A DNA stretch of 63,461 nt, the filler included, from Craspedostauros australis (taxonomy: Eukaryota), in assembly GCA_030167865.1 (NCBI GenBank). It is 16 parts of 16 records of this genome, joined end to end, with 100 filler letters (N's around TTAATTAATTAA, not from the genome) between each part and the next. Parts side by side here need not be neighbours in the genome. Positions count along the whole stretch, not along the records: positions 43,653 to 49,310 come from JALAGF010000098.1; 15 more parts are not named here. One strand, 5' to 3'. The notes beneath the pieces are model-generated. The model was not told the origin of the DNA. It did not search any database and saw only the letters and a list, made by a program, of their open reading frames with translations. This document shows, piece by piece, positions 1-63,461 of this stretch; the stretch's first letter is position 1; each line of letters starts with the position of its first letter. Position numbers and translations under genes: made by a program.

Positions 1-161
1 AGCACGACGCATGATCATTGTTTGTTCAATTCCCACAACTGCAACGATTATTATAAATTTAACACATGAGGCATGTCGTGAGTCGACCTGGCCAGCGAAA
101 AAGGGTTTGAAAAAAAACGACTTCTCGTAAAGCGTATTTGGGCTAGTCCGTTGAGTCGCAG

Positions 162-237
162 TTTGTCTGTGGAGACAAATGGACCCCAATTTGCCTGTGG
201 AGACAAATTGCACCTCCAATTTGCCTGGGGAGACAAG
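162..237. repeat. Three copies of a palindromic 18-mer TTTG(T/C)CTG(T/G)GGAGACAA(A/G) at 28-30 bp spacing
   Basis: Copies at 162-179, 190-207 and 220-237. The first is a perfect 7-bp stem (TTTGTCT/AGACAAA) with a 4-nt loop. Confidence 0.8.
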
Positions 238-764
238 CCACGTAGGCCAGTACCAGGCCAAAATCATTATGGATATGGCTTGGTTTGGATTGGTATGGCC
301 TGGTATTCACGATGCTTCCAAATATCTTGATTCGTGCTGTTACGATGGATACTTGCGTCGATCGTTTCTGCTGAGCCTATTGCGGTTGCTTCTTTCGTTG
401 CTGCTTTCGTTGCTGTTTTATGTGCGTGTAGTACTTCAGTACTGCAACTCGTGTCGTGATCTTGAAGCTCCCCATGCGAAATAATAACGAAGTCGGCACT
501 TGCCAGAAGGTGGCACGTGATTTCGACACCGGCTGATTGTCGGTCGGTTGACCAAACCAACGACACATCTGGAGACTTCTCGGATGTTCCTTGTGTCTTC
601 TTCCGTGCCTGAGATGGTGCAGTTGTGCAGAACTTGTCGCGCGAACGAACGGCTGGGTGGTCTTGGCAGCGAACGTGCGAACGATCAAACACTTTTGCAC
701 ACGAACAATTGGCACCAGGTTTTGTGTCACAGAAGCAGTTTGGTGGTGCATCTGCTGCACAAGG

Positions 765-808
765 ACGAGTACAAGCACGAGCACAAGCACGAGCACAAGC
801 ACGAGTAC
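765..808. repeat. Short 12-bp tandem repeat (CACGAGCACAAG with TAC/CAC variants)
   Basis: About 3.5 copies visible directly. A related CACGAG run occurs at 44181-44212. Confidence 0.75.
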
Positions 809-970
809 TTGGAGAGAGGAAGCGACCCTCGTGGCCGCAGAACACAGCGTGGTGCAGCACACATTCCATTAGCAACGCATCTTTGACCAAACAATACCCC
901 CAAAGAAGAGTACCTGTCCGCCTTGAGCGAGATCATTCCGATCTTGTTGCCAATACGTTTCCACGCAGTC

Positions 971-1080
971 GTAGTCTGTCGTAGTCTGTCGTAGTCTGTC
1001 GTAGTCTGTCGTAGTCTGTCGTAGTCTGTCGTAGTCTGTCGTAGTCTGTCGTAGCCTGTCGTAGTCTGTCGTAGTCTGTC
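971..1080. repeat. 10-bp minisatellite (GTAGTCTGTC)x11
   Basis: Eleven consecutive units, one with a T>C variant (GTAGCCTGTC). Confidence 0.97.
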
Positions 1081-3224
1081 ATCGTCGTCGTCGTCGCTTC
1101 GACAAGCGCGCGAGTTCGTTAGGAAAGGAAACTTCTTGACTTTCACGAATCGGGAGCTGCACGATCGCCAAACTTCACATTTATGGAGGCGAACGAGCCT
1201 CGCACCACAATTGATATTCTGCTGGCTCATTTCGAGTTGTCGATGCCAACCACGTCATCCAATTTCGGAGCGGGATCATCGCAGAGAACAATCGACTTGG
1301 CCGGGATCGGTGCTGGAGGAAAGACGGAAGAGGAAAGTGCGTACAGCTCAACCTCCACTTTGGTCCGAGGAGTTCGAGGTCTCCACATGACACATGCTGC
1401 CCCAGCTGTGGATATTCTCTAGACTTTATTCTGCGACACAACTCTTGCTGAACAGAGCCATTTCGGTGTACGGGTGTGTGCGTGCGAGAGTGAGTCAGCG
1501 AGTGAGTCAGAGAGACAGAGAATGCGGAGCAGACAGATAGAAAACGATCAAAGCAGACAACTCCGGATGTTAATGAGCGCCTGAACGCTGACGATCACTG
1601 CTTGTACAACCTTGAATGCCGATAGTGCAGCTTCTCCTGCTGAAGAGGATACTGACAGACGGGAGCTATTGTAGGCTTCTCCCGCAGCATGGAATACCGA
1701 TCGCTCCTCGAACGAGAGTGATATTGCAGCAGCAATAGAAACACAACAGAATTTTGATACATAATAATTGCATGGTCAACAGTGATCAGCAAACGACAAG
1801 CGGACTGCACCAGTATGGATAGTAGTGTGCTTGTTCAATGATGCCTTTCCAGTTCATCATGAAGGATCAGTGATCTGTTCATGATGTGGTTTTCTGACTG
1901 GAATGCGTGTGTGTCTGCACTTGGTCAGGCGTTGCTGTATTGAATAGTGTTTGTGGAGGCGATAGCACAAGCAACTCTTGCGATTGCGGTCAACGTATCT
2001 ATTGGCATGTGAGGTCGACAGGGGATGGGGGGTCGGAGAGTACGGCTTGCGCAATGTGATAGCTTCTATGCAATGAGCGCTCTTCTTTTCGGTCTCACAT
2101 AGAACAAGCCGCTCGGTGCCGATTCCAATGCGTCATCGATCAATGGCAGCGCAAAGCATCGTCAACTATGGCAAGCTCACCACCCGTGCAGACAAGGGAG
2201 TAAGGAAACACCAATCGGCAGTAATCGATCGATAATCGCAACCAATCTTCTTCTGTAGGGAATAGAGTGGTTGTTGTTGACATCTTCATGGCCATTGCCA
2301 CGGAGGGCGGCAGTAGGACCAACACCAGGTGTAAGGGTATGGACCCAGAAAGGGGATGTCGCAGCATGGCTCGCAGTTGGCGAAACCGGCGTCTGTCCGT
2401 CATTTCACAACACACATTTTCGAAACAATCAATTTTAGTCTTTTTATGTTCTCAATTCACGCTTCTCCTCGTGAGTCTTGTGTCCTCATGACACGTTTCG
2501 GAGAGCAAATGAACTGTTTTCAAAAGGACACCTTGGGACTGCAACTTTGAAGAGAGCAAAGATGGAGGTCTGTGCATCACGTACTGTTCCATCCTCTCTG
2601 AGCAACGGTACTTTCCCATGCCGGTGCATATATGCATGTACTCCAGAGTATATACTTGTGTGGTATCCTATTCCGAGCTGGAGCTTCATTCCGAGTACGA
2701 GATAGAATACAATACAATGCACCAAGCCTGCAATTCCGTTGCCATCGTGTGCAACGGTGCAACTTCACATGCATCTCATGGGAGTTTGCCCTGGCTGTTC
2801 CACGCGCTAGATTCATATCATTTTATCTTGTGTTATGCTGCTGTCCTCCTGGCATGTGTTGTTCGTGCCATGTTGGAACAGTGGTGCAGCTGACCACTGG
2901 TCGCTGTCACATTGACAGGTGTGCTTGGAGAGCAGAGTGAAAAGAGCTCGGTGGAAGTGCTCAGCCGTCCATCGTATCTTCAGCCATGGAAGTATATACA
3001 TACATAGAAACACAAGGCATCAAAGTAGCGGGGGACACAACATCTGCCTTCGCTTCCAGATGTACTTGCATGATCAAGAGAAGTCGAGGAGAGTAAACAT
3101 AGATGCATTTGCAGTTTCAAATCATTTAATTCATCGATGATTTCATTTGTTAGTACGGATGATGCTGTCATAGGCTGTTTCGCCATGGTGGGCGTGGACT
3201 TCTTTTGGTTTCATGTCCAGCTGA

Positions 3225-5711
3225 CTATTCAGCTTGTTTTACGTTCCGGATGTGCCAGCAGAAACCAACGGCGTCTAACCGATCGATCCGTTCCTCGGTC
3301 ATGTTGCTGCGTTTTCTAGATCGCAGAAGTTTGCACTGCCTCCGTTGGCACTTCACCCAAATGGCAAGGAGGCGGTTGACCGTGTATCGGGCTGGGACAT
3401 TGCAATGCCCATGCTCTTCCTTGTACTTGAGCAGGTCTTGGAACCTCTCCTCCCAGAGCGCATAGTGGCTGTCCCATACGAAGCCGATAGAATCCAGCGC
3501 CGCCTCGCGATCTGCGGTGAGGGTGGAATGGCGGCCATCTGCTTTGAGCTTGTATTGGTTGCGCTGCCGCTTAACCCACTGTGCGAGCTGGATGTTGTCA
3601 TCGTAGCAGTGGGGGACGGAGCAGTGCCCGTATTTCTCGCGGAACTGGTACAGCTCAGTATATCGCGTATTCCACCTTGTTTCTTGCTTGCACCGCGCTT
3701 GCCTTTGTGCGGGTAGATACGATTGGGGCTGCAGTCGAGATGGTGATGATGACGGTGATGGCGACTGAGACTTTTCGTGGCTGTTGCTGCTGTTGGAGGT
3801 GCTGTCGGTGGCGTCGTCGGTGATGTCGTCGAGTTTGGTTCGACCGCATTGAGTGAATTGATTTGTGCCGCAGAGCTGATCGTTGCCGTCTTCAACATTG
3901 CCGGTGACAAGGCATGCCCCGGTGGCATTTGCATTGGTTGTGCCGTGGCGGTCATCCTTGACGTGACCATTCTTGAGATGATCGACACCAGAAGCGCATT
4001 CAGCCGCAGCCGCGCCATAGTCTTGTCCGAGAAGATCGTCGTGTGTGTCAGTGTCGGCATCGCAGTCGCCCTTCAGACTGGCGTATTCCTGGATCTGGCT
4101 TGGCTTGTCGAGTTGTTCCGTACCAACCCATTGGGGCAAGATCAGGGACGGAAAATCGATGGAAGCCAACATCTCCAACAGAATTGGTCGCTGCTGTAGA
4201 ATTGGAGATGGTGAGATCCGGCGCCGCTTGGATGCCGCTTGCTCTGGAAGGGATGCGGAGCATGGAGCACGTGACGAAGTTCTGCGTTTTGTAGAAGTGC
4301 TTCTGTCATCATCGATGATGATATCGAATGGTGATACGTACTGTTGGGTGGAAATGGCGCCATGATCGCCGATATTATTGGTGTCCATGTCGTTTCCTAA
4401 TCCACGCTGGAAAGACGAGATCTCATCAGAGGCTTGTGGAGGCCCCTGCGTGGAGCAGGTTGAAACAGTCGCAGCGATCAAGTCCCCGGTCTGCGACATG
4501 TCGAAGGGTGACATTGGGGTTCGTTTGTTGAAGCAAGTTGGTGGCGAGTGGGGCTGCATATCATTCGCCACACCGGCCGTTCCGCCGGGAGTGCTCTGGC
4601 GATGGATATGACTATGACTGCTGCTGCTGCTGCTGTTGTGGCTGTGGCTGTGGCTGCGGCTCTCGCAGGTTGGGAGGAGGAATTCGAAGGGATGGGCCGA
4701 TGATGCGCCAAGTGTGTTCGCTGTCGTCTCGGATTGAAACGAGTGGGTAGCATCATGCCTCTGTTGATCAGAATCAGTATCGAGGTCGTGAGAGGGCGAA
4801 AAGGGCAGAGGCTCGAGGTCGTGACAGTTCAGGTGACAGGCGAAGTCATTTTGCATGGTGCACGTTTGGTGAGAGTTGTGATTCTGGCATGTGTTACATT
4901 CTTGAATGGGCTGCAATAGCCAGTCGAATGCCTGCCTTGGTGCACTGCCGATATCCATTTGCTCTCGTGTGGTTTGGTTCGTGTTTGTAGCTGGGATCAC
5001 CGCCGTATGCATACCACGATCTCTGTGAATCTCAGTATGACTGCCCAAAGTGGGACCCATGGGCGAGATGTCCGCACCGCCGTGAGGCGCGTTGGGAGAT
5101 GGGAATGGTATCATGTTCGATGTCACCGTGTTCGATTGCACCATAGTCGATGGGGCCCTGTTCGAGGGCAACTGACTCGCTCGTCCGACATCGGGGTTGA
5201 ATGCCATCAGCGCCTCTGTGTTGCTCGTACCCATCCCTACCCCCGAAGCCATGCAGCCATGTATGCTCGGATCTGAGTTAACATGTATGTGTGTGTTTGG
5301 CCACATAGTCGGAGCCTGAGCTGAGGATCCACCTGAGAAACGCGTTGATGAGCGTGGGGATGCCGGCATGGGCGGGGAGAATGGCGATAGGGCGGAACCT
5401 GCGGTGGCGCTCGTTGCGGGCACACTCGCAATCTCACCAAAAGTGGCGGAATCTGTCGACCTGGGGTGCTGGTGAAAGTCGACGAGAGATGCCCTGTGGT
5501 GTTCGTCATAACTGAAGTTCACGGTGTCCTTGGCGCTCATGTCGATGGCGTCGAAGTCCAGCGCGGAGTGTCCCAACTGGGTGACTTTGACCGTGCTACT
5601 CGCGACCCTGGTTTGGTTGACAAACAAAGACGGAAATAGTTGTTGCTGTTGCTGCCGTTGAGCTTGGCGATGGACTGGCATTGTCATTGCTTCTGTGTTT
5701 GCCGTTGCCAT
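3225..5711 (-). CDS. Protein with two C-terminal helicase-associated (HA) domains and a long low-complexity N-terminus; putative DNA-binding regulator
   Basis: 828-aa ORF. The C-terminus has two repeats of the HA pattern (WNTRYTELYQFREKYGHCSVP...LAQWVKRQR...LDSIGFVW and WEERFQDLLKYKEEHGHCNVP...LAIWVKCQR...LDAVGFCW). No helicase motifs are seen. Confidence 0.9.
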   Translation of the reverse strand: MATANTEAMTMPVHRQAQRQQQQQLFPSLFVNQTRVASSTVKVTQLGHSALDFDAIDMSAKDTVNFSYDEHHRASLVDFHQHPRSTDSATFGEIASVPATSATAGSALSPFSPPMPASPRSSTRFSGGSSAQAPTMWPNTHIHVNSDPSIHGCMASGVGMGTSNTEALMAFNPDVGRASQLPSNRAPSTMVQSNTVTSNMIPFPSPNAPHGGADISPMGPTLGSHTEIHRDRGMHTAVIPATNTNQTTREQMDIGSAPRQAFDWLLQPIQECNTCQNHNSHQTCTMQNDFACHLNCHDLEPLPFSPSHDLDTDSDQQRHDATHSFQSETTANTLGASSAHPFEFLLPTCESRSHSHSHNSSSSSSHSHIHRQSTPGGTAGVANDMQPHSPPTCFNKRTPMSPFDMSQTGDLIAATVSTCSTQGPPQASDEISSFQRGLGNDMDTNNIGDHGAISTQQYVSPFDIIIDDDRSTSTKRRTSSRAPCSASLPEQAASKRRRISPSPILQQRPILLEMLASIDFPSLILPQWVGTEQLDKPSQIQEYASLKGDCDADTDTHDDLLGQDYGAAAAECASGVDHLKNGHVKDDRHGTTNANATGACLVTGNVEDGNDQLCGTNQFTQCGRTKLDDITDDATDSTSNSSNSHEKSQSPSPSSSPSRLQPQSYLPAQRQARCKQETRWNTRYTELYQFREKYGHCSVPHCYDDNIQLAQWVKRQRNQYKLKADGRHSTLTADREAALDSIGFVWDSHYALWEERFQDLLKYKEEHGHCNVPARYTVNRLLAIWVKCQRRQCKLLRSRKRSNMTEERIDRLDAVGFCWHIRNVKQAE

Positions 5712-8700
5712 TTCGAAGACGCAGGGTTGCTGATGTATGGCAGTTGATTGTATGAGGACGACTGCGTTGGTGTTGGTGTTGGTGTTGGTGTTGATGCTGA
5801 TGCTGATGCTGATGGCGATTGGTTGGTGATAAGCTGATGGGTGAGATGGTTCAGTTGCACGAGAAAGTATGTGCTATTGATGATCGTTTCGTTGAGGTAA
5901 TGGGAGGAGGTATGTTTGTGGCTTTCAGATGGACGCAGAAAGTGAGTGAGTCGGATTGCTCCTGCGTACGTCTGCCAACACCACTGATGTGCACCATCCT
6001 CGTCTTTGTACTCGTAGCTCGTGTGATGTATGATCCCTCCCGGGTCACAGAGACTCTGCTGGTCTTTTCCTCGCGTTCGGTGGAAGATGACTACTCCACA
6101 TTCCTCTAATTGTGCCACACCAGTGGTTGTCGGTAGAAAGCGGGAGATGGAGAATCGCGGAGCCCACGATCGTGGCGATCACGCAAGTCCGCGAACCAGC
6201 AACTCGTGCTTCAGAAAGGCCCCTGTGCCGCTTGCTGCCCAAGCAATCTCGTTCCACCTTTATCAGGAGTTGCACGTGACGTTGTGATTGTTCGGTGCAG
6301 AATGCCTACGCGTTTACGGATGTCCTCCAACATTCAAAGTCCACTATTCCTTGCGTCCTACGGTGCGCGCAACGGTTGTTCGTTCCTCCCAAGTCGAAGT
6401 CGCAGAACAGAGCCTCGATTGTGATGAATCGAGAGCGGTACCTGGCCAAACGCGTGATGTCCATCCACGAATGTCACACCAACCACTGATTTTTCGTTCC
6501 TTGCTGGCGTAACAGGTACAAAGAAAACCCCTCGTCTGCTCGCGTTTGCGTGGTCACAAGAACTGAGTGTACCAGCGCAGCATTCCACTTCAACAATGGT
6601 CGCGACGGCCGTTGGTGCGAATTCTGGACCAATACCGCTGTGCGAATAAACAAAATGGCCGGCATTCCTTGGCGATTCGTCCACACTCATTGTTCGCTTA
6701 ATAATGCTTCACTTGAAGTAGATGCTGTGACTCTTGTGACAACGCACAACGGAGAAATAGGGTTCATTTGTTCCAGTTACCACGGCACAACGAAATGCCT
6801 TGGTACCCACCACCACGACATTGATCCGTGTTGCATTCGCAGATAAGTTCTGTGCAAATGACCAAGCGAATAGACGATCGGAGAAAAACTGCCTGTTGTG
6901 AGCGACGAGAGGGGTGACGTGGGTCGGCGACCACAATGTCTCCTCGCGTCTCGTGCATCCTCAAAATGCTCACATCTTGAAATAAATAAAATATGGCACT
7001 CTCACACTGTGGCCACCTGCGAGAGGATCACGAATTCAACTCCAATCTCCAAAATCAGGCGGATGGCACGAATACACCAACCACGTCCACATGGACTACA
7101 TGATGTAGAGTATATTCCAGACAACAACTGGAGAGCGACGTACCTGACAATGCCAACAACCGTGCTCATGCCCGCTCCAAGATGAAAGCTTGGAAGTTGC
7201 GGCCTCCGCTTGTGCGTACACGTATCCATCTACCTAACCACCAACTTGTGTACGAGCATGAGTGAAGTTGCGGGCGTATCGATTTAGAACTGCAGGTTGG
7301 AGAGTAGTCGTTCTTACAACATGCATTGAAGTGCCGATTCTGCCGAAGGATCAGATGTGCGCGCTTCCTTTGCGAGTCGTACCAAGACGCGCGCCTATTG
7401 GTAGCTGAAGTGGTCGATTGGTTCCGTCCAATCCTGTTTTTCATTACATTTGTGATAGCAACGGCAGAGTGGAGGCGTTCGTTGTTGCCGTTGCCGTTGC
7501 CGTTGCCGTCACAAATACAGATCCCCAAACTACATCCATGGTACAGAGTCGTTCCAAACACATCATCGTGTGGGCCCGCCAGTGCCGGAATTCGTCTGGT
7601 CTCTCCCACCACATTGTTCTATTTTGTTCAAAGGGCACCTCGGCAGAGAGAGGATGTCAATGGAAACGGAATGGGGCTGTTCTGCCAAGCTTTGGTCGGC
7701 TTCGAATGTATGTAGTACCACGGCATCTCCGATAGCCTCGGAGAATCATTCCTCGTTGTACGCGCGCCAACGCCATGGAGCGCTTCGCGCCGGAGAAGCC
7801 GCTTTTCCTTGGGTTGTTCTTCGCAGTTGCTCTCGCCTCTCCCAACGCCGAACCACGTATCGGTATCCAGACGCAAAGCACGACAGATGCTTCGTTTTGC
7901 GTTCTTTGTCGTCTGGTTGGTTTTTCGTGCCGGTGCTTCCATGATCTCTTCGCGATGCCTCGCATTGTGGAATGCGAAAAGTTGCCTCCGCCCAAAAGCA
8001 GCATCTCCATCCAACAGAGTGGTAGAGAGTCTGGTACGTATTGGTATGCGTAGCGCTTATGCTCTGCTTGTACACGGTGCATGTTCGCATCGAGTTCGTG
8101 TGTTATGCCATGAACGTACCCATCGTTGCAAAAATGCCGGTAAGGTACGGTACGTTGCCCTAGGCACCAGCAATGGAGACGCCACAGCACTCTCTACAAT
8201 GTATCTCCATGTGGGCAGCTACTGATTGCACGTTTTCTGTGCAACATGTCCATGTAGTACACCAACACGGGAATGAAGAGACCGTTTTGCGCAGGGTACC
8301 ACGAGTAAACAGAAGCGAGTCTTGCTGAAGCATAATATCTCGTTCGCTGTTTGCATCATCTTCCGCATCTCTGCTCTAGTGTTTCCCGTTGCATTGTCTT
8401 GGCGATGTCGGTAACGTGATCCAGGTGGTCTTTTGTCGTCGTCGTCGTTCTTCATTGCAACTTGCGCGATGATTTCAACTTCAACCATCCCAAGACATCG
8501 TACCAGGTTGGCATCGATGCACTGGAAGCAGCTGCATGACAGGCCATCAGGCCATGTGCCACGGTATCATGTTACGCGACCGAAGGTGAGAGAGTAGGGT
8601 GTATCAGTGTTCGATGGATGAGACGTGGCCCTATGTCCTGATAGGTACCACAAGATTGCGTAGACCAACGGAAAACGGTATTCGACATGTGCCATGATCC

Positions 8701-9267
8701 TGCCGCTCCTTGCACACTATTCTGCACCAACTGGAAAGCCCCAAGACCAGAAAACGGCCTAGACATCGCAGGCATCTTTGAAGCAGTCGGTACCTGGACC
8801 ATAGCTTGCATCGAGTCCATCCTACCCCCGAGATTTCGCTGAGGTCTGCATCGGGGTTGGCTGTAGTTGCCAAGTGTGGAAAGAGACCATGACGCGATGC
8901 TACCACTTTCTGATTCTCCACGACGAGGTTAGAAATGGCTTTGGCAATAGTATGAGTATGGATAATATTGATGTGGGTTCTCTCTGCCATCGACGCTCTC
9001 GAGCAAAGCAATGTCTGCCCTTGCCATGGGTGGGTTCCGACGTTTTTACAGAAAGTGGTGCCGCGATGGCAACAACCATGCTGTAGACACATTGCCGAAT
9101 GCAAAATAGTTTGGGCGATGACGCGAAAAGACAGTATGGAATGCAGAAGTCGAAGAAGCAAAGTCGACGCATCGGGTCGTGTTGATATCCATAATGACGT
9201 TTTTCTTGCGTCCGGACGCATTCTCTACGTAGCTTGCGTCCGGACGCAAATTGAACGCTCAGTTTGC

Positions 9268-9367
9268 NNNNNNNNNNNNNNNNNNNNNNNNNNNNNNNNN
9301 NNNNNNNNNNNTTAATTAATTAANNNNNNNNNNNNNNNNNNNNNNNNNNNNNNNNNNNNNNNNNNNN
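9268..9367. other. Artificial contig-joining linker (N44-TTAATTAATTAA-N44), first of 15
   Basis: The same 100-nt linker with stops in all six frames also occurs at 11423-11522, 24325-24424, 26961-27060, 30912-31011, 41261-41360, 43553-43652, 49311-49410, 50958-51057, 52463-52562, 54642-54741, 56395-56494, 57818-57917, 60353-60452 and 62197-62296. ORFs are cut at these points. Confidence 0.98.
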
Positions 9368-11422
9368 GTCCTTGTCACCAGCGAACTCGCTGTCGGTGTA
9401 CACCACAATCTTCCATGCATCGTTCTCCAAGGGTTTCGGTCTCATCTTCAGGCCGTACTCCCTCGTATCCGACACGAACTTCATGACTCTCAGCATCTCC
9501 TTGTACGCTGCGGCCGTTGGTCCGTCCAACACCTTGGTCAGTTCTCGCACTGCATTGGCGATGTCGGGTCTTGAGTGTTTCACCAGGTACAGCAGCATCC
9601 CCACTCCGCTTCGGTAGTTGCTGTGTCGCTGCTTGTCGACCTTTGGTGAGTCACTCTCTCTCTGGATGCCTTGTCCTGGCGTCCCTGGTGTGCCGTATCG
9701 TTGCAGCTTCATCACATCGTCCTTGAAAGTGCTGACGATGTTGTTGATGATGTGTGGTTGGTTCACCCAGCAATTGGTCTCGTCATGGTTGAAGTTGATC
9801 TTGCAACTGAGGTAGTCTTCGAGATCTTCCTCCACCTTGATACCGAATCACTTTGCCTTGATGTCCCCCACGAGGTCCTTCAGCTCCTGTTCATCCCCGA
9901 TGCACAGGCAGTCGTCGACGTAGGTTCCGATCAGTAGCATTCCCCCTTCCTGATTCCGAATCAGGAGGCATGGATCCACCTTGCTCTGTCTAAATCCCAT
10001 TTCGATCAGGATGTCGACCAGCTTCTTGTTCCATTGCCTGGCGCTCTGCACGAGCCCATAGATCGTCTTCTTGAGCAGTAAGCATTCATCGGCCTCATGC
10101 CTCATGCCTTTCGGGCATTGCATGTAGATCTCCTCTTCGAGATCCCCATGCAAGAACGCTGTCTCGAAGTCGATGATGATNCAGTCCATTCGAAGAAGCA
10201 TCTTCATGGTTAGCATCACTCGGTAGGTNGCGTCGTGGATCACNGGTGCNTGATGCGCTGAGAAGTCGACTCCTGCAATCTGGGAATACCCACATGCAAC
10301 CAATCGGGCGCGGAATACGCCGTTCCTCTTCTCCTTGAACACCCACTTGGTCTTCACGCATCGTCGGTTGTCTGGCATCTCGCTCTTCTTGATCTTCTGC
10401 CATACTCCTCTTCTGGCCATGTCAGTGAACTCCTTGTTGATGGCTCCACGCCACTTCTCTCTCTTCTCGGGATCAGCATGATCCCAGCACTCCTCGAACG
10501 TCGTTGAATCCAACATCACAGCCGTGTTGGCTTGTTCGGACCATTCACCATTCCGTTCGTTCTCAACATCCTGACTCGCAGCGATGAAGTCGATAAGTCT
10601 CATCCTCCCTTGGGTAGTATCGATCATCATGCCGGCGACGTCCCTGTTGAACATCGACCCATCTGTGTGGAAGCTGGGTCCTCCAGTAGCCGCGGGGACT
10701 ATCATCGTCTCCTGCGCAGTGTCGTAGCCATCCTCATCCCCTGATGCTGATGCTTCGCCTGCCTCCGATTCCGAATCCGATTCTGATTCTCGTTCCCTTT
10801 CCTCTTGGGGAACCGGTGAGTTGTTATAGCCAGCCAGGCTACTCACCATTCTCGGTACGCGTGCCAATGGTCTCATGGGAGTGCGTGCATTCGATTGCTC
10901 GGTAGCCAAATCGATCTGCCCCGCACGGTCGTTGTCCCTTCCGGTTTCATCGTCCTTATCGTTGATCGATGGTTCTTCCCCTTGGGTAGGTAGTAAATCG
11001 TCTTACTCGTGAGTGGTGTCGTCTGTGTCTCTTGTTGTGTGTCCGGCTCTTCCGCTCTTCTCTGCGACGCCGATCTTCGCGCTCCTTGCGATGTTCGAGC
11101 TTCGCCCCCAAGTCACTCTCTTTCTCTGGAATGCATCTCCAGTGTCAGAGTCGTCGTCTTCCAGATCATGTATTATCGATCTGTTGGCATTCTCAACACC
11201 CTTGAACTGCCCATACGACTGGTTCATCCATGTCACGTCTCGTGTGATTAGGATTCTTGCCGTTGCGAGGTTCATCATTCGGTATACACCGCTCGCATGT
11301 GACTGCCCGTATCCGACGAACATCGCAGGCTTGGACCAATCGTCCAGTTTCGCCTTGATCACTCGGCCTCCGATGAACACCATGCCAATCTCGCCGAACA
11401 AACGCAGTCCGTCCACGTATGT
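9368..11422 (-). mobile_element. Ty1/copia (CoDi-like) LTR retrotransposon pol fragment: integrase C-terminal region, reverse transcriptase (RVT_2) and start of RNase H; disrupted
   Basis: Motifs FGEIGMV...KLDD.SKPAMFVGY, KWVFKEKRNGVFRARLVACGYSQ, DFETAFLHGDLEEEIYM, KTIYGLVQSARQW, YVDD, YRSGVGMLLYL..HSRPDIA and YTDSEFAGD. All lie in one frame broken by TAA (11003-11005) and TGA (9848-9850). Confidence 0.95.
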
Positions 11423-11522
11423 NNNNNNNNNNNNNNNNNNNNNNNNNNNNNNNNNNNNNNNNNNNNTTAATTAATTAANNNNNNNNNNNNNNNNNNNNNN
11501 NNNNNNNNNNNNNNNNNNNNNN

Positions 11523-11926
11523 CGCGTCGCCATTTGCTTGTGTCCGATCATGGTTTCGAAGCCTGCGTAGATAGGCATCGGCTTGTCCGTAGTCTTGTCG
11601 AGATACACCTCGCGTTGATCTTTCGCAGCGCAGAGGACATAGGCACCTCCAGGGACTGGGATGTTGTGCTGGAAGATGGAAGACCCCAAGGATTTCCGAA
11701 GGTGGAGGTGCCACCATGGTGCTTCGGATGATGCCAGAAGTCTGACGGACTCCATGATCCCGACAGGGACCTTGACAGGGGCATCTTTGGCGGCTGGTCT
11801 GTTGAAGGCGATGGCAGCCCATCCCAAAGCAAGTGCCAGAGCGATCAGGCTCACCGTTGAGACGTTGTCTCCCAAAGCTGTTGCGAAATCGAAGTTCATC
11901 ATCGTCATGTTCATTGTTGTTGTCAT
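11523..11926 (-). CDS. Cytochrome P450 copy A, N-terminal part (3' end cut by contig edge)
   Basis: The N-terminal membrane anchor and ...KDAPVKVPVG...PWWHLHLRKSLGSSIFQHNIP...KDQREV.LD closely match copy D at 23312, which has a P450 I-helix. Start is 11926 or 11899. Confidence 0.8.
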
Positions 11927-11980
11927 CGTGGCAGGGGTGGTCAAAGGTGTGGTGTTGCTGTGTTGTTGTTGCGTTGCAGT

Positions 11981-12019
<39 letters not shown>

Positions 12020-12988
12020 AATTGTGGAATGAGAGTGGAGGGAATATGAGATCCGTGGACTGGGTGGCTGGAGGAAGCAGCCCTCGAAGAGGATTACGCA
12101 AAGTAGTCGCGCGTAGATCACGGGAGCCCAAATGCCAAGCCGTCGAGCGACTACTTGCACGCCACATCCCATCGCACCTCAACACATCGCGCCACATCAC
12201 ACCACAGCATCCCCCTTCTCTTTTCCTCCTTGGTCACGAATCCAAATGTCCACCAATCATTTGTTGAACTTCAATCACACTCAAATCAAACATTTTTGGA
12301 GACAGAGATGTGCGTACTGAGAACAACCAAAGTGAACTGTTGCGTGTGCATAGATCGAAGAATGGTCAAGACAAGAACGGCTTTGTCTACCTGTTCATTT
12401 TCTGTTCGGATCCCAGTTGATTTTGTCAGCTGTTCTGTTGCAGACGATGTCAACAAGAGGAACCAGCAGAGCAGAAAACTCTGCGTTCGTGGACACGTTT
12501 GGCATTTGATGATTGGCAACTTTGAAACGAACGAGTATTCTCCCTTTGCTTCCAATGTTCGTCGCTTGTCCGAGTTGGCGACAAAATGGAGTTGAAAAGA
12601 GGGACACGCTTGTTTGTAGATGTGGATCTCGAGTGTGGAGAGAGAAAGAGTGAGAGAGCAAGTGAATGTGGTCTGCTTCCTCGAAATGGTCTTGGTGATG
12701 ACTTGACGAGACGTGAAGAGACCGGACTCCAAGTATGGATAGGAGTGTGAAACCTAATCTATGATCTTCTTCACTTGGTGACATCGAACATACGAGTAGA
12801 AAAGTGGAAACGGCGCACTGTTCTTCACGTCACTTTTGTTGGTGAGGATGCGTCTCTTGTCTCTATTCCACTCCGATGGTCGGTCCAGCTGTAGCTCGTA
12901 GCTCGTGCATCTCGTGTAGGTAAGTAGAGTGATATACAAAATGCTTGACTTTATGTTGGTGGCTGCAATTGTGTACCTTGATGGTTGC

Positions 12989-13420
12989 TCAGGCCCGCAG
13001 CCTCTTCACGTGGAGCCGCATCTTGGTGTACTTCAATGTCATAACATAATCCAACTTGCCTTCCGTCACGACTTCGAACTCGTACGTCGACAAGATGCTC
13101 GGCAACACGGAGTAGAGTTCAGCAGTTGCGAGGGATTGGCCAGGACAGTTACAATTGCCCATAGCGAATGGAACGAACTCTGCACCATATCCTTGGTCGG
13201 ATTCTCCCATCGATCAGGTCTAAACCGTTGAGCATCTTCGAAAGCCATCTCGTATCGATTGGCCATGATCTGCGGAAGGAAGACGTTGGCGCCTTTCAGG
13301 ATCTTGACCTTGCGATTGGAGGGTTCATCAAAGAAGATGAGGTCGCGGCCGGTAAGACGAGCGGGAACAATCGCAGCAACAGGGATCAATCGTTGAGATT
13401 CGGTGATCACGAAGCATCGC
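12989..13420 (-). pseudogene. Cytochrome P450 copy B, C-terminal remnant
   Basis: ExxR (ESQR), PDRW and heme motif FAMGNCNCPG, where the Arg seen in copy C is replaced by Cys. A 1-nt frameshift lies near 13178 and no N-terminal half is present upstream. Confidence 0.85.
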
Positions 13421-13809
13421 TGGCATCAAACACGATTCGATGAAATCAATTGTGGTAAGGCTAATACTCTGGAGAGTAGAGCAGAACGACCCAATCAACA
13501 GAGATGGAGCCTGAAAAGCACAAACCAAGCAAACACAGAAACCTTGGAATAAAACCAATGCAATGGAATGGAATGCAATGCTATTGCGCGTATTGGTATG
13601 GTACCCATGCACCTATCGGGTCGTGCTCATTCATGAGAATGGTGCGACAGTCATGCTTTCATCACTGGTGTGTTACCAACATCATCGACACCGCGTGGCT
13701 GCAGACACATGTGGTCTCGAGCCCCATATCGATCACGCATGATACAAACACTAGCCCAGTTGGACATGTCTCCATGCAGCATCTTAGAGTCTTAGGGTAC
13801 GATACGCTG

Positions 13810-16654
13810 TCAATTGTGGAACTTCTTATCGATCGACGCGTAATCCTTCAGCAATTGGCATGGTTCGAATTGATGCCCGTGCTTATCGGCCAGTCGGTTC
13901 ATCTTGTCCACGAAATTGCCGACGCCTTGTTGATCAATGTAGCGGAAGGGTCCGCCTCGGAACGGCGCGAAGCCAGTTCCGAAGACCATTCCGATATCCC
14001 CGACCGTCGGGTTGGCGATGATCTCGTCCTCGAGACATTTGGCAGCCTCGTTGACGAGACGGGTGACGAGTCGATCTTGCATATCTGCCATTGACAGATC
14101 GAGCTTGGTATCCACAAACTGGTTGACGTAGGCCTTCGCTTCGTTGTTGATGGTCTTCTTCTTTCCATTGTACGTGTAGAATCCCTGCCCTGACTTCTTT
14201 CCCAACCATCCTTTCTCGATCATCTTGCTCATCAAACCGACGTCTCCGCCGTCCATCCTGGAACCCAGGTCTGCCTTGGACAGGAAGGATGCCACGTGAG
14301 ATGTGACATCGATGCCAACCTCGTCAGCTAGCGTGATTGGACCAACGGGCATACCGAACTTGACCATCGATCGGTCGAGATCCTCGAGTCCTGCGCCATC
14401 CTTGAGCAATGCCGAGACCTCCACAAGGAATGGGCCCAGGCATCTGTTGACGTAGAAGCCGGGAACATCCTTGACGAAGATGCAAGTTTTGCCCTGCTTC
14501 ATGCCAACCTGCAAGGCGGCCGCTTTGGCCGCATCCGAGGTTCCCTCGTGCGGGATGATCTCCAGCAACGGCATCTTCGGTACAGGTGAGAAGTAGTGCA
14601 TACCGATGACATTCTGCGGACGCCGGCTTCCGGCAGCAATGTCACGGATGGGGATGGCCGATGTATTGGTGGCGAACACGCAGTGGTCACCAGTGATTTC
14701 TTCCACGTTGGCAAGGAGATCTTTCTTCACTTGGAGATCTTCGAACACAGCCTCGATCACGAGATCGGTGTTCTCGAAGTGCCGGTGCCACGACGGATTC
14801 TGGTCGGAAAGGCCGACCAGATTGGATGCGTTGATGTTGCGCTCGAACATCGTCATCCTCTTCCGCTTCTTCTTCTGGTCCCAGCTCTTGTGGACGTGCG
14901 ACATCCCCCTGGCGACGGACTCGTCATTGCGATCTTTCAAAAGGACGTTGTACCCTCTCTCAGCCGACACCTGAGCAATGCCAGCTCCCATCTGCAAGTG
15001 ACATCGACGAAGCGGGTTGGAGTGGAATTGATCAGAAGGAAAAGAAGCGGAACGAAAAGAAGCAAAGTAAAAGATCAACAGAGAAGGAATGCCCGTGAGT
15101 GATAGACCATGGAAGAGGATGAACATGAGCAAAGCACGAAAGGGGAAGCGATTTCTTTGTAGGGGTCAAAGAGGCTGCAACGTGCGTACTCGTATTGCAG
15201 ACATGTGGCAAGAATATGGCTGACAGCACAGCAGTGTATCTCCACATGATAAATTCACAGCGCCATTCCAAAATCCACCATCCTCCCAATTCATTTGGAT
15301 ACACCCAATTGCATATCATACGTACCAATCCAGCTCCCATCACCGCCACCTGCTGCACCTTGATATCTCCCGTGTCGCCGAAATCGTGCTTCTTCAGTTG
15401 ATTCATGCCATCGAAGATCCCGATCAAGGATTCTGACTCGGGGGTGGCAGCCAGATTTGCGAATTGCTTCCGTTCGTTGGTGTACTTATCTTTCGGATGT
15501 TCCAGTCCGTACTTCACGCACTGGATGATGGCACCCGGAGAGGGGTAGTTGCCTTGGGTGTTCTTCTTGACCATCTTCTCCACCTGATTCCAAATCAGCT
15601 TGCGTCCCAAGCTGGTGTCCTCGAGAGCTCGGTTCATCCAGGATTTGGGCTTGCGCTTCGGCTTGAGTTTGCCCGTTGCCAAATCGAGCGCACTTTGGAT
15701 CGTGACGCTCTCCAGAGATTGGGGTGCGACGACGGCATCCACCAACCCCATCTTCTTGGCCTTTGGTGCTCGCACCTCCTTGCCTGTCAGCATCATGTCC
15801 ATGGCGTTTTGCAGACCCACGAGCGGATGCAGATTCTGCGTGCCGCCGAACCCGGGCAACAGGCCCAGCTTGACTTCCGGCAGACCAAGCTTGACCTTGT
15901 CGGAGTCCGAGCACACTCGGTAGTCGCACCAAAGCGCCCACTCCAAGCCACCGCCGAGGGCGGGTCCGTCGATGCCGCATACCAGCGGCACCCCCTTGGA
16001 TTTCATGCGTTGGAAGAATGTCAGGCTGTCTTCGATGATCGTGACCAGGTCCTGCTTGTCCTCGACGGCTTGGAGATCGAAGATGTCGGCCCCGGCAATG
16101 AACATGTTGGGCTTGGCCGAAAGGAAGACGACGGCCTTGATGTCTTCGTTGGAGTGGATTTCTGCCTCCCACATCACCTTCGCCTCATCCGCCATGGCGA
16201 AGCTGATGGTGTTCACGCTCTTACCGGAGCAGTCGATGCGAACCACCGCCACGCCATCGGGGGTGATCTCGACGTTCTGGAAGAATTCATACTTCCGATC
16301 AGGCGTGGATTTGAAGCTGGGCGTCGCGTCTGCCGTGCTCGCCGTCTTCGCACTTGTATCTTCTTCGATAGCAGCAGTCGCAGCGGTGGAATGCATTCGC
16401 GACGAGTGGTCATGTGAGATTTGCTGTTGACGGGTCGCATAGTTGCTCAAAGAAGTTTCAAAGCAGGGGACCATGCCTTTCGCGCGATGGTTGCCGGTGA
16501 GTAACGGGGCATTTTGGAGCCCGAGCATGTTGCTCTGGCCGATGTGACCGACGCTGCCAAACGAACAACGGAGGTTCTGAGCATGGCGTGATCTCTGCAG
16601 GGTGAGAGCCGCCCTGGAGGGGAGTCGTTGGCCCGTCTTCAAAACTCGCTGCAT
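13810..16654 (-). CDS. HADHA: Mitochondrial trifunctional enzyme alpha subunit (enoyl-CoA hydratase / 3-hydroxyacyl-CoA dehydrogenase); exons 16654-15326 and 14991-13810
   Basis: Crotonase motifs FIAGADI, GPALGGGLE and LGLPEVKLGLLPGFGGTQ. A GT-AG intron at 15325-14992 restores the Rossmann motif VMGAGL|MGAGIA. HAD motifs VIEAVFED, FATNTS, GMHYFSPV and DVPGFYVNR. The N-terminus is Arg-rich and transit-peptide-like. Confidence 0.95.
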
Positions 16655-17580
16655 GGTCTTTTCGAATGTATTGGAACTGCCAAAATGGTATGTACGGTAT
16701 GGTGCCGGTGTTGTTGTGAGTATTCCAACGAACTGTCCGCAGATAGACCAGTCGCGCTGTTTACGATTTTGGTTTCGTTGTGATTGCTGTTGTTATCGTT
16801 TCCGCCGAAGACGATGGTGTTGTCAACACTGGTGCCGCTACGTGGATTAGTCGTACTCGTCGTATGGCGCCTGTTTTCTTGGCGATCGAACGTCAACTGC
16901 GCACGAGTGTGTGATGGGTGTGGTGATGCGCAATCGCAGAAGATCTGCTCCTCTGATTTTGTGGTGGTGTCGGAACTCGTGAGCAGTTTATTGTGATGAC
17001 AACAATGGAGACGGAGACGACGGCGAGGACGTCGGGTGGGCGAAGAAGAAGAAAGACACGCCATGGGAGAGGGCGTCACATGACGGATGTGCTCCATCCA
17101 CCCATCAACTCCTTCTCCCTCGTGCTTTTGTGAAGTTTCGGAGAAGCGGGATCATGACCGATGACGATGGTACCTGATGCGTTGACACCAACGTTCTCAT
17201 GACGCTCCGTTTTCAATCGTGCATACATTGGACGTTGATTGATGTTGTCATGACGCGATTGTTCTCTTTCTCAGTCGTGAATGATATAGTCGTGTCATAA
17301 AGGCTACGCAAAATAGGGTAGAGCAAAACTCATGATCGATTTTGACGATTTATGGGCAGAACCTTGGCCAAGAGCATTCTGGTGCGGAGTATGCGTACGG
17401 CAATTCTAAGATGACATTGGTACTATTACGTCCTTGGGGGAGGTGCGGACATGATAGTGAGATGGTTTCCACCAGGTTAAAGCAAGTGCTAATCACGTCG
17501 ATGCGCCTTTCCACGTGACTTCGAATTGAGGATCTCGCGCCGAAAAGAAAATTCATGCATTCCCCAAGCCATGGGATATT

Positions 17581-20169
17581 CTACTCGACAATGTCATGAT
17601 CTTCACCATCGTCAGAGCCAGATTCCGATGGGATAATGGGTGTACCCAACGCCGTGTCGATCAGCTTGTTGGAGAGGATATTGTTGGGATCGAGCTTTCC
17701 CCTTGCCTTGTTGAAATCTTCCAACGGATACCTGTTCTGCATGAGCAGCAGCAAGTCCACAGCGTGCCAGATGGAGCGCGGCTGTTCCAATTTCGCCCAG
17801 TGGCTCACGGATAGGAATGGTTTGCCAATAATGCGCACCAAATCGCTGTACTTCTCGGTGAAGACTTTCGTGATGTCTTTTCGCTGCGCCTCATCTTCGC
17901 TGGGGAGGTAATTGATGATGCCGACCCATGTGTGCATGCCTGAAGGCTCGCCGTGCGCTGGCGACATGGGCGACGATGAGGATGCCGACCATCGCTGCTC
18001 GATGGGAGAATGCGCTGGAATTCTCTGCCGTTCGATACCCGCCAGGAGACGATCCATGAAGTCCATGTCATTGCCGTTGTTCTTTTCCTGCGTTCCTGTT
18101 GCGAAGCAAACTTCGAACACCCATTGCTGTACGCATAAGATGTGTTTGCATCCACACAACAATGCGATGGTTGCATGATACCAAGTTATTGCGTTGGATT
18201 TGGGGCACAGCATGCATGTGATTGCGAGAATGCATCTCAGCAGACAGGTGAGGGTGAGCTGCACAGCAGAGTGTAGTACTGTTGATTCTACAAGATTGCA
18301 ACGCTGATCGGAGTTTTGGAGACAGTTCGTGGGCACAGCAATATCCGCAACAGATCGGGATGCAGCGAAACACCATTTGGCGTTCTTCTGTCCAGACGCA
18401 ACATATAGAATTCGGCGGTGCTGTGGTGACGACACACGAGTGCGTGGGGCATGGTGGTTACGCTGTCTTACCTGACCTCCACAATCAAACTGAAGTAACT
18501 TATCGCTTGGCTGTGTCTGGTATCCGGAACTTCGGCGCCAAAACTCGGCCTCTGCCTCGTTGCAGAGCTTCACATGGTCGATGTCGAGAGGTGCGAAGGC
18601 GAGCAGTGCATCTGCGCTTGGTGAATGGAGAGAAAGACAAGAACAACGTTGGCGAATTGATTAGGCGCGACAACAGCACCGAAGAGATGTCTTTCGCTGA
18701 ACCTCGACAGTGTCATGGAAAAACGAGTTTTTTTTGCCACCACAACACGACAGGCCAAAGCGCCCCAGGAACCAAAAGCAACACCAGCAACAACCAATAG
18801 ACTCAGTTGCCATATTCTGCCGGTGCACTGTAATGTGATGCAATGCGGTTGCCCGGTACCGGAGAGCATGTCATGGCATGCGTTGCATTGTGTATCCGTC
18901 GCATCCACCCAACATCGACTCACCGCGCAGCTCCCCAAATCCCATCCCCTTGATGGATTCATCATCAATTTCCTGCTTGTTGTTCGTGTGCAGCCTCTTC
19001 AGCAACGTCACCAGTGGCTCAGACGCTTCTTCGTAGCTCATCGCGTGCTGTTGCCGTGGTACATCCGACGGCACGGTGTCTTCCGGATCATTCGTCACAA
19101 CAACCACAGAGTCAGTGTACGGAATCCACATGTACCTCATGTGCTTGTGGTTCTTCAGCAAATCATCTAGCTGATCTCGAGCCTCCTGACGAGTGAGCAC
19201 GAACGTGTGCTCCACCAACCGATGGGCCGGGATGCACTTCATCGTGACTTCGACCACTACGCCCAAGCACCCCATGGCGACTCTGGCAAGTTCGAACAGT
19301 GTGCCATCCTCCTCCTTCGTGAGTTCGATGGTGCCGAGACCTGGAGTGACCAATTTGATCTTCGTCACGTACTCATCCACTGGTGCCACGCATCGGCCTG
19401 TTCCATGCGCGCCGACCTGAACGAATCCTCCCATCTGCTGCTCGGCGATGCTTGCGAGGTTCGGCAAGGTCAATCCATACGGGCGCAATGCTTCAATGAC
19501 GTCGTTGACGGTCATGCCAGCCTGGACCGTGATGGTCCTGTCGGTCTCGTTGATTTCCACAACTTGGTCGAGCCCCACCATCGCGATCATGCCCGGTGAA
19601 TTGAGCGCGATGCCGTTCGGGGACAACGAAGACCCGATGGGACGCAGCGGGATCGACTGCTCGTGACATTTCTTGACGATTTCCTCCACCTCCGCGATGG
19701 ATTCTGGTTCCCAATAGTTGGTGTTCAGCACTTCCACGGAGTGAGTGCCACTCCAGTTGATGACGGTTGTCGTTTCGTCTGCGTCACCGTCACCGTCTAC
19801 GTCGATGTTTGCATGACTGTCGCCACCCTGTTTTCCGTGATCGTTGTTGACACTTGCATCAAACTGGTCCTGCTGGGGCAGCATGGAGACTGAGCCAGGG
19901 ATCATTTGAGCTTCCATGCCGGTCGGGTTGGATTGGCTATCAACAAGCGACAGAAGACCACCTGTCATCATCACCAGACCCCCCATCAAGGCTGCCTGTG
20001 TTTGATCCTTCTGCTTCCTTGGCACATTCAGAATTTCCCGACTTGTCTTCGATCGTGGATGACCTACGTGCCGAGCTGCGTTGCCGAGTGATCGCCGCAT
20101 GGTCGACCTGCTCTTCAGCAGCCTCAGCGCAGCGCCCTTCGAGCATCCAAAAGCGTGAGAACTCAACAT
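17581..20169 (-). CDS. GLDH: L-galactono-1,4-lactone dehydrogenase (mitochondrial, terminal step of ascorbate synthesis); exons 20169-18924, 18611-18472 and 18126-17581
   Basis: FAD-binding region NWSGTH...GSSLSPNG...NLASIAEQQMGGFVQVGAHGTG, then HMRYMWIPYTD, FDCGGQ|QWV, PIEQRW and HWAKLE. GT-AG introns 18923-18612 and 18471-18127 join the motifs in frame (GFGELR|DALLAF). Confidence 0.92.
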
Positions 20170-21074
20170 TGCTGTGGATCGAGGAGTGTTGTTTTATATG
20201 CTCCTTCCACTTCTGTTGTATTCCCTCGCGATTTGGCGAGAGTTGGATCGCAACAGAGCAGAAGTTTGAAGCGCCGTACAAGCTATGATACCTTGTCAAA
20301 GATCTTGTCTCCTCTGTTTGGGTGAACGATTTCGGACGATCCACCTCTCTGCGAAGGAAGGCCTCCTGTCGCGTTTTTGTGGCTGGCGTTGCTTGGGTGG
20401 TCACGTGATGCAAGACCCATGGTGTGCCTGTGCTTCTTCGTCGTTTTCTTTGGCGGTGATGTGACTCGTGATCAAAACATATCCAGGACTGGATTATCGT
20501 GTCAACGACACCAACCACAAGGGCGAAAACCGATGACGCTGAAAAAAGCGAATGACAGAATCGCCTCGCCTGTTGGTTCTCCTTGTGACCCAAGTCCACC
20601 CACGGAAACAATGACAGAGGATCCAAGACCTGCCAAACAGCCGTTGGATGTGCTCGACGGGGTTGCCTCCCTTGTTGTTCCCACCTCGCGAGCACACCAA
20701 TCCATCATTGTGGTGCCATTGCCGATCTTCATTCTTCTGAGCGAGCACTTTTGCCTCACTTGGTGATGGGAGATCTGAGCTGCTGTGGCAGTTCCAGAAC
20801 CATCAAAGTACGAGCAGGAGGGACAGAGGGGCAGACAGAGACAGAGACAGAGAGAGAAAAAGCAGGGGTGATGGTTGAGACCAAGCGTCCATCGTTCATC
20901 GCTCGGGCTGTCGGGATCTCCGCACTATGATCGCTGGCGAGGGTTGCTTCCCTCACTCGCTCATTCACCCAGCCCGCAATGCCCCACACATTCTCCACAC
21001 CCGTTCCATAAAACGATCAACAACAGCACAGCAACAACACAACTTTCACCCTCGCGACCACAACTTCAACGACC

Positions 21075-22538
21075 ATGGCGGACTTTGACTTCGCAACAGT
21101 ATTGGGAGCCACTGTCGTATAATCGTCACGATCCTCCTCGCGCTGGCACTTGTCTTGCGATGAGTCGCAGTCGCCTCGTGCAGATCGCCTGCCAAAAATG
21201 CCCCCATGAATGTTTCTGCGAGAATCGCAGAGACCGTCAAGATGCTGACGCCACCCGAAGCACCATGGTGGGAGCTCCAACTTCCAGAATCCCTGGGATC
21301 GTCCATCTACCAACACAACGTCCCGTCTCCTGCAGGTATCTATGATATGTCCTCTGCAATGCAAAGGATCAGCGCGAGGTGCTTCTCGACAAGACATCGG
21401 ATGAGCCGAAGACATGTTCAAGTCTGGACAATATTGTTGGATATCGGCGTATGTTCACATGTTCAACAAGGTGACCCGCTCTTGAAGCAAATGAGGAAGT
21501 CTGTGGCGCACTGCTTCTTCTCTTCAGAAGTCAACCGGATGAATACCGTCTGCACGAAGCACGTCGAGGAGTGGGAAGCAACCTTCCTCGAGAACCTGGT
21601 GGACACCGACGCGGCATTTGATCCATCCATCGAGCTTCCGAAGGTGGTATTCAAGTCGATCGTGGAGGCCGCCTTCGAATATGAAGCGAAGCCTGATAAA
21701 TTCAACACATTCACCTCCAACTTCGAGGTAGCTGTGCGAGAATTCACTTCCCGCCAACCCCTCAATCCTTTGCGGAAAGCACACGGATTCATGATCCTGG
21801 AAGTGTTAGAGACACGCAAATGCTGCTTCACTTTGCAGAACTTTGCAAAGAAGATCTTCAAGGCGTCTCGCGAGAATCCCAACAAATCAGAATGCACTAC
21901 GTTGATCAAGGCGACCGAGTCCAATCCGTATGGTATGTAAGAAAAGCAAAAAGGTTGCGGAATTCCTGGCATTGATTGTTGGCGGTTCGACACAACAGGA
22001 TACACGCTTGCCAACACTCTTGTCCTGCTATCCCAATACCCGAACGAGATGAAGCGCCTGCATTAGTCGTTGTTGCGGGATGATCCGGCACGATTACATG
22101 CTCATGTCAAGCGCGTGATCACGGAATCCCAATGATTGATCCCTGTTGCTGCGAAGGGTCCCGCTCGTCTTACCGGCCGCGACTTTATCTTCTTTGATGA
22201 ACCCTCCAATCGCAAGGTCAAGATCCTGAAAGGCGCCAAAGTCTTCGTTCCGTAGATCACGGTCAATCGAAACGAGATGGCTTTCGAAGGTGCTTAACGG
22301 TTTCGACCTGGTCGATGGGAGAATCCGACCAAGGAATTGGTGGTCAAGTTTTATTCCATTCGCCATGGGCAATCGCAAATGTCCTGGTCAATCGCTCGCA
22401 ACTGCTGAACTCTACCCGGTGTCGCCGAGCATCTTGTTGACGTACAAGTTCGAAGCCGTGACGGAATGTAAGTTGGATTATGTTATGACATTGAAGTACA
22501 CCAAGACGAAACTCCGCGTGAAGAGGCTGCAGGTCTGA
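21075..22538 (+). pseudogene. Cytochrome P450 copy C, full-length but disrupted
   Basis: Colinear with copy D (FDPSIELPKVVFKSIVEAAFEYEA) and copy B (FAMGNRKCPGQSLATAEL). It has several frameshifts and nonsense changes relative to the paralogs (CAG>TAG twice, CAA>TAA, CGA>TGA). Confidence 0.9.
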
Positions 22539-23311
22539 GCAACTATCAAGGTACAAAATCAAAGCTACCGCCATATAGTAAAATCAAGCACTCCGGCCCA
22601 GTCTCTCTCTCTCGCTCCTTAGACTCAATATTCAGGTTTGCAAAGAAGTGTGTTCCTCACTTCAACATGCAATTGGTTGTAGTCTGTCCTGGTCGTCATG
22701 ACATCAATTCCAGGAACGACATCGAAGCCAGTTCTCTTCTTGTGACTTGGGTGTCACGAAAAACGTCAAACCTGCGAGGACATCGCCAAGACAACGTTTT
22801 ATGCTCTGCTGGAAGTTGTGACTCCTTCGCCTTCTGGTAGGATTCTGTTCCTGATGCATTTTGACACGCACTGTTGTTGGCGAAGGAAGGTTCGGAGTCA
22901 ACACAACAATCTGGGCGGCCATCCCGTTGACCAACAGACTGTACTAGTGCTACGAGCTACCTACGCGTACGTGACCACAATGCTTGTTCTCTCTTGGCAC
23001 CTCCGCCTCCTGTGACGGAAGATCGGGCCTGTTGGGCAGGTTCAATGTCGATCAGGAGGATTCGGCTTGTCACGGTTGGTAGCGAATGGAGAACAGCGGA
23101 AAGGACGACGATGCGCAAGAACAGCTGGCCACCTTCCAGTTCTGGGACACTTCTGATCTGTTCCAAGAATTGTTTCTCTTTCTGTGATTCCGACCTGCCC
23201 AACTGCAACTGTATGGAGAACTCTCCACTCCTGTGGCAAAAAATGAGCAAAACGAGGAAGAATCCCATCATCATCATTATTATCACAGTTGCGATCACAA
23301 CGATACTGATC

Positions 23312-24324
23312 ATGACGGTGGCGACAATGACGGACTTCGACTACGCAGCAGCGCTCAGCGACAACATCGCAACGTTGATTCTCCTCCTGCTGGCACTTGT
23401 CGCGGGGTGGGTCGTCTTCACCTTGAACAAACCGCCCGCCAAAGATGCCCCCGTCAAGGTGCCTGTTGAGATCATCGAGTCCATCAACAGGCTGGTATCA
23501 TCCGAAGTGCCATGGTGGCACCTTCAGCTTCGGGAATCGTTGGGGTCTTCGATCTTTCAACACAACATTCCAGCCCCCGGTGGCATGTACGTCATCTGCA
23601 GTGCGAAGGACCAACGCGAGGTGCTGCTCGACACGACCTCGGACAAGCCAATGGAAATGTACTCCAGCTTCGAAAGTATCGTGGGACACAAACACATATT
23701 CACGCGCTCAACAACTGACCCACTTTTGAAAGAGGCGAAGAAATCCATCGTGCATGCATTTTCCTCTTCGGAAATCAAGCGAATGAATGCCATCTGCACC
23801 AAGTGCATCAAGGAATGGGAGGCAGACTTCCTTGAGAAGATCGCGGATACCAACGCCACATTCGATCCATCCATCGAATTGCCGAAGGTGGTATTCAAGT
23901 CCATCGTCGAGGCAGCCTTCGAATACGAAGCCACCCCAGAAGACTTCGAGCTCTTCACATCCAACTTCGACATAGCTGTCCGCGAGATCGCCTTCCGTCA
24001 AGCCGTCAATCCCTTGAGAAAGTTATTCAGCTTCATGATCCCAAAAGTGTGGGAGGCACGCAAATGCTGCTCCGTGATGCAGAACTTTGCGAAGAAGGTA
24101 TTGGAGGCCTATCGCAACAACCCCAACAAGTCGGAGTGCAATACCTTGATCAAGATCGTCGAAACCAAGCTGAACCACTTCTCTGAACAACACAAGACCG
24201 CAGAACTGCTTTCGTTGATCGTCGCCGGTTTCGATTCGACAGGATACACGCTTGCCAACACCCTCGTCCTCCTGGCCAAGCATCCTGAGGAGATGAAACG
24301 CCTGCAGCAGTCGTTGTTGCAGGA
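23312..24324 (+). CDS. Cytochrome P450 copy D, intact up to the contig edge (3' partial)
   Basis: Open frame with an N-terminal hydrophobic anchor (IATLILLLLALVAGWVVF), a Pro-rich hinge and I-helix LIVAGFDSTG...LLAKHPEEMKRLQ. Likely start is 23312 or 23327. Confidence 0.88.
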
Positions 24325-24424
24325 NNNNNNNNNNNNNNNNNNNNNNNNNNNNNNNNNNNNNNNNNNNNTTAATTAATTAANNNNNNNNNNNNNNNNNNNN
24401 NNNNNNNNNNNNNNNNNNNNNNNN

Positions 24425-25588
24425 GATTCACCTCTGCTCCTGCCAGCGAATACTGGCACTGTTTCCTTCCGCATCGACATGGCCAATCAATTTCAAACCT
24501 CAGGCTGGGGCTCCGCACGCATCGCACCATCCGATACTTTCTCATGTCCATCTTGCCCATTTGATGTGTATGCTGGACAAGGCAGCTTTGAAATTGGAGA
24601 CAGTGCGCCCAGCTTCTACCCCGGTATCTTCCCCTACTTCGTTGGTTCGCTCGAGTTCTGCAATGACCTGGATACCGAGATGCCGACTGGATCGGCGTCT
24701 CCTTCAATGACAGCATCACCATCGACCCAACCATCTATCGTTCCCTCACAGGCACCGACTGCTTCATGTCGCAGCGGAGAGACGGCAGGTCTCCCACGTG
24801 ATTTCTATGAAGATGAGGTTGCATCTGTGCGATACAATATCGAGATATTGAGCGGCATCGACATCACGGGCATGAGGCTCGTGTTGCCATCGACTGGGAG
24901 CCAACCATACACCATCTTCTACCGCCCAAGCACGTGGGACGCACCTGGTGACTGGACAGAAATCGCGTCCGGAACAATCGAGGCGAGGGGGAGCGAAGAG
25001 TTCACAGATGTGATCACATTTGATCCACCACTGTCTGTTTCGGAGGCCGACGGCGTGGTCGCCATCCGTGTGGATACGCAAACAGAAACATTGCTGTTTG
25101 CCACGGAGGACTACGAGCCCACACCACCAGACTGGTTCGAATGTGAGGAATGCCCGTTCATCATGTTCCCAGGGTTGTCAAGCGAAGAGGTTGGAGAGTA
25201 TCCGGATGCCGCTTGCGAAGGTTACTACGACTTCTTCATGGGATCGTTGGAGTTCTGCAAAACCGACTCTCTGACAGTGTTGGCTACGAATACACCATCG
25301 GACATGGCATCCGCTTCGCCATCGCTCCCGCCCTCCTCCGCACCGTCGCCTTCGACGTCATCCAGACCATCGTTCATGCCCTCTCCCACACCATCATCCG
25401 CACCGTCGCCTTCGACGTCATCCAGACCATCGCTCATGCCCTCGCCCACACCATCATCCGCACCATCGCTCCCGCCCTCGTCCGTACCATCTGCTCAACC
25501 AACCCTGGCCTGGAGCACGAAGGGAGCGAAGGGGTCAAAATCATCGAAAGAAAGCAAAACGAGCAAGTCTTCCAAATCATCCAAGTGA
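24425..25588 (+). CDS. Putative secreted/cell-wall protein (5' partial) with a repeated Cys-containing domain, Pro/Ser/Thr linkers and a Lys/Ser-rich tail
   Basis: The frame is open from the contig edge. A module ending CxxCPF...GSLEFC occurs twice, with PSxxPS linkers, and the C-terminus is TKGAKGSKSSKESKTSKSSKSSK. Confidence 0.75.
   Translation, partial: DSPLLLPANTGTVSFRIDMANQFQTSGWGSARIAPSDTFSCPSCPFDVYAGQGSFEIGDSAPSFYPGIFPYFVGSLEFCNDLDTEMPTGSASPSMTASPSTQPSIVPSQAPTASCRSGETAGLPRDFYEDEVASVRYNIEILSGIDITGMRLVLPSTGSQPYTIFYRPSTWDAPGDWTEIASGTIEARGSEEFTDVITFDPPLSVSEADGVVAIRVDTQTETLLFATEDYEPTPPDWFECEECPFIMFPGLSSEEVGEYPDAACEGYYDFFMGSLEFCKTDSLTVLATNTPSDMASASPSLPPSSAPSPSTSSRPSFMPSPTPSSAPSPSTSSRPSLMPSPTPSSAPSLPPSSVPSAQPTLAWSTKGAKGSKSSKESKTSKSSKSSK
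25330..25485 (+). repeat. 60-bp coding tandem repeat (SAPSPSTSSRPS[F/L]MPSPTPS)
   Basis: Two near-identical units at a 60-nt offset plus partial flanking units. Confidence 0.85.
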
Positions 25589-25838
25589 TCAAGGAGCACT
25601 AATGGAGAGGACACCAAGATTGCCAGCAAGGCGCGAACGAACGCAAGAAGTGCTCCAAGTGAGGGTCCAAGCGAGGATCGAAGCAGTACGAGTATCAGAC
25701 AGCATCTTAGGCTGCACACCCTTACAGTAATTGATAAGTGCAAGACAGAGCTGAGTTTCACGTAGAGCAAGTATGGGTGGGGTAGAAGTTTTGGATTGAT
25801 CAATCCCAAATGTAGCAAGCAGAGCTCTACGATGGTGC

Positions 25839-26960
25839 TCATGTCGGTGACACCTTCAAGTCGATGCAAACCCTGAGTTGCCTCTTCGCGACGTTGGCGA
25901 CGTGCAGGACCGTCATCTTCAGTCCGTGCTTGTTGCACATTCCCGATAGCAACGATGTCGTTCGCTCACATGAAGGAAACTCATGGTCTGCGACAAAGTC
26001 GTACCAGTGACACTCGCCTCCGTTCGGCGTCAAGTACGGCAGGAACACATCCAAGAAGGACGATCCACCATCTCCCATACCCAGATCACCATCCGTCGCG
26101 CCCTCCTTCGGTCTCGGTGCCAAGATGCGATGGAAGGGATCGGATTGGTCCTTGGGGAAGGGCGGGACGATGTCCATGATGTCGCCTTGCAGAATGGTGA
26201 GCCGTTCAGAGGCACCGGTGCACTTCACCGCCTTGTTCCGCTTCAGCATCGCATGAGCGAGATGCGCACAACGCCCCGCCACCTCGTTCAGCTCAACGGC
26301 GATGACAGCAGATGCTTCCGTCCGCCCAGCGATTTGGAGTGCGTCCATGGCGACGCCAGCAAACAACACCAATGCGCGTTCTCCTCTTGCCACCTGCTGG
26401 CAGATCCGCAGCCGCTCCGGTCCCATCCTCGGAGTGAAGAAGGTTTGCTCGAGATCCACGACGCATTTGATACCGTACTCGGTATGCGTCGTGATGAGTG
26501 GCGATCGCTGTGCTCCTACCAAGATCCGCAACGATTCAGGTGCCCGTTCGCTGCATTCCATGTTGGACTCGCGCACAACGACCATCTTGGTCGCCTTGTT
26601 CTTCTTCATTATGGCCTTGCCCATCTCTTCCGGTGTGTGCGAGTTGTCGTCGCCATCTGGCAAGGAATGGAGGTATGCGACATCGCCGATGACATCGAAC
26701 CTCTTTGGCATCATGCGTTGCCGCGTTACATTGTCGCCACCATCGGTCGATCCGATCAGATCCAGCGCACTCCCTTCATCCTGGCCATGTTGTGCGACAT
26801 CAATAGGAGCTGCATCAACAGGAGGACCTATGGCACGCACGCTCTCCACAAACTGATCGATCTTCTCCCAGTTTCGTCCGTGCCTCTCGTTCGCGAGCTG
26901 CATCAGCCAGTGCGACATCTGCGCGTGCTGCTCATTCACCTCGTTCAGGCCGGCATCTTC
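25839..26960 (-). CDS. Trm5/Met-10+/TYW2-family SAM-dependent tRNA-modifying transferase (5' partial)
   Basis: PKRFDVIGDVA, TTHTEYGIKCVVDLEQTFFTPRMGPERLRI, motif I-like VLFAGV and AVELN. The frame is open to the contig edge. Confidence 0.8.
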   Translation of the reverse strand, partial: EDAGLNEVNEQHAQMSHWLMQLANERHGRNWEKIDQFVESVRAIGPPVDAAPIDVAQHGQDEGSALDLIGSTDGGDNVTRQRMMPKRFDVIGDVAYLHSLPDGDDNSHTPEEMGKAIMKKNKATKMVVVRESNMECSERAPESLRILVGAQRSPLITTHTEYGIKCVVDLEQTFFTPRMGPERLRICQQVARGERALVLFAGVAMDALQIAGRTEASAVIAVELNEVAGRCAHLAHAMLKRNKAVKCTGASERLTILQGDIMDIVPPFPKDQSDPFHRILAPRPKEGATDGDLGMGDGGSSFLDVFLPYLTPNGGECHWYDFVADHEFPSCERTTSLLSGMCNKHGLKMTVLHVANVAKRQLRVCIDLKVSPT

Positions 26961-27060
26961 NNNNNNNNNNNNNNNNNNNNNNNNNNNNNNNNNNNNNNNN
27001 NNNNTTAATTAATTAANNNNNNNNNNNNNNNNNNNNNNNNNNNNNNNNNNNNNNNNNNNN

Positions 27061-27455
27061 TGATGAGCCATGGGAGAAGTTGCCGCCGTCATTGCACACG
27101 ATTTCTTTGATCTGTGGATCCGATGAGAGCATGCCTCTGTCTCATTGTTTGCGGATTGTGGCTGCGATGCATTTCTTTGAGCATCGGTATGAACAAGCGT
27201 GGTTGGTTGTGGTGCGTGTAGTGGGGACTGAGGAACATCTCCGAACTGATGGCTCTGCAGGTCTCGGAAGAAGTTGCTGCGTCCGATCTCACGGATGCAA
27301 CCATCCAACATGTGCTGAATCTCCGTTTCCGACACCGCATCGTACGTTTCTGTGGGTGCGCGCGGCTGCTGATGACTTGAATCCAGACCGCACCATGGGC
27401 CATGACATGTCTTGCCATTACTGTTGGTTCTGTTGTTGGTGCTGCCATTGCCCAT
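27061..27455 (-). CDS. Hypothetical protein fragment (3' cut by contig edge)
   Basis: Open frame running into the linker. No recognisable domain. Confidence 0.3.
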
Positions 27456-28315
27456 GTCTCAAGATATTCTCTACTCCGGAGCAGTTGGTGTGATATCTTC
27501 CCTTCGGATGTCGCTGAGCGATGCGACACGTTGGAGATCGCTGCTCGTCATCCATCATTGGCATCATCAGCGTCATCATCATCGTCGTCTCTTACCATGG
27601 CCGCCTTCGTTGATTCTGGTTGGCGTGTCATGTTTTGCGCAGCCGCTGCTTGCTTGATTACTCCATTGCTTCGTTGCTTTGTTCCTTTGTTGCTTGAGGT
27701 TCAATGTCTCAGTGTTGGCTGATACTTCCATCAATGCAAACATAGTCATGCCATTTCATCTCTCTGTCTCCGGAGACTTTCATGTTGCGGGCTTCGAATT
27801 GATGTGGCGTTGATTATGGCTGAAGTGGAGTGGTTGGAGGCAACGACTATTTCGAATCACCTTTGTGTCACGATCAATGATCTCTCGCGTTCGTTGATCT
27901 TCTTTGATGGTTTCACTCATAGTCGAATCAGTCGAAGATTCGGGTTTTCCAAGACCCACAAAAGAGAACTCTGTTGTGGTGGGAACGTGTTTCCTTCTTT
28001 CTTGTTGTCTGCGTGCATTTTTGTGATGGATGGGGACAGAAGGATCCAAACCATGTGATCAAGAGGAGGCAAACACAGACATCAACACACACCACCCAAC
28101 CCCATACTTGAGCACATCAACAACAGTCATCGAATTGCCACTCATATTCATGACACAGTGCATGGTACTCATAACAATACAAGCCATTGAAGACACCACG
28201 ATCGATATCTCTGCCATAGGCAGCTCAGACTACACATTTCCTCGACAGCCAATCCAACGCCAATCGTTCAACGTCCAACGTCAATCGCCCAGCAACCAAC
28301 GATCATCCTCTCAAA

Positions 28316-29053
28316 ATGCCGTATGTCACAGACCAACAACTCATTGATGCTGGCAAAGCAGGTGACTTATCGGTGATGAAGAAATGGAAGAAGCAGAACC
28401 AGACGCAGAAGGAAAGATTTGATGTCAACAAGGTTGCAGTCTGGGGTAGTCCGACGCCCCTTCATTGGGCATGCTCCAAAGGCTCCATGGAGTGTGTGAA
28501 GTACCTCATCGAATCATGTGGGGCGAATGCCAGCTGCAAAACCAAGGATGGTTGGACTCCCCTTCATCACGCATGCCGCAGCGGCCACCTGGAGTGTATC
28601 AAGTACCTCATCGAATCATGTGGGGCCAATGCCAACTGCGAAACCATAACTGGTTCCACTCCCCTTTATTGGGCATGCCTCTGGGGCACACTGGATTGTG
28701 TGAAGTACCTCATCAAATCATGCGGGGCCGACACCAACTGCAAAACTAACAATGGTGACACTCCCCTTCATGCGGCATGCCGCAACGGCCGCCTGGAGTA
28801 TGTCAAGTACCTCATCGAATCATGTGGGGTGAGCATCAACTGCAAAAACAACGATGGTGACACTCCCCTTCATTTCGCATGCCACCATTGCAGGCCAAAT
28901 TGTGTGAAGTACCTTGTTGCATCAGCCAATGCCGATATCGACGTCCAAAACAACAACAACAGAACCCTCCTCGACGTGATCGGTACAGAACATTACATCG
29001 AAATCGCAAGATTGATCAGGAGGCGTCCCAGGCACCGCATCCCACGACTGTAA
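28316..29053 (+). CDS. Ankyrin-repeat protein, possibly the truncated 5' part of an ankyrin-BTB gene
   Basis: Five clear G.TPL[H/Y].AC..G..ECVKYLIE.CGA repeats at about 102-bp periodicity, plus degenerate terminal repeats. Confidence 0.88.
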   Translation: MPYVTDQQLIDAGKAGDLSVMKKWKKQNQTQKERFDVNKVAVWGSPTPLHWACSKGSMECVKYLIESCGANASCKTKDGWTPLHHACRSGHLECIKYLIESCGANANCETITGSTPLYWACLWGTLDCVKYLIKSCGADTNCKTNNGDTPLHAACRNGRLEYVKYLIESCGVSINCKNNDGDTPLHFACHHCRPNCVKYLVASANADIDVQNNNNRTLLDVIGTEHYIEIARLIRRRPRHRIPRL

Positions 29054-29542
29054 CAACGCTAACAATAAAACGAGGAAGAGAATGAAGAACCACAAGAACA
29101 GTCGGGATAACAGTTGAAGCAGAAGGAACAAGAGAATGAACACAAACACAGTAGCCACAACAGGACCAACATCAGTATCAGAGAAGACCGGCTCAGATCC
29201 TTCCAACTCGAGAACAGGGCAGACACCATCTTCTTGTGTGGACAGGGCGACTAACAGCAACCAATCAAGACAAATGCCGAAGCCCTCATGATCACCGTCC
29301 CATCCATTGAGACACTGATCGACAAAGGAATCCAACCTCACCACGCAAATGATGGCACCCAAGACGGCGCGGTCCCCATGCAAGCAACTGTCCCTCTTCT
29401 CAACCTTCAAGCAAAACACATCCGATACATCCTCCAATGCATCTACACAGGCGAGATATCCTTCAACAACAACACTCATGACGACACCGATGATGATGAC
29501 GCAAACCAGCATCTCTTCATGCGACACAACTCTGTTCGATGA
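29054..29542 (+). pseudogene. In-frame continuation of the ankyrin gene: Gln/Glu-rich linker plus BTB/POZ-like domain, interrupted by TAA codons
   Basis: Same frame as 28316. It reads ...ADTIFLCGQGD*QQPIKTNAEALMITVPSIETLI...TVPLLNLQAKHIRYILQCIYTGEISF, which resembles the BTB consensus. Confidence 0.6.
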
Positions 29543-30350
29543 TGGCAATGGCGATGGTGACCACTCCAACATCACCGCATCCCTTCACATTGATACCATC
29601 AACGCAAACACCAACGCAAACACCAACACAAACAATCAGACGAGATGATGAGGCATCAACATCCAAGAGGAACTGTGGGAAGGCTCACCAGTTTCTCCGC
29701 ACCTTGACCCACCCGTCTTATGACTATGAGTATGGAACCTTCCATGAGTACGATCTACTCTGGGAGTTGCCACAGCAAAGCGTGCAGCCTGATACTCTGT
29801 CCGAACCTTCGTGCGGTCATGAGGTCATGACGATTGAAGTTGCTGGAAGAGGACGATGTCAGACCACCGGGTCCGTGTGCTGCTGTGGGAAGGCACGCCT
29901 GCACACATCTGCACCCATGTACACACATCGTCAGCATCCCATACTCGTAATACCGGCAGAACACAACAGTCAAAGACTCGACATCGCGCAGTGCAGCGAC
30001 AGACTGTGAGGATCGCAACATCCTGTGTGTGTGAGCATCAAGGTTGCGAAGTTGCTGAAACAAGTTCTGCCAATGACGTACGACGCCGCATTTCTCAGCA
30101 TCTATTGCATCGACCAACCGCAACAACAGGTCCGGCGCGAATGAAGCTGGCTCCACTGAATCCCTTCATGCATCAACACCCAACTGCAACAGACGAAGCT
30201 GATGCCAGCACCTACGGCAGGGTGGGAATCCAGTGGTTGAATGAAGAAGAACCCGATGTAGTAAGTGGGCCAAAGGTGTCTCGAGGTATATGTAATAGTA
30301 GTCTACGACCACACATACAAGTACGAGTACTCTTCAGAGAGCAGAATCTA

Positions 30351-30911
30351 TCATATTATCCTGCACTGCGAATGAATCGATGAATCACCCCCAATTTGAA
30401 AGATCCAGGTCTTGACGGCGTCCACAGTCTCCATTGCATTCGATACCTCCTGTGCCTTGTCTGCGGAACACCAAGCAACGCCACATCCACCACCACCGGA
30501 ACCCACGATCTTGAAACCCCACGCTCCCGTATGCAGGGCTGCGGTGCGCATATCCTCAATGCGAGGCGTCGACAACTGCAATCCATCCCGCAACGCACAA
30601 TGATGCACGTCCATCAGCTTGGCGAGTTGCCGACCGCTGCCGGTTGCGTTGGACATCCACAGTTTCGCGGCTTCCGCTTCCACATCGCGATTCGTGCGCG
30701 TCGCCTGCAACAGCGTGCGTTCGGTTTCGTCCAGATCCGCGTCCTGCGTATCCCAATCACCATGCAGCTTGGTCGCGTACAGTTCCAACCGATCGTACTT
30801 GCAGCGTTTGAGATGCCGCATCGTGTCCTTGGGCTGGCCCGAGTCCCCCAGCACCCACGCGCCATCGACGGGCGGCAACTTCACGACGGCGTCCGGAGCA
30901 ATACGCAGACA
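30351..30911 (-). CDS. GHMP kinase (galactokinase-like), C-terminal part (5' partial)
   Basis: VLGDSGQPKDT, LAKLMDVHHCALRDGLQLSTPRIEDM and GAWGFKIVGSGGGGC (GHMP motif III). Confidence 0.85.
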   Translation of the reverse strand, partial: CLRIAPDAVVKLPPVDGAWVLGDSGQPKDTMRHLKRCKYDRLELYATKLHGDWDTQDADLDETERTLLQATRTNRDVEAEAAKLWMSNATGSGRQLAKLMDVHHCALRDGLQLSTPRIEDMRTAALHTGAWGFKIVGSGGGGCGVAWCSADKAQEVSNAMETVDAVKTWIFQIGGDSSIHSQCRII

Positions 30912-31011
30912 NNNNNNNNNNNNNNNNNNNNNNNNNNNNNNNNNNNNNNNNNNNNTTAATTAATTAANNNNNNNNNNNNNNNNNNNNNNNNNNNNNNNNN
31001 NNNNNNNNNNN

Positions 31012-32095
31012 TCCACACAGTCGATTTCGAACAAGCAGAGCTCGCGTTTGTCGTCCTCCTTCCTTTTGTCGGCGTTTGTGCTCCTTGGTTTTGGTGGCGC
31101 CTGTTGTGGTGGTTTGGTTCTTCGCTGGTTTCTGCGTCGTTCATGCCCTTCACACAGTGCCGAGTGTTTCTTGGTGTTGGACTCGCTTGCGTTGCCATCC
31201 GACGGGCACGACACACACACTCATGCATTCGGTGTCTCTGTTCGATCGAGCGCAAATCGCCAACACAAATACAGCAACCAGCTCCTCATGGTTGCTGATC
31301 ATCCTCCTGTCAACAAATGTGTTGCGATGCATCTTTTGAAGCATTGCGCCACTGATGCCGACTCCACTGCGTCGTCATCACTTTCGTCATGTTTGGTTTG
31401 GTGGTGGTTTTGGTCCGTTTTGTTGTGTGTTGGTCTCATGTGGCATTCTGGTGTGGGCTCAAAAGCACGCGCTTGTTGTCTCGTTTCTGTGTCATTCACC
31501 GCGTCCGGTTGCGGTACATTTTACAGCGACGACAGCGTTTGGCGAACTTCAACTATTACTCTTCTAACACAAACCCTTTGGTCACGGAAAGTGTTCTTCG
31601 ATTTCGTTGATGCGACATAACATGTGTTCACCGTGATACGAGTTTGTCCATCCCAGTGTGCACCAAAGAACACAACACACAATGTGCCCTGAGAGCAGAA
31701 CCACACAAACATGCTGCCGCTGTTGTCACAAAATGGAAGTGAACCGTTGTTGTTGGCACATTCGTGCCTTGTTGCACTGATAGCTACTCCTCACTCCTAC
31801 AATACTCTACTCCACCTTGCTCTGCTTGCACTCTATTCAGGTCACAAACCAGTTGTCATTGATGTAGTGTTTCATTGAGACACTTTTGCACTTGCGTGTT
31901 GCAATAGCAAGATGATTGTCATTCGAATAGCACTGCTCATCTTGGTTCGCATGGCGCTGCTATGGTTGCGAGGGCGTGATCGTTCGCGTACCACTGCAGG
32001 GCACAACGCAGTGTGACTGTGGGCGTTGGCTCTCTTCCGTTTTGTTCTGCGTGACGGCGTGTACTTCTGCAATCCTCGCGCACGATCGATACTGG
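31012..32095 (-). repeat. Reverse-orientation copy of the 1235-bp tandem repeat unit, including the array border
   Basis: Reverse complement of about 42469-43552, with the same small ORFs. Homology stops at 32095. Confidence 0.95.
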
Positions 32096-32969
32096 CGAAC
32101 AGTGATCAAGATGCCAATGACCAGACACAAGGAGGTCTGTGTTAGTTGTACATCGATGCATGCGGATGGCATACGTGGGTGGTGGCGACAGCTGGATTGG
32201 AGTTGGCACCGCCATCTCTTTTGTTGTCTCTGATTGAAGTTGCAACTAGGACGCGTGCCACGCGCGAACAAGGCACCCCATGCAAAAAATCGCAATGATG
32301 TCGCGATCTCCCATGCATGGGAGCACCGCAGAAACCTGCGCAATTCTCACTCTGTTCACAAGAAACACAACATCCCCGCGAGGACGATGGGGAGTCACCA
32401 CATGTGGCACTGCCAGAAATTTAACCATCGTCAACAGATCATTGCAGCCAAAGACCATTTTGCACTTCTGAGTTTTGCGACAACATCTGCGATGAATCCG
32501 TGACAAGCGAGGACATGTGCACCAAAGGCGGATCCTCTTTTGTCAAGGGCATGCATGCGGCAATGGAGCGCGATTGAACTGGTCGTGTTCTCTCTCTTGG
32601 AGGGAAAAAGAGCTTCCATTGAAACGCCTTTGCACAATTACCTTTCAGTGATGTTGTCATGGGAGCAATAAGACATGCGAACCGGCACTCCAGGATTTGG
32701 TGCAGAACACACGCAGGATGTGCACATTCGGCGAAAACAGTGATGCGTCTCCGCGCATCGTGAATCAACTATTACTCCGCACAATTCCCCCCAAGTCACG
32801 TTGTGGCGGTTAGCTGTTCGTATCACTTTTTGCAATCGCATGCTCCTTTTCGATGTCATGTGCGTCTCCTCATGTGTTTGTCATCGAATGCGCGACGCAG
32901 CGCAGGCCCAACCGACAAATTCTATTTGCATGTGGATGATACCAGTGCGCGCTCTGTGAAGCACGTCCT

Positions 32970-33870
32970 GTGCATGCACAACAAGCGCTGCGCATGCGCA
33001 TGCATTGCGCATGCACTTCGGCTACGCATGCACTTGGGATGCGCATGCACTTTGGCTGCGCATGCACTTTGGCTGCGCATGCACTTCGGCTGCGCATGCA
33101 CTTCGGCTTCGCATGCACGTCGGCTGCGCATGCACTTGGGCTGCGCATGCACTTCGACTGCGCATGCACATCAGGCACATTTTCTGCACATCGCTGTTTT
33201 CGCCGACATTTTCCCTGAAATTTGCGTGTTTTCTGCACATCAGGGAAATATCACGATTTCATGCAAATTTATGTCTATTTTATGTCTTTCATATATCCGA
33301 TGGGACATGAATCCGATCCTGCTTCTTGCCCATCACAGTATCACTTCCACTCTAAGTTTCAGTACTACTCAGCAACAAACAACAGAGGATTAGAGTCAAT
33401 ACAATTGTATTGGGGAATCAGCTAACGCATCAATTGAAAACAATCATTATTTTCTTCTTTTCTATGATGCTTTCGTGTGATCAATGATGTTAGTCTATGT
33501 AGTATTGACTAGAAGTACGATATGATTTATGTCTCAGTCATGACCGTGTCGTGTCGTAGTGATGTCTTGGGAAAATGCATGCGCAGGGAAAATGCATGCG
33601 CAGCCGAAGTGCATGCGCAGTCAAAATGCATGCGCAACCGAAGTGCATGCGCAACCGAAGTGCATGCGCAGTCAAAGTGCATGCACAGTCAAAGTGCATG
33701 CGCATGCGCAGTCGAAGTGAATGTGCATGCGCAGTCAAAGTGCATGTGCAGTCAAAGCGCATGCGCAGCCGACGTGCATGCGAAGCCGAAGTGCATGCGC
33801 AGCCAACGTGCATGCGCAGTCAAAGTGCATGCGCAATGCATGTGCATGCGCATGCGCACTCGAAGTGAAT
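32970..33870. repeat. Foldback-like structure: two inverted arrays of a 17-bp unit TGCGCATGCACTT(C/T)GGC around an AT-richer spacer of about 400 bp
   Basis: Left arm has about 9-10 units (33006-33170). Right arm has more than a dozen reverse-complement units (33575-33870). Confidence 0.9.
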
Positions 33871-35994
33871 GTGCTTGGGAACCGCGGTAAATACGTTTTC
33901 GGCGTCGTTTTCCGATGGGACTGCCTTAGTAGTCCATTTAGTCCGTGCACTTGGCCTCACAAAACGCAAAGGTACTACTGTAGACGTGTGATCGACGTCC
34001 CGTGGGAGAGGCTATGAACACTAGGAGCTACTTCTGTTGCCATTGATTGCCCAGTGCAGGACAGCTTGACGGGGCTTAGCTGGCGTCTGCGTCATCAATT
34101 TCGGCTTGGTGTCTTTGGGGCTGTGGCCACCATCCGCGTGGAGGCCAATCGCCCAGGTACGCGCTTTCTGGGCTTGATCTTTGTTGTGCAGTCTTGCTTC
34201 AACAGTGGAAACAGTGAGCGCAACCACGAACGCAGGTAGAGGGCAAAGTCTCACGCACGAAGTGGTATGAAAAGCACGTCTGTCCTGACCAGAATAGCCT
34301 GCGAGTGCGAGCGGACACATCCTGCTTGCCGAATGTGACATGACATGTTCCGTTTGCAAACTGAGGCAAGGGCGATAGGAAGAGGAGGTGGATGGAGTTG
34401 GCGTGAACTTCGAAGCGGTATTCGCCAGTACGATGATTGATGCACGGGTGGCTTGGCTGTCCAAATGCCCAAAAGTGATTTCTTCATCTTGATGAGAACG
34501 AGTGTTTTGTCCTACAGCAACAGGAGATGGCGGAACAACTATGCCTTCTGTGACGTCACAATGCATGAGGAGTCGTCATGTGAGACCACACCACAATTCA
34601 TGCGATTAATTGTTTGATTGCGCAGATAACGCGCAAGGTTAGTGGCGTCACATGACTTGAAATGACGCAGTGAGCCTCCACCTGGGCGAACGATGATGCA
34701 GATTGCATCAGCCTTCACGTCGCTTTCGCAGTCACTGATGTGGGAGCAGGTCATTCCTGAACGTTGCCTGATCCGTTGTCATCTCGAATCTGACTCACCT
34801 GAATGGGGAGAAGTTCTCTTTGCGCCCGCTACGGTTGGAAGAACGTAGGCGCGTCATTTGGATTGAGCAAGCGTGGGAAGCTGGAAGCAATGGTCGCCAC
34901 GGCTGTGCGCCATGTGAGAGATGTGGTTCGTGGTATTAAGCGCTTCTCTGGACTAGTTTGCATTAATTATCAGCATGATTGCATCAACCTCATGTTTGTC
35001 ATGTGAAACGCAAGCGACTACGTCCGAAACGAGGGGTTATCTTCCCTCATGCGGAACAATTCACCTCAAGATGGCACCAGCTCCAGGATCCCTTGTCCCA
35101 TGCCAAGTGTTTGAAGCGGCGTGCATCATGCAATCGCTCAGTGTGAAGTACGACGTCTTGTCACTGCTTTCGCTCCTGACAATTCTCCCATCTTCGTGAC
35201 ACATGGCGTTGAGACACCAAGCTAGATTTGCCATAGCACTTGCATGCAACCACAGAGATTGCGAGATAGATAGAGAACATGTTCATTTGCGCTCTTTGAC
35301 ATCGTTGCTCGACGTGAAGAGTTGAAGTAAACTGCTGATAGCTGTACAGGCACATCCATGTCTGACTAATCAAACAAAGGTAGCCTATCCAAAACGTGGG
35401 TGGATCCGGCTGATGGTGCACGTTTGAGGGTGGTTGATTCGAGGAGGACGCGGGAGCAGACATGTTCGTGGTTGTTCTTGTGCTGGCGAGGTTAACCGCT
35501 GTATGACCGTGACGATTGGACGCCCTGTGGACTGATATGCCAATCAACTCTAGATTATCCGCATCCCCCAGGTTATGTGTTTCTGTGTGGAGAAATCGAG
35601 AACCATGATCAGTACCTGGGATTGATAGGGCGTTCTTCGTCTCGGAAGTCTAGCTAGCACGAGCGCTTTCGGTACACGTGAGTATCACGATACTATGCCC
35701 CAACACACATGGGGAGCGGTGAAACGAAAGTGACCGACGTGGCCAGCGCGCAAGTAAGTCCGAGAGGGAGGGGCAATACATGGAGGAGAACACGCTCCAA
35801 TGTGCAAGCCCCGTCGAATCGGTGTTCTTCCGGAGTTTCGCGCCCGCGAACGCGCGCAAGCACCACGGAGTATCCTGAATGGGAAGCGTTGCGATCGACA
35901 TCGACACGACACAGGATCGACAAGGGACCCCTATGAACACACCAGTGACACGACATGGACATGCGACACGCACGAGACAGGACAGGCACCGACA

Positions 35995-36610
35995 AGCAAT
36001 TGAGGGGAATCGACGAGCAATTGAGGGGAATCGACGAGCAAACGAGGTGCGTCCGACAAGCAAACGAGGGGAATCGACGAGCAATTGAAGGGAATCGACG
36101 AGCAATTGAGGGGAATCGACGAGCAAGGGACACTAAGTCAGCACCAAATTGCTCAAAATTACCGCCGATTTGTCACTGTGACACGTGTTGATAGTTGGCC
36201 AAGTTATGATATCGAGTCTAGTTGTCTTTTTACCGGCAGTATGGTGCATGATTCACAAATAGATACGCCAGGTGAAACATAATGTCTGTATTGTTCAGAA
36301 GAAGTGGTTGATCTTGATTGAAAACAGCATTTGGAAGCACAGTTGACATGAGAGTTTTGCATCGCAGCGTTTCAATACTTGCAACCTACGATACTGTGAC
36401 ATTTTCCACTAATTGATATTGTCGCATGCGACGTGTCGAAAGTACAGAAATAGACCACAATTGAGGGGAATCGACGAGCAAACGAGGGGAATCGACGAGC
36501 AATTGAGGGGAATCGACGAGCAAACGAGGCACGTCGCACGAGCAAACGAGGCGCGTCGCACGAGCAAAGAGGCACGTCCGACGAGCAAACTCGGGGCGAC
36601 CGACGAGCAA
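35995..36610. repeat. Two clusters of a 21-bp direct repeat (AATTGAGGGGAATCGACGAGC and variants) separated by about 330 bp
   Basis: Clusters at about 35995-36126 and 36458-36610 in the same orientation. Confidence 0.9.
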
Positions 36611-38723
36611 TCGACATCACATGAGCGCGACGTGAACACGACGTGAACGCGACGTAGATGTGCCTTGTATGTGACACGGATGCAATTGATCCACGACTTC
36701 GACACGACATCCATACGACTTCGCATACCAAGCTGCGCAAGGGGCGTTGCGAGTAACAGTGACACTCAACGCATGAGTGCGGAGAAACTCGTGTCCGTTC
36801 TGTTGGGAGGACGTTGCGACCCCATAAATACGCGCCTGCACTATCCGCGGGAAATACCCCGAGCACTGCACTTTGTGACACAAAGAGTTACAGGGGCATA
36901 CATGTTGATCTTGCTTCGCTTCCATCGTTGGATGTGTGGAACTCATGCGAACATCAATCACATGTTGTGGAACCGCCTTTCGCGTGCGTGCTTCGCGGAG
37001 GTTCGCATCCAGGAAACGTGTTCTCGCCACGCGCGGCACAACATTTTCGCATGGAGGAAACTGTTACCGTTATCATCTGGATGTGTTCTACCGCGACTCC
37101 TCGCAGACGGACGCACGTGATGACATCAGCAATTAACATCGCGGTGAATCACATGAACAGCGGAGAGTGAAGGTCGTGTCGCATGCGCTGTCCGACACCC
37201 AATTGCAACGCACACAGTCTCATCTGTTCTCTCGCACTACGCCGCGCAATCAACATGACCAATTTTGTCACGGTGAACACAGCGGGCATGCCCATCGCTG
37301 AACCAAGACAAATTCTGCTCATCTCGTGTGCGTTGCGATGTTCATGTTGCAGTTCCAACTGCGGGGGATGATTACGACAGCCAGCTCGTTGCTGTGTGGC
37401 GTTTGGGGCGATTCTCCGTCTTTTGCCAGTGACTGAAACCGAAGTGAGCGCGTCACGAAGTCGGATGCGCTGATGCTGGACGCTGTGGGGCGCCTTGTGT
37501 CTTTGTGTTGACTTGCTGTGCGGATGGAATCCTCCGCCGCTGCCTCCAACCGACAACAGGCGAATCAAGCACTGTTAACGCACGCACCTGAAGCGCATTC
37601 AACACAGTAGCAACACTGACTCGAATTGAACTCTGTGATGGCTTGCCCTCGTTTGATGTGGTTCCTGTGATGCAAGAGGCATGCGACAGGTCGGCTGCCC
37701 AAACAGATGCACAGAACACACGATAACTAGCCCATCCCTTGTACTAGGAACAAATAGCTCAACTGTCAAACCCACGAAACGTGATGATCGTCGATAGCTT
37801 CCTGTGTCTGTTGAGTTAGCGCGTGGTTGGTGTCCTGGTTTGAAAAGAGCAAGCAAACAATTGCACTGATGGGGTAATCGGGAAAGCGCCATGTTTTGTT
37901 GTTCGACATTGTAAATACTATATTCTGAGTTTGCATCTCGGACGCACTGGACAAGCATCGTGAGGAACGCAAAGCGAATTTCGTGCCCTCGTGGCAACAC
38001 CCCAAGGAAGAAGACCGCCAGACACCAACGCTTGCTGAAGAGAGTCCCACTTTGTCACACGAATAATCCAGAGAATCACCAACGAGCACCTGAGCCGCAT
38101 AGCCAAACAAATGTTGGACGGGGGCGGGCTCACCACCTTCGACAACGGACACGAGCACGACAGTGATCACACAACAACGTAGTGCGCATTAATACAGGAA
38201 CGTGGAGGAATGGCGTTGCTCCCGGTGCAGAGCGCGACGGTTGATGACACGAAGTTCAGTAGGCTAGTAAGACAACGGACAGCTTGTGGTTGGAGGAGCG
38301 CTCTGTGGTAATCAACGACGGTGCGAAAAGGAACCAATCGGACAAGTACGAAAGTTACCTGAGCAAGGGGAGGGGAGAACACGAATGATGATTGCAAATC
38401 AGCCACTTCTTCCCAAAGAGGGAAAGCAATTGTGTGACTGCATCGATGCCGCGTCGTGTCGTGGGTCTGGGAGGGGATGTGTTGGGACATGCACGACAGG
38501 GTGGAACGAGGAAAGGGGACATCATTGGCATGTGCGAACAGTGTGCGGCATCGCAACCACGAACGCAAATCAGCGCGACGTCATGTCGACACGGGAAAGG
38601 CGTGCTCTAGTAGTCCCATGAGTGCATGACTCGACAGACCCAAAAACCGCACAACACACCCCAAGCGTGAACAAAGCAAAAATCGACGCAAAAAGAGCCT
38701 TTACCGCGCTTCCCTTGTGTAGT

Positions 38724-38890
38724 TGAAGTGCATGTGCATGTGCATGTGCAATGCATGCGCAGTCGAAGTGCATGCGCATGTACAATGCATGTGTTGCAGT
38801 TGTGCGCATTCCACCATGCACTTCGACTGCACTGCACACGCGCTTCGGCTGCGCATGCACTGTACATGCGTTGCACATGCACATGCTCCG
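38724..38890. repeat. Third, smaller cluster of the TGCATGCGCA-core repeat, in both orientations
   Basis: AGTCGAAGTGCATGCGCA followed by TGCACTTCGAC and CTTCGGCTGCGCATGCAC. Confidence 0.75.
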
Positions 38891-41360
38891 GACATCCGCC
38901 AGACATCCGCTACACATGTACTGTCCATGTGCAATGACGCAACTGATCAGACGTGTGCGGTAACACATGGACAGCAAATCGCGCGCCGGCGCAGATCCGT
39001 CGCACACTTTTGAAGCCATCGATAATCGCGTTTGCCAACGCACCATGACCAACCAGTTTGCGAATGACATTCATTGTTGTGGCGGGAACAAACACATGCC
39101 TCCATGTGAAAGTCATTGCACCCTGTCCTCCAGACCTGTGATGTTCTTCCGAAACGAACACGAATGTCAAATCTTGCGCCATTGCTTGGATGCAAATAGC
39201 GTACACCACTATTGTTATGTCAGGAACAAGCCCAAGCGCGACGGGGAGAATAACAACACTGCAAATGCAACCCACATGTTGTTCACATCCCCAAGATGAG
39301 GATGCACGAAGTACCGTTCTTGTCCTACCACGTCTGTCATCATGATCGTTTGGGTGTACATGCTCCGCATCGGGCCTCATCGTGTGCCAGGAATGCCATT
39401 TTGAGCCTGGGGACAAAATGACAGAGCATTCTCTGTGTTCTGTCGGAGAAATGCACATTTGCACTTCACCAAGTACCCGAAACGTGTTGCACACGTGGCA
39501 ATGCAATTTAGATTTGCGAGATCACGGAGAGCCTGGAAGTGTTTTGTCGCAGTGGCAATCAACAAGCACATTTCTCCATGTCACCTCTTCCGCACGACGC
39601 TGCTCTGCTCTACTCTTGCTTACTCTGCATCTCTCCACCCCTTGCGAATACATGTAAACCAATCACAAGTCTTGCTTGGTGCTCGTGCTCATGCGCTATC
39701 GACATTTCTTCATGTCGCCTCTTTCCAACCTGTGTCGCTCCATTCAGTACGTAGACCAGGCAACCAACAGTATCAGTCATGAGTGCAAATAGGCTGCTCC
39801 GCCATGGTTGAATCAGAACTGTTCTACTCTATGCATGATACACTCGAAGGCACAGGCTTACTCTGCTCGCAGCAATCCACCACAATCGAGCGTCATCTGT
39901 GTATCGCGCAACAGCACGAATCCCCGAATAGCCCTTTGACGGGCTCAATAGAATTGCTTGGTCATGAGCGTGGAGGAACCCTGAGCAATAATACGCATGT
40001 GCCAAATAGCCACCACATTGTCATCGCCAATTAGTAGATGATCCGCAACAAGAGAACGAAACGCGGAAGGAGGAGTAAATAATGTGATCGTATTGGTATG
40101 CATCTGTAGCGGAGGTGGTCGTACACGGAAAAGCGTGACATCAACAACAGAAGCGAAAGGACTGGCGAACGCAATGACATCAATCGCATGGGCAACAGCT
40201 GCATCCACCCCAAACCAACCACACCATCGGTGACAATGACAACAATTGTAACGACATCGGGACATGAAGCCACCATCACGAAGCTTGACACGACATTGGC
40301 AACAGTAACAGTAGATACAACAGTGATGACTTCGATCACACCAGTTACTGCTACCATCTCAATAGTCGTAGCAGCGTTTGTAGCAGTTGCTGGTGCTGCG
40401 ATGCAGACAGGATCCGAATACGAGAGGGAGGCAACAACCGTGACGAAGACCTGCATTGAAGTGATCATCGCCGAAAGGTCGCGTCAAATGAGAGGGACAC
40501 CAGCACAAACGAAGAAGCCCTGACGAAGACCATGTGGCAGCAGCAAACCATCGATACACAAAGCTGATGGTATCAGTTGCACAATGCATGGGGTAGTCGA
40601 CATTGTGCTTGTGAAGTCCCCAAAAAGCACTACGTGCCATACCTGACAAATGCAATGGGACTCGTTTTGTAGTCCTGCGAAATGTGCGTCAACAAATTAC
40701 AGTAAATGCCCACATTTTCCCATCCGCCCTGCATATGTCGACATTTTCCCCTGCTCCCAGGACAGCATGCACAGTCGTGTCGCATCGAACAGGCACCGAA
40801 GCGTCTGTGCCATGAAGCACGTTGGGACGGGTTCATCGGCAAGTTGGCGCTCTCACGCTGTTGGGTGGGAAGATTTGCGATTTGGTGGATCTCTCTCTCT
40901 GTGTGCCACCACAACACAAACAATCGTGTGAGCGAGTTGTTGTCGCCACGGTGGCGGGTTGATTGCCAATGACGGTTTTCGCTGTGACCCAGTCTTGGAA
41001 TGATACGCATGCGCACTATGTCTGTTTCTTCTTCGCTTGAATCAACGAACACAAGTGAGCTCTGGGCACATTTGATAAAACGTACTTTTTGTCGCATACA
41101 TGTCCTGAATCATAAATACCTTTACACGATGACGTCCGATAGCCCATTCGGGACACAAATCACAAAATACTGGCAGCAGCATGGAGCACAGCCTGCACTG
41201 GGCATGGTAGAACAGGATGGTGTCCACGTCTCCCCACGAAGACTGTTTCCAATGGGCATGNNNNNNNNNNNNNNNNNNNNNNNNNNNNNNNNNNNNNNNN
41301 NNNNTTAATTAATTAANNNNNNNNNNNNNNNNNNNNNNNNNNNNNNNNNNNNNNNNNNNN

Positions 41361-43552
41361 CAACCATAGCAGCGCCATGCGAACCAAGATGAGCAGTGCT
41401 ATTCGAATGACAATCATCTTGCTATTGCAACACGCAAGTGCAAAAGTGTCTCAATGAAACACTACATCAATGACAACTGGTTTGTGACCTGAATAGAGTG
41501 CAAGCAGAGCAAGGTGGAGTAGAGTATTGTAGGAGTGAGGAGTAGCTATCAGTGCAACAAGGCACGAATGTGCCAACAACAACGGTTCACTTCCATTTTG
41601 TGACAACAGCGGCAGCATGTTTGTGTGGTTCTGCTCTCAGGGCACATTGTGTGTTGTGTTCTTTGGTGCACACTGGGATGGACAAACTCGTATCACGGTG
41701 AACACATGTTATGTCGCATCAACGAAATCGAAGAACACTTTCCGTGACCAAAGGGTTTGTGTTAGAAGAGTAATAGTTGAAGTTCGCCAAACGCTGTCGT
41801 CGCTGTAAAATGTACCGCAACCGGACGCGGTGAATGACACAGAAACGAGACAACAAGCGCGTGCTTTTGAGCCCACACCAGAATGCCACATGAGACCAAC
41901 ACACAACAAAACGGACCAAAACCACCACCAAACCAAACATGACGAAAGTGATGACGACGCAGTGGAGTCGGCATCAGTGGCGCAATGCTTCAAAAGATGC
42001 ATCGCAACACATTTGTTGACAGGAGGATGATCAGCAACCATGAGGAGCTGGTTGCTGTATTTGTGTTGGCGATTTGCGCTCGATCGAACAGAGACACCGA
42101 ATGCATGAGTGTGTGTGTCGTGCCCGTCGGATGGCAACGCAAGCGAGTCCAACACCAAGAAACACTCGGCACTGTGTGAAGGGCATGAACGACGCAGAAA
42201 CCAGCGAAGAACCAAACCACCACAACAGGCGCCACCAAAACCAAGGAGCACAAACGCCGACAAAAGGAAGGAGGACGACAAACGCGAGCTCTGCTTGTTC
42301 GAAATCGACTGTGTGGAGCTCGCATGCAAGTACTATCGATACTACTCATGTTGACTTGCATTGTCCTGACAGCGTTGGTCGTATCAGTCCGAGGTCGTAG
42401 AAACAATACGTGAACAAGTGCATGAAAACAGCCTTTTTTTTTTTGCAGGTAGCTTTTTTCCCCTGCTCCCAGTATCGATCGTGCGCGAGGATTGCAGAAG
42501 TACACGCCGTCACGCAGAACAAAATGGAAGAGAGCCAACGCCCACAGTCACACCGCGTTGTGCTCTGCAGTGGTACGTGAACGATCACGCCCTCCCAACC
42601 ATAGCAGCGCCATGCGAACCAAGATGAGCAGTGCTATTCGAATGACAATCATCTTGCTATTGCAACACGCAAGTGCAAAAGTGTCTCAATGAAACACTAC
42701 ATCAATGACAACTGGTTTGTGACCTGAATAGAGTGCAAGCAGAGCAAGGTGGAGTAGAGTATTGTAGGAGTGAGGAGTAGCTATCAGTGCAACAAGGCAC
42801 GAATGTGCCAACAACAACGGTTCACTTCCATTTTGTGACAACAGCGGCAGCATGTTTGTGTGGTTCTGCTCTCAGGGCACATTGTGTGTTGTGTTCTTTG
42901 GTGCACACTGGGATGGACAAACTCGTATCACGGTGAACACATGTTATGTCGCATCAACGAAATCGAAGAACACTTTCCGTGACCAAAGGGTTTGTGTTAG
43001 AAGAGTAATAGTTGAAGTTCGCCAAACGCTGTCGTCGCTGTAAAATGTACCGCAACCGGACGCGGTGAATGACACAGAAACGAGACAACAAGCGCGTGCT
43101 TTTGAGCCCACACCAGAATGCCACATGAGACCAACACACAACAAAACGGACCAAAACCACCACCAAACCAAACATGACGAAAGTGATGACGACGCAGTGG
43201 AGTCGGCATCAGTGGCGCAATGCTTCAAAAGATGCATCGCAACACATTTGTTGACAGGAGGATGATCAGCAACCATGAGGAGCTGGTTGCTGTATTTGTG
43301 TTGGCGATTTGCGCTCGATCGAACAGAGACACCGAATGCATGAGTGTGTGTGTCGTGCCCGTCGGATGGCAACGCAAGCGAGTCCAACACCAAGAAACAC
43401 TCGGCACTGTGTGAAGGGCATGAACGACGCAGAAACCAGCGAAGAACCAAACCACCACAACAGGCGCCACCAAAACCAAGGAGCACAAACGCCGACAAAA
43501 GGAAGGAGGACGACAAACGCGAGCTCTGCTTGTTCGAAATCGACTGTGTGGA
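41361..43552 (+). repeat. 1235-bp tandem repeat (about 1.8 units, filling the contig)
   Basis: Sequence and ORFs repeat at an exact 1235 offset (41617/42852, 41830/43065, 41985/43220). Confidence 0.97.
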
Positions 43553-44617
43553 NNNNNNNNNNNNNNNNNNNNNNNNNNNNNNNNNNNNNNNNNNNNTTAA
43601 TTAATTAANNNNNNNNNNNNNNNNNNNNNNNNNNNNNNNNNNNNNNNNNNNNTGCGGATTCCATATCTGCAAAGAAAATTGGGGTATCTACCATGGAAGG
43701 TGTTGAAGTAAGGTAAAACATAATTTCAGTGGTTCCCAACGATAGCATTAGTAATGAAGGTACCGATTTAGTTGTTTACGTAGGCTGCGGTAGGACAAAC
43801 GCGTTCAAAATTTAACACGGGCCGAAAAAAAAGGATATAATGAACGCGTTGGACCCGGGTCGTTAAGGGATAGAATACTATACTATACTCTCGCCGGATA
43901 CTTGCACGAGTGGCTCGTACGCGCACGCAGCACACAACAGAGTATTATTATAGTCGTAATTGATCGTACCAAACCATTACGAATAGGCAGACTCACACCA
44001 AGAAACATAGTCGTACGTCAGGTAGATCGCACTTGCCAGCGCCAGGGAGCTGTCTGGATCCCAAAACGCCGCCTCCCCTGTATCGGCATTCTAATGCCAA
44101 TGGTATGGTACCACAGCATACAGAAAACACACTCGTACCCCAGCATCAACACGGGCCTGCGCCTCTCCAGAGTGTGCCATACGAGCACGAGCACGAGCAC
44201 GAGCACAAGTACACTCCCCGCTCACTCGACTAATTGATCGACTGATCGATTGACTGCCCCACCACTCGCAGAGAGACACAGACGGTGGGACCCTCATCAC
44301 AGATCGCGCCTCATCCAACTCGTGGACTACCTCTTGCGTCTCCACATCCTCGTATAACACCCGCCCCGCTCCAACAGCAGCAGACACAATTGCACACAAC
44401 TCGTTCGATCTACGACTGGAGTGGTCTCACGAGGCAAAGGTGCCAGGATACGGGTACGAGCACGGGCACGGAAAAGCCACACCAAATCCTTGGCCACGAA
44501 ATCGAAGCCAACTTGGCGAACGAAAGGACAAGAAAGGTCGCATCGTGGCCGCTCCCAACACAAGCAACAGCCCAGAGAGCAAGAGCTTCAAGAGCAAAGG
44601 ACGACGAAAGAACGGCG

Positions 44618-47563
44618 ATGGCCTCAGTGGTGGCAACCGCCAACACAGCGACGACCATGGCGCCGATTCGCTGGGATGACTGCATCATCACCATCGCGTA
44701 CTTCTCCATCCCAGTGCAGATCCTCGTCAGTCTCTACAAATACCCGCGGTTCGCAGCGATGCCCATCCACATCGTGGGTCTGCTGGTGCTGTTTGCCCTG
44801 TTCATCTTCCTCTGCGGCGCTGGCCATCTCCTGCGATGCTTGGGCATGACGGGGACCTTCCAGTTCCAGATCGTCAACTGCTGCACGGCGATCATCAGCC
44901 TCATGACGGCAATCTACCTCGTTCCACTCGTACCCAGCGTTATGAGCGAGCTCGATCGACGTCTGCAGGAGCTGGTGGAGCTCAACCGTGAAACGGAAGC
45001 CTCCAAGCGCAAGCTCATGACATTCATGGCCTTTCTTTGTCACGAGATTCGCAACCCGCTCTTTGCCATCACTTCCAGCATCTCCTTTCTGGAGGATGTT
45101 GTGCACGAAGACGATGATGACGATGCTATTCATCATGCTGACACTGACGCTGCCAACGTCAATGTCAACGGTCATGCTCAGAGCAATGATCAGTCCCACG
45201 ATGGAGCGGCAGCAGCAACTGTATCTCATCCAACCAATGGCAGAAGTCAGAGGCAGGGCGACAATGCGGATGGCAATGCGGACGGAAATGCGGACGGCAA
45301 TGGGGCCTCTGATCCAAAGCAGCAGCAACATCAATATCAACATCAATATCAGCATCAACAGCATCATCAGCCACAGCACGAGAGAACCATCAACTGGTCC
45401 AACGATCAGGATCAAGCGCTGCTCAGCATCACGCAGTCCGCCAATCTCATGCTTCGGTTAGTCAATGATGTACTCGATATTTCAAAACTGGAGTCCGGAA
45501 AGCTGCAGCTCGAGGAGCACGAATTTGACACAGACCAGATCGTGCACGGCATCGCATCCACCATGAATGACATCGTCTCATCATCGCCAACGCCAACGCC
45601 CAATGAAGATACTTCAGCAACATCAAACAACAACAGCGACGAAATCGACAAGTCGCGAACGAAGAAAAATGTCACCTTTGCGTCACGGATACACCCAACC
45701 GTGCCGCGGACAATCGTGGCTGATTCTGTTCGGATACTTCAAGTCGTTTACAACCTCCTCTCCAACGCCAAGAAATTCACCAACGAGGGTAGCATCCAGC
45801 TGGACGTGCAGGTCATGGACTACAACGAAGCCCTGGCGTTCAACAAGGTCACCATGCCCGATGATGCAGATGGCGATCACACCAACGAAGGCTTCAAGAC
45901 GGAACTTCGCAGAATGTCCTCGACCTCACAGGCCGGCACCAGCGACACCTCGCCTCCGGGACATCGTCCGCCCTCCACACAACGACGCACCTCCATGTTT
46001 TCCATGTTTTCTCTCACCAGCTCGTTCCGGCAGGCGAACCAGCGACCATCGCTGTCCTCCCATGAAGAGGAAGACTTGCTGCAGCAATTTCATCAACCTC
46101 ATGCGCAGCTGCCTCCACGACAGCAGAAGCCACAGCACCAGCACCAGGCGAAGCCATACTCGCAGCAACAAACGGAAACGCAAACGCAACCACGAGCGGA
46201 TCTGCGGCGAACTTCCATGGAATCCGGTTTTTCGTTACCATCTAACTTCGCGGTAGATTTGGAAGCTGGCGGCGCCTCGTCGCTGCTGCAACAACAACAG
46301 CATCGAGTCAGCGTCGCCCATGATGACGAACATAACAGCAGCCCATCGATGAATCTCTCGCAGGTTCACTCTCCCATCAATGATCTCACTACGGACAACC
46401 ACCCCAACGACATTACCGTCCTAAAGATCACTGTCAAGGACACTGGCTGCGGCATTCCGACGGAGCGATTACAACGCATCTTTGAACCCTACTCACAGGC
46501 GAAACTCTCCGACTATCGCAAACACGGCGGGACGGGACTCGGATTGGCCATCATCGCCAAGCTCATTCGATTGATGAACGGTTCCATCGAGGTCACCAGC
46601 CAGCTCCATTTGGGATCGCAGTTCACCGTCTACCTGCCCGTCAAGGTCGGCGCCAACACCACCAACGCGCCCACAGCGTCCCTGCAACCACACATCACTC
46701 GATTTCAAGATCTGCTCTCGTCTTCCAATCGAGAACTGGACGTCTTTTCATCCCCCATCGCATCCAACCAACCGTCGGTGGAGATGGGCCGGATCTCACC
46801 AACCATCACAACGCCCTTGGTGCAAGGCAAGCCACATCCTGACTTTGGCAGCGGCAGCACGAAACCAGAAGCAAAATTACTTGCAAACGGTGATGATGCA
46901 AATGCCATCGACGAGAAGAAGATTTGCTGTGACGAGAGATCTATCCTGCCTTGGCCAGAACCGACCGTCACCTCGGAAACTAAAAATCCCGTCGCCGAAG
47001 AACACACTCGAAAGACGACAACTGATCAGGATGACGCGCGAGTAGTCACACTGACGATCGCGGCGACAAAAACGACAAAGGCAAAAGACAAACTACCGAC
47101 AACAGCAACGGCAACCAAGCGCAAATCCAAATTCCATTCCTTCTCCTTCCCGCACAACGAGAACGCCGTCCTCATCGTAGACGACAACGCGGTCAATCGC
47201 AAGATCCTCACCCGCATGCTCCAGCAGTTCGGGTTGCAATACGGACAGGCAAAGCACGGTCTGGACGCTGTGCAGCAAATGAAGCAATCTCGCAACTTCA
47301 CTGGGGATTCCCATGACATCAACTACGGCCTCATCTTCATGGACCTCTCCATGCCTATAATGGATGGCTGCGAGGCGATTCGGCAAATTCGTAACCAGCT
47401 GAACATTCTGGACATTCCCATCGTGGCATTGACGGCCAATGCACTGGAACAAGGACGAGACGGCGCCTTGCTGGCAGGTGCGACAGAATTCGTCACGAAA
47501 CCCATCTTGAGGCCGGACTTGCACAAGAAGTGCACGCTGCATTTGGGTGGTGGCAGCGTGTGA
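44618..47563 (+). CDS. Ethylene-receptor-like hybrid histidine kinase: 3-TM ethylene-binding domain, HisKA, HATPase_c and receiver; no GAF
   Basis: N-terminal DCIITIAYFSIP / FALFIFLCGAGH / TAIISLMTAIYLVPLVP. H-box FLCHEIRNPL, N-box QVVYNLLSNAKKFT, G1 VKDTGCGI, G2 GGTGLGLAI. Receiver LIVDDNAVN...FMDLSMPIMDG...ALTANA...VTKP. The first ATG is at 44618 (or 44657); the GTG at 44285 is unlikely as a eukaryotic start. Confidence 0.93.
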   Translation: MASVVATANTATTMAPIRWDDCIITIAYFSIPVQILVSLYKYPRFAAMPIHIVGLLVLFALFIFLCGAGHLLRCLGMTGTFQFQIVNCCTAIISLMTAIYLVPLVPSVMSELDRRLQELVELNRETEASKRKLMTFMAFLCHEIRNPLFAITSSISFLEDVVHEDDDDDAIHHADTDAANVNVNGHAQSNDQSHDGAAAATVSHPTNGRSQRQGDNADGNADGNADGNGASDPKQQQHQYQHQYQHQQHHQPQHERTINWSNDQDQALLSITQSANLMLRLVNDVLDISKLESGKLQLEEHEFDTDQIVHGIASTMNDIVSSSPTPTPNEDTSATSNNNSDEIDKSRTKKNVTFASRIHPTVPRTIVADSVRILQVVYNLLSNAKKFTNEGSIQLDVQVMDYNEALAFNKVTMPDDADGDHTNEGFKTELRRMSSTSQAGTSDTSPPGHRPPSTQRRTSMFSMFSLTSSFRQANQRPSLSSHEEEDLLQQFHQPHAQLPPRQQKPQHQHQAKPYSQQQTETQTQPRADLRRTSMESGFSLPSNFAVDLEAGGASSLLQQQQHRVSVAHDDEHNSSPSMNLSQVHSPINDLTTDNHPNDITVLKITVKDTGCGIPTERLQRIFEPYSQAKLSDYRKHGGTGLGLAIIAKLIRLMNGSIEVTSQLHLGSQFTVYLPVKVGANTTNAPTASLQPHITRFQDLLSSSNRELDVFSSPIASNQPSVEMGRISPTITTPLVQGKPHPDFGSGSTKPEAKLLANGDDANAIDEKKICCDERSILPWPEPTVTSETKNPVAEEHTRKTTTDQDDARVVTLTIAATKTTKAKDKLPTTATATKRKSKFHSFSFPHNENAVLIVDDNAVNRKILTRMLQQFGLQYGQAKHGLDAVQQMKQSRNFTGDSHDINYGLIFMDLSMPIMDGCEAIRQIRNQLNILDIPIVALTANALEQGRDGALLAGATEFVTKPILRPDLHKKCTLHLGGGSV

Positions 47564-49410
47564 AGCGAGCTGCCAAGGTCAGCAAACACGGGGCTACTCA
47601 CTGTAGAGTACGCGAATTGAGAGATTGTTCTTGTGTGCTCTACTATGGATTATAATATTACGGAGGAGAGTATGCATTTGCGCTCGGATACGAAGTCAGA
47701 CGCGGGCCTGTCAGTTCGGACACACCGCCAGGATTGGTGGAGTGGATGATCCTCCCCCAGCAGGTAGTTATGTACAGATAAGGCGCCTGTCATGACACAA
47801 TCATACCAATGTTCATTCGATACCGCACTCCTCGACCCGCAACAGAATCGTACGACTGATTGTCGGAGGACCGCCAATGAATCTGCCCGTGCTGCTGAGA
47901 GAAAAGTTGGCGTGGAGTTCTTGAAGAATTAGGTCGGTAGCGCTGTGGCTGTTGGGACATGAGAGGAAATTACAAAATCGCTCACTATTCATATACCGAC
48001 ACACGCTTTTTTATGGTTTCGATCATTGCCAACACAGACCTCTACACGTTTCAGACAGACAAACCAAACAGACATACATTCATGGTCCAACACACAGACA
48101 TACGCTCCTTGCGGATTCATTCAGACATACCAACTACACAAACATCCACGATCAAGACACATCCCTGTGCTTGGGCAAAGGTTTCACGGGAACGCCTCTT
48201 TTCCCGCCTTGCCAGATGCGCAACGACATGCGTTGGTTCCACTGAACACGGGTGACTTTTTGTTTTGTGTCTTCGTTTTCGCGTCACCGAGATGGGCTCG
48301 TGCCGTTTTGGTGCCAGGAGAACTGTTTTCCCTCTTTGTATTTCTGCGAAAGGCTTATCATGTACTGGAACGTGTTCTGAAGGACACTTGGCACGCCATC
48401 GCAGCAGCACTCAACCATGCACAGCTTTAAACACTTGTCGCACGAAACTTCGCCGACGTCGCTTTCATTGCTCTTTCCATTCGTGGTGATTCACCCAAGG
48501 ACATTTCTTCGCTTTCGTCTGACTTCGTGTGAGCTATTCGGCGTTGGATTTTTGTTTGATGGTACCGACTCCTCGTAGTTTTCGCTACGTCGCGCATCGC
48601 CTGTTGGTGGTCATTCCCGCATCATGGCAGGCGCGACTGCGCAAATAGTCATTTATGACACCGTTGTTCCCGCCGGGCACGTGCCTGAGCCCTTCACCAG
48701 TTAAAATGATGACCCTGCGAAGCCGCCGAACTGCCTGCCATGTCTTGCTCACGAAATCACTTCGTGCTGGTGCTAAATCCGAACACATGGCAAGGCGAAG
48801 ACCCGCATGGTCCGCGATTCCAAGACACGAAATAACGCGAACACACATCTACAGCAATCTTTCATCCAGATAGACGATGACAAGCAACCATGCAGGGTTG
48901 GATGTTTCGCTTCTCTCCTCTTCTCTTGGCACAAGTGCGACCGGAACCAAGAACAATTTCATGTGACGCTGATTATATGGTAGGTGGCCAGCAGTACAAG
49001 AGGTCAACATGCAAAGGCCAACAACTCTCTCTCCCCCTCTCTGCTTGGGTCATTCCAGTTCTTAGACTCGAGTGCCAAGACCAAGTACGTTTGCAGCACT
49101 TTCTCATAGACTCCACTTTGACAGACTCACTTGGGCAAAATGGATTGTTGCGTCGGCGCATAAGTGACTGATTTTGTGTCCTTTGTTATGTTGTCGTGGC
49201 CGGGCAAACTGAGAAAAGACCCAGTGTCCATTCGATCTGCCACCGAGCTCCGCAATACCCAAGCCCCTCCCAAGATCAACCCTTCTTGCCTGACATTGCA
49301 TACCGGCTTANNNNNNNNNNNNNNNNNNNNNNNNNNNNNNNNNNNNNNNNNNNNTTAATTAATTAANNNNNNNNNNNNNNNNNNNNNNNNNNNNNNNNNN
49401 NNNNNNNNNN

Positions 49411-50957
49411 GACATCATGGTGGTCAGTGGCTTGGCCGATGGTGGTGCTGCCTGGGGCGTCGAGGACGCACACCATCTCGTCGGGGTGTTCGTTACTCCT
49501 CATGTAGGTCATCGAGATGAGGCCTGCGGTGGACATGTGATCCTTGAGGAGGCGCAGCATGCGCTGACGGTTGTCCCCGATTCGGAAGCGAGGGCGGATG
49601 CCTTTCTCTCGCTCCGGTTGGTTCTTGGAGTCCGAACCGTTGTGGAGGACGCGCTGCTGTTGGGAGCTGTCGTAGGACGTGGCTGCGTCTTCCGCAAGGC
49701 CAGTCCATTCGACGTTCGGTTTCCCTCCCGTCCAGGGCACCCAGTGACGACCAGCCTTGGTGAGGCCACCCATGATGGGTTTCTCCGGCTTGTCCTCGCT
49801 CTCGTACGCTACGTACGTGGTTTCGGGTCCGATGGGATCTTCGTCGGCGTCAAAAGGGAAGCCACCTCCAGTGGATCCAGTTTGGTTGCCTACGTTCCCT
49901 TCGCGTCCTGTGGTTCCCTCGGCTTCGCCGAGGTTCGGTGGGTTGTTGGCGTCCCCATCGTTGTCTTGGGCGGTTTCGCCCTCTCCCTGCCCGGCTGCCG
50001 TTTGGTCTCTTTGCTGAGGAGGGATGGGTGCAGCTCCTCGCGAGATTCGGGATTCGTTGAGATCTCGAAGGGCTTGAGCGGCTTGTTGATTGAGCCGTTC
50101 CACAAAGGCCTCCAGCCTGCGTTCTTCGCTGCTGATGCTCGTGTCTTCTCCTTGGGCGCTCATGGTGAGGCGGCGGAGGTGTCGAAGTCGTTGGGCTTCG
50201 CTTGGTGTCGACAGTTGTCTCAGGTCTTGCTGCTCTTCCTCCCTTCGATGGCGAAGGTGTGCACGGAGGTCTTGGCAGGAGTGTTCTTGAGACGTACACC
50301 TGGTTTTGCAGGTGTTGGTTGGATGCGCTTGCTTAGCAAGGGCTTGGTTTGGTGAGTTGCCTTCGGGCTAACTTCATAGATTGCTAGCCAGGATCGTTGG
50401 TCCTGAGAGGCTTGGAGCCTTTGGGCTCAGTGTCGTTGGACACAGCGGTCTGCGCACTTGAGGAAGTCTCTTTGAGAGTGAGGAAGGTGGATGTAAGCGA
50501 GAACCACTCGCAGCTACCAGTTAGTNTTCCGTGTCTTCTGCACGTTGTCAGGAGGATGGTTTGTCCTTCAACCGGTTTTGACGCCGTTTGATGTTGAGAA
50601 CAAAGCTGAATCAGACGATGATGTAACTGTAGTAGACTTGAAGGTAAACTGGTAAGATTGTTTCTGATTGCTTGTTTTATGTGTTAAGCTTACTGTTGAC
50701 AGGACGATCGAGTAAAAGGGCAGGATTCATGCTATCGTGCTTGAGCCGTTTGTGTTGTACAGCAACATGTCGTGATGGTTCTGCACATACCCAGCTGTTC
50801 AGTAGCCCCATCTGTAGAGCAGTACTTGATCCACGGGTGTGGATATGCTTCAAGATGCCTGCAGGATTCGCAAGATGGTTAGCTGAACAGGTGGCGCGGT
50901 TGCATGAGCTGGAGGATGAGCAGAGCATGGATTGTGGTTCAACTATACACCATGCGC
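49411..50957 (-). mobile_element. Probable 5' end of an LTR retrotransposon: partial LTR, primer-binding site and gag-like ORF starting at 50163
   Basis: The ORF contains MGGL...PWTGGKPNVEWTGL, which I recall from diatom copia gag N-termini (not verified by search). A PBS-like 18-mer lies about 340 nt upstream. Confidence 0.6.
50502..50519 (-). promoter_or_regulatory. Candidate tRNA primer-binding site TGGTAGCTGCGAGTGGTT
   Basis: The plus strand reads AACCACTCGCAGCTACCA, shaped like an initiator-Met tRNA 3' end (AAAC...GCTA-CCA), upstream of the gag-like ORF. Confidence 0.55.
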
Positions 50958-51057
50958 NNNNNNNNNNNNNNNNNNNNNNNNNNNNNNNNNNNNNNNNNNN
51001 NTTAATTAATTAANNNNNNNNNNNNNNNNNNNNNNNNNNNNNNNNNNNNNNNNNNNN

Positions 51058-52182
51058 GGAACTGATCCAGCTCACCTTCCTGACGTTCGGAGCTCCGTAG
51101 GTGAAGTCTACGTTCTTGTCATGCTCGGGAGCGCACTCGTAGGAGGTGACACAGTGCTGGTACCAGTCAAACACATCGGAAGTGCGGTAGTTGTCCATCG
51201 AGTTGGCGCCTTCGATCATGAAATCGACGAGTCCGCATTCGGATTCGTTGACGACGTAGCAGGTGGTGGCNGCCTTGCCGCGNCCACGTCCGCGGCCTCG
51301 GTACACTCCATCGTAGTTGCTGCCATCGTAGCAGAATGGAAGTTTGTCGATGTATCCATCTGGAAGGTGGGTGATTCCGTCACAGCCGGGACCCTGCTCG
51401 CCAGTTGGTGCCACACTGGTGGTTGGCTCGAAGCTGACGCTGGGGGCGTTGGTCTTTTTCGGTGGCGCAGTCGGCGAGCCGGTCGGTGCGGGGGTTGGGC
51501 GCAGTTGGGCATCCAGCTTGCGTTGGACGTTGGTGTCGATCTCGGCTGGTTCGGTATCTTCATCGACATCATTCGAATCGGAATCAGCATCGGCATCAAT
51601 CTCCACTTCCTCTTCAGCGGAATCCTCGGAGCAGCCGCACTTGATCTCGTAGGTCACGGTGCACATCTCCGTGGGAACGAACTCCCCAAGATCGCATTCG
51701 TCAGGGAAGCGACCGTCGAAGTCTTCGGCAAGATCCTCGAGCTTCTCTCCGTCGAGACGATGGTCGGAGATGTAGATCGCGATCTTCGCCGTGTTGGTGA
51801 GCGGGTCGCACATGATGTCCATGGCTTGACCCTCCGCAGTGTAGAGGTTGGAACCAAACGTCACGGGCCCGAAGTTCTCGATGCACACCGGCTCGCCGTT
51901 GGTGTAGACGGATGGGATCACCAAACCCGCAAAGTCGACGTCCTGCCCTTCGAAGAAGGTCTGCTTGACGACGACGCGGACAGATTCTGGATCCTCCGGT
52001 TGCTCCGAAGCCAGAACGACGGCCTCATCCTTGGCGTTGACGAGACCGGCCGCATGGCAGCTACCGCTCTTGGCCGGCTTGGCGCAAGTTGGCTTGGAGA
52101 CCGCCATGGGATCACGTTCGGGAGAGGCATCGACCGCCGCACCCCCGAGAAGGGCGAGCAACGATGCTGCAGAAAGCTTCAT
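51058..52182 (-). CDS. Secreted Cys-containing protein with signal peptide, acidic stretch and PTPAPT linker (3' partial)
   Basis: MKLSAASLLALLGGAAVDA signal-like start at 52182, then a Cys-spaced globular module, a D/E-rich linker, VQRKL, RPTPAPTGSPTAPP and a second Cys module. Confidence 0.8.
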
Positions 52183-52562
52183 GGTTGCTTGGGCGCGTAG
52201 TGGCTTGGTTGTTTGATTTTGACGCTTGCGATGTGTTGTTGCTTGTGTGTTGTTTGCGTTTGCGTTGGTCACCTCAAACTTTTTATGAGTGTTGGATGAT
52301 CGGAATAGAAGGTGTAGTCCGATGATGCATGTGATGAAGCATGTGGGGCAAGTGTTGCCACTGCCCTTGACGATGCTACATCAGATCATGATGGTGATGA
52401 TCATGATGATGGTGGTGATCCTGCTGCGTTGGTGTTCAACAGGACACGGGCACCATCGTTGTNNNNNNNNNNNNNNNNNNNNNNNNNNNNNNNNNNNNNN
52501 NNNNNNTTAATTAATTAANNNNNNNNNNNNNNNNNNNNNNNNNNNNNNNNNNNNNNNNNNNN

Positions 52563-54641
52563 TGAACCGTTACTCGCTGATTCGCCTGGAGCCATTGGAA
52601 CAACAAAAGCATCTTCGACCCCACGTCGCTTTTCTCTGTGATGAAGTAACTCCAGCAGTAGTCNNNNNNNNNNNNNNNNNNNNNNNNNNNNNNNNNNNNN
52701 NNNNNNNNNNNNNNNNNNNNNNNNNNNNNNNNNNNNNNNNNNNNNNNNNNNNNNNNNNNNNNNNNNNNNNNNNNNNNNNNNNNNNNNNNNNNNNNNNNNC
52801 GCGATTTCCCAATCGCGCAGTCAACACACACGTTCAGTTTTCCTGTCACGTTCCAGCCGTACCTCCCTGCTGTTCGAGAGATGGTGTACGCATCAACGTG
52901 GCCTAACATTTTATGAATAGTGTTGATGTCGACTGGTGCGTCGGTTGACACACCAACATGAGCTTGGTCGTCGGCCTTGGCATTGCTCATCATGTTCACT
53001 CCGCAAACGAAGCCACTCTGGGTCGCCATGATGCGGTCGAAGCTGATGCGCACGCTGCCCTTTTTCAAGCTGATCACGATGCCGCGGTTACTAATGTCGA
53101 ACCCATTTTCGAGAGCTTTATTGATGCTCAGCAGGTTCACCCACAGCTTCGGCACGTACTTCACTGACTTGAGTACGACGATGGATGTCCTTCCATTCTT
53201 CTGCATGACGGTCATGCGCTTGTCGCCCACCTTGGTTGCCTTGAGGAAGCGTCCGTTTCCGATCTTCACCGATTGTTCGGAGACTTGGACGTTGGTCATC
53301 CCCTTGTCACAATTGGTGAGATGGCACGATGCACCTGAGTCGCCCAGCCAGGTGTTGCTTTCGTAGTGGTCTGGTGCGATGGCGGATCTCTTTGCATCGA
53401 CGTCGTTCACATTCCCGATCATCAGAGCTACCTCGTGGTGATCGCCGTGTTCCGTGTAGAGCGGTAACACTGAGAGCGCTGGGTTCGAGTCTCGAACCCC
53501 TTTGTTGCTGCTGTGATGCATCCAGAGGATGGAGTGCGAGGCATGGAGGGTCATGCAGGAGATCAGATTGCTAGGGAAGGGTTGGCGATAGTGAGCTTCC
53601 AAGCTGTTGTTGATGTTGCAGGGGTTGCGACAGACGGCCATGGTGGTGATCATGCCGATGTCATGCAGCTTGAAGTACACGGAGCGTGGTTCAATCTGTG
53701 GAGTATGGTCCCCCGTGTGAGTATCCACGGCGTCGTAGCACAATAGGGCGAGTTCGTTTCGCACTGCGTTGGCTGGGAGCACGTTGCTCAACGACGCTCG
53801 GATGGCGTAGCGGAGGGAACCGGTCCTTGCGAGCAGGGCGCGGCGCTCCGCGCGTTCTGCATCGTTGCTCGGCACATCCCCGCGTGGGTCGTTGTGGAGC
53901 TGGATGAAGAACGGGACTTGGGGGCATTCTACGCACCATGCGTAGAGTGGTCCTCGCTTGAGGCACAAAGGGCACCAGGCCGTGTTGGTGGTGAGCCGTG
54001 CAGCGTTCTCGATCATGCGCTCCACAAGCGTGTGCTCAGGGGCGAAGTTGTACACCGGGCGGGGTGGTCGTCTTCCTTGGTTGGCTTCCCCCATGTCATC
54101 GTCGACATCTTCCGTGTCGGTGGCCCCTTCGTTGGTGAGGCTTGCGTCGTAGTAGGACTCTTGTCCTTGGTTGGAGTTGCTCATCTTGTTGTTGACGTTG
54201 TGTGGTCTCAAGGAAACAATGGGAGAAGTGTCAGTCTGTTCGACGATGGATGCAAAGGCGACGTCTTCCATTACGTTGGAGTCGGATTGATTGTTGCTTC
54301 CGATGTCGCGTGTTTTTCCCTCGTCTGTGTTCACGGATAAGTTGGTCACATTTTCCAATTCGTTCGTGTTTCCCGAGGTGGGGACACAAATTAGCTCATC
54401 TGTCATCATGAGAGCCACGTCGTTGTTTCCTTCCATTCCATCGGTCGCCACGTTGGCCGAGTCTGCCTCCTTCATAGCTGCTTTCAGCTTGAAGCACTGT
54501 AGGATCTTGTGTCCCTTCTTACCGCAGTACTTACACTCCCCATTGAACTTGGGCTTACTGTTGTTGTCTCCTTGACCACTCTTCTTGTTCTTGCCGTTGC
54601 CTTTCTTGGGGGCGGAGCGGCAGTCTGCCTTCTTGTGGCCG
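52563..54641 (-). mobile_element. Ty1/copia (CoDi-like) gag-pol fragment: zinc knuckles, protease, pre-integrase HHCC region and start of integrase core
   Basis: One open frame with GHKKADC and CKYCGKKGHKILQC knuckles, WLGDSGASCHLT protease, VKYVPKLWVNLLS, HKMLGH...CVDCAIGK and DYCWSYF. Internal N gap at 52664-52799. Confidence 0.95.
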
Positions 54642-54741
54642 NNNNNNNNNNNNNNNNNNNNNNNNNNNNNNNNNNNNNNNNNNNNTTAATTAATTAANNN
54701 NNNNNNNNNNNNNNNNNNNNNNNNNNNNNNNNNNNNNNNNN

Positions 54742-55527
54742 TGAGGCGCAGGTCCTTGTCTTCGATGTAGGCTTGATTCGTCTGCTTGGCGATGTCGTAT
54801 GCGGTCCTGTTGCTGGTCGTCATGACCAGCTCCATCTCCATGTCGTCGAGCTTGGCGCTCACGAACGCGGGGATCTCCTCGCAGGGAGCGGAGCTCCCGG
54901 TGATGTCCTCATGTATGTGCTTGCGTTCTTCGGATGACATCGCGTGCAGCTCTTGCGCGATGATATCGGGGACCTTGAATGTGTTCAAGATGTCGTCGTT
55001 GGTCAACGGTGTGGTTTGCTCCGCATCTGCTCCTATTGTGGCGTTCGCAAATGCGTTCGCGCAAGCGGGATTGCTGTGATCAGCATCTTCGTTCGGTTTC
55101 CCGATCTGAGCACGGCAAGAGAGGCGACGATGGATTGTGAGCTATATCAACATGCGGTTTGGTTCACTGTTGGCGTTCCGGTTGCAACTACATTCGAACT
55201 ATTATAGTAGGTATGGTATCTCCGCGGTCGTAGTCGTCATCATGGGCTATGGAGAATCATCACCATTGCGCAAGTACTCACCTCGCCATCGTCGTCACGG
55301 AGAGTGCTACCGCTGAAGTCACAGTTGCAGCCGCTGCCAGTGTCTGAGCTCAGGTCTGATCTGGCTTCAACAATCTCATTGCCAAGCGTGCGAATATTAT
55401 GTTCGCCATGACATGGAAAGCAGGATTCTAACAAAGAGCAGCTTGCCATGAGGAGCTCATCGTCATCGTCGCAATGTGCTAAATACTCATCCAGTTGCTG
55501 CCACTCGTCGGCGGAGAAGGTACTCAT
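54742..55527 (-). CDS. Diatom expanded-family protein (N-terminal region typical of DUF6824-associated proteins), 3' partial; exons 55527-55282 and 55105-54742
   Basis: IAQELHAMSSEERKHIHEDITG...EEIPAFVSAKLDDMEMEL...AYDIAKQTNQAYIEDKDLRL matches the family pattern as I recall it. A phase-0 GTGAGT...CTCAG intron (55281-55106) joins the two ORFs in frame. Confidence 0.65.
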
Positions 55528-56494
55528 GGTGGGAGTGCCGGTCACGGTATCTGCAGTAGTAATGGTTGTTTCGCGCAAGATTGATGTCTGTGCTTGTGGC
55601 TTGAAGTGATGCTGTGAGCACGCTGTGCTGATCCGGGCTGGAGGAAGAGGGGCTGGAGGAAATTGAGCTCACAGCGCCTCACGGCATCTTCGTCTGATGT
55701 CGAGTTTGCGGAAGAAACAGCACCTGCTGCTCCTGTTGGGAATTCGTTGTGTGGATACAGGTGGGCACTGGAGTGGCCCATGTAGTGCCATAGCTCAGAC
55801 TTCAAGCTTGTTCTGATCGAAATCACGCTTGTCGCGAAACGCAACAGGGGCAGCCGCGCTCCCCCTTGTTGTGCTTTGTCATGATGCTGGGAGCCGCTTG
55901 ACTTGCCTTTTGGCTTCAGGTATTATAGTTTGCTCACAATGGNNNNNNNNNCCCTTGGGTATGCGAGCGAACTGGAGAGGTAAAGCAGACAGAGAGCAGC
56001 TGGTTGTTGACATATCCTCAATGAGATGGCCTACGTGGTGGGTACAGGGAGAACGTGGCTCTGTGTGTCCTGACACATGAACCCCCAAGCATCGAGATGC
56101 ATGTGCGCAGCACAAAGCACGGGAGCGAACGAGAACACCGCCGCGATTGTTGGGTTCCTTCTTCGTTTCTCGTCCCCCCTTTCTCCGCCCCCTGTTCATC
56201 TGCGAATGTTTGTCGCGCTTCTTTCATCGAACGTCATCTTCCTCGGTCTCTTGATTTCGAGATGTAAGTTTAGGGATCAGCCACGAACGATAACGTTGTA
56301 CATACAATGATACACTATAATGCGGTGCAATTGCGTTGATGGAAATGCAAGCTATTATATTATAGATCCGTGATGTATAGTAAGATAGTTGGATNNNNNN
56401 NNNNNNNNNNNNNNNNNNNNNNNNNNNNNNNNNNNNNNTTAATTAATTAANNNNNNNNNNNNNNNNNNNNNNNNNNNNNNNNNNNNNNNNNNNN

Positions 56495-57817
56495 ACGAGC
56501 CGCCTTGAACGACCCATCACTCACCAGCAGCAGGGTGTGGTTGCGTGCTGCCGTCAGCAATCGATCCCATGTGGCATCACCCCCGAGATCTTCAACCGGA
56601 TCGTATGGTGTCGCGGGTTCGTCAGGCTCACGTTCCAAGCCAATTCGCCCATCCCATGTGATCCCCCGTTCGGTAACCGCCACCACCACTCGATTCACTC
56701 GATCCGGGAGCTCCGGTGTCGTCCCTCGCTGTCTGTAAGACTTCAGCCGCCTGCTGCGTTGCCGTACCGGCACAAACACTCGTATTGGATCGGTATGAGA
56801 ATCAAAGATCTCATTCGTCAACGCCGACCTCCACCACTGCCACGTCCCGTCGTTCTCGTACCACCGGCCAAGAGTCGTCAGAAGCAGTCGTCCGCGGTAG
56901 CACAGACTCTTGCACCACCTTCTCCATTCCCTCCACCACCCACTAGGCAGATCAGCCGGTCTGTTGGCCCACTGACTCCCTTGAGTTGGCGCACTCACGC
57001 CTTCCAACACCTCTGACGCCAACGACACTCCCGACGCTTCCACGATGTCCGACATTCTGGCAACCCCCAGCTTCATCCGGCACATGTTCAAGTGGTAGAG
57101 CTCAGCACCTTTCTTCCCGTCTCTAATCCACCGGTTCATCAGGAATTCATCTCCTTCACGTTGTAAGGTGGGGGCCTCCGTGGTCTCAATGACATTCACA
57201 CCTGTGTCGTGTAGTTGCCTCCACAGGCCTTTCACCCAACATGGGGTTACACATTGGTGCACTCTGTCGAACGGATACGAAAACAAGGAACCACCCACTC
57301 CCAACTCTGCCTTGACAGCTTGAATAGAGCATGTCAACATGCGGCCCGTCGGTGTATCCCCGTGCACTTCCTCAAACGCCAGCTGTATCTGCTGCACCAG
57401 TTGGCGGTGCACCGGATTGGGGACCCCGAGTCCTCCGAGCGAGATTGGGGCGTAGACCAGGTCTCTGGGGAATGTTCTGGAGCATCCCATCTGCGGCAGT
57501 GCCGCCAGCAACGCCGGTGCCATAATCCTTCGCCATTGGGCCTCCGTGAGCTGAGTTATCCCCATCACATATTCGATTGACTTGATGAACCGAAGCACGA
57601 GAGCACACCGCGCGTCCTCCTGGGAAAGTTGGGATCGCCTCATTTTACCGGCAAAATCTTCCGCCTTCTTTCGGAGCACTTGAATCTGCTGCTCCTCGCT
57701 CTCATCGAATGACAGGAACACTCCGAGTGTGAACAATGGCTGCTCCAGGGGTCGGCGCGGAATGTCTCGGCGCTCCCCGTCCCCGTCCTTGATGGCTATC
57801 CCCTCGCTCTCCGTCCC
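56495..57817 (-). mobile_element. Non-LTR retrotransposon fragment: RT thumb/connection region and start of RNase H
   Basis: Frame open across the whole contig: TLGVFL, SRTFPRDLVYAPISLGGLGVP, WVKGLW, LNMCRMKLGV and LLLVSDGSFK (first RNase H Asp). Confidence 0.85.
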
Positions 57818-57917
57818 NNNNNNNNNNNNNNNNNNNNNNNNNNNNNNNNNNNNNNNNNNNNTTAATTAATTAANNNNNNNNNNNNNNNNNNNNNNNNNNN
57901 NNNNNNNNNNNNNNNNN

Positions 57918-60352
57918 CGTGTAGATCCACGCGATGATTTTGGCCGCGTTTCGTTGCCTGAGGTTCTTGTTGAGTACCGATGTGATGAGCGCGATGTGCT
58001 CGTGACTGGCAAAACAACACGCATTGTCGCTCTGTAGGATGATTTCAGTCACGGATGGGAGAATGTCTTTGACCTTTTTTTGCACGATCTCCAGTAGTCG
58101 ACCAAATTGAAGTGTGTCTTGTGTGGGTCTTCCACCAACCACAATGTCAATGAATCGATAAGTAAAAGTGTCATTGTGACACGTGATGACCATTGCCCCA
58201 AGCAGTGACATTCCCTTCTTCCCCCAATATTCTTGTTGGGCTTCGCCTTGGCCTGTCGGTAGAATTTTTTGCTTATGGTCNNNNNNNNNNNNNNNNNNNN
58301 NNNNNNNNNNNNNNNNNNNNNNNNNNNNNNNNNNNNNNNNNNNNNNNNNNNNNNNNNNNNNNNNNNNNNNNNNNNNNNNNNNNNNNNNNNNNNNNNNNNN
58401 NNNNNNNNNNNNNNNNNNNNNNNNNNNNNNNNNNNNNNNNNNNNNNNNNNNNNNGTTGTCCTTAAGCATTGTGACAAAAGGAACAAAACGATCATCCACA
58501 AATCGCATTGCTGCGCCACAACGGTTGCATACTTTACGTGGTTGTTCGGTTGAGGCGGTGGGAGGAATGTCAATTGTGATGGTTGGAGTGTCATTTGTGA
58601 TGGTGGCGGTCTTCTTGCGTTTGTTCTTGTGCTTGTTGGTGCGTGTTTTGCGTTGATTGCTTGTTGCCTTCTTCTTCTCCTTTTCGGTGGTGAGAGCGAA
58701 CGCGGCCGAGTGCATTGGGTCATCACACTGAAGCTGCATGTGCGACGCGGTGAATTCCCATTTGAGGAACACAACAAGCAGTTCAAGTGCATGCAAGAGA
58801 GAATCGGCTGTGCGCACATGCTGCGTGATGACGTCATCTGCTTCATCGTTGTCGTTGCGGCTTTCGTCATTGGCATCGTTTCGCTCCTCGCCGCCCACTT
58901 CATACTTAGCCTTCAGCAGCTCAACTAGGCGCGAAATTGCCTGTTTGAGTTTCTCCGTGGCCATCCAGAAGTAACTCTCAAAGGACGAAAGCCCCGTCTT
59001 GATCTTGCTTTTGCGTGTGAGTAGGTTAGTCATAGTAGCAAACGCGGGCATTCCAACTGGGTGGTTGGTAGCGGAAGAGTACATGTCGAATAATTCTTGG
59101 ATGGTAGTGCTGCCACGATCGAACACTGGGACATTCTCAAATTCAACTCCACCATACTGTACCATGTGACTTAACCCTGCCTTGTATGTTGTTGTTGTCA
59201 TGAGGAAGGACACCACACCAGAGAGATCACAGGCACGCACGCGATACTGAAGAACTCGCAGTGGAATGCTTTCACCGTGGCTCATCATGTCGTAGTAGCG
59301 TCGCAAGGTGTCTGTCTGACTGCGTGTGATCATGTCGCGTTTGGGAGGCATGCGCGCCTTCTGTTCCCCCGATAGTCCATGTGCGTGCTTGCCCAAGATA
59401 GTAGTGCACAGTGCATGTGGCGCAGACATGGCCAAGGCAGCTCTCGCTGTGACGGATGATGTAGTTTCTCCGAGCAAACCCAGGGTGTACAGATTGGGTG
59501 CCAACATGATTGGCGGAAGCTCCAAGTTTCCGCGTACGTATTCAACCACCTGGTCCATCTGACAAGCCGGCACATCCTCTTCTGGAAGAAGGACAGTCTA
59601 AAGCGCGGACGATACGACGTTCCACATCTGTTTCACATAGCTCCAGATGGTTCGATCATGTCTGCCTGCAAGGACGAACCCCTTTGTTGGCATTGACTGC
59701 AACAATTCTGGATCTAGGTTAGATCGAAGCGCTGCCATCACGCGAACAATGGCGTTGCGCCTCCAGTTTCCCGCCTCTTCTGGATCGTACCCGAACTGGC
59801 CTCCTCTCCTGTTCCTGCTGGCGCGCGGCCCCTCCTTCTTGTAGTTGTCGTCGTACGTGCTGTCACTGTCGCCAGAGGCATCTGCGTAGCCCCCAGCAAC
59901 AACAGCATTGCAGCGACGAGGGAGCCTTGCTGGTGGGGTCGGCGCGGCAGGTGGTGCAACGTCAGCCGCAGCAGGCGGGGGTGGCGCGTTCACGATAACG
60001 CTCACCGAAGTCCCATCGCCGACACCTCGTCCCTCCGAACGCACCTCGACGCGAGAGTCGTCGTAGACGCCTCCGTTGTCGTCCAGGATGTGGACGTACA
60101 CGTGCAGCTCGCGAGCATGTGCATGCGTACCGTTCGGGACGAGGCTGCCATCCGTTGCATGCATCGGCTTCACATCGATCACTCGAGTGATGGTGCTCCG
60201 CTTCTGGACTGCGGCAGACGGCTTGTCAGGCAACAGTTGCTCGACAGTAGGCAGCAAGTTTCCCTTGGAGTCGGCAGGAGGAGCAGATGCAAGGCAAGCA
60301 GAACGGGGTTTCTTACTGGGGGAGGGGTTAGCATCCTTGGAGAAGGCATTGG
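57918..60352 (-). mobile_element. DDE/D DNA transposase, Sola3-like, with one in-frame TAG
   Basis: DHKQKILP...EAQQEYWGKKGMSLLG...QD...LQSDNACCF resembles the Sola3 catalytic core as I recall it. ORFs 60257-59598 and 59573-57918 share a frame and are separated only by TAG at 59598-59600. N gap at 58281-58454. Confidence 0.65.
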
Positions 60353-62061
60353 NNNNNNNNNNNNNNNNNNNNNNNNNNNNNNNNNNNNNNNNNNNNTTAA
60401 TTAATTAANNNNNNNNNNNNNNNNNNNNNNNNNNNNNNNNNNNNNNNNNNNNTGAACAGACCGAAACAACACGCAACATCATGGAGGAATTGTCGAGTGA
60501 AAGAGCAATTCGAGATGGTTGTGAACCGCACCAAATTCAGGAAAGATGTGTGCCATCCGCAATATGACGTGTGTTGGAAATCCGGGGTATAGATACTGTA
60601 GTTTAATGTTTATCAAACTGTACCGTTTTAGAACTGTGAGAACAACATATTCATTTCTCAAGTCCTCGACTCGTTTGCCCATGATGATGCTGGTGGGCCT
60701 CCTGTAGTTGCCCCTCACAATCATCATTACAGACTCTCTCCATCATGCACATCTTATTGCTCATGACAGGTGCATCTTCACCATGCTTGTCTGTTGAGGT
60801 GTCCGTCTACTCTCCTGAGATACATGCATGCCGATGCTTGATTCATTCTCTTCTCATCAGGCATCCATCATTCATTCAGTACACTCTTCCGTGTTGTTCA
60901 CTCACTCTTCTCACATGTTCACTGACAATCACACTTGGTCAGAACATGGAGTTCTGGCACGATCAGTCCAGTCCTTCGATGTTGTTCCAGTCCGCGCTTT
61001 GTTCTCCTTCGCTGGTTCTCTGTCAGTCACGTAATCATGTTCTGGGTTCCGAGCGACTCAACCGTGATAGCGCTTTCGCATAGATGTTTCAGGTCAACCG
61101 GTTAACACTCATGCTTGGAACACTTCGGTGTTCCAGTCTCCCTTTCGCATCCATCATTCACCATGCCAGTTCGTCAATCCCCTCAAGCCATGTCACATCA
61201 TTAGTCTGTCCTTCGTCTGTCATACTCTTGACACACAGAGGAGGAGGTCCACAATCGACTTGGGAGTGTGTCCGACTTTGGTAGATTGGTCAGTCTATTT
61301 TTGGTATTATGGGAGGTGCGGCAATCTAGGATAACACGACATAGTCGCACCCTCGATTCCTGACAGACGTGATGACAACAATGCAAAGAAGAGGTGCTAA
61401 TCTGTTTGTCTCATAACACCTGTCGTCCTACAACCAATAACAACTAACAAACAACAGAACAGCAAGACTTCAGTCCATCTCCGTGCGCGGAGTTTTCTAA
61501 CATTGATTGTCAAGGGTGTGAAGGTTGCTCGATAGAGGAGGCGTCATTTCCGATGGAGCACGGAGGGTACTCGTCATGCGGTTGTTTGTGTCAACATTGA
61601 CCTTACTTGGCTGTGCTTGGCTCGGTTCGTCTCTACATGGCAAACTTCTGGAGCCACAATGTGAACATAGGGCAGGCACATCGATAATGCGGCGCCATCA
61701 TGCTTTGGCTCTTTTGTGACAAGCATCGCACAACATGTGACCACCCACATGCCTTGCGTCTGGACACACTCCCACAACGAAGATGAAAACCCAATGTCAT
61801 CGGAAGGAATGCGGCGTGCCCGGCCCTTACCTCAGCTGCGACAAAGGAAGATGACTCCGTTTCCGAAGGAGGACGACGGTGCGTCCATGTTTTGATGCCC
61901 CCGGCATTCCAGGACGGCGGGTGGGCATTTCCAACCACCAGGGAACACCAAGTGATATAACTCTTGCCTGCGTTGGTATTGGGAGGAATGTTGTGTTGCA
62001 CATTCATTGTTTGCACATTCATTGATGATTGCTCCGATCACCAGGTTCTATCTCTTCGTAT

Positions 62062-62196
62062 CACTCTGTACCTTCACTCTGTACCTTCACTCTGTACCTT
62101 CACTCTGTACCTTCTGTACCTTCACTCTGCACCTTCACTCTGCACCTTCACTCTGTACCTTCACTCTGCACCTTCACTCTGCACCTTCACTCTGTA
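62062..62196. repeat. 13-bp minisatellite CACTCTG(T/C)ACCTT running into the contig end
   Basis: About 11 units, one shortened. Four carry the TGCAC variant instead of TGTAC. Confidence 0.95.
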
Positions 62197-63461
62197 NNNN
62201 NNNNNNNNNNNNNNNNNNNNNNNNNNNNNNNNNNNNNNNNTTAATTAATTAANNNNNNNNNNNNNNNNNNNNNNNNNNNNNNNNNNNNNNNNNNNNACGG
62301 CAAGAGCTCACTGCCAATTGGATTCTCCCCCATGTACAACCTTTGAAATTGGTCCATGGGCAATCAGAACGTTGGCACTGCCTGCGATGCTCATTGGCAT
62401 ATGTCGGTAGAATTTTCCACAAGGTTGTGACGGGGAACGAATGCAGACGCCTATCATTGCCAAGGAGGCGATTTCCTTGAACAGCGACTTGTGCAACGAC
62501 TTTCCGTCCCAGGTGCACAATGATAAACTATCAGGGACAGTGTTATTCCATTCCACACAGACCCCTGGTCATGCCATCTTCCATGTGAACTGCCAGGATG
62601 CATCAGCTCACATCTTCCCTGCTGATCCCAACCTCAATGGTAGCAGCATGGAAGATGAATTCGAATCCTCCCTCCTTTGACCCTTGTCCAGCACCATCTT
62701 CAAAGCACCAAGCCTAACAAGCCTATCCTCTTTGAACTTATTCTCCTTCCAGATGAAGCAGCCTCAGCTCAGCAACAACAATCAACACAGAGAGAATTCC
62801 AAAAATGTTACATACCATCTCGAAGGATCCAGACGGGTCATCTGTGGTTGTGTGCACGAGTCCAGCAAGACCATGCACACACATGTGCGAGATCATCCGA
62901 ACACCTCTGTCCACCTCTAAGAGCCAGAACAGCCTGTGGAGGAGCTGTGTTGTCCTGTTATTGTACACAGCGAAATCACACGAATCCGTCAAGAGAGATC
63001 AAGTTTTTCAGGAAGGTGGTGATGAGCTGGTGTAGCAAAGGTACTGATTGGGTAGAGTGACTTCTGAATCTATGTTATCTTCATTGAGTTAGTTGTATCT
63101 CATGTTGCTGCGTTCAAGGACAGCTCTCGGTCATGCATCTTTGCCATCTTGTTCTGATGTGGAGATGACCCATGATGTGGCAATGACGTCTCCTGTATCG
63201 ACGTCACTCATCACCATTCCATGGCTCTGTCGATTCCACATTCCATGATGAATCTTGAGGTCGTTGAAGGTGGTGTCACTTCAGGTTTAGTTGGGAAGTA
63301 GATCATGGTAAACTTGGCGTCACATGATTGCTGGGTGGTGGCCAGACCGAATCTCTGATGTTCTCTAGTGTGTTCCCTATGCCAATAATCATGTGTCTGG
63401 AGGAAAAGACGTTTCAGCACATACCAGGACGGACTAATCAGAAAATGTATCAGGTGAATAA

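What the first reader, a model, noticed from the sequence alone, without database searches (positions are those of the whole stretch)
44657..44945. ETR1-type ethylene-binding domain on a diatom hybrid histidine kinase
Seen: three hydrophobic helices DCIITIAYFSIPVQIL, FALFIFLCGAGHLL and NCCTAIISLMTAIYLVPLVP, directly upstream of a complete kinase and receiver. Established: Arabidopsis ETR1 binds ethylene through Cu(I) using D25, Y32, I35, P36, I62, C65 and H69 (DFFIAIAYFSIP; FGAFIVLCGATH). All seven equivalents are present at the same spacing (Cys 44813-44815, His 44825-44827), as are the helix-3 T/S/T/L/P positions; ETR1 K91 aligns to Asn. Inference: a copper-dependent ethylene or small-gas receptor with an intact His-Asp relay in an alga. 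Such homologs have been noted in some non-plant eukaryotes, but I know of no demonstrated diatom ethylene pathway.
Basis: partly seen in the sequence, partly recalled or inferred. Interest (0 to 1): 0.8.

Follow-up and report, generated by a model that had tools for sequence, protein, structure and literature searches.

The report
Diatom ethylene-receptor-like hybrid histidine kinase
This is a real diatom gene for a membrane sensor kinase whose first three membrane helices belong to the plant ethylene-receptor binding-domain family, a kind of gene already reported in diatoms in 2018 but never tested for ethylene binding.

Summary
Window 44618..47563 (+) is one 981-aa open frame. Pfam finds ETR1_N (residues 20-109, 59.4 bits, cut-off 27), a split HisKA, HATPase_c and a receiver. 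Cys66 and His70 lie at the stated coordinates. D21, Y28, I31, P32, I63, C66 and H70 sit in columns that are nearly invariant across 245 aligned binding-domain rows.

It is not new as a kind. Kabbara et al. 2018 described four Fistulifera solaris kinases with the same three-helix/HisKA/HATPase/receiver layout and no GAF. This gene is a new member, at most 69% identical in the binding domain to any protein found.

Three things were added here:
- The helix-3 Lys that ETR1 needs for normal ethylene binding is Asn throughout a well-supported diatom clade.
- Helix 3 is predicted to run as one helix into the phospho-accepting His142, at a linker length fixed in heptad steps.
- Centric diatoms carry the same domain fused to a nucleotide cyclase.

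Ligand binding is untested, and no paper listed by four searches shows a diatom ethylene response. Interest is moderate.

The parts
44618..47563 (+). Whole ORF, 981 aa (P0001), stop codon 47561-47563. The upstream in-frame stop is at 44243 and there is no ATG between it and 44618.
44657..44659 (+). Alternative start Met14 (context ACCATGG). Many aligned homologues start 3-5 residues before the conserved Asp, so Met14 may be the true start.
44675..44944 (+). ETR1_N ethylene-binding-type domain, residues 20-109
   Evidence: PF25487, E 4.3e-16, 59.4 bits (cut-off 27), profile positions 9-95 of 97
44672..44740 (+). Predicted helix 1 (residues 19-41), carrying D21 (44678-44680), Y28, I31 and P32
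44765..44839 (+). Predicted helix 2 (residues 50-74), carrying I63 and the putative Cu(I) ligands Cys66 (44813-44815) and His70 (44825-44827)
   Evidence: role of the equivalent ETR1 residues
44858..45094 (+). Predicted helix 3, continuous with the signalling helix and DHp helix 1 (residues 81-159). It contains Asn87 (44876-44878, the column of ETR1 Lys91), T90, S94, T97, L101, P106 and the phospho-accepting His142 (45041-45043).
   Evidence: one helix over model residues 68-146, mean pLDDT 92.1
45098..45391 (+). Low-complexity insert 1 (residues 161-258) in the DHp hairpin loop. It is unique to this gene among 58 motif-complete homologues. GC3 is 0.45 against 0.72-0.81 in the domains, and an in-frame intron is not excluded.
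45401..45499 (+). HisKA second half (residues 262-294, DHp helix 2)
45749..45781 (+). N-box of the ATPase domain (residues 378-388)
45815..46411 (+). Low-complexity insert 2 (residues 400-598) between the N-box and G1-box. Homologues have a shorter insert at the same place.
46418..46645 (+). HATPase_c C-terminal part (residues 601-676) with G1 (608-613), F (621-625) and G2 (637-643) boxes
47168..47530 (+). Receiver domain (residues 851-971), with D855/D856, phospho-accepting D909 (47342-47344), T939 and K961

Best explanation
This is a nuclear diatom gene, apparently a single exon, for a membrane-anchored hybrid histidine kinase. Its N-terminal three-helix domain is a genuine member of the ethylene-binding-domain family (Pfam ETR1_N). 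It belongs to the diatom clade first reported in Fistulifera solaris. Shown here: family membership, the conserved residues, an intact kinase and receiver, the absence of a GAF domain, and a predicted continuous helix from membrane helix 3 to the phospho-accepting His142. Inferred by analogy with ETR1, SynEtr1 and AzoEtr1: Cys66 and His70 on helix 2, oriented by Asp21 on helix 1, hold Cu(I), which binds ethylene or a similar small unsaturated ligand. Ligand occupancy then changes the Asp21 to helix-3 contact (Asn87 here, Lys in ETR1), and the shift of helix 3 passes down the rigid helix to alter autophosphorylation of His142. The phosphoryl group would go to Asp909 of the fused receiver, and from there presumably to an HPt protein and a response regulator. 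Because the helix-3 Lys is Asn across the clade, affinity for ethylene is probably lower than in plant receptors, or coupling is tuned differently.
For: The Pfam ETR1_N match is 59.4 bits against a cut-off of 27, with HisKA, HATPase_c and Response_reg on the same chain. The residues in the columns of D21, Y28, I31, P32, I63, C66 and H70 are nearly invariant over 245 rows. The catalytic and receiver motifs are invariant or nearly so in a 15-sequence full-length alignment and were located in the sequence. AlphaFold2 of residues 14-160 with 33 sequences gives mean pLDDT 92.1, three membrane helices, and one unbroken helix from residue 81 to 159 through His142. Among 91 diatom HK-type rows, the distance from the Pro at the end of helix 3 to the His is 36 residues in 59 rows and 29, one heptad less, in 14. 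In the 41 other rows with a His-box the distance is 55 or more, and above 170 in 38 of them. Relatives are transcribed: 4 of the 11 members of the P0024 cluster are MMETSP transcripts, and P0107 comes from a Minutocellus transcriptome. Literature: Cys65 and His69 coordinate copper, and Asp25 and Lys91 form a polar bridge that couples binding to helix 3. The first 130 residues of a bacterial homologue suffice for saturable ethylene binding. Ethylene forms photochemically in natural waters at concentrations to which cyanobacteria respond.
Against: No binding or copper data exist for any diatom protein. A 2020 review states that no functional studies had been done, and a 2022 paper says it is unknown whether these proteins sense ethylene. 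The column of ETR1 Lys91 is Asn. In ETR1, losing the basic side chain cut ethylene binding to about 6% (K91M) and 1% (K91A); Asn itself was not tested there. The roughly 97-residue insert in the DHp loop and the roughly 200-residue insert in the ATPase domain are the longest among 58 homologues and could impair the kinase. No whole genome is held, so HPt, response regulators and a copper-delivering ATPase could not be looked for. No ETR1 sequence was available for a direct alignment.
Confidence: 0.55

Rival explanations
1. The fold and the copper site are kept, but the natural ligand is not ethylene. The clade-wide Lys-to-Asn change would then mark retuning to another small molecule that Cu(I) can bind (another alkene, CO, or a thiol or other soft ligand), or the domain would report copper or redox state itself.
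For: Asn, with a few Ser or His, replaces the basic residue in all 106 tips of the diatom clade (SH-like support 1.0, branch 0.76, midpoint root). The 73 tips outside the clade carry K, R, Q or H. The 95 domain rows from 80 prokaryotic loci hold K 76, R 9, Q 9, N 1 and 1 gap. The basic character of Lys91 is important for ethylene binding in ETR1.
Against: All other positions tied to ethylene binding are unchanged. Asn can still hydrogen-bond to Asp. Non-basic Gln and His variants also occur among cyanobacterial-type domains. No alternative ligand has been shown for any member of the family in the papers read.
Confidence: 0.25
2. The domain no longer senses anything. It would serve only as a membrane anchor and dimerisation module for a kinase regulated elsewhere, or this particular copy, burdened by long low-complexity inserts, is a decaying paralogue.
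For: This is the longest of 58 motif-complete homologues: H-box to DHp helix 2 is 142 residues against a median of 45, and N-box to G1 is 229 against a median of 95.5. Insert 1 has atypical codon use, GC3 0.45. No RNA holder of the gene was listed.
Against: The frame is open for 981 codons and every catalytic motif is intact. The binding-site columns are nearly invariant across the clade, which argues for selection on the site and not merely on hydrophobic helices. The heptad-fixed linker argues for signal transmission.
Confidence: 0.12
3. The gene is bacterial contamination or a very recent horizontal transfer into the assembly.
For: The family is most diverse in cyanobacteria and other bacteria: 6797 representatives at E up to 0.001, with the named relatives.
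Against: The best prokaryotic matches are only 33-41% identical, whereas diatom-type proteins reach 52-69% in the binding domain. The neighbouring ORFs carry eukaryote-type Pfam families: Copia-type reverse transcriptase (RVT_2), ankyrin repeats, the HA domain and a P450. The long Gln/His/Asn/Asp-rich inserts are also eukaryote-like.
Confidence: 0.02

Closest known systems
Fistulifera solaris FsolaHK12-15 (GAX13824, GAX13825, GAX21919, GAX21918), the diatom ethylene-receptor homologues of Kabbara et al. 2018 (PMC6324907)
   Same: Both are diatom proteins with three N-terminal transmembrane helices carrying the residues needed for ethylene perception, followed by HisKA, HATPase and receiver with no GAF. 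This is drawn as '*** H A R' in the paper's Supplemental Figure S4 and Table S1.
   Different: The F. solaris sequences were not identified by name among the hits, so identity to them was not measured. The nearest database proteins are at most 69% identical in the binding domain. This copy has much longer low-complexity inserts than any of 57 other homologues.
Arabidopsis thaliana ETR1
   Same: Both have the ETR1_N family domain with Asp in helix 1, Cys and His four residues apart in helix 2, and the conserved T/S/T/L/P pattern in helix 3. Both have a histidine-kinase core and a C-terminal receiver. The HATPase region matches the solved ETR1 catalytic domain 4pl9_A at E 8e-15.
   Different: There is no GAF domain between sensor and kinase (ETR1 is drawn '*** GAF H A R'). 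Asn stands in place of Lys91. There is no Cys before helix 1, where I recall ETR1 has a disulfide-forming pair. The CTR1/EIN2 output could not be examined.
Cyanobacterial EBD-GAF(-PAS) histidine kinases (SynEtr1/slr1212 type; Anabaena, Nodularia, Microcoleus, Geitlerinema proteins)
   Same: These are the nearest group outside the diatom clade. They have the same binding-site columns, and several are hybrid kinases with receivers.
   Different: They are 33-41% identical. GAF and PAS domains lie between sensor and kinase, so the His-box is more than 170 residues from helix 3. The Lys91 column holds K, R or Q.
Azospirillum brasilense AzoEtr1 (PMC11819568)
   Same: It is a microbial two-component sensor whose first 130 residues alone show saturable ethylene binding. 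It has equivalent Asp35, Cys75 and His79. It is the practical template for testing the diatom domain.
   Different: It is bacterial, keeps the helix-3 Lys (K98), and its response regulator is encoded next to it. No two-component partner was found among the window's larger ORFs.

Membership tests
Ethylene-binding domain family (Pfam ETR1_N, PF25487) | Profile score above the curated gathering threshold | tested here: met
   59.4 bits against 27, E 4.3e-16, residues 20-109 on profile positions 9-95 of 97
Ethylene-binding domain family (Pfam ETR1_N, PF25487) | Three transmembrane helices at the N-terminus | tested here: met
   Hydropathy scan; AlphaFold2 helices at residues 19-41, 50-74 and 81 onward, mean pLDDT 92.1
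Ethylene-binding domain family (Pfam ETR1_N, PF25487) | Cys and His one helical turn apart in helix 2 (copper ligands; ETR1 C65 and H69) | tested here: met
   C66 and H70. These columns hold C in 242 and H in 241 of 245 rows.
Ethylene-binding domain family (Pfam ETR1_N, PF25487) | Conserved Asp in helix 1 (ETR1 D25) | tested here: met
   D21. The column holds D 211 and N 10 of 245 rows.
Ethylene-binding domain family (Pfam ETR1_N, PF25487) | The remaining residues of the seven required for ethylene binding in ETR1 (Y32, I35, P36, I62; this list is recalled or taken from the finding, as Wang 2006 is not held) | tested here: met
   Y28, I31, P32 and I63 have the same spacings from D21 and C66 as the ETR1 numbers imply. 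The columns hold Y 228, I 226, P 226 and I 226 of 245 rows. No direct alignment to ETR1 was possible.
Ethylene-binding domain family (Pfam ETR1_N, PF25487) | Highly conserved basic residue in helix 3 bridging to the Asp (ETR1 K91) | tested here: not met
   Asn87. The column is three residues before the near-invariant Thr90 column (T in 236 of 245 rows). It holds K 49 and R 32 outside the diatom clade and N 129 inside it.
Ethylene-binding domain family (Pfam ETR1_N, PF25487) | Saturable Cu(I)-dependent ethylene binding | not testable with these tools
   Needs expression and 14C-ethylene and copper assays
Plant ethylene receptors (ETR1/ERS1/ETR2/EIN4/ERS2) | GAF domain between the binding domain and the kinase | tested here: not met
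   There is no GAF hit at E up to 1. His142 lies 36 residues after the end of helix 3. ETR1 is drawn with a GAF.
Plant ethylene receptors (ETR1/ERS1/ETR2/EIN4/ERS2) | Signalling through CTR1 and EIN2 | not testable with these tools
   No whole genome is held for the window
Diatom EBD hybrid kinases (FsolaHK12-15 type) | Architecture of three TM helices, HisKA, HATPase and receiver, without GAF | tested here: met
   one search compared. The named diatom homologues P0002, P0014 and P0055 and the unnamed sister P0013 have the same architecture.
Diatom EBD hybrid kinases (FsolaHK12-15 type) | Falls inside the diatom clade in a tree of binding domains | tested here: met
   FastTree of 179 domains gives a clade of 106 tips with support 1.0. 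P0001 is sister to P0013 with support 0.73. The F. solaris proteins themselves were not identified among the tips.
Hybrid histidine kinase (two-component phosphorelay) | H-box His; N, G1, F and G2 boxes; receiver Asp-Asp, Asp and Lys | tested here: met
   H142, N379/N383, D608-G612, F622, G637-L643, D855/D856, D909 and K961. HisKA, HATPase_c and Response_reg all score above their Pfam cut-offs.

The most novel reading that the evidence does not exclude
Diatoms carry their own lineage of Cu(I)-based gas or olefin sensors. The Asp-Lys bridge of plant and bacterial ethylene receptors has been replaced clade-wide by Asp-Asn, retuning affinity or ligand, for example to ambient photochemically formed ethylene at higher concentrations or to another unsaturated volatile. 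The same sensor is wired to two different outputs. In pennates it feeds a heptad-locked His-Asp phosphorelay, as in this gene. In centric diatoms it feeds cyclic-nucleotide synthesis, through the ETR1_N-cyclase fusions. That would make gas sensing a general and so far unstudied input to diatom physiology.
Probability: 0.2. Interest if true: 0.7.

Novelty: new member of a known kind. Interest (0 to 1): 0.35.

Why it matters
Whether ethylene is a signal outside plants and a few bacteria is an open question, and diatoms are major marine primary producers. This gene family is a defined, short (about 110 residues) and easily expressed test object. The natural Lys-to-Asn change falls exactly at the residue that a 2023 study proposed couples ethylene binding to receptor output. 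The diatom domain is therefore also a natural experiment on that model. The gene itself adds only one more member to a class published in 2018.

Tried and rejected
- Expression: the look-up of sequencing runs listed no RNA holder. It listed one run of uncertain kind holding 0.08 of the sampled words. Laying it gave a single 267-base contig, identical to 47369-47635, across the stop codon. This says nothing about the gene model or expression.
- Homodimer: complex prediction on residues 14-160 in two copies scored 0.23 against a mark of 0.32. The tool's verdict was 'no answer'.
- Solved structures: there was no sequence match to the binding domain at E up to 10. Foldseek against the PDB gave 0 matches at E up to 0.001. 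VIA-align wide gave a best Z of 8.2 with generic helical bundles, below the tool's stated noise level for helical models.
- Obtaining Arabidopsis ETR1 for a direct alignment: three protein searches returned only diatom-type and cyanobacterial-type proteins in their listed rows. Wang et al. 2006 is not held.
- Whole-genome questions (paralogues, HPt, response regulators, copper ATPase): no genome is held.
- ESM Atlas: the top named clusters are ETR1_N, but at scores of 0.87, 0.85 and 0.85, under the 0.9 that the tool treats as more than a lead.
- NCBIfam: only generic hybrid-kinase models matched (BarA, LuxQ, RcsC), all far below their cut-offs.
- The bacterial promoter/terminator scan of the 3' flank is meaningless for a eukaryotic gene.
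- The search of earlier findings returned nothing for this genome.
- A paper search for the binding-domain-cyclase fusion was unspecific.
- Rejected idea: a tandem second copy, as the adjacent accession numbers in F. solaris might suggest. Only one binding domain is present in the window in six frames.
Full report
**What is there.** Window 44618..47563 (+) is a single open frame of 981 codons. The nearest upstream in-frame stop is at 44243 and there is no earlier ATG. Pfam finds four domains above their gathering scores:
- ETR1_N (PF25487): residues 20-109, E 4.3e-16, 59.4 bits against 27.
- HisKA: two pieces, the better one at 262-294.
- HATPase_c: best piece at 601-676.
- Response_reg: residues 851-971.

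No GAF or PAS domain and no other membrane-sensor family appears at E up to 1. NCBIfam gives only generic hybrid-kinase models far below their cut-offs. Matches to solved structures all fall in the kinase and receiver. They include the Arabidopsis ETR1 catalytic domain 4pl9_A at E 8e-15. The binding domain alone matches no solved chain at E up to 10.

**The observation.** A hydropathy scan shows three hydrophobic stretches. This set was chosen by similarity to the diatom domain, so it is biased. The key columns hold:

| P0001 residue | Commonest residue (rows of 245) | Other |
|---|---|---|
| D21 | D 211 | N 10 |
| Y28 | Y 228 | |
| I31 | I 226 | |
| P32 | P 226 | |
| I63 | I 226 | V 13 |
| C66 | C 242 | |
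| H70 | H 241 | |
| T90 | T 236 | |
| S94 | S 238 | |
| T97 | T 232 | |
| L101 | L 216 | |
| P106 | P 237 | |

Most of the remaining rows are gaps. The papers I read name ETR1 D25, C65, H69 and K91, and speak of seven residues required for binding. That the other four are Y32, I35, P36 and I62 is recalled or taken from the finding, because Wang et al. 2006 is not held. The spacings D21-Y28-I31-P32 and I63-C66-H70 equal those implied by the ETR1 numbers. I could not obtain an ETR1 sequence from any tool, so this equivalence is indirect.

**Organism and relatives.** The closest proteins are 52-69% identical in the binding domain. All have the same architecture: ETR1_N, HisKA and HATPase_c, usually with a receiver. 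The named ones are from Nitzschia inconspicua, Seminavis robusta and Mayamaea pseudoterrestris. A profile search of 1.84 billion representatives finds 6797 proteins at E up to 0.001, 2904 at up to 1e-10, and only 34 at up to 1e-30. In a scan of prokaryotic genomes, 320 of 376 matched stretches encode relatives. The best 80 are only 33-41% identical; they come from cyanobacteria such as Microcoleus, Limnothrix and Anabaena and from some proteobacteria. The window's other large ORFs carry eukaryote-type families: Copia-type RVT_2, ankyrin repeats, the HA domain, P450 and beta-oxidation enzymes. None is a two-component partner. Only one binding domain is present in the window. Contamination or recent transfer is therefore very unlikely.

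**It is a known kind.** Kabbara et al. 2018 (PMC6324907; passages and supplement read) reported four F. solaris kinases, FsolaHK12-15. [quoted passage not shown] Their Supplemental Figure S4 and Table S1 draw these proteins as '*** H A R', against '*** GAF H A R' for Arabidopsis ETR1. Later reviews repeat the finding. They state that no functional study exists (2020) or that sensing is unknown (2022). Four literature searches listed no paper showing an ethylene response or binding in a diatom. I read only the listings and the passages cited.

**What this analysis adds.**

The helix-3 position. The column three residues before the near-invariant Thr90 column (T in 236 of 245 rows) holds N in 129 rows, K in 49, R in 32, Q in 17, H in 9 and S in 4. 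All the Asn rows belong to diatom-type proteins. For a FastTree tree I dropped proteins with two domain rows and rows with more than 12 gaps, leaving 179 domains. In that tree the Asn-type sequences fall in one clade of 106 tips (98 N, 4 S, 4 H; no K or R). The clade has SH-like support 1.0 and a branch of 0.76 under midpoint rooting. In the 80 named prokaryotic loci, the 95 rows of this column hold K 76, R 9, Q 9 and N 1 (Floridaenema), with one gap.

Azhar et al. 2023 (PMC10266040; passages read) report that Lys91 is highly conserved and co-evolves with Asp25. They propose that it forms the polar bridge carrying the binding signal to helix 3. Copper binding was unaffected in K91R, K91M and K91A. 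Ethylene binding was 63%, about 6% and 1% of wild type respectively. Asn was not tested. The diatom clade thus departs at exactly the residue thought to tune binding and output.

Direct coupling. AlphaFold2 of residues 14-160 with a 33-sequence alignment gives mean pLDDT 92.1 and pTM 0.68. It predicts helices at 19-41, 43-47 and 50-74, and a single helix 81-159 that runs from membrane helix 3 through His142. Among 91 diatom HK-type rows, the distance from the Pro ending helix 3 to the His is:

| Distance (residues) | Rows |
|---|---|
| 36 | 59 |
| 29 | 14 |
| 35 | 8 |
| 33 | 5 |
| 37 | 3 |
| 31 | 1 |
| 34 | 1 |

The two commonest lengths differ by one heptad. In the 41 other rows with a His-box the distance is 55 or more, and above 170 in 38 of them. 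This fits rigid helical transmission from the sensor to the phospho-acceptor without an intervening GAF domain.

A second output. Centric-diatom proteins (Cyclotella cryptica, C. cf. meneghiniana, Cyclostephanos tholiformis and unnamed records) join the same Asn-type domain to a class III nucleotide cyclase (Pfam confirmed for 5 of 5 tested). Twelve of these are in the tree. Their common ancestor spans 16 tips with support 0.85.

**Peculiarities of this copy.** Among 58 homologues that have every kinase motif, this is the longest (981 aa against a median of 650.5):

| Interval | This gene (residues) | Median |
|---|---|---|
| H-box to DHp helix 2 | 142 | 45 |
| N-box to G1 | 229 | 95.5 |
| G2 to receiver | 210 | 137 |

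The next largest H-box to DHp helix 2 distance is 50, so this insert is unique to this gene. The inserts are rich in Asp, Asn, Gly, Gln and His. Insert 1 (45098-45391) has GC3 0.45 against 0.72-0.81 in the conserved domains. It lacks stops in three of six frames and is flanked by in-frame GT..AG pairs, for example 45098-45382. A spliced in-frame intron cannot be excluded, although the splice-site contexts look weak to me. Either way the frame and the domains are kept. The start may be Met14 rather than Met1: many homologues begin 3-5 residues before the conserved Asp, and Met14 has an ACCATGG context.

**Mechanism.** Shown: family membership, site conservation, an intact His-Asp relay and the predicted continuous helix. 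Inferred by analogy with receptors that have been tested (Arabidopsis ETR1, Synechocystis SynEtr1, Azospirillum AzoEtr1): Cu(I) is held by Cys66 and His70 with Asp21, and a small unsaturated ligand binds it. The Asp21 to helix-3 contact changes, and this shifts kinase activity at His142. The phosphoryl group passes to Asp909 and then to unidentified HPt and response-regulator proteins. Ethylene forms photochemically from dissolved organic matter in natural waters at levels to which cyanobacteria respond, which gives an ecological rationale. Family members are transcribed in cultured diatoms (MMETSP records). I put the homology at about 0.97. I put the full functional reading at about 0.55, because of the Asn and the absence of any binding data.

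**Verdict.** As a kind it is already in print, so this is a new member of a known kind. The clade-wide Lys-to-Asn change, the heptad-locked linker and the cyclase fusions are modest new points that make the open question, whether diatoms sense ethylene, sharper and directly testable.

Noticed in passing
Proteins P0076, P0078, P0079, P0082, P0084 (not in the window): Centric-diatom proteins (Cyclotella cryptica, C. cf. meneghiniana and unnamed records) fuse the same Asn-type ETR1_N domain to an adenylate/guanylate cyclase catalytic domain (PF00211). Their binding domains form a subclade with support 0.85. Two unspecific literature searches listed no paper naming this fusion.
   Followed up: partly
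window 45098-45391, 45815-46411, 46685-47152: Three long low-complexity inserts make this the longest of 58 motif-complete homologues. The first is unique to this gene, has GC3 0.45 against 0.72-0.81 in the domains, and could be an in-frame intron.
   Followed up: partly
Diatom HK-type homologues: The distance from the end of helix 3 to the phospho-accepting His is 36 residues in 59 of 91 rows and 29 residues in 14. That is a one-heptad step, suggesting a register constraint on the signalling helix.
   Followed up: yes
L067:1501-1809 (Floridaenema evergladense): This is the only one of 80 prokaryotic loci with Asn in the Lys91 column. The 95 rows otherwise hold K 76, R 9 and Q 9, with one gap.
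   Followed up: no
window 9848-10876 (-) and 52511-54475 (-): These ORFs have Copia-type reverse transcriptase (RVT_2) and Pol beta-barrel domains, so they are retrotransposon remnants flanking the region.
   Followed up: no
window 13810-15126 (-) and 15032-16654 (-): Two overlapping ORFs carry 3-hydroxyacyl-CoA dehydrogenase and enoyl-CoA hydratase domains. This is probably one multifunctional beta-oxidation gene interrupted by an intron or frame change.
   Followed up: no
window, many places (e.g. 9268-9311 and 9324-9367, 43553-43596 and 43609-43652): Paired runs of 44 N recur through the window, 1646 N in all. They look like masking or scaffolding gaps and touch neighbouring ORFs but not this gene.
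   Followed up: no
L019, L021, L027 and 13 other Microcoleus-type loci: Sixteen of the 80 prokaryotic loci gave more than one binding-domain row in the six-frame search. These may be frame breaks or partial duplicates; I did not examine them.
   Followed up: no
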